A stretch of 63,536 bases of DNA, filler included, from Reclinomonas americana ATCC 50394 (taxonomy: Eukaryota), in NCBI GenBank assembly GCA_048213135.1. It is 47 parts of 47 records of this genome, joined end to end, with 100 filler letters (N's around TTAATTAATTAA, not from the genome) between each part and the next. Parts side by side here need not be neighbours in the genome. Positions count along the whole stretch, not along the records: positions 51,511 to 52,759 come from AFZH01025995.1; 46 more parts are not named here. One strand, written 5' to 3'. Of this stretch, positions 1-63,536 are shown piece after piece. A model generated the notes under the pieces. That model was given only the letters and a program-made list of their open reading frames with translations. It was not told the origin of the DNA and did not search any database. Positions within the stretch are counted from its first letter, which is position 1. Each line of letters starts with the position of its first letter. Both the position numbers and the translations under genes were made by a program.

Positions 1-299
1 AGGGGGGAGAGGGATCTTCCGTTGCGGTTTCAGCTTGAGCATATGGAACCTTGTGTGACGCAGACGATGCGAGAGAAGGGAGTGGTGGCGGTGGCGGTGG
101 CGGTGGTGGTAGGAGAGTGATAGTCAGCGAGTCACGCCACATATGTGTCCTACTTGTTGTTTGTCTGTGTTTTCTGCTGACCCTCTGGCTTATCATGTGC
201 GCCGATTCTTCCGTCCCGCTGCGGTGAGTGACAGCATCGACACGTAGTCTAGCCTCATTATTGTGTCGCCACTCTGAGAGCATTCACCACCACAACAAG

Positions 300-910
300 A
301 TGACCCTGTCACGCGCATTCGCTTCCGATCCGTTCGAGGACTTCAATCGCATGCTGACGAGCCCATTCTTCACCGGCGCCGGCGGCGTCGGCTCTTCCAT
401 GTGGCCGTCGACCGTCGGTACCACCACCGGAACCACCATGTGGTACCCGCGGTGCGACCTGTTCGAGACGGAAGACTCGTTGAACATTGTGGCCGAGGTG
501 CCGGGTGTGCCCAAGGTTTCTCAGAGCAGCCACCGATTCGATATTCCTCCCACCACCTGCTTGTCTCACCATCTCCTTCATCGGCCGCTGCAGGAAAACG
601 TCAAGCTGGAGATCGACAAGGACGTGCTGACGCTCAGCGGTCAGCACCAGCAAGAGAAGCGCGACGATTCGCAGACTGTTGCGTCAGCAAGTGGAATGCA
701 GACACACAGAGGGGATAGTTTCTAACACGAGAGTGACAGTGGCATCGCGTGGAGCGCCAGTACGGATCGTTTGTGCGCTCGTTCCGCCTGCCCGACTATG
801 TGGACCAGAATGCGATCCAGGCCAACTTTGAGAACGGCGTGCTCAACGTGCGCATTCCGAAGAAGGACAAGGAGGAATCGCGCACAGCGCGCAAGATCAA
901 CGTCACTTGA
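300..910 (+). CDS. Small heat shock protein (HSP20/alpha-crystallin), 3 exons: 300-515, 594-677, 740-910
   Basis: Spliced product contains PRCDLFETEDSLNIVAEVPGVPK-ENVKLEIDKDVLTLSG and WHRVERQYGSFVRSFRLP..IQANFENGVLNVRIPK; GT-AG introns 516-593 and 678-739, with a CTAAC branch site at 722. Confidence 0.95.
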
Positions 911-1264
911 AGAAGAGGAAGGACCGCAAGTGCGTGATAGTGGTCGGCGTTTCCTTGCAACGGCTATGTTTACGAATGAAAATTTGACTGCGTCCTCTTT
1001 GTCTGTGCGTCGCGTGTGTGCGTCAAATGGATCCCGATCTGGCAGAGGAGTGTATCGATAGTTGAGTGCTCGAACACACCGCGCGCGTGTGTCTGTGTGT
1101 GTGCGCGTGTGTGCGTGTTCTGTTTGCGTGCGATGGGACATGACTGACCGTTGCACACACGTACAGCCACCATCAAGATCATTGTGGTGGTACGTTTCTC
1201 TCCTCCTCCTCCAACCACCACCACCACACGCACAGTTGTCTCTATGTATGTGTGTGAGTGAGTT

Positions 1265-1364
1265 NNNNNNNNNNNNNNNNNNNNNNNNNNNNNNNNNNNN
1301 NNNNNNNNTTAATTAATTAANNNNNNNNNNNNNNNNNNNNNNNNNNNNNNNNNNNNNNNNNNNN
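1265..1364. other. Artificial contig-joining linker (first of 46 identical spacers)
   Basis: 44 N + TTAATTAATTAA (stops in all six frames) + 44 N, recurring about every 1.35 kb; composition and taxonomy change abruptly across linkers. Confidence 0.99.
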
Positions 1365-1663
1365 AAGCAGAAGGGTCTCTCTCTCTCACACACACACCAC
1401 CAACGGTCGCGACAATCACAATGTGCGCCCGCAAAACCCAACGCCACAACGTGTCGCCGGTGAAACCTGGTGCCCGAAACCAGGGCTCCACACAGCAACA
1501 TGAATGCGGGGCGTCGACAGCGAGACACATCCGGTGCGTCTCCGAAGGCGGCGGAAAGACATCACAATGAGAGGAGAGGGGGAAAATGGACAACGTACAT
1601 GAATTCCGAGTGGCATAGGTCGCGAAACAATCATACAGAAGACCAAGGAGAAGAGGCTCGTCA

Positions 1664-2472
1664 TCACAACCGATCGGGTTGCTGGTTGGCCATGCAGCTC
1701 TTGCACACATTCTCGAATAGTCTCTCGATCTCAGCCGCGCAGTGGATGAACGACTTGTGCCAGAAATCGTACCGCGGGTTCTTGACCAACTCGATAAAGG
1801 TGATGAGCAGACCCCACGGATGTGGCCGGTTCACAATCAGTCGCTCCAGCAACACTCTGCACACACATTCGTCAATAGGGAGGGGAGAGAGGAGAGAGAG
1901 AGAGAGAAAGGGAGGGAGCACGCACCGCGTAATCTGCTCCTGAATGTACTCGTCGATTCTCTCGGCGGATCCAAACAGGTACAGCAGCACGCAGCTAAAG
2001 TAGTGCGTGTGCGAGTTCGGGTAGCGCAGCTGGTTCGCGATTCCGTTCAAGAACAGATAGCGACCTGCAAGAAAGAACACAAAGCCAGTGAGTGGACAAG
2101 CCAGCTGATACACGCACACACTCTTGTAGAAGAGCAACCTTCGGCGTCGAGTTTCTTGCACAGCGTCTCGAAAATGGCCATTGGCGCCGAGTCGACCAAC
2201 GAGTGTCCCTCCACATTCAACAGCTTGATCGCCTCAATGCCGGTGTGGTACACCAGGGCATTGATGAGCGACGTGTTGTACGAGTAGCTGCCTGGTGGAC
2301 GAGCGACGCCATCGCTTAGTCTCAACTTGGCCGGCAGTGTCTCCAGGAAGTCGGCCGGTGTCCGGTGCTCGAGGAACTCGTTCAGCGGCTGCAAGAGGCC
2401 AGCGTTCAACAGCGTGTCCTGGTGCAGTGGCAAGACGCGTGGGTGCTGTCGAATCTCGGGAAGCAGGTCCAC
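1664..2472 (-). CDS. CNOT1: CCR4-NOT subunit 1, C-terminal exons (partial)
   Basis: [23 protein letters not shown] and [30 protein letters not shown] are Not1 C-terminal signatures; interrupted by short introns. Confidence 0.95.
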
Positions 2473-2590
<118 letters not shown>

Positions 2591-4088
2591 CGTACGTACG
2601 TAACCGTACCGTACCGTACCGTCCNNNNNNNNNNNNNNNNNNNNNNNNNNNNNNNNNNNNNNNNNNNNTTAATTAATTAANNNNNNNNNNNNNNNNNNNN
2701 NNNNNNNNNNNNNNNNNNNNNNNNGCTGCCTCGTCTAAACTACGTTGTCTTTTCCCCTTTTTTTTCCTTAACTTTACTTCAGCCTCTCTCTCTCTCTCTC
2801 TCTTATGTCTCCTGCTCTTCGCCCAGGGTTTCTCCTCCACAGCACCACTTCTCCTTCTCATCCCTTTTCCTCTCCTTTCCCTCTTGCCCCCTTCCCCTCA
2901 AGCGCCTCACCATTGAAAAACGCCGACTGCGACTCCCCCCGCAGATTCGGCGGTATCCCCAGCTTCGCATGCGCAAACGTCTTTTCTCGTATTCTCGTGC
3001 CGGAGCTCTCGATCTACAAAGTAGAGAAGGTCAGTGAACTCTCCCTTCCCTGATCCTCCTTCTCCCCACACAGACCTTATCAATAAACGACTTCAAGAAC
3101 TTGCTCATCTTGGAGTATCCACGAAGCAGCTGGGCATTCGGTTCCAATTTCGGCGCCGAGAAGCAGGCGCAGCATTGCGCTGTGCGATACGAGTGAGCAT
3201 TTCGCCATCTCTGTGCTATTCTTCTTCTCCTTGTTCCTCCACGAGCAGGACCGATAAGACGTAAGTGGGTTTCTCGTAGTTTCGCACTCTGTAAACATGA
3301 AAAGAAGGAGGAGCAGGAGGAGCAGGAAGAGGAGAAGAAGGAGGACAAGGAGGAGAAAGACAAGAAGAAGAAGGAGGAGGAGGAGGCGGAGGAGGAGGAG
3401 CAGGAAGAGGAGGAGCAGGAGGAGGAGCAATAGAAAAGAAGAAGAAGGAAAGAAGAAGAAGAGGTAGAACAATAACAAGAAGTGCTAGTTACCGAATGGC
3501 GTACTCAACCTCCTTCTTCATCTTACTCCCTCTCCTTCATCCTTCTCCACCCTCCACTGTCTCTTCTTTCCTTTCTTTCTCCTTCTCCTCCTCCTCCTCA
3601 TCCTTCTCCTCTCCTCCCTCTCCTTCCTCCTCCCTCCCCTTTTCCTCCTCCTCATCATTCGCCCTCTTCTCCTCCTCCTACTTCTCCGTCTTCGTCTTCC
3701 TCCTCCAAAAGCAAAGGAGTGTGAAAGAACAGGACAACTGGAAGAACATTGAAGTGGTTCCTAGTCGTTTCGCACTCTCGAAACCTGAGAAGTAGAAACA
3801 GGAGGAGAAGAAGAAGAAGAAGAAAGAGGAACTGTGAGTTACCGATTGATACTCAACCTCCTCCTCCTCCTTCTCCTTCTCCTCCTCCTTCCCCTCCTCC
3901 CTCTCCTCTCCTTCTCCTCCTCCCTCCACTGTCTCTTTTTCCTCTTTTCTCCCTCTTCTCTCTCCTTTTCTCTCCCCCTCCCCCTCCCNNNNNNNNNNNN
4001 NNNNNNNNNNNNNNNNNNNNNNNNNNNNNNNNTTAATTAATTAANNNNNNNNNNNNNNNNNNNNNNNNNNNNNNNNNNNNNNNNNNNN

Positions 4089-5350
4089 ATGTATTAGCTT
4101 TATCAAATGGTGGTGACAATTCACGTGAGAACCTTCAAGTATTATGCAAGACTTGCCATGATCACAAATCCAATAGAGAGGCGGGTGAAAGGTTATTTAA
4201 CATCGACGGTATAACATCAAGTTACAATAAACAAACCAAAGATGTGTTTTCCAATGCCAAATCAGCACTCAAACGATCCTATGACAATAAGAAGAAAGGA
4301 TATAAAAGAATAGGATTGGATGTTAACAAATGCAGAAGAAATATATTACTAAACAATAAAGATAATTTCTGTGTATTTAGTGTTTTGGATGACTTTGTTA
4401 CATTTAATCAAAAGACAATGTCTAATATCCCAGTTGGTTTTTATGTTGTTAAAACTAATAACTTTGTGCCATTTAATGGAGATGGTTTATACAGTCATCC
4501 AATGGTTAAGTATGGACTAGAAGAAAATATTATTAAGTTATCTGATATACAATACTATTTAAAACCTAGTTTACAATTAAATGCAGATTACTTTAAGAAG
4601 TTTATTATGTACATTGTTGAGAATGTAAAAAATGAAGGTGTGTGCAAACTTATGATTAATGCATTCATAGGCACACTTGGAAGCAAAATGACTATCAAGA
4701 CAGAATCCAAACTAACCAAATCATTACAAGATGTTAGTTATCAATATTTTAATAAAGAAGGGTTGATAGTTAGAAAACACAATGTTGATGCTATTACAAA
4801 TAACAAGTTCATGGCAAAAGATAAAGAGTGTAATACTATCTTTGAGGTATCAACAAGAATGATGACAAAGAATGATGATAGCACAACACCAATATTTAAT
4901 CAAATCCTCGATATGGAGGCCATTGAAATACATAAGATGAAGAAGACATTAGAGTCTCTTGGTGGTGAAATTGTACATATTAATACTGATTGTGTTGTGG
5001 CACAATATCCAAAGAAACAACCAGTCGAAAAGAAGTTAATCTCACATAAGAAGAATATTGAAACTGAAATAAATAGAATTATAGAAAATACGTTCTGGGA
5101 TGATGACAGAACCATAAGAAAATATAAAGAAGAACATAAGATCATTGGTCGCTTTAGTGAGAAGAACAATGATTTTTCATTTAAATTGCAAAATGCAGAG
5201 TATGAAATCATTAATGACCCCCTTAATAATGATTTTGATGACTTTGCTAAAAAGCTTATCGCGTTAGGGAAATCTTTCCAAGTGCAAGGAAGAGCAGGCA
5301 CAGGAAAGAGTACTTTAATGCATAGTATCATCAAATACTTGAAAGCAAAA
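4089..5350 (+). CDS. Virus/Polinton-like fusion protein: HNH endonuclease + divergent family B DNA polymerase palm + start of a P-loop helicase (partial at both ends)
   Basis: Frame open from 4091: VLALSNGGDNSRENLQVLCKTCHDHK (HNH), IGLDVNKC (motif A-like), KLMINAFIGTLG (motif B), HINTDCVV (motif C-like), VQGRAGTGKSTL (Walker A); AT-rich and intronless. Confidence 0.8.
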
Positions 5351-5450
5351 NNNNNNNNNNNNNNNNNNNNNNNNNNNNNNNNNNNNNNNNNNNNTTAATT
5401 AATTAANNNNNNNNNNNNNNNNNNNNNNNNNNNNNNNNNNNNNNNNNNNN

Positions 5451-5666
5451 GGCGGAGCCCGTCCAGACGCCGAAAACGCTCCCGATAAGCCATGCCGGGT
5501 CGCCCGTGGCGCGCTTGACAATGACGGGGGCGGCCGCCGTCGCGCACGCGCTGACCTGCGCGACGACGGCTTCGGGAACACCTGCGGCCTTGAGCGTTCG
5601 GGTGAGCCCCGCCTGCAATGGAGCGATCAGGAAAAACGAGACAAGTGCGGAGAGCACGGCGTCCAT
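5451..5666 (-). CDS. Bacterial hypothetical protein, N-terminal part
   Basis: MDAVLSALVSFFLIAPLQAG..., downstream of and co-oriented with the CDF transporter; runs off the contig. Confidence 0.55.
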
Positions 5667-5754
5667 GTCGGTATGGCCTGCTGTTTGCGATGAATGAGGA
5701 AGCTGAGAGGGGGCAAGGTGACGCTGACCCAACTCTAACCGTGCGATGGTCGCG

Positions 5755-6666
5755 TCAAATGCGCAGAGGGGTCTCGCCGGCCCGCAGGGCCGCATCCTCG
5801 ATCTGGATCGTGGTGTGGTCGAGCTTGAAATCAACGCGCATGGCCGTCTGAGCGCGTTCCAGGACCGTCCGGGAAAGGCTCATATCAAAGATCGCGAGAT
5901 GGCAGCTCATCGCATCAAGGCCCGATGTGACGGTCCAGACATGAAGGTCGTGTACGGCATCCACGCCCGGGATCGCGGCGAGCCGCTTCTCGAGCAGTTT
6001 GAGGTCGACTTTCGGTGGAGTTCCCTCCATCAGGATATGCACCGCCTGCTTGAGAAGGATCCAGGTGCGCGGCACGATGAACAGTCCGATGCCGGCGCCG
6101 ATGATCGGATCGACCAGCGTCCAGCTTGTCAGAAGCACGACCACCGCCGCGACGATGACGCCAAGCGAGCCGAGCATGTCGCTCAGCACCTCGAAATAGG
6201 CGCCCTTGACATTGATGCTTTCCGATGAGCCCCCCGAGAGCAGCTTCATGCTGATCAGGTTCACGATCAGGCCGATGACGGCGACGACCAGCATCGGCCC
6301 GCCGATGATCTCGGGCGGATTTTGAAAGCGCTTATAGGCCTCGAAAAGGATATAGACGGTGAGAAGCAGCAGCACTACGGCGTTGGTCAAAGCCGAGAGC
6401 ACTTCCGAGCGGACGTAGCCATAGGTCGCTTGTGGCGTCGCGGGCCTCTCCGCAAAGCGGATCGCGATCAATGCCAGCGCCAGACCACCTGCGTCGGTCA
6501 GCATATGCGCCGCGTCGGCGAGGAGCGCGAGGCTCCCTGTCCAGAGCCCGCCGATCACCTCTGCCGCCATGAAGCTTGCCGTCAGCGCGAGCGCCATGGC
6601 CAGACGACGCTTGTGCTTGGCGGCCGCCGTACCCGACGGCGGTTCGGTCGCCTGCAAATCGCTCAT
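5755..6666 (-). CDS. czcD: Cation diffusion facilitator (Co/Zn/Cd efflux)
   Basis: SLALLADAAHMLTD, TYGYVRSEVLSALTN, HDLHVWT and HTTIQIE motifs; GAGGA RBS before the ATG at 6666; proteobacterial-like. Confidence 0.93.
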   Translation of the reverse strand: MSDLQATEPPSGTAAAKHKRRLAMALALTASFMAAEVIGGLWTGSLALLADAAHMLTDAGGLALALIAIRFAERPATPQATYGYVRSEVLSALTNAVVLLLLTVYILFEAYKRFQNPPEIIGGPMLVVAVIGLIVNLISMKLLSGGSSESINVKGAYFEVLSDMLGSLGVIVAAVVVLLTSWTLVDPIIGAGIGLFIVPRTWILLKQAVHILMEGTPPKVDLKLLEKRLAAIPGVDAVHDLHVWTVTSGLDAMSCHLAIFDMSLSRTVLERAQTAMRVDFKLDHTTIQIEDAALRAGETPLRI

Positions 6667-6989
6667 GCAATCTCTTCCTCGTTGGCGTTCCGGTCGCGAC
6701 AACCCAGCGCCNNNNNNNNNNNNNNNNNNNNNNNNNNNNNNNNNNNNNNNNNNNNTTAATTAATTAANNNNNNNNNNNNNNNNNNNNNNNNNNNNNNNNN
6801 NNNNNNNNNNNAACTGCAGGATTTGGCCAGCAAGAAAAAGCGACCGAGCATGTCGGTGCCACCGAGCCCGCCGGCCGTCGACGTGGAGGAGGTGTGTGTG
6901 TCATGCTCTGTGAAGCAGAGCGATGATGTGGACGAGTTTGCTCACCGCGTCGAGTGCAGACCATTCGTGACAAGGGTATGACTGCGCCG

Positions 6990-8072
6990 CATCACTATCG
7001 CCCTGCGGTACACGTGGACGAGTTCGAGTATGCCGACGAGCTCGACACGGACGAGCTGACACCGCAGGAGCTCGATCGCAGGACGTACTTGAGGTGAGAA
7101 AGCAGCAACATGACGGTGGCGCGCATGCCTGTGTCCCTCACCATGTTGCGTTGCAGGTCTCTCTCACGCGACGAGCTGGCCGACGGCACAGCATATCTCG
7201 ACGCTCCACAGTTGCATCCACTCCACTACCATGAACGCTTCTCGTATGAACAAAACTCTCACTGTCTCTTTGCACGACAGCACCATCAAGGGAGGAAGTG
7301 CCGGCAACTCGCGCCCTCATAGTCCCGGACGAAGCGAGGGACGTCGAGTTTCGGTGGAAGAGGAGGAGCTGCGTCGGCGGCTGGAGGAGGCCATGATTGG
7401 ACTGGCCGTGGGTGCACCGTCGGCGCCCGCTCCTGGTGAGCCACCACCCGGGTGTGTGTCATGTGCATGAGATTGTTGTGTCGCCTTATCGTCTGCACGA
7501 CAGTCAATCGTCTGGTGCGCGTGTCTACCGACCCCGGCATCCTGCGGCGACAAGGCTCGACTTTCCGCGGCGATCCGGCATTCGAAAGAAGGAATTCGGC
7601 CGCCAGTGGCGGCGGTGGTGCGGCCATCCCCTCCTTCCGCGAGGCTCGTCGATCGGTGGCACGAGTGAGCATCGCACCCGGTGCCAGTGGCATGCCGCCA
7701 CTGGTGCGCTCATCGTCCACATCGAGTGCTGGTGGAGTGCAGTTCCCCCCCATCACTCGAGGAAACAGTCAGGTGAGAGGGACGGGAGGGAAACTGCTGC
7801 CTGCCGTGTCGCATTTCTCTGATAGATGTGTGTGTAGAGCTCACTGACGGCCGGCGGCGCACTGGCACGACGGAGTTCGCGATTCCGTTTGGCGCGACAG
7901 AACTCGTCACAGCGCACACTGGACGACCTTGCCGCCCCACGGCGCGTCGGCAGTGACAGCTCACTCGGACCATCCATGCGTCCAGGCGACATCAACTCTG
8001 CCACCCTCGACGTATGGAAGCAAGAGTTCCGCAAGCAGCAGAGTCTCCGTCGCCTCTCTGCTGCCACCTCCG
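6990..8072 (+). CDS. Eukaryotic hypothetical protein, multi-exon fragment
   Basis: Coding-like blocks (VHVDEFEYADELDTDELTPQELDRRTYLR; DINSATLDVWKQEFRKQQSLRR) separated by GT-AG introns; family not recognised. Confidence 0.4.
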
Positions 8073-8172
8073 NNNNNNNNNNNNNNNNNNNNNNNNNNNN
8101 NNNNNNNNNNNNNNNNTTAATTAATTAANNNNNNNNNNNNNNNNNNNNNNNNNNNNNNNNNNNNNNNNNNNN

Positions 8173-9433
8173 ACGTCGTGATCATCGCGATATGCAGACG
8201 ATTGAGGAACACTTGTCGACTCTCTCGCTCGCTTCCGCATCCGTTACAGAGACCCTCACGTTCTTGAATCGCCTCTGCGTGCGACGTCAGAATCGTTTCA
8301 TTGAGACAATGCGTGCCGCTGACAAGCGGAAGACCTACTCGGAGGGCATGGCTTCCATTGAGACCATTCTTGCAAGAATAGTGTGCCAGGACACATCAAC
8401 AACTGCAGCCGCCGATCCAAGTCAGCAGCACCACGAGCGTGGACAGGAGCCGGCCATGGGTCTCGCTTCGAGTGCAGCAGCAGGCCTCGCATTTGTCCGC
8501 GATTTGCGACCGCTTCTGTTGGCGCGTGCGACGTCCGTTGTAGGCAACAGCGACAGTGGTGGTCACAGTGCAGTTGCTGACCATGACATGATCGAGACGG
8601 ACATCGATCCAGCAGCAGGAAGTGCTGCTGCTCAGCAACATGCCGGCACCTTTGTTGGTATCAGCGTGGGGACGCACGAGATTGGTCATGGTGAGAACTT
8701 GCTGTGGGACCGTGTTGATGTGCAGCTGGCTGCAATATCTGATGCGATCAGAAACCACCGTGTACAGACGCAGATGCCGGCGGCCGCGGTGGTGACCATG
8801 AGCAAGACAACGGCAATAGCGCTGACGAAGATGGTGAGTGTATTTTTGCAGCGCGGATACTCTCGAGAGCTCTCTCACGCACATCGTGAGAACTGTCAAT
8901 ACATGTAAGATGACTGACGCATGCAATATACACACGTACTCTCGACAACACAGAATCAGCAACAGCGAGTGACGGTGGTGCTGGCAAGAAGAATGGCAAG
9001 AAAAAGAGGGGCAAGAGTCGAAAGCAAAGGCAAAAGGAGGTGGATGGTTTGTAGTCTATCCTTCTTTGCGTATTTGTCGACATGTCGACAGCAGCATGCA
9101 GTAACTGACATTATTGTGCATATATAGACACTATTGAGTTCCAACTCAATGGAGCAATATGCGAGGCCATCAATGCTTACGGCCAAGCGCCTCCCGGCGT
9201 GGACATCGACGCTGAATGCACACGCATCGCAATTACTCTTCTCTCAGAAATAGATCAAGCACGACGTGTACTGGATCTGAATGCGGAGGAGGACATGGCA
9301 GGTGACGACGCTGCTGAACTGGAGCTGGCTCGGCAACTTCGGCTTGCCCGCGTTTCATCAGCATTGCTTGATGTGATGAATGCGGCCGCCAATATGTCCA
9401 TGGCATTGTCGGGAGTCTGTCACACAATGCGAG
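8173..9433 (+). CDS. Eukaryotic hypothetical helical protein, multi-exon fragment
   Basis: 238-aa ORF ending after a GTGAGT donor near 8834, plus later exons (VDIDAECTRIAITLLSEIDQARRVL). Confidence 0.45.
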
Positions 9434-9594
9434 NNNNNNNNNNNNNNNNNNNNNNNNNNNNNNNNNNNNNNNNNNNNTTAATTAATTAANNNNNNNNNNN
9501 NNNNNNNNNNNNNNNNNNNNNNNNNNNNNNNNNGCCCTCGTCTGCACACGACAGTGAGTGAGACACACACACACAACGAAGGAAAAGCGCGCGA

Positions 9595-9699
9595 ACCGAT
9601 GCGATATGCAGGCGCCTGTGGTGGCACAGAGGCCGCCGAGGTGAACAGGCGAGTAGGCGTCAATGTAGGCGCACGCCTGAGCAACTGGCGCAAGAACAT
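9595..9699 (-). CDS. First exon of a probable mitochondrial protein
   Basis: MFLRQLLRRAPTLTPTRLFTSAAS is Arg/Leu/Thr-rich with no acidic residues, like a presequence. Confidence 0.55.
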
Positions 9700-9857
9700 C
9701 GCACCCAGAGAGAGAAGAACGACGACGGAGACAAACTCGCGCGGTCCTGCCTATCACACTCACACAGCGATGTTTGCCAGTGCGTTCGTTGCTCTCACGT
9801 CTTGTGCGCGTGTGTGTGTTGTGTTTATATGAGCGCGCAGGTGGATCGTTGCCTCGT

Positions 9858-10358
9858 ATGACCGCGGAGGGACCGCGTGGAGTAGATGCCTCCGCGGCTA
9901 TGGCCAGTGCTGCCGAGCGCGAGGCGCAAGTCGGCATGCTGCGTGCGATGATGCACGACCACGCAGACTTCATGCGACGGTGAGTGCGCGCGAGTGAGAG
10001 CACACAAAAGAAGAGAATGCTCACTCTCTCTGTCAAAGAATGCTGCGATCGTGCCACAACAAGTGCATTCCGAGCACGTACAAGAACGTGGAGCTGGAGC
10101 TGGGCGAGTCCATCTGCACCGATCGATGCGTGTACAAGTACTCGCAAGTGAACAGCAAGGTGAAACGTATAAGACTGATGATGTTTTGGTGTTCATTCTC
10201 ACACCCTTGGCATATAGGTGCTTGGCATGTTCCAGGAGCAGTTCCAGCAAGCGCAAAAGGAGGTAATGGCGGCCACTGGTGCCACGGGACCTGCCTCGGT
10301 GGCTGCAGCCGCGGCCGCGGTCTCGGGAGTCGGCGCAGTGCCTTCCTCGCGGACGTGA
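9858..10358 (+). CDS. TIM10: Mitochondrial small Tim chaperone (Tim10-like), exons 9858-9979, 10039-10159, 10218-10358
   Basis: Twin CX3C motif CHNKC...LELGESICTDRCVYKY; both introns are GT-AG and phase-consistent. Confidence 0.85.
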
Positions 10359-11039
10359 TGGTCCTTGTTCGTTGTTAGCTAGCTTCGTTATAGAGACATA
10401 GGCAAGAGTCCAAGCGCCCAATGCACTCGTTTGGCGGTGTGTCAGTTGATGCGGTAGACTTGCTGATCGCCACCAGTGCGCTCCTGTGCGACAGTGAGCA
10501 AGCCTCGCATGCCTGCTTTTGTGTGTGTGTCGCAACTGCAAAGGCCTCTGGTTCAGTGACGACTGCGCGGACCACACGCGCGGCGGCATCGAGCACGCGT
10601 TGCCAGTGTGCGCCCAGTGGCTCCTCATCGACGAGTCCCCATATGACCACGCAGCGCCACAAGGCCCACTCGACCAGTGGCCGCGCGTGGCCTGTGTAGT
10701 ACAGTGCGCGCATGAGGAGCACAAAGTCGACGAGACGCAGTGTGCGTCGGAGCATTACGCGCGTGCAAGACAGAGCGAGCACAGTTGTTCACATNNNNNN
10801 NNNNNNNNNNNNNNNNNNNNNNNNNNNNNNNNNNNNNNTTAATTAATTAANNNNNNNNNNNNNNNNNNNNNNNNNNNNNNNNNNNNNNNNNNNNATTGTG
10901 AGAGGAATCACCACAAGACTGAAGGCATCAGAAGCTGAGAGACAAAGCATCATTGACTTGTGAATCCAACTCCTCTCTCTCTCCCACTCTCTCCCCCCCC
11001 CCCCTCCTCTCTCCCTCCTCCCCTCTCCCTCCCTCTCTC

Positions 11040-11230
11040 TCACTCAACAATCGCTTCCTGCGCTCCTCCGCGCGCTCCTTACTAAACACATCCTTGAAGA
11101 ACAATCGTCGCTGTTGCTGTTGCTGCTGCTGCAACGCAACAACCGCCGACTTTACCACATTCGCCTTATAATTACTCGCACACACAAACAACGACGCCAA
11201 TGGCAGCGCTCGGCGCACAGAGAACAGCAT
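11040..11230 (-). CDS. Possible first exon of a mitochondrial protein (weak ATP10-like resemblance)
   Basis: MLFSVRRALPLASLF...RRLFFKDVFSKERAEERRKRL: presequence-like start followed by a GA-rich intron. Confidence 0.3.
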
Positions 11231-11857
11231 GAAAACGATAGGAACAGGACAGGGGGGTAGCAACCTTGTCATGACGTCACTGTCCCCCATTTTTTCACCT
11301 CGTTTCGGAGGTGTCCCCCAACCCTCACCATGTCTCGCAACCTGTGCACGTCCGACTTGCACAGGCGCCCACCGTTAAAAAGTCCCGTTCCCAGTTGGTA
11401 AAAAAGGGGTGTCCTCGTGTCCCCCTACCCCTGACTTGTTTCTGTTGTATTGTTTGTGATGAGGAGAGGGAGAGCGCGTGTGTGTGATCTGCTGCTGCTG
11501 CCCTCCAGTGCACTTTGTGTGCATGTGTGCTTGTTGTTGGTTGTGCTGGTGTGCCCGTTGGTGACGAGTGGTGAGTGATCGGACACGCGTGTGTGTTTGT
11601 GTGTGTCGCTCGCTCATTGTGTGTGTGTGTCGCGCAGGTGCGCTGGTGTTCTCTTTCAAGCCTCTTGCGGTGCGCAGTGGCACCTCTGATGCTGTCACTA
11701 TCTCGGGATCGTTGCGGATCGATGCATGCATTGAGTGTGATCACTCAATCATTGACTCTTTTTCTCCCTCCCCTCCTCCTCCTCCTCCTCTTCTTCTTGT
11801 TATTCTTCCTCCCCTCCTATTTCTTCTATTCCTCCCCCTCCTTCGTCTCTTCTTCCT

Positions 11858-11889
<32 letters not shown>

Positions 11890-12257
11890 TTGTTCTTACT
11901 CGTCTTCTCCTCTCCTCCTTCTTCTCTTCCCCCTCGCTCCTCCTCCTCGTCCTCCTCCTCCTCCTCCTCCTCCTCCTCCTCCTCCTCCTCCTCCTTGTTC
12001 TTGCTCTTCTTATTCTTCTTCTTCGTGCTTGCTTCTCCTTCTCCGTCTTCTTCTTCTTCGTCTTCTCCTCCTCCTCTTCCTTTCTTCTTCTCTCCATCTC
12101 ATTCTTCTTCTTCTTCTTCTTCTTCTTCTTCTTCTTCTTCTTCTTCTTCTTCTTCTTNNNNNNNNNNNNNNNNNNNNNNNNNNNNNNNNNNNNNNNNNNN
12201 NTTAATTAATTAANNNNNNNNNNNNNNNNNNNNNNNNNNNNNNNNNNNNNNNNNNNN

Positions 12258-24814: not shown

Positions 24815-25538
24815 TTATAAAGTGCCGCGTGCGTTCCGTACTACCGGCCAGGAACTCCCTCGTCTTCGCCTTGATGCCCGGTAACGCGGACGTGATGTGC
24901 TCCTCAATCTCTCGCGCCTTGTCTGGATGCCGACGAGTAAACGCGGCGCTTGCTCTGTTTGACGCACACACGGAATGCGAGTGAGTTTGAAGAGGAGGTA
25001 GAGACGAGCGGGGTGGCTGGCACGCAACGCCAGTCGCTTGCGCATGTCGTACGCGTCCTCGCCGTCGGCGTAGTACTTCTTCTCCACGTCCTCCACTCTA
25101 TATGACAAGTGAGAACATGGTGTGCGACTCACAACCCTTCAGTTCTGCGACACCTTCTCTGTACTACCCCCTCCCTCACACGCAACTGGAATCCAAGTGT
25201 CTGCGAGTACAGATGCACTGCAGCGCGGTTCGACTCGCGCACATGCAGCGACACATACAGCGACTCGAAGCCGTCGCGCATCTCGCGCTCCGCATTCGTC
25301 ATCAATGAGCGCGCCAGACCCAGCTTGCGGTGCGAGCGCAGCACCGAGAGTGAGGTGATGTGGCCGTGGGGCGGACTCGCCGACTCCTCGTCCCTGTGAC
25401 GCGAGAGGTGTGAGGAGGAGAAGGAGAGAGAAGGAGCGGAGGAGTGGCGCAACATCTTGGCCAGCACGTAGCCGACAATGCGGCCGTCCTCTTCCTCGGC
25501 CACGTAGCCGAGCTGCGGCCAGGAGAGGGTGTGGTACC
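24807..25538 (-). CDS. NAA10: N-alpha-acetyltransferase 10 (NatA catalytic subunit), partial, multi-exon
   Basis: [52 protein letters not shown] and [14 protein letters not shown]; the exact 3' exon is inferred. Confidence 0.93.
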
Positions 25539-25829
25539 TGGGTGGGAGGATGGGAGGGAGGGGGAGTGAGAGAGAGAAGGAGAGGGGCGAGAGAGGAGAA
25601 GGATGGGAATAATGAAAGGTGAAGGTGACTGCGTGTGTGCCTGAGAGAGAGAGAGAGAGAGAGAGGAGGAGGGAGGAGGAGGAGGAGGAGGAGGTAGGAA
25701 GGAAGGAGGAGGAAGGAGGGAAGGAAGGANNNNNNNNNNNNNNNNNNNNNNNNNNNNNNNNNNNNNNNNNNNNTTAATTAATTAANNNNNNNNNNNNNNN
25801 NNNNNNNNNNNNNNNNNNNNNNNNNNNNN

Positions 25830-27068
25830 TGTACGAACAACCGGCCCCGACACAGCCCGGTGATCCGCCGCCAAAGAATGTGACTGTGCGGTGAGTAAGT
25901 GTTGCAGAGCCGATCGCGTGCACCACCCTGCTCACTGAGTGTGTGTGTGTGTGTGTGCGTGTGGCAGGGGTGTGGATGCTACTGTACATCGATCGCTGGT
26001 GGGCGACGGGGCGCTTCGACGGCGGCTTCACGTGCCAGAGTGGGACTCGTTTGTTCAAGTGGTCTTTGATCCCACCCGAGTGCCTCCACCCGATTTCTCC
26101 GGCCAGGCTCTACAATTTGTGGTGACTGGCATTGTGCGGCAAGAGGGCTCGGAAGATGACGACGGGTGAGTGTTTTTCTCGTGCTCGAAGTTAGGAGGGT
26201 GTCACATGAAGACTGACTGCTGTCGTGCTCCTGCTTGCAGTCCAACGTACCTCGAAGTCACCGACTGCTTCCAAAAGCCGCTGCAATCCTCCATCAAGTC
26301 GCGTGATCCCGAGTACTTGCGCGAGCGGAGCAACCGTCTGGCTGAGGCCGCCGAGCGCAACGTGGTGCAAGCCAATCGCGCCAAGTACGACACACTGCCG
26401 AGGAAACCACTGGACGAGTCGAGACGGCAACCACTCGCACCCGACGAGCCACCGGTGTACGTGTACAGCGGTCAGCGACTGCAGTTCAGCGAACTGCAAA
26501 AAGAGGAGATGCGTCGGCGCTTGGCCAAGGACCCGCGGTTCTACACGTACAGTGCCGACTACTTGAGTCAGAGCTTCTGCCTGGTGAACGAGGCCGAGAT
26601 CAAGCAGCAAGAGGAGGAGGAGAGTCGCCGCCGCATGATCACAGAGAAGGGCTTTGTGTATCCACCCCCCAAGTCGTGGCGCGAGTTCTACACGCACCCG
26701 AAGCGACCGGATCAGGCGCGTGTCGAAGAGCTGCAGGCGCCGTACATTGATCCGATCGAGGCCGAGCGAGAAGAGAAGCGCCGGATTCGCGAGTCGGTGC
26801 CGGAGGACTTGCGATCGCGGCCAGAGTGGACGCGCGTGTCGGCCAAGCCCAACAAATTCTCGGACCCCGAGAGCCCACCGGCTGGCAACGCCATGTCGGC
26901 GGCCAAGGAGGAGCTGGACCGCAAGATTGCCGTGCTGACGAATTGGAAGTCCAAGGTGGTGGTGGCCGACACCGCCTTCCGGGTGCACTACCGCAGTGGA
27001 GCGAGTCAGGCCGATCGCTTGCGCGGCATCTTGCAGGATCAGCCGCGGAAGCGTGGCATTCTGCCCAG
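25830..27068 (+). CDS. CFAP92-like cilia/flagella-associated protein (partial)
   Basis: VYVYSGQRLQFSELQKEEMRRRLAKDPRFYTYSADYLS...GFVYP...HPKRPDQARVEELQAPY resembles the CFAP92/KIAA1257 C-terminal block, as recalled. Confidence 0.55.
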
Positions 27069-27184
27069 GTGAGAGGGGGGCGCANNNNNNNNNNNNNNNN
27101 NNNNNNNNNNNNNNNNNNNNNNNNNNNNTTAATTAATTAANNNNNNNNNNNNNNNNNNNNNNNNNNNNNNNNNNNNNNNNNNNN

Positions 27185-27284
<100 letters not shown>

Positions 27285-28538
27285 ATGAATGATTGTGTGA
27301 TATTCTTGTGTCTCTTTGAGAGTGAGAGGGAGAGGAGACGCACCACGTGATCCTTGTCAGAGAGTTTGTGCACCAGGATCATGAGGTGCGAGGAGAGGTC
27401 GTGCGAGGCCATCGCGTGACTGACGAGTTCGATTTGCGACCGTTGCAGGACGCGCAAGGACGCGAGCTGCTGTCGACGTCGGTGCACGGCCAGGCAAGGC
27501 ATACCACTGAACAAGCGAGCGACGATGTGCAGCAGATCGAATTATGTGCTAACCGTCACAGTGTGAATGCAAGAGATCGAGCGCGAAGGTTGAAGGGCCT
27601 GCTGCCTGGAGGGTGTTGAGCAACCGTGACCTCCTTGTTGTCTTGCCACGGGTCAACGGTGGAGGGCAAAGGCTAGCCTTGGTCCACAGGTCCAAAACGA
27701 AGATATGCCAACAGCTGTCCCTCGCTGTTGAATCAAGCAAAAGGGGGATTCATTTGGGATTGCACTTGCGCACTGCACCATCGGCAGCAGTGCGCAAGAG
27801 TGGAAAGCCAAACGGCAAAGGGAAGGGGAACAGGGCTGGAGCGCCAGGTTACTTTTTACCGCAGCAGCCGCACTGTTGTGTGGACGGTGAGTAAATGAGT
27901 CAATGAGCAGGCACGCAAGAGTGACGCACCGCACTGCAAGTGCTCCAGTACTGCAGCGAGAATGCGAAAGGTGAGTGGTAAGTGAATGTGCAAAGGGAAG
28001 AGACAAGGATAACAAACCTTCCAAGTGTTGCCCTGAGCGAGTTGTCAAAGGGGTTGCATGCAGTGAGCAATTAATGTTGGGAAGAGAGAAGAAGCATGCA
28101 AGAGAAGGATCAGCGTGTACGTACACCCCACTGGTGGACCTGTGAGGGATGACGGGACATGGAAGATTGAGAGGATGGAAGCATAAGTAAACAAAGCAGC
28201 AAAGGTCAAACCTTGATGGCGCAGGCGCGGTTCGAAGCTGTGTGGTTGGGGAGAGGGAGAGAGCGAGAGGGATCACAATGAATTATTAATTAAATCGGCG
28301 AGGGATGGGAGCAGGGAGAGCGAGAGAGCGAGAGGGGGAGATTGAGAGAGGGGGAGATCGAGAGAGGGGGGAGCGAGAGGGGGGAGCGAGAGGGGGAGCA
28401 GCGAGAGGGGGAGAGCGAGAGGGGAGAGCGAGAGGGGGNNNNNNNNNNNNNNNNNNNNNNNNNNNNNNNNNNNNNNNNNNNNTTAATTAATTAANNNNNN
28501 NNNNNNNNNNNNNNNNNNNNNNNNNNNNNNNNNNNNNN

Positions 28539-29590
28539 CGGTTGTTGCAGACGTTGCCTTCAGCACGAAGTCGTCGGTCCGGATGCGACGATCCGAGCCT
28601 TTGGGGGCCTGACGAAGTGTATGCACACCCAACAACACCACGGCGTACGAAGGCACCGTGGCAAATGAATGTAGAGTAGTCACGCTTCGTGTCTGCGCGC
28701 CCGCTCATGGGTCAGAAAGGGACAAGAGAGCGGAGGATCACAACCAACAATACCTTGGATCCATTCTTGCTCAACGCCGCCGACTCCCACGACGGCCCAT
28801 CCGTAAACGTGTATTGCCGACTAAGCGTCGGGGCATTGGAGGAGTGCACATAGTACGCCAAGTAGCCTGCAGAAGCACACTGTAAGCGGTAGGCAGATAC
28901 GGAACATTACGAGCACCACAGTCACGCAACTCATCACAAATGACGGCGAAGCGCCGCCAGACGATGGAGCCAAACACTGCGTGAAGAGCAGGCGGCTCGT
29001 GACGGAGGGAGTGAAGCAACGCACAACCGTGTCGCCGGCGTCGTCGCCGTTGTCAATCTTGGCCAGGCCCACCAAGACTTGCGGCGGCGCAAAGAACACA
29101 CGGTCAAAGGTGAAGCGGACCACGGTCTTGGGGCCAGTTGCAGCGGAAGCCTGGCGGCCAGCTTGCATCATGAAGCCGGCCACAAATGACTCGCTGGTTG
29201 CCACGTAGGCACCATTGTTGACTGCCATGCACAATCGCAATGCCGCTCCACCCGACGGCGAGTTTGGCGTTACGGTGAGGCTGAAGAATGAGCATCCGCT
29301 GGCTGACGTACAGCCTCGCGCACCAATGCGTTTCACGGTGGCACCCGCGCCCGTCACCGAGCTGCTGTAGTCGGCAATGGAAGCGCAGTCTTGACCCGCG
29401 GCCACCACTTTGAAGTTGGTGCAATCGGTGAACGCGTCGGCGAATGAACCAACGACCACATCATTGGCGACGCCAACGGTGAGAACCGCCGGATTCACAA
29501 ACGACACAGTGGAGGTCGTGGTGGGGTCCAGAAGTGTAACGCTGCCGGCGGAGATTCGATACAACGACGTGCCACCACTCTGGAATCTGT
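28539..29590 (-). CDS. Surface protein with Cys-containing beta-sandwich repeat and H-type-lectin-like domain(s) (partial)
   Basis: VRFTFDRVFFAPPQVLVGLAKID..R pattern, with a second similar unit HSFATVPSYAVVLLGVHTL..RIR; introns present. Confidence 0.55.
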
Positions 29591-30059
29591 GTGCACGGTA
29601 AAGGCAAATATGGTGGGTGAGGGAGGGAGAGGGAGAGGGCGGGAGGGAGAGAGGGAGGGAGGGAGGGAGGGAGGGAGAGGGAGAGAGGGAGGGAGAGATA
29701 AGGAGAGGGAAGAGAGAAAGGGAGAGGGAGGAGAGAGAGGAGGGAGAGGGAGAGAGAGATAAGGAGAGGAGAGAGAAGGAGAGGAGGAGAGAGAGGNNNN
29801 NNNNNNNNNNNNNNNNNNNNNNNNNNNNNNNNNNNNNNNNTTAATTAATTAANNNNNNNNNNNNNNNNNNNNNNNNNNNNNNNNNNNNNNNNNNNNTGAC
29901 AGAGAGAATCAACAGAGGGGGAAAGAAAATGATACGTTGTTAAAGTCTGTGTGGATGGATGCAAGGGAGAGGAGAAGAACTTTCTGTGGAAATATATTTG
30001 TGTGACAACAGAGAATCGACAGAGGAGGGATGGAACGGATTGGTTGCGGTTGAGGGTTT

Positions 30060-30400
30060 ACACATGGGAATGCATTGGAGAGAGAAACAAAGAGGAGAAT
30101 GTTTGCGGAGGCTGCTTGTGTGTGTGTGGCAAGGGAGGATCATCAGACGTGGGAAGGGAAATGATACCTTCTTATGTTGGTGTGGATGAGAATGCATTGG
30201 AGAAGTAGTTACAGAGAGGTGTGCCGTGGAGGCAGTGCGTGTGGTAAGAGAGGATCGTCAGAGGTGGGAAGGGAAATGATACTTTGTGGCAGTGTGGATG
30301 AGAATGCATTGGCGAGATAGTAACAGTAAGAAGTGTGCCGTGGAGGCTCTGTGTGTGGAGAGTCAGAGGGAGGAAAGGGATAGCATACATTGTGGTAGTG
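30060..30400. repeat. Degenerate tandem repeat, ~115-125 nt unit, about 3 copies
   Basis: Recurring GAATGCATTGG...GAGGATC.TCAGA.GTGGGAAGGGAAATGATAC...TGTGGATGA. Confidence 0.8.
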
Positions 30401-31944
30401 TGTGGATTGGATGCTATTGAGAGAGTTACAAAGCGAGCGCTGTCAATGGAGGTTGATTCTGTATGCGAGTGAAATGTTGGAGGGAGAAGAGAGGAAGGAC
30501 AGTTTGTCAATATTTGCGGTATTGTGTGACGACGGTAAGAAGGAGAGAGTGAGAAAGGAGGAGGGCATCAGCGGAGATTGCTCTTGTCCTACGAGAGTGA
30601 GAGACCGACAAGGGGGAGGGAAAGATTAGTTGTTCCCCTGTGTGATGTGAATGCACCGCATGAGGGGGCGGGTGGTGGGTGACAGGAGTGGAAGACTTGA
30701 GGAGGGGAATGGCTGAGACTTTTGGGAGTGTGTGCTTGGGAATTCAACAGATGAGTGACATAGAGGATTGAAGGTCAACTCTGCGTGCGAAGAGAGGAGG
30801 TGGGGGACAGAAGGGAAATGTTGAGGTGCTGTTGATGAGAGAAACAACATGTACAGCAAGTGAGTGAGTTTTCACTGCGAAGATTTGCCGGCAGTTGTGC
30901 ACGATTACTGACATGGATCACCGACATGTTGCACAGAGAGCACGCTGGTGGGCAACACACCGGTGGTGGTCACTCTCATCAGCCGTCAGTCAACCCGCGG
31001 ATTGAAACAGACTGATTTCCACACCGCCGCGTTCTTGCGTGGATGGAAGACGACCGGCACTGGTGCATCGCAGGTCAATCCGTCGATTTTGCCGACAGAT
31101 GTGGTTCCGTCGCAAGGCAGCGTGTCGAGTGGAGCATACGGGCAGCTGGNNNNNNNNNNNNNNNNNNNNNNNNNNNNNNNNNNNNNNNNNNNNTTAATTA
31201 ATTAANNNNNNNNNNNNNNNNNNNNNNNNNNNNNNNNNNNNNNNNNNNNTTGCGGAGCGAGGTGTCGTGCACGTCCAGCTGCTGCCGCCCCATTGGTGAA
31301 TCTCTCTGCTACCGCTGCCGTATGTGCGTGCATCGGGACATCAGGGGAATCCACGTCTGACTGTCGAGCGGACGCGTGCACCCACTCGTGTTCCCAAGTG
31401 ACGAAAACAAACAGACAGACGCAGCAGCTCGTGGTACGCGACATGTATCGACAAGCGCTGAATGCTGACGGCTGCACATGCCTATGGCCCGGTTTACGCC
31501 AGTGCTCCGGGTGGTTTGCGCTTCGTTTAGCCATACTGCATCTCGACTTTCTCTCGCCCTTTAAATTTTCGAATTCCCTGATGTCTGAGTTTCTGGTGCT
31601 CACTCAAGATGGTGATCATCATGCAGCTGTGTTGCTGTTTGGATAAAAGTTGTTGTTGTTGTTGTTTTTGCACGGCGACCGGTGATTTGCAATTGGCGCC
31701 ATTTTCAACCGTTTCCATTTCCTTGCTCTCTGTTTCATGTTTTCATGGCAGCGCATGGCATCTCCTCCCTCTCACACTGTCGACTCACTGTCACTCGAGG
31801 GCACTTGTGCGCGACTGCTGTCGTCCTCTTGCTCGTTCACTTGCTCGCCGTCTCTGCAAGTTGCGTTGCTGCGCGCGGTGCTTGTGTGCGTGCGAGCAAG
31901 CGAGGACATGCCCACTCACGTGTCACCTGTTGCTCTCCACGCAG

Positions 31945-32483
31945 ACGCACAGACAGTGACCACCGCCGTCGCCAACAACATCACTGGCTCGACGGCCACT
32001 CTCAACGCATGGGTCAATCCAAATAATGTCGCTGGAGGCACCACCAACTCTTTCGAGTGGTCACCCTATGCATCGGCCATTGGTGCCTCCTCTGCCACTG
32101 TCTCCACTTTTGCGGGCACGGCGAGCTCATCGGGAACCACCAATGGCGTTGGGGCAAGTGCGCGATTCACAAATCCAATGGTGTGGCCGCAGCTGCCCCT
32201 TCTGCATGTCTTGTGTGATGTGCTGACAAATACCTCGACAGGGACTGGTCTTTGACGCCGGCGGCAACGTGTATGTCGGCGATTACGGGTTTGTCATGCA
32301 TGCATAGCACTCTTCCAGTCGTCTGTCGATTGTTGTTCCGTCTCTCTCTCTCGCTCACTCCTGCACGTGCAATGACAGCAACTGTCGCATTCGGCGCATC
32401 ACGCCTGCAGCCACAGTGACAACCTTTGCTGGCACCACCTGCGGCCTCGTGGATGGCACAGGAGTGGCAGCGCAGTTCAAAAA
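31945..32483 (+). CDS. FN3-like/NHL-repeat surface protein (partial, spliced)
   Basis: VTTAVANNITGSTATLNAWVNPN..FEW, then [55 protein letters not shown]. Confidence 0.8.
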
Positions 32484-32602
32484 GTGCGTCTCTCTCTCTC
32501 TCNNNNNNNNNNNNNNNNNNNNNNNNNNNNNNNNNNNNNNNNNNNNTTAATTAATTAANNNNNNNNNNNNNNNNNNNNNNNNNNNNNNNNNNNNNNNNNN
32601 NN

Positions 32603-33855
32603 TCCTCCACTCCGGTGACGAGGCGGTCGGCCTCTCCCGCGCTGACCAGCGAGAAGGTCTCTCCGCGCACCCCGCCGCGGATCGCGGTGGCCGTCAGCTC
32701 ACCGGGGCGGTAGGCGACGGCGAACTCCGCCGTGTAGCGGTTCGCCGCACCTGCGGGAGCAGTGCCGATGACGTCCCCGTCGAGGGCGAGTTCGACGTCG
32801 TCGGCATCGCTGTAGACCTCTACGGCGAGGGGGGCACCCTCATGCCCGGTCCAGGTCCAGCTGCCGATGCTGTCACTCCAGGTCCACGGGCCGGCGTAGA
32901 AGGTCTTGTCCTCGTTCCCCGGTCGGGACACCGCGATGTAGGGCTTCTTCCGGAGTCCGAAGACGATCTCCCGGTAGAACGAGGCCGGACGGCGGCCGCC
33001 GATCAGATCGAGGTCGCCGCACCAGGCGGCGATCCAGGGATAGGTGCCGCTCAGACTCGGAGTCTCTCCCTCCGCGAGGTGATGGGCGCGCCCGATGCCG
33101 ACCTCTCCGAGGTAGTCGAAACCCGTCCACGTGAAGTCGCCGATGACGTGTGGATTCTCGGTGACGAGAGCCCAGTTGTGGTCGATGCGCGTGGGGAACG
33201 TCTCGGTGCCGACGATCACCCGGTTCGGGAACAGCTCCTTGTCCATCGTGTATCGGGCGTCGAGGTAGTTCATGCCGGCGATGTCGAGCACGCCGAAGGA
33301 TTCGGCTGTCGCCTCGGTGACGAGTGCGGACGCACCGATCTGATTCATGAACTCCGCAGGCCCGGCCATGAGGGTGTTGATGCCTGCCCCGTCTCCGTCG
33401 CCCTCGCCGCGTTGCGCGGCGATCTTCTTGATGTCAGCCATGACGGCGAGCATCCCGTTCACGGCGTTCGTGACGTACCGGGTCGGGTCGAGTTCGCGCA
33501 CCTTCTCGGCGAGCGCCCGACCCGTGAGGCCGCCCGCAGGAGAGCCGGTCTCCGGGATCTCGTTGCCGATGGAGTACATGATCACCGACGGATGGTTGAA
33601 GTCCTTCGCCACCATCGCTTCGACGTCCCGTTCCCACCACTCCGCGAAGTGGAGGGAGTAGTCGTGCGGCATCTTGTTCGAGGTCCACATGTCGAACGTC
33701 TCATCCATCACATAGACCCCCAATCGGTCGCAGGCCTCGAGCATGGCGGCGCTCATCGGGTTGTGCGACGAGCGGATCGCATTGAAGCCTGCTTCCTTGA
33801 GGAGCCGCACCCGTCGTTCCTCGGCGTCCGCGAAGGTCGCCGCGCCGAGGATCCC
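32603..33855 (-). CDS. Glycoside hydrolase family 2 (beta-galactosidase-like), partial
   Basis: GFNAIRSSHNP, NHPSVIMYSIGNE, GDFTWTGFDYLGE; actinobacterial codon usage. Confidence 0.93.
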
Positions 33856-33955
33856 NNNNNNNNNNNNNNNNNNNNNNNNNNNNNNNNNNNNNNNNNNNNT
33901 TAATTAATTAANNNNNNNNNNNNNNNNNNNNNNNNNNNNNNNNNNNNNNNNNNNN

Positions 33956-34744
33956 CACACGATCAGAGGTCGCCACGCATACACACTGCAGGAAAAGGAA
34001 GGGAAAACACACACCGTGCAATCGTACTTGTGCTTCGGGCGCAGTCCATCGATCTTGAACACCGGCGTCTTCGCCAGATACTCAATGGGCACCCACGACT
34101 CGACCGACTGCGGAATGTCGACCTTGGTCTTCTTGCCCCACCGCACCTCCTTCTCCTCCTGCGCCAACTGCTCCTTGTCGAGCGGATGCGGATCGCAACG
34201 GACCTCCTCGCCCAACAACGGCATCGGACCGCCCGCCTCAGGCGGCCCCAGCTCCAACGCCACCGAGGTCGACGACTTGAACTTGAGGCGCGGCACAAGC
34301 GGACGCGCAGGAGGATCGCCTGTCGAAAGAGAGAGAGAGAGCCAGTGTTGAGTCGACATGCCTTGCAAAAAAACGAAACCCGCTCGTTTTTCCCTGTCTC
34401 TCTCGTTGATGCAGCGCACACCACTGCACGCACGACATGCAGACAACATGCAGCATGCAAACTGCAGCAGTGGAGCAAACAGAGTGCGACATGCACATTT
34501 CGGCACAACTCTCCAACTCACTCACGCTCTTGCTCTCTGCTTCTCTCGCCACGTGTGCACACTTACCAGTACGCGTGATGCCCGGGTTGTATGCATCAAT
34601 GAGCAGGTAAACTGCAACTGCCGCCAGCACGTACAACACGTAGCGCAGAGGTGCCCAGTACGACGCTGCACCAGCTGCACCTGCACCTCCGCGGCGACGA
34701 GCAGCAGCCACTGGAGAGCCAGCCACAGCCGGCCCGCGCTGCAT
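33956..34744 (-). CDS. Type II membrane protein with FN3-like domain, 5' exons
   Basis: MQRGP...TM segment YVLYVLAAVAVYLLI, then PPARPLVPRLKFKSSTSVALELGPP...FKIDGLRPKHKYD. Confidence 0.55.
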
Positions 34745-34806
34745 GATTGTGAATGAAAAAGGACGTGGAGGACAATGAGAGTCGTTACAAGCAGGACGCG
34801 AGAAAA

Positions 34807-35147
34807 ATGGGGTGTGTGTCGAGTGCGGATGGTGGTCGCCGTCGCCGCCGTCGCCGTCGAGACAGCAAGCGTGATGACTCATGGCGCGGACCGGATGCAG
34901 CACCGCCAGTGATCCACGATTCGGACTCGGAGGCCTTTGATCCGCCACCCGCTCGCTGGCAATTTGCGGGCGGCCGGCCGGCGACTCCGCCTCCGCCTGT
35001 CTCCAAGAAGCAGGCCAAGAAGTCACCGAGAGCATCGTCACCTGTGAGCAGAGGGAGAACACGATCATCGTCGCCACCGCCACCACCAGCAGCGCAGCAA
35101 AGGAGACGATCGCCGACTCGAGGCCGGTCTCCGATATCTCGTGGAGG
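34807..35147 (+). CDS. First exon of a probably N-acylated protein
   Basis: MGCVSS start (Gly2/Cys3/Ser6) followed by a polybasic stretch; ends at GTGAGT. Confidence 0.5.
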
Positions 35148-36365
35148 GTGAGTGTAGCAGTAGTCCACGCGCAGCTACTATGTTGTTGTTGTTGTAACGA
35201 GTCTGTTTNNNNNNNNNNNNNNNNNNNNNNNNNNNNNNNNNNNNNNNNNNNNTTAATTAATTAANNNNNNNNNNNNNNNNNNNNNNNNNNNNNNNNNNNN
35301 NNNNNNNNATGGAAGACTGCAGATACGGGCTAGGCAATCTAGTGTCGTGTTTCCCGATGGGTGGCCTGGTCGGTGGATCGTTCTCGATCCCGGTTGGCAA
35401 GTCAGAGCGGATCGATGATGTGCGCTTCTTGGTTGCTGCTGTCGCCGCCAAGTAATGATACTGGTGGCCATGGAAGACTGCAGACGCGCACGTGGCCTGG
35501 TGCGTACGTGTCCTGCATCTGCGTTGAGGAGTAAGTTAGTGAGACTTGGAGATTGACTAACTCAATTCTGTGTGACAGGCGTGCTGGCAAGTGACTGGCG
35601 TGCGAAGACACGTGGTTCCGTGCCTCACAGTATCTGCATGAGACAATGCACCGGCCGACTGTGAGTGTGATTGAAGGCACGGGGCATTGATTGTGACTTG
35701 GTTGAGAGGAGGCGAGTCTCACAACACAGCTGCCTCTTCCATCGCTGTGCTGCTGTTATGGTCGTTCCTCTCCCGTCCCTTGTGGTTCTTTTCTTCATTG
35801 TCTCATCTCAACTTCGCGGTGGACCGATCCAAGGAGTCGATGACTCGGAGCTCATTGGATTCTCGGGTGTGACGTGGCATCAGCTGGACCACAGCTGCAT
35901 ATCCAAGCAGCCCGACATTCCAATCCTCGTTGGCAGAGAATGCTGGCCGGTCTCGATGCAATGGAGCGCCAACCTCGTGTCACCACCACCACCTTGCATG
36001 CATTCTTCCGACTACGCATCGATGTCGACGTGTCCCATGTCGGCCCACACGCATCAACGAAGCCACATCGTTCACACACTACCGCATGCTGTGTGGGGTG
36101 CTGGCTGTAGCCTGGCGAGGGATGTAAGACGCCTCAGAGCAAGACGGGAGAAGAAAGGCGGGAAACGGTGACAATCAGGAGCGAGCAAAACACACACATA
36201 ACACACACGCACGGAGAATGACAACAAAGGTGGGAATGTGTGCGCACTTTTGCGTGGTTGGTGTCTGTGCGTGCATTCTTGTGCGTGTGCATGTGTGCAG
36301 TTATTGATTGCGTGTCTGCGAATGTCGCTGCTGTGTGTGCGTCTCACTGCGAGCCTCTGGCACAG

Positions 36366-36560
36366 ATCATTCAGAGTCTCGATGTGGTGAGGTCCGTCGC
36401 CATTACACCCGATAACAAGCACATTGTCGGTGGGTGCTTGGACAGTACCTTCCGAGTGTGGTCTCTGGCGAGTGGCAAGGAGGTGCGACGGCTGGTGGGA
36501 CACACTGGATGGGTGTATTGTGTCGCCGTCACCCCTGATAATCAGCACATCGTGGGTGGA
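36366..36560 (+). CDS. WD40-repeat protein exon (partial)
   Basis: VRSVAITPDNKHIVGGCLDSTFRVWSLASGKEVRRLVGHTGWVYCVAVTPD. Confidence 0.85.
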
Positions 36561-36676
36561 NNNNNNNNNNNNNNNNNNNNNNNNNNNNNNNNNNNNNNNN
36601 NNNNTTAATTAATTAANNNNNNNNNNNNNNNNNNNNNNNNNNNNNNNNNNNNNNNNNNNNAACACACACACGCACC

Positions 36677-36762
36677 GCCTCGCGCAGCTCAGGTGCCAAG
36701 TCAGCGGCGACAAACACCGCCAGCAGGGCGACGACCAGAACGATAGCCAGTGAGAACTTCAT
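36677..36762 (-). CDS. First exon of a secreted protein
   Basis: Signal peptide MKFSLAIVLVVALLAVFVAA-D, followed by a GTGCGT donor. Confidence 0.6.
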
Positions 36763-37170
36763 CAGAAATGGAAGAGAGGATGCTTGCTTTTCACGCTCAC
36801 ACACGAACAACGAAAGCACAGATGCGCGCGAAAATGTCGTGCAACGGTCAGTTGCCCGGAAATTTCACAAAAAACAGGAAGAAAACCCACACTCCTCTGC
36901 TCGGCAGCAGATTTGGGGAGAAGGGAGTGTGTGCACGTCGTAGCAGCAGAAAAAAATCAGAATCGATGCATTGCAAAAGTCAGACCACTGCAAGAAAACG
37001 TTGAATTAAAACTTGGGAAGCCTGTGTGGAAAGGGGCGTCCATGCCGCTCATCCACTTGCATGCCATGTTGCAATTGTCGGCACCCTTCCACCGCGGAGG
37101 CGTACAACGCACGGACGCGTGCCGCCTTTGGTTTTCTGAAATTTTAGTATTGTGCGAGAGAAGGAAGAGA

Positions 37171-37836
37171 ATGAGTGAGCCTCCGGTGCACCCGCTGCTT
37201 GTGCGCAGTGCACAAGTGATGGAGTGGACAAGGGACCGCGTGGGTGGATGGTTGGCACGTGCGGCGCAGTCGCTATTGCAATGGGTGTGGCGCGTGTTGC
37301 GCGGCTTGCGTGGTTACGCTTTTGTGCGAGTGGCCACACGCGTGTGCTGTCGCTTTGCCGCGGTCGAGGCCTCTTTCAGCGTGAGACTCGGCGAAGAGAA
37401 ACACGGTGAAGGAGAAGAGGCGGCGGTGCCTGCGCTGCAGCAGCGCGTCATGGAGGTGGTGGAGGATGAACAACGAGCACTTGCACGCCCTCCGCCACAA
37501 GCGCTCCAGCAGGAACCACCGCAGCAGCAGGAGCAAGACGAAGCGCCTGTATCGGTGCCAAAGATGGTGCTGCCACCGCCACCACGCAGTCCGGGTTCAG
37601 CACCGGCGCCGAGTGCGGTGATTGCTCGCGGGTCCATGTTTTCCGAGCTGCAGCGTCGACTGCGCGTGCGGCGACAACTGATGGACATGACGTCGGACGA
37701 GGACGACCGCAAGTCCACTGTCGGCGGAGACGGTGGGTCGCCACTGACGCCGGCATCTCCCGAGAGCAGTGCCGACGGATCGCTGCCGCTGACTGCGTAC
37801 TTGTCTCCTGTGCCCATGTCATTCCCCGGCCACAAG
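37171..37836 (+). CDS. Pro-rich eukaryotic hypothetical protein
   Basis: Long open frame with a poly-Pro segment, amphipathic SMFSELQRRLRVRR, then acidic SDEDD. Confidence 0.4.
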
Positions 37837-38108
37837 GTGAGAGGCCATGATCAGAGAGCTGCTTCTCTTGCAACTGTTGCTAATCTCTAGCGCCCTTGGG
37901 AAGGACTCACCANNNNNNNNNNNNNNNNNNNNNNNNNNNNNNNNNNNNNNNNNNNNTTAATTAATTAANNNNNNNNNNNNNNNNNNNNNNNNNNNNNNNN
38001 NNNNNNNNNNNNAAGCTGTCAACATCCACATCACTCGGACTGCACAGCGAGCACAATTGATGAGCATAAGTGAAACTGTGAGTGAGCGAGCGAGCGAGAG
38101 AGCGAGCG

Positions 38109-39264
38109 CACTTTCGGAACGAAGCCGCCAGAGAGCTATTGTCACTAAAGCCAGTCACACCGGCTTGACCGGCCAGTGTCGTCACCGATCCTTGTTGCGT
38201 GACCTTGCGAATAGTGTGATTGCTAATGGCACAGTAATCAGATCCGACTGTCACTCAGCTGAGACATGCAATGCGTGCCCTCTCACCCATAATCGGCCAC
38301 CAGCACGTTGCCGTTGCTGTCGACGCAGACGCCCTATAATCGGCACCGACAAACAACAATAAAGTAAGGAGGTATCGATTGTCACGACAGCGGCGTGGTG
38401 CAGCATCCGAACCCGAAGCCCGTTGAACGAGGCAGAGGGGCCCGACGATGAATCAACGGCGCCTGTCGACTGAGCGACACCGGCCAGCGTAGACACGGAG
38501 ACAGAGCGATCAAAGGCGGCCGCCGACTGCGAAATGTCGAAAGAGGCGGCCAGGCGAATGGCACTCTGAGCGTTACCGGTGCCTTGCAGCGTGGCAGAGG
38601 AGGTGGCGATGTTTGTGGCTCCGTCCGTGGAGACAACGGCACCTGTTTCCACACACAGAGAAAGACCAAGTTTGGTGACGAACGAGAATCGGAGGGTGTG
38701 TGGACTCCACCGCTCACAGACCTGCAGTGATAAACGACCTGATCGAGGTCGCCGACTGTCCCCCAGAGGCAGCACGATAGTAGTAGGTCGTACTCGGCTG
38801 CAGTGCCGACACATCGGCACTTATGGTGGCTCCTGTGATGCCAGTCACCGTGGCGGGAGTGGCGGCGACGGTGGACGGTGGAAGAGCGACCGAGCGAATC
38901 GTGTGGTGTCCCGTATCTGCAACAGTACGACAGTAAAAAACAAGGGAAGGACGAAATCTCAACGCGCAACGTCTATACTCACCAACAACAATAGCAGCAG
39001 AGAGCACCGACGAATAGTCGACACCCGCCTGTGACATCAGGGCAACGAGGAACATGTGATCAGAGACAGTGGTTGCAATGGAGCGACAAAGCACGTACCG
39101 GCTGTGACAGGGAGCTACTCGCATCGACCAGAGTCGACACAGCTCCTGTGGATGCGGAAATAAGGCGTACAAGAGAGTTGCCGGTCTGTGGCTGCGCATG
39201 AGTAATTGTGCGCTAATCACCAACAACCATCATCGGCACGCTCACCTCGGCAACGTACAACACA
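38109..39264 (-). CDS. FN3-like/NHL-repeat surface protein (partial, spliced)
   Basis: VADTGHHTIRSV, SALQPSTTYYYRA, VSTDGATNIATSSATLQG, VSTLAGVAQSTGAVD, NHTIRKVTQQGSVTTLAGQAG. Confidence 0.8.
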
Positions 39265-39364
39265 NNNNNNNNNNNNNNNNNNNNNNNNNNNNNNNNNNNN
39301 NNNNNNNNTTAATTAATTAANNNNNNNNNNNNNNNNNNNNNNNNNNNNNNNNNNNNNNNNNNNN

Positions 39365-40225
39365 GCGCACGTAGTGTCGTTGGAGGATCAGGAAGAGCAC
39401 GATGCAGGGGAGTGCCAGCACGACCACCCCGGCCTCGGTCGCGCCGTAGTCGACCACGCCCTGCACCTGCCCGCGGAGGTTCGCGACCGCGAGCGGCAGC
39501 GTCATCCGGTTGGAGTCGTTGATGAGGATCAGCGGGGCCATGAAGTCGTTCCACGCCGTGAGGAACGCGAACAGCCCGACCGTCACGAGGCCCGGCTTGA
39601 CCGCCGGCAGCAGCACCCGCCACAGGGCGCCCCAGCTGGAGCATCCGTCGACCATCGCAGCCTCGTCCATCTCCTTCGGGATCGACTCGAAGGAGATGCG
39701 CATCATGAACATCGAGAACGGCAGCTGGAACATCGTGATCACCAGCGCCACGCCCACCAGCGAGTTCTGCAGGCCGACCGCGTTGAGGATCACGTAGAGC
39801 GGGATCAGCAGCGTCGCGTACGGCACCATGAGGATCGCGAGGGTGAGCAGGAACAGCGCGTTCTTGCCGGGGAACGAGAACCGGGCGAACGCGTAGCCGC
39901 CGAGCAGCGAGATGAACAGGGTGAGAGCGACCGTGAGCACCGAGACGAACAGCGAGTTGCCCAGGTACACCCAGATGCCCGCCTGGTAGTCGGCGAGGGC
40001 GATGTAGTTGCCGAAGCCCCAGCCGTCGGTCTGGCTCGTGCCCGCCACCGGGCTGAGCGATGAGACCCCGGTCCAGATGAGCGGGTAGAGGAAGATCACC
40101 GCGAGGGCGGTCGTGAACACCCAGTAAGGGATGCCGAAGACGATGCGCGCCGCCTTCGAGCGGTACCGCGGGGTCGCGGGCTGGTGGTCCGGGGCGACGA
40201 TCGTGCGCGTCAGTGTCTGGGACAT
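39365..40225 (-). CDS. Carbohydrate ABC transporter permease (MalG-like), 3'-truncated
   Basis: EAA loop SIPKEMDEAAMVDG, GYAFARFSFPGK, FLTAWNDF. Confidence 0.93.
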
Positions 40226-40229
40226 GGCT

Positions 40230-40615
40230 TCAGCTCTCATCCGGACGCCGGAAGGCGCGCAACTGGAAGACGTTGATGACGATGAGCGCGAGCAGCACGA
40301 TCACCGAGAGGGCACCGGCGATGCCGAGGCTGTTCTGACCTTGGAAGGCCACGTTGTAGATGAGCTGCACGACGGTCATGGTGCTGTTGTCGGGGCCGCC
40401 CTTGGTGAGGATGTAGAACTGCTCGAACGCGAGCAGCGACCCGGTCACGCACATCACGGTCGTGAGGGCGAAGGTCGGCTTGAGGAGGGGCACCGTGATG
40501 TAGCGGAACGTCTGCCAGCGGCTCGAGCCGTCGATGCGCGCTGCTTCGTAGATGTCATCCGGGATGCCCTGCGAGGCCCACGAGCATGAGCAGCATGTAG
40601 AAGCCGGCGAAGCGC
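40230..40615 (-). CDS. Carbohydrate ABC transporter permease (MalF-like), 5'-truncated, apparent 1-nt frameshift near 40572
   Basis: GIPDDIYEAARIDG...ITVPLLKPT...LTKGGP; the upstream RFAGFYMLLMLVGL is off by one base. Confidence 0.88.
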
Positions 40616-42119
40616 NNNNNNNNNNNNNNNNNNNNNNNNNNNNNNNNNNNNNNNNNNNNTTAATTAATTAANNNNNNNNNNNNNNNNNNNNNNNNNNNNN
40701 NNNNNNNNNNNNNNNGAGAGATGCACGGGCAAGTAAATAATGCAAGAGAACCGTTCTTCGACTTCTCACCTTCTTCGTCGTGCTCTTCTTGTTGCGCTTG
40801 TTCGCCTTGGCTCGCTTCTGCAATCATGCACGACAGGTGAGACGGCCAGCGGAGCGCGCGCGCGTGCGTGCGTCATCGACACGCACATGGATGTTTTGTT
40901 TCACACACACATACGTATACACATACTGTAAATACGAGTTCGAGTGTACAGATCTAGACGTACCTGTGGATCTCGGTACATATCAGAATCCCGGTACCGC
41001 TCCACGGGCAAGGCGGCGGCGTCGTTGGACTCTTGAATGGCGCTTTGCACATCATGCAGAACCTCGAACGAGGGCCGCATATAGCGGTCCGAGCCATCAT
41101 GCAAATGGCCACCACGATGGCAACCGAGGCTGTGAACATGTGTACATGCATGTATGAATTAATTGACTGCAAACGGCACGTGTACGGCCAAACGACTCAC
41201 CCACTGAGAGACTGTCGACTGTGGCCATCGGCGGTGTCGACTTCTTCTTTGATGAGTCCCATCGGAACTCGCGATCGAGACGTCAAGCTCGACCCATGGC
41301 CACAGATGGCACTGTGTGTGCGCTTCACAGCTCCGCTGCGGTGTTTCTGCATGGCTGCAGCCTTCGATCGTGGGGCTCTGTCCCAGGGCGTTACATGAAC
41401 CCATTCGTCCGGCGCCTCCGAATCCGCTACCGGTACGGACTTGGCCGGTTGGCGTCGACTGCGATACATGTACACATAAGCGACAAATGCCGCGCACTGT
41501 GTACAGCGACTGCAACGTGCACGTATGCAGAATAACAACAACAAATATCTCGAAAACACACCCTGCCTCCATGCACTCGCGGCGGAACATTCGCTGCGTC
41601 AGCATGGAGTCGTCCGAGTACTTGTCGCGTCTGCACACATGTATAGTACACATATGCAGTGACAGATGAGTGAGTTCCATTGCGAAACCAGCTGTGACAA
41701 GCGAAACTACAGTACCGTGCAAATGAGAAACGATTCGTCGCCTCCTGCACGCCACGTATGGCAGCAACCATGTGTTGAGCAGCACGAGCGATCGCAATGC
41801 CGTCGATCTCGACATGCGAATGCACATCAGTTGCTGACACCATCGCCTTCGCATTGCTCTTAAGCTTTTCAAGCTCCTGCTGTCGCGACCGGCGCAAAGA
41901 CTCCAAGTTCTCAAACATGACAACCTGACGACACAAACAGAGTGCGACGATGTGATGGATGTCCCTNNNNNNNNNNNNNNNNNNNNNNNNNNNNNNNNNN
42001 NNNNNNNNNNTTAATTAATTAANNNNNNNNNNNNNNNNNNNNNNNNNNNNNNNNNNNNNNNNNNNNTGCAAATAGTGCAGCGATCGAAATAAGTTGCTCA
42101 TGTGCTTGTGTTTTTCGGC

Positions 42120-42950
42120 AGTGCCGTTGCCAACATTTTCATTCCCAACCGTCGCGTCGTCATACACGGTGACAATCGGCAACACAACCACTATTGGTAC
42201 GGTCACCCAGCATGGCATGCTCACATCCATCATCTCATTCTCCTGCATCTGTCCGTAGTCACTGGCGCAACAACAACCAGCACAATCGGTCTTCGCGTCG
42301 GTTTGTCCGGACAAGTAGTGGTGCTGACGGTGCCAGTGGCCTCGTTCCCCTTTGCCACACCGTCATTTACGCTGTTCAAGAACGCCGACTGCCGCGGAAA
42401 TGTGGCCACCATCATCAGCGGCTTCAACATCGCGTCTGATGGCACGACCTATACCATCACATGGACATTCGACACGACTGGAGAGCCAACACCAACGAAG
42501 CAGCAGTTGTGCCTGTCGTCCACTGACCTGGCAGGCTACTTCAGCATGGCGTCTGTATCCATTTGTTGCGTTCCTGCTGGAGATATTCTGATGTCAGGTT
42601 TACTTCCTTTTCTTCTAACGAGGTGAATATGCAGATCGTGTCAAGAGCACTTCCGCGCCTTCCATATCCCAGGGCATCAAGTCGCAAACTGTTGTCTTGT
42701 CGGGTGGTGACTTCCCATTGCTGGCTACAAGTGCCGCCAATGGCAGTAATCCAGTCACACCTGGCGGCACGCCACTGGCATTCTTCCTTTCACTCGCCAC
42801 CGACTGTTCGTCGATGGACTTGCGGGCGGCTGCCTTTGTGGTCACTGCGGTGTCGCCGACGCGCATTACGGCCACGGTCTCCACCATTTCTGCGGTCTCT
42901 CTCGCCTCGTGCACGCTGGATCCACCTGGCACGTATCAAATTTGTGGTCG
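42120..42950 (+). CDS. Thr-rich surface protein with Cys-containing beta-sandwich repeats (partial, spliced)
   Basis: Two similar units (F....DC......LC; FFLSLATDC....TYQIC), similar in style to 28539-29590. Confidence 0.5.
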
Positions 42951-44766
42951 GTGTGTTTCGAAGGGAAAGAGGGAGGGGAGGGGAGGGGAGGGGGAGGGAG
43001 ACAAAGACAGGGAGGAGGGAGGGGAAAGGGAGGAACGACGGTGAAGAAAGAGAGACAATGGGAGAGAGGGCATTACCCTTGAGAGAGAAATGGGCGAGGG
43101 GAAATGGTGAAAGAGAATTGGCGTGAGATTGGATGGTGTGAGGCAGAAAGAACAAAGCAGTGGGTGCCGGGAGGAGAGGTGAAGGAAAGCGGGAGAGGCA
43201 GGTGAGCCACGAAGTAGACCGTCTGTATGTGCGAGAGAAATGGGAGGATGTGAATGAGAGGGCGGTTGCGAGAGGCAAGAGGGCTGAGGAGCAATAGGGA
43301 AAATGAATGAGAGGCTGNNNNNNNNNNNNNNNNNNNNNNNNNNNNNNNNNNNNNNNNNNNNTTAATTAATTAANNNNNNNNNNNNNNNNNNNNNNNNNNN
43401 NNNNNNNNNNNNNNNNNCGGATGGAGTCGAGAGTCTGTTGCATTTCCTCGAGTTGTTTTGCTGCGTCGCTTATCAGTTGCGAGCGTTGTTCAAGCAGCCT
43501 GCAATCGGGAAAAGGGACGTGGTGAGATGGATGAGGCAGGAAAGAGAGAGGGTGAATGCGGGGAGAAGGTGGCAGGTAGCGGAGACGGGAGGACATGACG
43601 GTGAGAAGGAGAAGAGGCGGGAGAGAGAAGGAAAAGGGTCAGAGCGAGTGAGACGGTGAAGGGAGACAGCGAGTGAGTAGGAAATGGGAGACAGGAAACG
43701 GGATGGATAAGAGAGCCAGGGAGTGGGAAGGTGAAGATAGACAGGAGGCGACAACGGGAAGGGAGACAGGAAGGTGAGAAGGGGAAGGGAGACACAGAGG
43801 TGAGAAGGGGATAGGAGACAGGGAGGGAGAGAGACAGAGAGGCACGGAGGCGAGGTGAGAGATGCAAACCAAAGCAAAGGAGTGGGAAGGAGGGACATAG
43901 CGAGTGCGCAGGAGAAAAGGGGTTGGAGACAGAGAGAATGGTGAGAAGGAAAACCGAGACAAGGAGGGAGACAGTAAAAAGGGAGTGGGAAGGAAAAGGG
44001 AAACGAGCAGGAAGGAAGAGAGAGACAGAGAGAATGGAACGGATTGGAGACACGAAGGAAACCGAGACAGGGAGAGGGAGTGGGAAGTAGAATGGAGACA
44101 GGTAAAGGGAAGGAACAAGCGAGATGGCGTGGGAAGGAGAAGAGTAGAGTGCAGCAATGGACTTCGACATGCAATGCGCAACATTGCGATGACTGACGAT
44201 TCCGCGGCGGCTGCAGGCTGGAGGCGTGTGTTCTCGCCCGCATCCGGATTGGCCAGGTAGGCGACCATGGAACGCGCGTCCTCTTTCAAGCGGTTCTCTT
44301 GGCGTCGGAGCTGCGGTTCAGTGGAATGAGGAAGGGAACGGTGCTGAGCGTGCAGAGGGCGTACCATGTCATAGATGCGTTTGCCGCGCTGACTGGCACG
44401 TGTGAGGTCGTCGCCTTGCTGTTGTGGGGGTGGAGGGTGAGAGGGTGGGGAAAAGAGGGGAAAGGGGAAAGGGGGAAGGGGAAGGGTGAGGAAAGAGGAG
44501 AGGAAAGAGGGGAGGAAAGAGGAGAGGAAAGAGGAGAGGAAAGAGGAGAGGGGAAGGAGAGGGGAAGGAGAGGGGAAGGAGAGGGGAAGGAGAGGGGAAG
44601 GAGAGGGGAAGGAGAGGGGGAAGAGAGAGGGGAAGAGAGAGGGGAAGGAGAGGGGGATGGAGATGGNNNNNNNNNNNNNNNNNNNNNNNNNNNNNNNNNN
44701 NNNNNNNNNNTTAATTAATTAANNNNNNNNNNNNNNNNNNNNNNNNNNNNNNNNNNNNNNNNNNNN

Positions 44767-45069
44767 GGCCGTGTGTTTCTCAGCGACGTGCTGCCGATGG
44801 CCGACTCGGAGCGGTTGCTGCACGCGTTCAGGGAACACTATCGGACGGGGGCGACGCACACGATCTTTTGTGCGTCGATGATCCAGCGGCATCCACAGGG
44901 GCACAGCATGGCGTCGCTGACGCCGGTGGTGGGCGCCGCCACCTTTTTGCGACCGCTAGCGGCGGCCGAGAATGGAGGAATCAAGCAGCAGCATGACACG
45001 GAAATGACGGCCATGTTGCATATTCTCCAGCTCAGTTCGGCGACGCAGCCTTCTTCGTCGACTGCGTGA
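44767..45069 (+). CDS. 3' end of a eukaryotic hypothetical protein
   Basis: Open frame from the contig edge to a TGA, convergent with the kinase-RING gene. Confidence 0.35.
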   Translation, partial: GRVFLSDVLPMADSERLLHAFREHYRTGATHTIFCASMIQRHPQGHSMASLTPVVGAATFLRPLAAAENGGIKQQHDTEMTAMLHILQLSSATQPSSSTA

Positions 45070-45249
45070 GAGGAAGTGAATATTTATTGTCGAGAAAGGG
45101 GGAAGTGGGGTATGACAGAAGGGGATGAAAGGGAAAAGGGAGAGGAGAAAGGGGAAGAGCAGCTCTTCTTTTCTCATTCCTTTCTTTCTTGAGTGTTTCT
45201 TGCCAATTGAAATCTGTAACTACATGTTTTGCACTTTCAACCACAGTCA

Positions 45250-46016
45250 TCACGGGCTCACGGCGGCCGCAGCCGACGGTGGTGCCTGCACAATCGTGTG
45301 ATAACCGTATTCGTCGCCGAAGTCGAAGCGAGTGACCGAGGTGCGACAGAGAGGGCACTCTCCACGTCGTTCGACCACTTGCTGCGCACAGTTGCGGCAC
45401 ATCACCTCGTGTCCGCACGGACGCAGTCGAGTGTCGCGCACATCGTAACAGAGAACGCACGCGCGACGGCACGACAACGCAGTGAGATCGCGCATCTCCG
45501 TCACCAGCTCGTCGGCACTCGGTCGGCGATCGGGTCGATGGTCGACACAGCTGTTTGTCGAATCATGAGGGACGATCTATGCAGTACAAACATGCACGGG
45601 GCTGATGCATTCTCACCGCATGGCCAACCGCACCAGACGGCGACAGACGGATATGGGCCATTCCCGGCCAACTGCGGTGTCGGCCAGTAGCACAGCGGCC
45701 TCATCGAGTCTCGCCGCGTCGTCGTCCTCCACCATCGCCTCGATCCACTTGTGTACCTCGGCAATCGGCTGACCGGAGAACAGTTGCAGCAGAATGAGTC
45801 CAAGGCAGTACACGTCGGCAGTTGGGTGCAGAATGCCACGCAGTGCCTGTGGATCGGCATAGTTGGGGTCGCCGGCAAACTGCACCGAGAGGTGTGTCTG
45901 CTTGTCGCCACACCCGTGAGGACATTCTCGGTGAGCAGGCGAGGGAAAGAGAGTGCATACTCACTCCGCCGGTGCGGAACCAGTGCGCGATTCCCAGGTC
46001 CGAGATGCATGCCTGA
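45250..46016 (-). CDS. Pelle/RLCK-like protein kinase C-lobe fused to a C-terminal C3HC4 RING (partial)
   Basis: AGDPNYADP..ADVYCLGLILLQLFSG...WP..LAMR-CVDHRPDRRPS, then CVLC..LRPCGHEVMCRNC..CPLCR. Confidence 0.85.
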
Positions 46017-46155
46017 NNNNNNNNNNNNNNNNNNNNNNNNNNNNNNNNNNNNNNNNNNNNTTAATTAATTAANNNNNNNNNNNNNNNNNNNNNNNNNNNN
46101 NNNNNNNNNNNNNNNNTTGTCTTTTGATGTGCAGCCTGAAGTACTCTTCTGCAGA

Positions 46156-46420
46156 CTTGATCATCTCGATTGCCGCGGCGGCGGATGGAGACTATCAGGT
46201 GGTGGTCGATGAGGAGCTGGAGCATCGTGCGGGCGATCACTTGTGGTCGCTGCCGGCACTGGTCACTGGCCAGTTTGTCAAGTTTGAAGTGGTGCGATGA
46301 TCCGTCTTTCTCCTCTGCCTCGCAGCCGCCTCTCTCACGCAAAACAAATAGACCGACAACTTTGGCGGCTCCGGTATCTACATCTCGAAGATGTACGTGT
46401 TTGCACACGAACCGAAAGGT
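46156..46420 (+). CDS. Galactose-binding/discoidin-like beta-sandwich fragment
   Basis: TGQFVKFEV-(intron)-DNFGGSGIYISKMYVF resembles the F5/8 type C C-terminal strands. Confidence 0.4.
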
Positions 46421-46814
46421 GCGGCGGCCGCCGGCAGTGCATGAGACCGTGCGCGCGTTTGTGGCACAAGGAGTGAGTTATGGTGGCGAGACTTGCCAGA
46501 CAATGTAGAGAATGGTTGGATCAGGAGAGCACGGGCGATGCTGTATACTTCGCGACTGCTTCCTTTGCGCTTGATCTGGGTGAGTGGATGGGGAGGTGGA
46601 TGATCACAGGCAGCGGTCCATCCGCGCGCTCTTCGGGGTAAGTGGACATCAACCCGCGGTCTTTTCGAGTCGATGAATGGAAGGTGTATGAGCACTGGCA
46701 GTGGTATGAGCACGTGCCTTTCGGAGCAGCTCTGCATTCTTCTCTTGTGTGGGCGATCTGGGCCGTGGATTGCTGCCTCGTTCTGTGACACTCCGCTGTC
46801 ATGAGGACACGTGT

Positions 46815-47078
46815 GCCGAGGCTCCATCGATCGCCCTTCTCTTGTGTGAGCCATCTCTTGCGAAGCAGCTACTCACTTCAGTGCACCGCGTCTGTCATGG
46901 CCAAGCAGCTTCCCCTCAATGCGATCTGGGTGGGTGGACGTGGATCATTAACTCGTGTCGATGAGCGAAATGGCGTACAAGCACTGCTGGTTGCCGAGGC
47001 TTCATCGGCTGCCCTTCTCTAGTGTGAGCCATCTCTTGCGAAGCAGCTACTCACTTCAGTGCACCGCGTCTGCCATGC
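46815..47078. repeat. Direct repeat of ~85 nt, 2 copies about 180 nt apart
   Basis: GTGTGAGCCATCTCTTGCGAAGCAGCTACTCACTTCAGTGCACCGCGTCTG is present twice. Confidence 0.85.
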
Positions 47079-47312
47079 TTCCGGATCCTCAATTCAGGCG
47101 CTTACAGAAACGCTTTTCATTTTGAAGTCACTTCGGTCCCACACACACAAGTTTACAGTTTCGCTTTCTGCTCATCGCATGTGAGTGCATCCTCATGAGT
47201 GCCTGCGTGTGTGCGAGAGAAGGAAGGAGAACGTGATCAGTGTGCATTCCTCAGCCTCTGACGTTTGCAGTCAACCTCTCTCACTCGCTCACTCTTGCGT
47301 CGCTCTCACTCA

Positions 47313-47349
<37 letters not shown>

Positions 47350-47470
47350 GAAATACTCTCACATCTNNNNNNNNNNNNNNNNNNNNNNNNNNNNNNNNNN
47401 NNNNNNNNNNTTAATTAATTAANNNNNNNNNNNNNNNNNNNNNNNNNNNNNNNNNNNNNNNNNNNNGCGC

Positions 47471-47532
<62 letters not shown>

Positions 47533-47699
47533 CACACACACACAGGTTCATCTTTCAACTTGCATATTTATTCTCTGGTTCACTCATGCCTCATTGCCTC
47601 TCCCCTGCAACTGCTTCGTTTGCATCTGTGTTTATTCGTGGCGTCTCGGCCACTCTTCCTCTGAGACATTCGTGTGTGTCTCTGCCTTTATTGCATATA

Positions 47700-48298
47700 T
47701 GTGTTGGAGTGTTTGGCATCGCCGACGACCCGCAGAAGTCATTGGTGTCGGCTCTGCGTGCTCGGAACAGGCCGACTGGTCGATGCAGGCGCAGAACTTT
47801 GTGGCGGAGGAGTTCGATCCCGAGCTGCTGATGGCTGGCACTGCGTTGCGATCCATGTCATCTGTCACTGAGTGCGATCGTTGGCTTGGCTACCCGTTCT
47901 ACTCACCGACTCGCGCAAGTGAGGCGATGAAGCAAGTGGCGAAGATGCTGGAGAAGCAGCTCTTCACTCCGATCAAGGCCATCAAGCAGTCGTCGCTGTT
48001 GCCGCTCCAGAAGGTGGATGCCGTTCGCCGCTTCGTCCTCCCCAAGGCCACCTTTGTCATTTCGGCCGTGGAGCTTCAGCCGGAAGTGCTCCCCAGATTC
48101 GACTGCAAGATCCGCGACAGCATCCGACTCTGCCTTGGCCTCGGCAACGACTCCGGCACACCCTTCCTCTACACTCCGCTGTCGAAAGGTGGTCTCGGCC
48201 TGTACTCTGTGGTGGAGCGAGCGGCCTCTCTGTTGTTGATCAACTCGGCGGTGAAGCTGTTGACACACCGCCGACCGCTGACTCGCCGTGTGGCGTAG
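47700..48298 (+). mobile_element. Decayed R2/RLE-group non-LTR retrotransposon RT fragment
   Basis: IADD (47718-47729, out of frame), RWLG, LLPLQKVDAVRRFVLPK, FDCKIRDSIRLCLGL, FLYTPLSKGGLGL; premature TAG at 48296. Confidence 0.8.
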
Positions 48299-48903
48299 CT
48301 TGCATGCTGCACTGCTCGGTGAAGGCGGCCGGTGGTCGTGTTGACGACTTTTCGCCGTTGCCGACTGCTGGTTTGGTGGCCAAGTACCGGCACAGACGAA
48401 CGAGGTCACAGACGTCAATCGCCAGCAGCTGCTCAACACAGCGGTATTTCTCTGTGTGTTTGTCTCCTGTTGCTCCTCCGGCTGGTGCTGCTGCGGTTGC
48501 TCCTGGTGCAGGTACTCGGTTTCAAGTGGCCACTGATCCGAATGCCCCTCGCCGCGCTGTTCGCCCCAGCTGTGGTGTAGGTGCTTCTTGGTGACCTCAC
48601 ATGGTTGCGGAGCAACTGTTGTCTTGGGTCGTCGTCGGCGAATGGAAGCAGTGGATTCGAACAGCGGCACCACGCCGAGAAGAATGATACTGATTGCTGA
48701 AGGCGAAGCGACGTNNNNNNNNNNNNNNNNNNNNNNNNNNNNNNNNNNNNNNNNNNNNTTAATTAATTAANNNNNNNNNNNNNNNNNNNNNNNNNNNNNN
48801 NNNNNNNNNNNNNNAGACGATCGCGAGCTATGGGCGCGGCTGACCGCGCCCGGCTGCGACTGGCCTGCTGCCTATGACGAACAAGATCGATCAGGAGGAT
48901 TGG

Positions 48904-50061
48904 ATGACGACGCGCCGCACCGTTCTGAAGGGCATGACCGCCGCCGGCGGCCTGCTCGCCGCGCCGCAGCTGCTGCGCGCCCAGGCCAAGACCGAGCTCA
49001 ACGTGATCTGGGTCGGCTGGCCGGAGAGCCACATCACGCCGATGGCGGAGATGTTCATGAAGAACAATCCGACGATCGGCCTGAAGCTCGAACGCATCCC
49101 GTTCAACGAGCTGTTCCCGGCGCTGGAAGTGCGCCTGCAGGCGCGCACGCCCTTGCCCGACATCTTCTTCGCCGACGGGCCGCTCACCGCCTCCTACTCG
49201 ATCCGCAAGCATCTCGCCGAGCTCGACGGCATCCTCGGCAACGATCTTGGCCGCTACACCAAGGCGGCGCTGGCGCAGGGCACCTACAAGGGCAAGCTGA
49301 TGACGCTGCCCTATATCAGCAGCGGCATGGTGCTGTTTCTCAACCGCAAGCACTTCGCCGATGCGGGCGTTGCCCTGCCCGAGCCCGACGTCGCCAAGCG
49401 CTGGACCTGGGAGCAGACGCTCGAAGCCGCCAAGAAGCTGACCGACCCCGCCAAGAACCAGTGGGGCCTGGTCTTCGAGATGGCCGACCGGCCCTATCAG
49501 GCGCTGACCCTGCCGCAGTCGAAGGGCGCGCAGGTGCTGAGCGAGGACGGGCTGACCGCGACGGGCTATGTCGATTCCAAGCCCTTCATCGATGCGATGC
49601 AGTTCTACGCCGACCTGTTCAACAAGCATAAGGTGACGCCGACCGGCGTGTTCGACACCAATCTTGCGCTCGAAATGTTCGCGACCGGCCGCGCTTCGAT
49701 GTATCTGGCGACGACGCCGAGCCTCGCCTCGATCTCGGCGCGCAAGGATCTCGACTGGACCGTGGCGCCGCAGCCCTATTTCGAGGGCGGCAAGGCGGTG
49801 ACGCCGACGGGCAGCTGGCATATCGGCATGAACCCGCGCACCAAGCAGCGCGCCGCGGCCGAGACCTTCATCAAGGCCTTCGCCCAGCCTGAGTATGTCG
49901 AGGCGCAGGCGCGGCTGCGGCCGAACCCGCCGGTGCTGAAATCGGTCTGGGATTCGATGGGCGCCGAGCTCGACACGCCCGGCTGGCGCATCGTGCGCTC
50001 CGAGATGGAGAACACCGCCGTGCCGCGGCCGGCGACGCCGGGCTGGCTCGAATACGAGGAC
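48904..50061 (+). CDS. Sugar ABC transporter substrate-binding protein with Tat signal (3'-truncated)
   Basis: AGGAGG RBS; TRRTVLKG twin-arginine motif; LFLNRKHFADAGV..P..WTWEQ, FATGRASM. Confidence 0.9.
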
Positions 50062-51514
50062 NNNNNNNNNNNNNNNNNNNNNNNNNNNNNNNNNNNNNNN
50101 NNNNNTTAATTAATTAANNNNNNNNNNNNNNNNNNNNNNNNNNNNNNNNNNNNNNNNNNNNCGCTGCAAAGTATATGATACAGAACACCTCTGAGACCGA
50201 AACTCCTGCGACAGCAGTGTTGGTGACGATGCAGGCTGCGAGTAGTACATCAAAGCAAGCGATGACATATGTCTGACTCTGTTCTGTAAGAAGAGGCCGC
50301 TCACCAACGCATACACTGGCGAACAAGGCGCTGCTCAGAAGAACACTAAACTTGCATGCAACTCTTCTTCCCCTTCTTCGTCTTCTTCTCACACCTCTCG
50401 TTCTCTCAACCTGGATCAAGCAGTGGGTGTTGTGCGCCGTATGAAGTGGCGCGTTGCTCCGAGAATACGACAGTGGAGACGTGTCTCTCGAAGGTGCTCC
50501 AGGGCCCTCAAAACTATGAATCTGAGAAGAGTACTCGTGACTGACTCCTCCTCCTTCTTCTCCTCCTGCTTCGTCAGCAGTCTCTCGCTCCTTCTCTCTC
50601 TCTCTCACTCAAGAGCCCTCAGAAACTGATGTCGTCCCTGTTTCTCAAAGATAAGATGAGAACTCGTGACTGACTCTTGCCTTCTTCTTCTCCTCCTCCT
50701 GCTTCGTCTGCAGTCTCCCTCTCTCTCTCTCTCACTGAGTGGGCGATCTGGAGCCATCGAAAGATGCTGTCCAAGTCCACTGCGAGAAGTCGTATCTCCC
50801 TCCTCACTCCCTCGTTCCCACCCACAGCAGCACCATCATGACCGACAAGATACAACAGAGGGGGTGTCAAGTGGTACAATCACACATGCATATGCGTGTG
50901 TGTGTATGTCTGTGTGTCTGCAGAGAGGGCATTCCTCAGAAGCCCATCTCCTCAAGCAGGAACATGTCGAGCCATGGGTTGGGCGCTGGCGCCGGGGCCG
51001 GCGGCGGTGCCTCCTCAGTCACCTGTTCCCCGCAATCGCTTAACAAACAAACAAAGTGACAGCTGGGAGAGAAGAGAGGAGGAGGAGGGGGAGGAGGAGG
51101 AGGAGGAGGAGGAGAAGAAGAAGAAGAAGAAGAAGAACAAGAACAAGAACAAGAAGAAGGAGAGGAGAGAGAGGGAGAGAGAGTGAAGGGAAAGGGAAGA
51201 CAGGAAGAGGGAAGGGAAGACAGAAAGAGAGACGCAGGTATGAAAGAGAAAGACAGATCACGTGCGTGCACATACCGTGGTGTTGATGTTAGTGCCCTCG
51301 CACTGAATGTCGGGAAGAACCATCGCGCACAAGAGATGAACGAGGACGAAGGAGCGAGCGCTGCGAGCTCTGTCTTCTGTCCATCTCAAGAAAATCTTCT
51401 CGCACGCACANNNNNNNNNNNNNNNNNNNNNNNNNNNNNNNNNNNNNNNNNNNNTTAATTAATTAANNNNNNNNNNNNNNNNNNNNNNNNNNNNNNNNNN
51501 NNNNNNNNNNGGGC

Positions 51515-51690
51515 GTGGCAATGCGACCTTGCGGAAAACACACTCAATGAGCAAAGGGAGTGTGCACGAAGAAAGCATCATTCGCGCAAGTCTTACCTGC
51601 GACTGCGACTGCCACTCTACTGCAGAGAAGAGGCCCGCCGCGCACCGATCGAGAGCGGAGTCGTGCGCACAGTGTGACGCACAGCACGAC
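51515..51690 (-). ncRNA. Candidate omegaRNA scaffold downstream of the Fanzor2-like gene
   Basis: Nested complementary arms: GTGGCAGT/ATTGCCAC enclosing GACTTGCG/CGCAAGGTC, GCGAA/TTCGT and GCACACTC/GAGTGTGT; plus a separate GTCGTGC/GCACGAC hairpin. Confidence 0.45.
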
Positions 51691-51739
51691 CATAGCCATA
51701 GTCCACCTGCACTACAGCACCCGCGCGCCCTCCTCGAGC

Positions 51740-52759
51740 TCACCCGTCCTCATCCACCTCGTCCGTCTCCATCTCATCCGTCTCCGAATCCGCTCGCGGC
51801 AACTGAGATGATGGCTTGCGTCGCTTGCGTGCACGTTCATCGTCGACGAGCAAGTGTGATCCGTCACGAAGGTGCTTTCCACTGCGGCGACGTGGCGCTG
51901 GTTCCGCCGGGGGTGCTGCCGGGGGTGGGGGCGGTGGTGGTGGTGACAGCAACCAACCAGCGGGCGCAGGTGGGCTGCGTGGATCGCACCGTACGCAGTG
52001 AGATGACAACTGCGACACATGTAGACTCAGCTGGCCAGTGCGCACGTGCGTGTACTTACCCGACCAATTGCACGGCGCCACTGCTGCGTGGAAAAGGTAA
52101 TGCCACGTGCACTGCTCCTCCTCGCGGTGCTTCTGTTTTCGGCAGCGGTTCCTCAATCGCGAGCGCGATGCAGCAGATGTTCTTGGCTGCTGACCCGTCA
52201 CGCGAAACTGGCACGTTGTGAAGCCTGCAGCGTGTGTTCCCACACCTCAAAACCTTGCGGGTGCCAGGAGCCGGATTAAATGGTTTGCCGCAAGAACAGT
52301 AGCGAGTCGTGAATCCCTCGGTGGGTTGGACAAAGATGATGGGCCGCAATCCGAGGAGAGCGCGCCTTGCGTTGGCCTTGTCGATCTACACGAGACGAAG
52401 AGTGAGTGCTGGGGTGGGACACTTCACACAAAGAGAGAGACAGAGAGAGACACGCACCGCGCGCTTCAGCCTGGTTACAAACTGACCGTGCCCATCGCCG
52501 AGCATAGATCGCGTCGTGGATGACAAGATGACGCGGCGTTTTGTCTCGCTCGTGCCGTTGGCGTAGTCTCGCTGAGTCCAGCGCGCTGCCATGCTGCTCA
52601 CCGATTGACTGAACATGGGGATGATGAGCGTCGTAAACAACGCAATCAGGCTGCACGCGTGACAGTGAATCACAAGGAGACGCACGCGTGCACACCAGCC
52701 AACCGCCACGCCCGCAACTAGTGAATCACAGAGATGTGGAAACTGGTGCGGATGCGCGC
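51740..52759 (-). CDS. Fanzor2 (IS607-type TnpB-like) RuvC nuclease, C-terminal half; exons 52759-52719, 52650-52458, 52385-52060, 51974-51740
   Basis: Spliced product: FHISVIHYLIALFTTLIIPMF...RRVILSSTTRSMLGDGHGQFVTRLKRA...EGFTTRYCSCG...RKVLRCGNTRC...VSRDGSAAKNI; three phase-consistent GT-AG introns. Confidence 0.85.
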
Positions 52760-52859
52760 NNNNNNNNNNNNNNNNNNNNNNNNNNNNNNNNNNNNNNNNN
52801 NNNTTAATTAATTAANNNNNNNNNNNNNNNNNNNNNNNNNNNNNNNNNNNNNNNNNNNN

Positions 52860-54107
52860 ACTACCATCTTGAATATTGTATCTCCCTGTTGCATTTCTCC
52901 ACACTCCCAATTGTGTACTTGATGGCGACGATGATTCAACAACATTTAAAGCAGTACCAGAGTCATATCTTCTACAGAAACCTGTTATTAATGACCCAGA
53001 CACAAATCTAAATCTAATAAATCCTTTCCATGATGGCGCAGTAAAACCACCACCAGATGCCCATGAATACGTACCACTTGTATATGTTAATGAACCATTA
53101 CTTGGAGTCGTTCCAGCTATAGCAGTTAATATACTGTTTAATGGTTGTTTTTCTGAATCTAATTCATTAATCGCATTTTGAACAGTGACCGCTGATATAT
53201 TGCCGGCTGGAGTATTTGTTATCTGTGATGCTGTATAATCGCCATTAGCACTAGTTATATTTCCGATTCTATTAAAAACAGTCCTTACAGCATCAGTATT
53301 ATCTACTTTATCATAACCTTGAACACCATTAGATATGCACCAATCACCAACGCTAAATGATATTCCAAATTGTGTTCCGCCATTAGTGACAATCCAATAA
53401 TTACCTAGATTTGAACTTCCAGCTGTTGGTAATGCAGGGGAATCATTTTGTGCATCCCATGTTCCTTGATATTTAACATTTCCTAATAATGCATCATTCA
53501 TTTGCACTAATGGGACTTTGGCATTACTGTCTAAAGTGGCATATCCATTCGCTATTGCTTTTTGTGCTGTGACAGTATTATATATTGCGGATGTAACATT
53601 TAAAACATTTGCACCATCATCATCACTAGAACCAAGACCCAAACCAGTTATCTTATTGGTACCCATTGCAACATTTCCACTTAGTGTGCCACCTGTTAAA
53701 CTTAATTTACCATCTAATTGTGATTTATTAACTGCATCATTAGAATTTGTGCCATTTGCCAAAGATGTTATTTTAGCAGATCCCATATTTAAAACTCCAC
53801 TTAATGTGCCACCACTTAAATTTAACTTTGTATCTAATTGTGATTTATTAACTGCATCGCCACTAGAAGATCCATTACTAACATTTGATATGACATTACT
53901 ATTCATATTTAAACCATTTACACTTAATGAATCACTTATCAGAGTTGCTGAACTTCTAACACCTGTATTTGTTGACGCTCCAACGTTATAAATGAAGTTT
54001 CTAAATGAATATAACACACTTGAATTAAATGATATCTTCGCTAATGTTAAATCAGTATTCAAACAACTGCAATCAGATAATGTTATGGCGCCTCCTGTTG
54101 CTGTAAT
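52860..54107 (-). CDS. Viral fibre/tail-fibre-like protein (partial at both ends)
   Basis: AT-rich, intronless; repeats of M...KIT.L..G....DAVNKSQLD.KL.L.GGTLSG, plus NGYATLDSNAKVP, YQGTWDA, ATVQNAINEL-like motifs. Confidence 0.75.
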
Positions 54108-54207
54108 NNNNNNNNNNNNNNNNNNNNNNNNNNNNNNNNNNNNNNNNNNNNTTAATTAATTAANNNNNNNNNNNNNNNNNNNNNNNNNNNNNNNNNNNNN
54201 NNNNNNN

Positions 54208-54914
54208 ACCTTCCACAGTTGGCAAGCGCTTCTTCATGTATCTGTTCTTCCTCAGCGCCCTCCCGCTGACCATGGCGGTGGTGGGCGGCTTCTGGAACTT
54301 TGCGTCGTTCTGGAACGGTGAGTGGCATATTTTAGTCTGTGCTTTGCATTGCGGATCGTTGTTGCTCAATGCCCGTGGAAAACCGACAGACATGGACACT
54401 ATTGGGCGAGTGTACCCACTACTGCTGCCATTTGTGCTTCCGTTCGGTCAAGCCGGCGCACTGCTGGTGCGCATCACAGAAATGCATGCCCTCCTCTTCT
54501 CTCTCTCTCAAACTCTTTCTAATCATTGTGTGCGTGTCGCAGGTGGTGGAGGGCGACAGCGCCTTTGACGAAGACAAGCAGCACGGATGGGAGGACATTG
54601 ACGCCGACGAATCCGTCGACGACGACGACGTGACCGTACTGCTGGAGCACTCCAGCATGCATCCCCCGCCGGAAGTCACCGACGAAGCCGACGAGGACCC
54701 GCTGCCCTTTGCCATCGACACCGACAACGAGGACGACGAGGAAAACACCAAGCCGCCAACAGTCGACGAATGCGACGTGCAAGTCCGCGTAGTCTCCACG
54801 CCATCCCCGCCTAGAACTCAATTAGTCACCAGCACCTCTGTGACAACAACGCCCGCTGCTGCTCTCTCGTCAAGATCGCCGCCTCCGTTGTTATCTGTGA
54901 AGCTCGAAGTTTGA
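54208..54914 (+). CDS. Eukaryotic membrane protein, 3' exons with acidic tail
   Basis: TM segment FFMYLFFLSALPLTMAVVGGFW, two introns and a D/E-rich last exon. Confidence 0.45.
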
Positions 54915-55403
54915 AATCCGTTGTCGAAGTCGCAGTGTCCCATTGTTTGTCGTGTGTTTGACAGTGACGAGAGAGAGCGTGTGTCGTGCGTGCAAGCGCG
55001 GAGTAGAGTGTGTGTGTGAGAGTGTGTGTGCATTGTTGTCTGTGTGAGTGTGGGCGATCTGAGTCAGACATTGCCACGTGACGCACTTTGAGAGAGAGAG
55101 AGAGAGAGTGATGGAGGCCAACAGGTGTGTGTGTGTGTGTGTGACTTGAGAGTGTGTGTGCTGTGTGCTGTGTGTGCTGTGTGGAGAGAGTGTGTGAGTG
55201 GGAGAGAGTGGGGGGAGTGGGAGATGGCCAACTCAACTCACACGTGTGTTTGTTTGTGTGGTGGCAGAGAGGCAGCTGAGGAGTGCGCAGCGCGCGGGCG
55301 CACATTTTTGATGCGCGGTGACTTGGAGGTATGTGAAGCACTGATAACGAGAGAGACACAGTTACACAGAGAGAGAGAAAGAGAGAGTGTGTATGTGTGT
55401 GTG

Positions 55404-55441
<38 letters not shown>

Positions 55442-55555
55442 GAGACGAGACGACANNNNNNNNNNNNNNNNNNNNNNNNNNNNNNNNNNNNNNNNNNNNT
55501 TAATTAATTAANNNNNNNNNNNNNNNNNNNNNNNNNNNNNNNNNNNNNNNNNNNN

Positions 55556-56670
55556 GGTCGTGGCTGCGGCTGCTGTGGCGATTGCTGCTGCTGCGGCGGC
55601 CGAGGCGAAGAAGAGCGTGCGGTTGCCGTCGCTGCGACAGGTGGTGCAGAGTCGGTTGGAGCGCTACAAGCAGAACCCGGTGGAGTGTCGACAGTTTCTG
55701 GAGCGCGTGCAGGAGATGGAGAGTGAGCTGCGGCGGGAGCACTTGGCGCTCGGCAAGCACAACTATCCCGTGTATAACAAGCACAAGGCGTTTGAGTGGA
55801 CGGCGGATTATTGGTCGTCGCAGATGGCGGAGCGAGTTGCGTGTGCGAGGCGGCTGGCTGTCGCGCCTTTTTTTTGTGTGTGTTCTTACCCCGCATCTAC
55901 CGTGCAGGCGAGGTTACGCGATGAGCAACTGGAGGCGGCGCTGGAGCGGCGAGTGGATCACGAGACCGAGTACATGCAGTCGGTGATGCACGATGTGCAG
56001 GAGCACGAGGAGAAGCGGGAGCATGCGGTGGAGATGCAGGAGCTCATCATTTATCGGCGGCGGATGCACACGTGCACCAAGCGGTGGTTGTCGATTCTCA
56101 ACTTTCAGCGTCGTCTCGAGATGTTTGCTCTCAAGCTCAAGGTAAGCACGAGGCCTACGCAGAGGGAGAATGAGAGAGGAAGGGAGTCCTCATTCGCCGG
56201 TTGCAGAAAAACCGAATTGTGCGCACGGTGTTGCGGCGCATGATTTACGCCGTCAAGCTGTTCAAGACAGTGCTTCTCCCGACGATTCGCATGAAGCGAC
56301 GCATTCGGGAGGAACGAGCGTGGAGGATGTTGAGAAAGTGCGTAGCGTGTGGCGAGTCAGCGCTCCGTTACGCGCCCATGCTGACACCTTGTGAGCAGGA
56401 ACTATTGGCTGTTCGCCATGAACTACCGCATTCGACGCAAGCGGCGCGCCGTCAAGGCCGTTGCACCGTTCCTGGTCAATGTGGCGCGTTTGATCAAGTT
56501 TACACACTCTGTGCGATCGTTCAAGCGCCACTGTTGCGTTTTTGAGTGGGCTGGTGAATAGCTTGTCATTGAGTCCCGCTCACTTCTTACATACAGTCAA
56601 GCTGCGCAACGACTGCTTGCGTCGCTGGGTTTCGCGAGTGCGCGCACTGCAACGACTCAACGTGATCAAG
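55556..56670 (+). CDS. Eukaryotic basic/helical hypothetical protein (multi-exon fragment)
   Basis: Several coding-like exons with GT-AG boundaries; family not recognised. Confidence 0.45.
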
Positions 56671-58250
56671 GTGATGTGCGTGCTGCGGGCCATGCTCGTG
56701 CCACTCAACGACACCGTCGCCGCACCAGTCGACTGGCCCTCCGCGGCGGTGTGTGCCTATTCCTCTCCCTCTCTCTCTCTCTCCACCTACTCATTGTACC
56801 GTTNNNNNNNNNNNNNNNNNNNNNNNNNNNNNNNNNNNNNNNNNNNNTTAATTAATTAANNNNNNNNNNNNNNNNNNNNNNNNNNNNNNNNNNNNNNNNN
56901 NNNTGTGGCTCGCGCCCGAGTTGGTGCGGCGCGCGCGGGAGTTGCGCGAGGCGAATCGTGCGTTGCTGGAGACGGCGTGGACAATGTCTGCATCGGTGGT
57001 GGTGGTGGAGCCGCATCCACGCGTCGCCGATATCTTTAATGAGCTCAGTGTGCAGCAGAGACCGCCACCGGCGCTGGGTGGTGATGTGTTGTGGCGGCAC
57101 TGAATAGGGAGAGAGAGAGAGCAATTGGGGGAGTAACCCCGAACGAGTGTGCGTGTGTTCGAATCGTGGCGCCTGGCTTGTTTTTTGATGATGAGGTTAG
57201 AGGAGACGGAGAATATGCGATACTTGGTGTGGGGGGATATGTGGGGGAGAGGGAGAGTGAGAAACAATGATGCAGTGTGCGGGTCGTGTGTGTGTAGAGG
57301 ATTCACGCACTGGCTCGGCCACTGCGCACCCAATGAAAAACAGCGAATACGGAAGTGCACGGAAATAGGGAGAGTTGAAATGGGGGGAGTGAGGGAGTGG
57401 AGAAGGAGGAGAAGGGGTGGTGAATGGGGGAGGTGGGTTGGTTGGTTGAGAGAGAGAGAGTTGTGGGTGCGGACATGCAGCGTTTGTGTGCTGTCATGAA
57501 ACGCACAAAGTGGATACTGAGAGAGAAGGGAGATCCGGTTTGATGCGCAGTGGTGTTATCGAACAAGGGGAAAAGAGAGGAAGGGAAGGAAAGAAGGAAA
57601 TGTCAGACATCTTGAGTGGGTATGAGAGATAGAAACTGGTTTGGGAGGTCATATGCTTGTTTTGGTTTTCGTTGTTAGATTAATGCTTGTCATTTGGGGG
57701 GCGTACGTGGCTGCTTGCCTTCGCGTCATCTCTGCACTGCTGGCACTGGCGCCGGCCCTGCTTTCACGCAACCAGCATATCTTGCACGTTCTTTCCCTCC
57801 ACCGCCAACACTGCAGCTGTACGTAATACGACAACCACGACAACGTACAACACTGTGTCTGTGGTCAACGTCGTCTTCAACCCTCAGTCGTCGTGTTTCT
57901 CACTGTGCGGCCACAGGTCAGTGGCTGTCACAGTGTTTGAAATCACTGCTGCGACAACAATGACAACAACAACAAAAACAACAACAACAACAACAACTGC
58001 GCCCACCACCAGCCACCACCGGTATGAGCCTCACCAACAACATGACAAGCTCTCTTGTGTTTCAACCACGCCACCAACGTTCGATCGCGACACCACCACT
58101 GTCTGCTTTTGCTTTGCCTGCTTCACGGATCCGGACCCTGCTTTGCTTTGNNNNNNNNNNNNNNNNNNNNNNNNNNNNNNNNNNNNNNNNNNNNTTAATT
58201 AATTAANNNNNNNNNNNNNNNNNNNNNNNNNNNNNNNNNNNNNNNNNNNN

Positions 58251-59498
58251 GCGCTGCTCGATGGCGCGGTGCAGTGCGGCGGGCGATGCCATGGGAACGG
58301 CAGGCTCGTGGACCGTGCACCAGTCCGGGCGTTCACGCCCGGTCACATAGTCGAACTCCGGATAGCGCGCGACGGCCACATCCTCGCTCGCCTCGACCAT
58401 GGCTGCGCGGCCGCTGGAATCGTCGGAGAGCGTGTCGGGCTCGGGATGGCCGTCATCGCTCTCGCGTTGCTCGAGGCGGGCTCCCTCCGCAGGCGCCTGC
58501 ATCTCGTATGGGACCTCTGGATTGTCGTCGCCGAAATCCCAGACGCCCATGCCGTCGTCGCGATAGGCCGGCTGCACGACATAGCTCTTGGCATCGAACT
58601 GCAGCCGCATTTGGCCGATGTCATTGCCCAGCAGCCCGCCGACATGGCGGCTGAGCTGCTGGGAGCCGATGTCGACTGCGGCAGCCTCCTCGAACAGGGC
58701 CCGGCCCTTGCTCACCCAACCATGCGGATCCTCGTAGGACGGATCGAGCAGGGCCCGCGCCAGCCGCGCCATCAGCGTGATCGCAACCGGTGCACCTTCA
58801 GGACGCGCCACATGGAAGCCCCGCCAGAGCGCGAACAATCCCGGCATCTCGCACAGGGCCAGCCGCTCGACCCGCGCATCCTCGATCAGCGAAACCAGCG
58901 CGAGCTGCAGCGGCTTCAGGCCCGTGGCCGGGAATTTCTTGCGGGTAAAGCGGTGATGCGCGCCGATATGGGCCAGCGTCGCGCGATGGAGCTGTTTCTG
59001 ATCGCTCGCCGGGAAACCGGCATAGGATGGCGGCAAACGGACGCCGCCTCCGCCGAAGCCGGCGCGGCGGCGCATCGCTTCGGGCGCATCGCCCGGTGTT
59101 TCGACGATCGGCGGCGAGATGGCCCAAAGCGCGCGGAGATAGGGCTTCAGCCCGGGCAGCAAGCCCGGCAACGAAGCGGATGGATGCTGCCGTTCGAGCA
59201 GTTGGCGCGCTTCCGGGCTCTGCAGCGCAAAAAAGGCCAAGCGGTGAGCGTCATCGCGACCGAGATCGAGCCCCATGCGCGCAAAGACCGCAAGACCGGC
59301 GAAACCGAGCCTGTCGAGAACCTGCGAGCCGTTTTGCAGGAAGGCGCTCAGTATCTTCGGCGCGCGTCTAGCGATGTCGTCGACCAGTTCGAGCCAGGAT
59401 GTGAGCTCGGATGGATGACGAGCAGCCTCGGCGGCATGCAGGGCCGCATCGATCAGCAGGCAGGCCGCCCGGCGGCCGGAGCGAATCGCGACGAACGA
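58251..59498 (-). CDS. CbbO/NorD-family vWA adaptor protein, central part
   Basis: Open across the contig; LKPYLRALW, AHIGAH..F, SLIEDARVE, YRDD..W, YPEFDY..ERPDWCTVHE. Confidence 0.8.
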
Positions 59499-59771
59499 NN
59501 NNNNNNNNNNNNNNNNNNNNNNNNNNNNNNNNNNNNNNNNNNTTAATTAATTAANNNNNNNNNNNNNNNNNNNNNNNNNNNNNNNNNNNNNNNNNNNNGG
59601 CGAGACTAGACACTAGACCACATCACACATAATTGACGCGCTGTCTTCCACTCCCACCGACCGCGCCCCACATCAAACAAACATTCCTTCCACTTCTTTC
59701 GATTCAAACAACAAGGAAAAAACAACTTTCCCGCAGTCTCTTTCTCTCTTTCTCTCCCGACCGACGCTGCA

Positions 59772-60456
59772 TTATGCCTGACCAAAGCCAGCAGCGTGTT
59801 CCATGGCCATCAGCAATTTTCTCCGCATTTCCGCCTTGGACGAGTACTCGGGAAGCACCAGTTGATTGAAGCTGTGCGTCAAAAACAATTCAGCATCACT
59901 TCACAGACAGACACACGTTAGAGACGCCGCGCACTCACCATGTGTGTGCTGCATGCGGAGAGGTACGACCAGCAAAGTCAGAAACAGACAGGTTTACGCG
60001 CACAGAGCCAGCACACACATACAAACTCACCATGCGGCAGTCCGTCTCGCGGGATGTTACCACTGGAGCCGTAGATTTCAAACAGACGAATGTTGCCGGC
60101 GGTGCCTTGCAGATTCTGGAAACCACCAATCGGCACCACCGCAGTGCCGGTGGCAAACTGGGCGCACATCACGAATACAGAATATCAGCGCGCTGCCACT
60201 CGAGAAAGACACACATCAAAACATTCACCTGCAAAATCTTGGAACGCTGCGAGTTGTCGAACTCGCGAATGAGCTCCCAGAACCACTTGACGACCGTGTC
60301 GCCGCGATCAATCAGCCGGTAGTTGGTGTGTCGCTGCCAGTCGTCCACATCCACCTCCGAGATACCGCACATGATGAGCTCCAGCTCCGGAGCCGTGAAG
60401 AAGCGAATGTAGTCGAGCGGGATGACCTCATGCAGGCCGGCCACGAACGAGTCCAC
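59772..60456 (-). CDS. HECT E3 ubiquitin ligase, C-terminal exons
   Basis: FTAPELELIMCG..DVDDWQRHTNY..VKWFW..LQ-FATGT..VPIGGF..LPH-AHTC-FNQLVLPEYSS..GFG. Confidence 0.93.
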
Positions 60457-60724
60457 CTGCGGTGTACAACGCCAGAGAGAGATGTGAGGAGAGAGAGTTG
60501 GTGGATTTGCAGACAGCGAAAGCGAAACACAATCTCGTCAAGAACTGGAAGAGCGAGAACATCCACGCAGATGCACAAGACACACACACACACACACACA
60601 GAGAGAGGGAGAGAGACACACACTCACACTCTCGCACACACACAAGCCCAGAGAGAGAGAGAGGAAGAGAGACACACACACTCACACTTACAAACACACA
60701 CTCACTCACACACACATACACACA

Positions 60725-60834
<110 letters not shown>

Positions 60835-60944
60835 AGAGAGAGAGNNNNNNNNNNNNNNNNNNNNNNNNNNNNNNNNNNNNNNNNNNNNTTAATTAATTAA
60901 NNNNNNNNNNNNNNNNNNNNNNNNNNNNNNNNNNNNNNNNNNNN

Positions 60945-61298
60945 GCTTGCAGTACACAGCAATTCTTCTCTCCCCCTCTCTGTGTAAGAAAGGGAGGAAG
61001 AAAGGAGAGAGAAAGGGCAAGGTTTTCAGTGCATTCACAACAATTCTTCTCTCCCCCCTCTCTGTGTAAGAAAGGGAGGGAGAAGAAAAAAAAGGGCAGC
61101 TTGCAGTGCATACATAACAAATTCTTCTCTACCCCCTCTCTGTGTAAGAAAGGAGAGAGAAAGGGCCGAGAGAGAGAAAGGGCAAGCTTGCAGTGCATAC
61201 ACAACAATTCTTCTCCGCCCCCTCTCTGTGTGAGAAAGGGAGGGAGAGGAAAAGGGCAAGCTTGCAGTGCATACACAGCAAGTCTTTCTCTCCCTCCC
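60945..61298. repeat. Intronic minisatellite, ~75-85 nt unit, 4-5 copies
   Basis: Recurring GCTTGCAGTGCATACACAACAATTCTTCTC..CCCTCTCTGTGTAAGAAAGG. Confidence 0.85.
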
Positions 61299-61352
61299 TA
61301 TCTCTCTCTCTCTCTCTGTCTCCCCTCCTTCTCTTCATGAATGAGTGACTCA

Positions 61353-61990
61353 CCATCGGCAGCCACCACGGGGTCCGTCATGAGGGTCTTGGAGATCGGG
61401 CAGATGAAATGCGGCGGCACCTGCACGAGGTTCTCGCGGAACTTCTCCACCTCGCCCTCCAGCATGGTGATGCGCGTCTGCAGCTCAATCGACTCGCGTG
61501 CACTGAGCGACGATGGTGGTGATCTGTGAGAAGGGTCAGCGTGGAACTTGTCGGGACGGTGGTGCTTCGCTCTTGTCGCACCTGTCACACACGTCAATCG
61601 CTGCCGCTGCTGCTGCCGCGGTGGCCGAGGCGCCGGGGGTGCTGAAGGCTCCACCGCCATGTCGGTGTTGTGCGAGGAACGCCTCATGCCGCCTCTTGGC
61701 CTCGCGGGCAATGTCGTCCATGGACGGCTCACGGAGCTCCTCTGGCGTGAGATCCTGCATCAACCCTGCATGCAAAAATGTCGTTGTGTCAGCAAGCGCA
61801 TGGTGCGAGAAAGAGAAGCATTTCAGCGAGAGGTACACAACTCCTGTAGTGATCCAGCTCCTTGCGCAGCGCGGACAACTCGGTGCGCTGCTTGGCGATA
61901 ATCTTCTCGCTCGACGACAGCATGATCTTGAGCTGCTCGAGTGTGCGCTCCTGGTTCACGCGGGGTGCGTTGCGCACGTTGCGCGCTCTG
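61353..61990 (-). CDS. Coiled-coil + U-box protein (partial)
   Basis: VPPHFICPISKTLMTDPVVAADG U-box start after coiled-coil exons. Confidence 0.85.
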
Positions 61991-62371
61991 GTGACCAGGG
62001 AGAGTTGAGCGGAGGGGGAGGGGAAGAGAGGGGAAAGGTGGGGGAAGAGAGAGCGAAGAGAGGAGGAAGAGAAGGGGGAACAGAAGGGGGAACAGAAGGG
62101 GGGAAAGATGGGAAGTGGAAAGAGGGGAAGGAGGGGGAAAGAGGGGAAGGAGGGGAAGAGGGAGAGGGAAGAGGAGAAGAGGAGAGAGAGNNNNNNNNNN
62201 NNNNNNNNNNNNNNNNNNNNNNNNNNNNNNNNNNTTAATTAATTAANNNNNNNNNNNNNNNNNNNNNNNNNNNNNNNNNNNNNNNNNNNNCTAACTCTCT
62301 CTCTCTCTCCCTCACTCTCTCTCTCTCTCCCTCCCTCTCTCCTTCCTTCTCTCCTTCCCTCCCTTACTCAC

Positions 62372-63536
62372 CGTGGCGCGGCGAAAGTTTGGACCACGAG
62401 CTCTCGATGGCCGGAACCATTTTCCACGGGTGGTGTCCGTCGACTAGCGGTCTCGACCACGGATGCAGGCGCAGGACATTCGGACCACAGGTGATCTTGA
62501 CGGATTCGAGTAGACACGGATGCGCCGTAGTCACCGTAACAAGCTCACACACTGCGTCCCAGCCAACACCGCAGTCTGCCAGTTGTCACGCCACAACATG
62601 AGTGCAAAGAAAGGAGACGAGCCCACACACAAACGCGCGCGCACACGCGCCACATACCGCATAGTAGCAAGTGCTGAAGACGACTCAGCGTAACCAGCTG
62701 GTCGAAGAACTCCCGCAGTATTCGAGGGCGGAGATACCCGAGCAGAGTCGGTTGCAACGCGTACACGGAATCAATCACGTGGTCGATAATCTCGTTGGAA
62801 AATCGCACCGCGGACAGATCCAGGGTCACTACCGGAGTATTGGATGCGCAAATCCAATCGGCAAACTGCGATGGCGCACAAAAGAGTGTCGAGCCTGCCA
62901 CGAACACAAACATGAGTGTCAGCACGCACACGCAGACCCTTCGACGTCTTCCTCCACCTCCCTCTCTCTCTCTCCACGCTACTCTGACTGTACGCACCCT
63001 TCAGCGACAACTTGTTCAGCGCTGGTAGCCGCTTCAGCGTGTTGGCCAGCATGCAGATATCCCTCTCTTCCAGCTCGCACTCTGCCACGGGCCGAACCAG
63101 CAGCAGATGAGTCGACGTGGAAAAAAAAAGAAACAGCGGCAATGCAGCACAGCACAGCAACCACACACAACTTTCGATGCGGAGGTGGCGGATATCCGTC
63201 GCGAGGTTCTTGGTAGCGAGGTACAAGTGCGACAGAGCACAGCTGGAGGACTGGTCATCCAAGCTTGCGACGACCACCTGGTCCAGAGTCTTCCAGCGAC
63301 GGAACGCGGCCTCCAGGAACGACCGCCCAGACGGCAACTCAAACTTTTCATGCGGGTACAAAGCGTCATTGCACGGAGGGCACGCAAGGAACGCGCGGTC
63401 GCCATCGTGGAAATCATCGACGTCGTCGTCGTCTTCGTCGTCATTTCCTGTGTCTGCGCAACCTGCGTGCCACCAGAGGGACGGGCACGCCACAGGGATG
63501 GAAAGTGGAGCGGTGTCGGAAAAAGGAGTCAACGCC
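62372..63536 (-). CDS. RNI-like leucine-rich-repeat protein (partial, spliced)
   Basis: IRHLRIE, LANTLKRLPALNKLSLK, VVTLDLSAVRF, LSRLQHLLL. Confidence 0.5.

What the first reader, a model, noticed from the sequence alone, without database searches (positions are those of the whole stretch)
51740..52759. Intron-split Fanzor2 (eukaryotic TnpB-like RNA-guided nuclease) hidden from ORF callers
Seen: splicing introns 52718-52651 (GTTGCG..TGCAG), 52457-52386 (GTGCGT..TGTAG) and 52059-51975 (GTAAGT..CGCAG) gives one continuous frame. Each unspliced intron introduces a stop, so the ORF track shows only fragments. The product has H...L...F..LIIPMF, RSML..GHGQF..RLK, EGFTTRYCSCG, C-x4-C and RDGSAAKNI. 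Known: this order matches IS607-TnpB/Fanzor2, where the canonical RuvC-II Glu is replaced by Pro (IIP.F) and an alternative Glu precedes the zinc ribbon (E.[YF]T[ST]..C), followed by the RuvC-III Asp (RD..AA.NI). Both visible catalytic positions are intact. Inference: this is a divergent Fanzor2 resident in the protist genome. Three introns in about 1 kb suggest long residence or domestication. RuvC-I and the N-terminus lie off-contig, so activity cannot be judged.
Basis: partly seen in the sequence, partly recalled or inferred. Interest (0 to 1): 0.9.

Follow-up and report, generated by a model that had tools for sequence, protein, structure and literature searches.

The report
Intron-split Fanzor2-type nuclease gene fragment
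A short contig from an unidentified single-celled eukaryote carries the back half of a very divergent Fanzor2/TnpB-type RNA-guided nuclease gene broken up by host-style short introns, which is a new but incomplete member of an already known family.

Summary
On the minus strand of a 1249-bp contig (51511-52759), removing the three proposed GT..AG introns gives one open frame of 264 codons ending at a stop.

The product is a real but very divergent TnpB/Fanzor C-terminal half. Direct Pfam and NCBIfam hits are sub-threshold. A whole-library search links exon 3 to one metagenomic protein, P0006. P0006 is a clear Cas12f1-like TNB protein, and its relatives are TnpBs. A profile of that family hits exon 2 and exon 3 separately and in order, and nothing else among 1368 six-frame fragments. 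In the PDB the same profile best matches mimivirus Fanzor2.

- Pro sits where canonical TnpB has the RuvC-II Glu.
- The alternative Glu lies six residues before the zinc ribbon.
- The RuvC-III Asp is present.

Introns:
- Intron 2 is well supported.
- Intron 1 is moderately supported.
- Intron 3 and the tail are unsupported.

A Not1 gene in the same window has 69- and 74-nt introns with similar (GTTGCT) or identical (GTGCGT) donor hexamers.

RuvC-I, the guide RNA, the element ends and expression could not be tested. This is a new member of a known kind, of modest interest.

The parts
52719..52759 (-). Exon 1 (partial; cut by the contig end). It encodes the helix with the conserved His that precedes the RuvC-II strand.
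   Evidence: Adds 7.4 bits to the family-profile score when spliced at 52718/52651: 54.7 bits against 47.3 for exons 2+3 only. His and Leu align to family-invariant H18 and L25.
52651..52718 (-). Intron 1, 68 nt, GTTGCG..GTGCAG, phase 2. Moderately supported.
   Evidence: Best of 27 models tested (54.7 bits; read-through 51.0). A similar donor, GTTGCT, is used by a Not1 intron in the same window.
52458..52650 (-). Exon 2: the RuvC-II-equivalent beta strand LIIPMF (52611-52628, with Pro at 52617-52619 in place of the canonical Glu), a 15-residue insertion, and the RS.L..GH..F..RL helix.
   Evidence: hhalign to A1 gives E 1.7e-4, colinear with exon 3. The ORF holding it hits the A1 HMM at E 1.8e-5 among 1368 fragments. 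The family Pro aligns to the ISDra2 canonical Glu.
52386..52457 (-). Intron 2, 72 nt, GTGCGT..GTGTAG, phase 0, CT-rich, with an in-frame TAG at its end. Well supported; an alternative acceptor lies at 52377.
   Evidence: All top models of the 33 tested remove it. Donor 52457 with acceptor 52377 scores 58.4 bits; with 52386 it scores 54.7. Removal restores the family spacing between the RL helix and the alternative Glu. The same GTGCGT donor occurs in a Not1 intron.
52060..52385 (-). Exon 3: the strand with the alternative Glu (52317-52319), the zinc ribbon (Cys codons between 52227 and 52298, arranged C-x-C ... C-x4-C), and the RuvC-III motif RDGSAAKNI (52176-52202, with Asp at 52197-52199).
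   Evidence: PF07282, E 0.017; guided_TnpB, E 0.068, at the profile's C-terminal end. P0006, E 5.7e-4; hhalign 94%, E 1.3e-7. E 6.3e-8; the fold of this exon matches Cas12/TnpB/Fanzor chains, but weakly.
51975..52059 (-). Putative intron 3, 85 nt, GTAAGT..CACGCAG. Not supported by homology.
   Evidence: Only the splice-site consensus and an open downstream frame support it. Alternatives are no intron, with a stop at the TAA inside GTAAGT, or an acceptor at 52010 that leads into another open frame with GC3 0.78 against 0.56.
51740..51974 (-). Putative exon 4: a Pro-rich, then basic (RARKRRKP, 51812-51835), then acidic tail, with the stop at 51740-51742.
Evidence: There is no family match. The nuclear-localisation reading of the basic patch is inference.
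51511..51739 (-). 3' flank to the contig end. This is the place where a guide RNA or element end would be expected; nothing was detected.
   Evidence: Rfam gave only a chance hit (E 0.57) elsewhere on the contig (51876-51968, + strand) and nothing in this flank. The RNA fold of 51511-51810 has z = +1.57.

Best explanation
The contig holds the 3' half of a gene for a Fanzor2-type protein. Fanzors are eukaryotic members of the TnpB family of RNA-guided RuvC nucleases. This one belongs to the subgroup whose catalytic glutamate is moved from the usual RuvC-II strand to a position six residues before the zinc ribbon. The gene sits in the genome of the unidentified eukaryote that makes up most of this mixed assembly. 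It is interrupted by at least two short spliceosomal introns of the host's own type. The visible part runs from the helix before the RuvC-II strand through the zinc ribbon to the RuvC-III aspartate. If the missing N-terminal half carries the RuvC-I aspartate and the RNA/DNA-binding domains, the protein would bind a guide RNA transcribed from near its own 3' end and cut matching double-stranded DNA next to a short target-adjacent motif, as shown for mimivirus Fanzor2. Shown here: homology, motif states, intron plausibility and eukaryotic context. Inferred: nuclease activity, guide RNA, transposon association, nuclear import, and whether the copy is still functional. The intact frame and the retained Glu and Asp favour a coding gene; the very long branch and the altered zinc knuckle leave decay or a change of function open.
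For: Splicing gives 264 codons in one frame.

Homology:
- Exon 3 alone finds PF07282 at E 0.017 and NF040570 guided_TnpB at E 0.068, at profile positions 346-386 of 389.
- Exon 3 finds P0006 at E 5.7e-4 in a library of 1.84 billion proteins. It is the only single-stretch hit of the 8 returned.
- P0006 carries PF07282 at 4.3e-15. All 6 of its longer relatives carry TnpB Pfam domains.
- The spliced product against P0006 scores 58.5 bits, E 1e-15, spanning exons 1-3. Against family profile A1 it scores 52.9 bits.
- Exon 2 was not used to find P0006. It hits the profile on its own and in colinear order.
- Only these 2 of 1368 six-frame fragments of the window hit the profile.

Family identity:
- A1's best PDB match is 9b0l, mimivirus L79 Fanzor2, at 6.4e-59, against 1e-22 for ISDra2 TnpB.
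- The family Pro aligns to the ISDra2 canonical Glu. The family Glu aligns to ApmFz2 E467, whose mutation was tested in PMC10530073 (passages).
- The candidate keeps 18 of 27 family-invariant columns, including the Pro, the alternative Glu and the RuvC-III Asp.
- Its Glu lies six residues before the first Cys, as in the published definition (PMC10711439, passages).
- In the tree the candidate joins P0006/P0136 (SH-aLRT 95) inside a 51-row alternative-Glu clade (support 96) that also holds giant-virus MAG contigs and cyanobacterial TnpBs.
- In the Atlas, 18 of 30 feature hits belong to the PF07282 set, with a top score of 0.94.
- The fold of exon 3 gives only Cas12/TnpB/Fanzor chains in the top 12 Foldseek PDB rows, including 9b0l at rank 2.

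Eukaryotic context:
- The Not1 gene at 1682-2469 has introns of 74 nt (GTTGCT..TTGCAG) and 69 nt (GTGCGT..GTGCAG). The candidate's introns are 68 nt (GTTGCG) and 72 nt (GTGCGT).
Against: - No direct match reaches a curated threshold: Pfam gives 15.7 bits against a cut-off of 26.3, and NCBIfam gives 12.4 against 100.
- Exon 3 found no longer relative by word search (0 of 404 candidates). It found no true PDB relative by sequence.
- Exon 2 against P0006 by BLASTP alone is not significant (E 2.0).
- Foldseek E-values are all above 0.001 (best 0.22 in the PDB, 0.049 in BFVD). The model is only pLDDT 67, and it was built from an alignment of TnpB relatives, so it is not independent evidence.
- The candidate's tree branch is 1.08 against a median of 0.15.
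- 9 of 27 invariant columns differ, including the second Cys of the first knuckle (shifted, C-x-C) and the SHY motif.
- GC3 of exon 3 is 0.62, against about 0.8 in Not1 exons.
- Intron 1 beats read-through by only 3.7 bits. Intron 3 has no support beyond its consensus splice sites.
- The alternative-Glu clade also contains bacterial (cyanobacterial) TnpBs. The label Fanzor therefore rests on the introns and the context, and the assembly also contains bacterial contigs.
- RuvC-I, the guide RNA, the element ends and expression are untested.
Confidence: 0.8

Rival explanations
1. Same origin, but a decaying relic. This would be a Fanzor2-type gene that entered the eukaryote long ago, gained introns, and is no longer under selection as a nuclease (a pseudogene or dead transposon copy). 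This rival differs from the best explanation only in functional state.
For: The end branch is very long, 1.08 against a median of 0.15. 9 of 27 family-invariant columns are changed, including a shifted zinc-binding Cys and loss of the SHY motif. GC3 of exon 3 is 0.62 against about 0.8 for the host Not1 exons. No second copy lies in the window. No close relative was found in a metagenome scan.
Against: After splicing, exons 1-3 form 186 codons with no stop or frameshift. The alternative Glu, the RuvC-III Asp, three aligned Cys and 18 of 27 invariant columns are kept. Splice sites are intact.
Confidence: 0.3
2. A giant-virus copy rather than a cellular transposon. The contig would come from an integrated or co-assembled nucleocytoplasmic large DNA virus of the protist, and such viruses commonly carry Fanzor2 genes.
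For: The nearest subclade in the tree holds giant-virus MAG contigs L004-L006 and other viral contigs (support 86, not starred). Most named BFVD fold rows at the top are giant-virus 'transposases' or TnpB-like proteins.
Against: The introns resemble those of a host housekeeping gene in donor hexamer, length and CT-richness. GC of 0.60 is within the range of the eukaryote-like contigs. No viral hallmark gene lies on the 1.25-kb contig. Direct similarity to viral copies is weak, with a best phmmer E of 1.5e-4 among 302 sequences.
Confidence: 0.1
3. A bacterial or phage TnpB pseudogene on a contaminant contig, in which the 'introns' are chance insertions that happen to start with GT and end with AG.
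For: The window contains bacterial-type contigs: SBP_bac_1, BPD_transp_1, GH2 and Cation_efflux ORFs that fill whole contigs. The clade includes cyanobacterial and other bacterial MAG TnpBs.
Against: Both homology-tested inserts have GT..AG ends, lengths of 68-72 nt and donor hexamers similar or identical to two introns of a eukaryotic Not1 gene in the same window. Removing them restores frame and family spacing exactly. The bacterial-type contigs have GC 0.63-0.68 and ORFs above 310 aa, unlike this contig.
Confidence: 0.05
4. Chance resemblance: a Cys-rich eukaryotic ORF that merely mimics TnpB motifs.
For: 7 of the 8 library hits of exon 3 were unrelated Cys-containing repeat proteins. The direct family hits are sub-threshold.
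Against: Two separate exons hit the same family profile in order, and nothing else in 1368 fragments does. The match covers about 145 residues with all motif states in register. The Atlas and fold searches point to the same family.
Confidence: 0.03

Closest known systems
Fanzor2 of Acanthamoeba polyphaga mimivirus (ApmFz2 / L79; PDB 9b0l)
   Same: It is the best solved relative of the bridging family profile (6.4e-59). It has the same alternative Glu before the zinc ribbon (E467), a non-Glu residue at the canonical RuvC-II position, and the same order of helix, strand, zinc ribbon and RD..AA.NI. It ranks second for the exon 3 fold (36% identity over 59 columns).
   Different: ApmFz2 has Gly where the candidate and its nearest family have Pro. 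ApmFz2 is reported as intron-less (passage in PMC10530073). The candidate has a C-x-C first knuckle, a 15-residue insertion after the RuvC-II strand and possibly a long tail. Direct sequence similarity is too low for phmmer to find it in the PDB.
Metagenomic protein cluster P0006/P0135/P0136 ('putative transposase', JGI/IMG and Logan contigs up to 2.3 kb)
   Same: It is the only close relative found: 42% identity over 62 residues for exon 3, and 32% over 149 columns for the spliced product. It shares the P/E/D state and the C-x4-C second knuckle. It is sister to the candidate in the tree (SH-aLRT 95).
   Different: P0006 keeps C-x-x-C in the first knuckle and the SHY motif, and it has a short branch (0.23). 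Its organism and gene structure are unknown.
Cyanobacterial 'pro-Fanzor' IS607-type TnpBs with DPG and alternative Glu (Yoon et al. 2023, PMC10711439)
   Same: They share the alternative-Glu clade (16 cyanobacterial rows inside the 51-row clade) and the E-x6-C arrangement.
   Different: They are prokaryotic and on bacterial contigs, so presumably intron-less (their gene structure was not examined here). The published regular expression (CxxC, x12-18, CxxC, x4-8, D) is not matched in three spacings by the candidate (C-x-C, C-x4-C, 9 residues to Asp; read).
Canonical TnpB (ISDra2, PDB 8bf8/8h1j) and Cas12f
   Same: They share the superfamily: a RuvC fold split by a zinc ribbon, and a RuvC-III Asp in D.NAA.NI.
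   Different: In these proteins the Glu sits on the RuvC-II strand, where the candidate has Pro, and they have Pro where the candidate has its Glu.
Intron-containing Fanzors of eukaryotes (e.g. Chlamydomonas CrFNuc, Fanzor1c; Jiang et al. 2023, PMC10530073)
   Same: These are TnpB homologues that acquired host introns and nuclear localisation signals, with intron densities up to about 9.6 per kb reported (passages).
   Different: That example is Fanzor1. The candidate's relatives are Fanzor2/TnpB-like. No Fanzor1 chain is among the 26 PDB sequence hits of the family profile.

Membership tests
TnpB/Fanzor/Cas12 superfamily | Significant sequence-profile match to the RuvC-II to RuvC-III region, including the TNB zinc ribbon | tested here: met
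   Via the bridging family A1: 52.9 bits for the spliced product. Exon 3 gives E 6.3e-8 and exon 2 gives E 1.8e-5 among 1368 fragments. hhalign gives 94%.
TnpB/Fanzor/Cas12 superfamily | Reaches the curated Pfam (PF07282) or NCBIfam (NF040570) threshold directly | tested here: not met
   15.7 bits against 26.3, and 12.4 bits against 100, for exon 3 alone. The spliced product could not be submitted to these libraries.
TnpB/Fanzor/Cas12 superfamily | RuvC-III Asp in the RD..AA.NI motif | tested here: met
   The Asp at 52197-52199 aligns to the invariant D125 of the family.
TnpB/Fanzor/Cas12 superfamily | Four-Cys zinc ribbon (CxxC ... CxxC) between RuvC-II and RuvC-III | tested here: inconclusive
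   Four Cys are present, but as C-x-C ... C-x4-C. Three align to invariant Cys columns and the fourth is shifted by one. Metal binding was not tested.
TnpB/Fanzor/Cas12 superfamily | RuvC-I Asp and the N-terminal WED/REC domains | not testable with these tools
   The contig ends at 52759, no genome is held, and no other fragment in the window matches.
TnpB/Fanzor/Cas12 superfamily | Guide RNA (omega/fRNA) encoded at or beyond the 3' end | tested here: inconclusive
   There is no Rfam match of note. The 3' 300 nt fold no better than shuffles, z = +1.57. No relatives were available for covariation.
Fanzor (alternative-Glu subgroup, Fanzor2-like) | Canonical RuvC-II Glu absent and an alternative Glu six residues before the first zinc-ribbon Cys | tested here: met
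   Pro sits at the position aligned to the ISDra2 Glu. Glu sits at the position aligned to ApmFz2 E467, followed by six residues and then Cys (definition from PMC10711439).
Fanzor (alternative-Glu subgroup, Fanzor2-like) | DPG motif at RuvC-I | not testable with these tools
   Off-contig.
Fanzor (alternative-Glu subgroup, Fanzor2-like) | Encoded in a eukaryote or a eukaryotic virus | tested here: met
   Inferred from two homology-supported GT..AG introns. They resemble introns of a Not1 gene in the same window in donor hexamer (similar or identical) and in size. No transcript evidence is available.
Fanzor (alternative-Glu subgroup, Fanzor2-like) | Falls phylogenetically with Fanzor2 rather than with canonical TnpB or Fanzor1 | tested here: inconclusive
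   It lies inside the alternative-Glu clade (support 96), separate from 52 canonical-Glu rows. That clade mixes giant-virus, metagenomic and cyanobacterial rows. No named cellular Fanzor2 or Fanzor1 reference rows were in the tree, the alignment has 132 columns, and the candidate's branch is long.
Fanzor (alternative-Glu subgroup, Fanzor2-like) | Association with a transposon (IS607-type serine recombinase or another transposase, terminal repeats) | not testable with these tools
   Only 1249 bp are available. Only short 11-13-nt repeats were found.

The most novel reading that the evidence does not exclude
The gene is not a mobile-element passenger any more. It would be a long-resident, host-domesticated descendant of Fanzor2 in a poorly sampled protist lineage. 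On this reading it is kept as a spliced host gene and evolves fast, with a remodelled zinc knuckle (C-x-C), an insertion next to the active-site strand, and a new nuclear-targeted tail. That would make it an exapted RNA-guided nuclease or RNA-guided DNA binder with a cellular role.
Probability: 0.12. Interest if true: 0.6.

Novelty: new member of a known kind. Interest (0 to 1): 0.3.

Why it matters
Fanzors are the eukaryotic branch of the RNA-guided TnpB/Cas12 nucleases and are being developed as compact genome editors. A very divergent lineage with host-type introns adds a data point on how deeply these genes have settled into protist genomes. It also shows that prokaryote-style ORF calling misses them.

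Intron-bearing Fanzors, the moved glutamate and nuclear signals are all published already (PMC10530073, PMC10711439). Only half of this gene is present, on a 1.25-kb contig of a mixed assembly. The finding is therefore a correct annotation and a lead for re-assembly. It does not add a new kind of system.

Tried and rejected
- **Own genome and earlier findings.** A whole-genome search of the window's own assembly found no genome held.
- **Sequence searches with exon 3.**
  - The word-based homologue search among longer proteins gave 0 of 404 candidates.
  - PDB phmmer gave only two designed repeat proteins, which are chance hits.
  - PHROGs gave only an HNH family at E 0.17, which is noise.
- **Exon 2 alone.** Pfam and NCBIfam gave nothing. 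BLASTP against P0006 gave E 2.0.
- **Repeat-protein hits.** Seven of the eight representative-library hits were multi-stretch Cys-containing repeat proteins without TnpB domains. I set them aside as chance matches to the 'KVLRCGN..C' stretch.
- **Sequencing runs.** None was listed and no RNA holder was listed, so junction reads could not be examined and read laying was not used.
- **Metagenome scan with exon 3.** It returned three loci with 14-residue matches only. They were not followed.
- **RNA searches.** Rfam gave one sub-threshold hit, a GRIK4 3' UTR element at E 0.57 on the opposite strand, which I treated as chance. The RNA fold of the 3' 300 nt gave z = +1.57.
- **Alternative frames.** Pfam on five alternative-frame ORFs of the contig (both strands) and on the putative exon-4 tail found no family, apart from a DUF4223 match at E 0.28.
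- **Fold searches.** No match reached E 0.001 or better in the PDB or BFVD. The best VIA Z was 6.1, which that tool's own note calls middling.
- **Lineage.** The Not1 search was meant to place the eukaryote. It gave 63-66% identity to plants, animals and algae alike, so the lineage stays unresolved.
- **Folding the spliced protein.** The full spliced protein was neither folded nor scanned against Pfam, because joined sequences cannot be handed to those tools. Exon 3 alone was folded instead.
- **A hidden fourth intron.** I considered one inside the 15-residue insertion of exon 2. No GT..AG model there improved the score.
- **Published catalogues.** I did not open the supplementary Fanzor catalogues of the two papers. 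I therefore cannot say whether this gene or organism is already listed.
Full report
**What the window is.** The 63,536-base window is not one locus. It is 47 contigs of about 1.25 kb, sorted by length and joined by N/TTAATTAATTAA spacers. The finding occupies one of them, 51511-52759 (1249 bp, GC 0.60), on the minus strand. No whole genome is held for it.

The assembly is mixed. Some contigs are filled end to end by bacterial-type ORFs with GC 0.63-0.68: solute-binding protein, ABC permease, glycosyl hydrolase 2 and a cation-efflux protein. Two contigs are AT-rich. Others are eukaryotic, for example a CCR4-Not Not1 C-terminal region at 1682-2469.

**The observation.** The three proposed introns have exactly the stated ends and lengths of 68, 72 and 85 nt. 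Joining the four exons gives 795 nt, which is 264 codons and a terminal stop at 51740-51742. Left unspliced, each intron puts a stop in the upstream exon's frame. The exon 2 frame is also open backwards through intron 1 to the contig end. All quoted motifs are present.

**Is it a TnpB/Fanzor relative?**

Direct evidence is weak but consistent.
- Exon 3 (109 aa) hits Pfam PF07282 (Cas12f1-like TNB) at E 0.017, 15.7 bits, below the 26.3 cut-off.
- It hits NCBIfam guided_TnpB at E 0.068, at the very C-terminal end of that profile.
- PHROGs, PDB phmmer and a word-based search among longer proteins gave nothing real.

The full HMMER scan of 1.84 billion representatives returned 8 hits at E 0.001 or better. 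Seven have 5-9 matched stretches. They are Cys-containing repeat proteins with no TnpB domain, so they are chance matches multiplied by repeats. The eighth, P0006 (151 aa, one stretch, E 5.7e-4), carries PF07282 at 4.3e-15.

P0006 works as a bridge to the family.
- Its six longer relatives all carry TnpB domains: PF07282 in 6 of 6, and PF01385 and PF12323 in 3 each.
- The in-silico spliced product aligns to P0006 across exons 1-3 (58.5 bits, E 1e-15, 32% over 149 columns). Exon 3 alone gives 41.6 bits.
- A profile of the seven family proteins (A1) scores the spliced product at 52.9 bits over profile positions 429-543 of 561.

Exon 2 played no part in finding P0006, yet it matches the profile just upstream of where exon 3 matches (hhalign E 1.7e-4 and 1.3e-7). 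As a control I ran the profile over all 1368 stop-to-stop fragments of 25 aa or more in the window. Only the two ORFs holding exon 2 and exon 3 scored (E 1.8e-5 and 6.3e-8), and the next best was E 0.54.

Independent leads agree.
- In the protein atlas, 18 of 30 feature hits belong to the PF07282 set, with a top score of 0.94.
- An AlphaFold model of exon 3 (pLDDT 67, built on a TnpB alignment and so not independent) gave no Foldseek match at E 0.001 or better.
- However, the top 12 PDB rows are all Cas12, Cas12f, TnpB-like or Fanzor chains, with mimivirus Fanzor2 at rank 2.
- All 12 VIA-align rows listed, of the 14 chains with Z 2 or more, are of that superfamily, with a best Z of 6.1.
- The named top BFVD rows are mostly giant-virus TnpB-like 'transposases'.

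I take homology as established.

**Which kind of TnpB?** The A1 profile's best solved relative is PDB 9b0l, mimivirus 'TnpB-like protein L79' (Fanzor2 ternary complex), at 6.4e-59. ISDra2 TnpB scores about 1e-22. In the printed alignments:
- the family's invariant Pro (LLPxF) lies opposite the catalytic Glu of ISDra2's RuvC-II strand;
- the family's invariant Glu (…E-x6-C…) lies opposite E467 of the mimivirus protein.

E467 is the alternative glutamate that Jiang et al. mutated (PMC10530073, passages read). Yoon et al. define Fanzors and their 'pro-Fanzor' TnpB relatives by a DPG motif at RuvC-I plus a Glu six residues before the zinc finger (PMC10711439, passages read).

The candidate has Pro at 52617-52619, Glu at 52317-52319 followed by six residues and then Cys, and the RuvC-III Asp at 52197-52199. 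It keeps 18 of the 27 family-invariant columns it covers.

- The first zinc knuckle is C-x-C, not C-x-x-C, so the second Cys is shifted by one.
- The SHY motif is changed.
- 15 extra residues follow the RuvC-II strand.
- The spacing from the last Cys to the Asp is 9 residues, so the published regular expression would miss it.

**Tree.** I collected relatives from viral contigs (80 loci) and from prokaryote genomes (27 loci, mostly filamentous cyanobacteria). Of 116 possible rows, 111 spanned the region. Five were dropped for incomplete coverage, among them L066, L108 and L110.

The motif states among the 111 rows were P/E/D in 47 (including the candidate), G/E/D in 12, and a canonical Glu in 52. 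In a quick maximum-likelihood tree on 132 columns:
- the candidate joins P0006/P0136 (SH-aLRT 95);
- that group lies inside a 51-row alternative-Glu clade (support 96) with giant-virus MAG contigs, metagenomic proteins and the cyanobacterial TnpBs;
- the 52 canonical-Glu rows form the other side.

The candidate's end branch is 1.08 against a median of 0.15, so its exact place is unsure. No named cellular Fanzor2 or Fanzor1 sequences were in the tree. The tree therefore shows 'alternative-Glu, Fanzor2/pro-Fanzor group'. It does not show Fanzor2 in the strict sense.

**Are the introns real, and is the host a eukaryote?** No RNA data could be had (see Tried and rejected). I used two indirect tests.

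First, I scored alternative gene models with the family profile.
- **Intron 1.** Read-through scored 51.0 and exons 2+3 alone scored 47.3. It is favoured, but only by 3.7 bits.
- **Intron 2.** All top models of the 33 tested remove the insert. An acceptor 9 nt further on (52377) scores 58.4 against 54.7 for 52386. Removal restores exactly the family's spacing between the RL helix and the alternative Glu.
- **Intron 3.** It lies beyond all homology.

Second, I used a host control. Aligning Not1 proteins to contig 1365-2624 reveals two introns. One is 74 nt (2138-2065, GTTGCT..TTGCAG) and the other is 69 nt (1925-1857, GTGCGT..GTGCAG, CT-rich). The candidate's intron 1 (GTTGCG, 68 nt) and intron 2 (GTGCGT, 72 nt, CT-rich) are of the same type.

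This is good evidence that the contig belongs to the same eukaryote and not to the bacterial fraction. The eukaryote's lineage could not be resolved, because Not1 is 63-66% identical to very different eukaryotes.

**How it most likely works.** By homology, the complete protein would be an RNA-guided double-strand DNA endonuclease. A RuvC active site would be assembled from an N-terminal Asp (not visible), the relocated Glu and the C-terminal Asp, with the zinc ribbon inserted between them. The guide RNA would be encoded at the 3' end of the gene.

Only the last two catalytic residues and the ribbon are shown here. I found no sign of a structured RNA in the 3' 300 nt (z = +1.57) and no Rfam family. 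Neither result excludes a guide RNA.

The intact 186-codon frame across exons 1-3 and the retained catalytic residues favour a gene that is, or recently was, under selection. The long branch, the altered knuckle and the weaker codon bias (GC3 0.62-0.75 against about 0.8 for Not1) leave decay or a change of function open.

**Comparison with what is known, and verdict.** Fanzors with host introns, nuclear signals and the relocated glutamate are published. This is a new, very divergent and incomplete member of that known kind. It has one close relative among the libraries searched. I did not open the supplementary catalogues of those papers, so I cannot say whether this gene is already listed.

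Its interest score is not. I put interest at 0.3.

Noticed in passing
window 52720-52730 and 52664-52674: An exact 11-nt direct repeat (TGTGATTCACT on the minus strand) ends exon 1 and recurs inside intron 1, 13 nt before the acceptor. Both copies encode Val-Ile-His in their local frames. It could be a trace of how the intron arose, or it could be chance: about 0.03 is expected at this distance by my rough estimate.
   Followed up: partly
whole window: The window is 47 length-sorted contigs of about 1.25 kb joined by N/TTAATTAATTAA spacers. Neighbouring 'genes' are not physically linked, so any context argument across spacers is void.
   Followed up: yes
window 5758-6711, 32605-33855, 39365-40300, 48844-50061: Contigs with GC 0.63-0.67 are filled by bacterial-type ORFs (cation efflux, glycosyl hydrolase 2, ABC permease, extracellular solute-binding protein). 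The assembly therefore contains bacterial DNA beside the eukaryote.
   Followed up: partly
window 4091-5350 and 52860-54107: Two AT-rich contigs (GC 0.31 and 0.35) are each one open frame from end to end. One has an HNH endonuclease motif. The other is a Gly/Ser/Asn-rich fibre-like protein with a YadA-stalk match. They are probably phage, bacterial or viral contaminants, and they are unrelated to the finding although one is adjacent to it in the window.
   Followed up: no
window 1682-2469 (minus strand): This is the C-terminal region of a CCR4-Not Not1 gene with two short introns (2138-2065, 74 nt; 1925-1857, 69 nt, CT-rich). It gives a sample of this eukaryote's splice signals. Identity is at most 66% to any protein found, so the lineage is poorly sampled.
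   Followed up: yes
loci L085-L110 (genome contigs): Prokaryotic relatives of the bridging family are concentrated in filamentous cyanobacteria (Moorena, Calothrix, Nostocaceae, Rhizonema, Mastigocoleus, Caldora). This agrees with the published 'pro-Fanzor' distribution. A few sit in MAGs labelled Verrucomicrobiales, Bacteroidetes or Proteobacteria.
   Followed up: partly
window 25132-25728 (minus strand): A GNAT acetyltransferase ORF lies on a GC 0.59 contig. Its origin, eukaryote or bacterium, was not examined.
   Followed up: no
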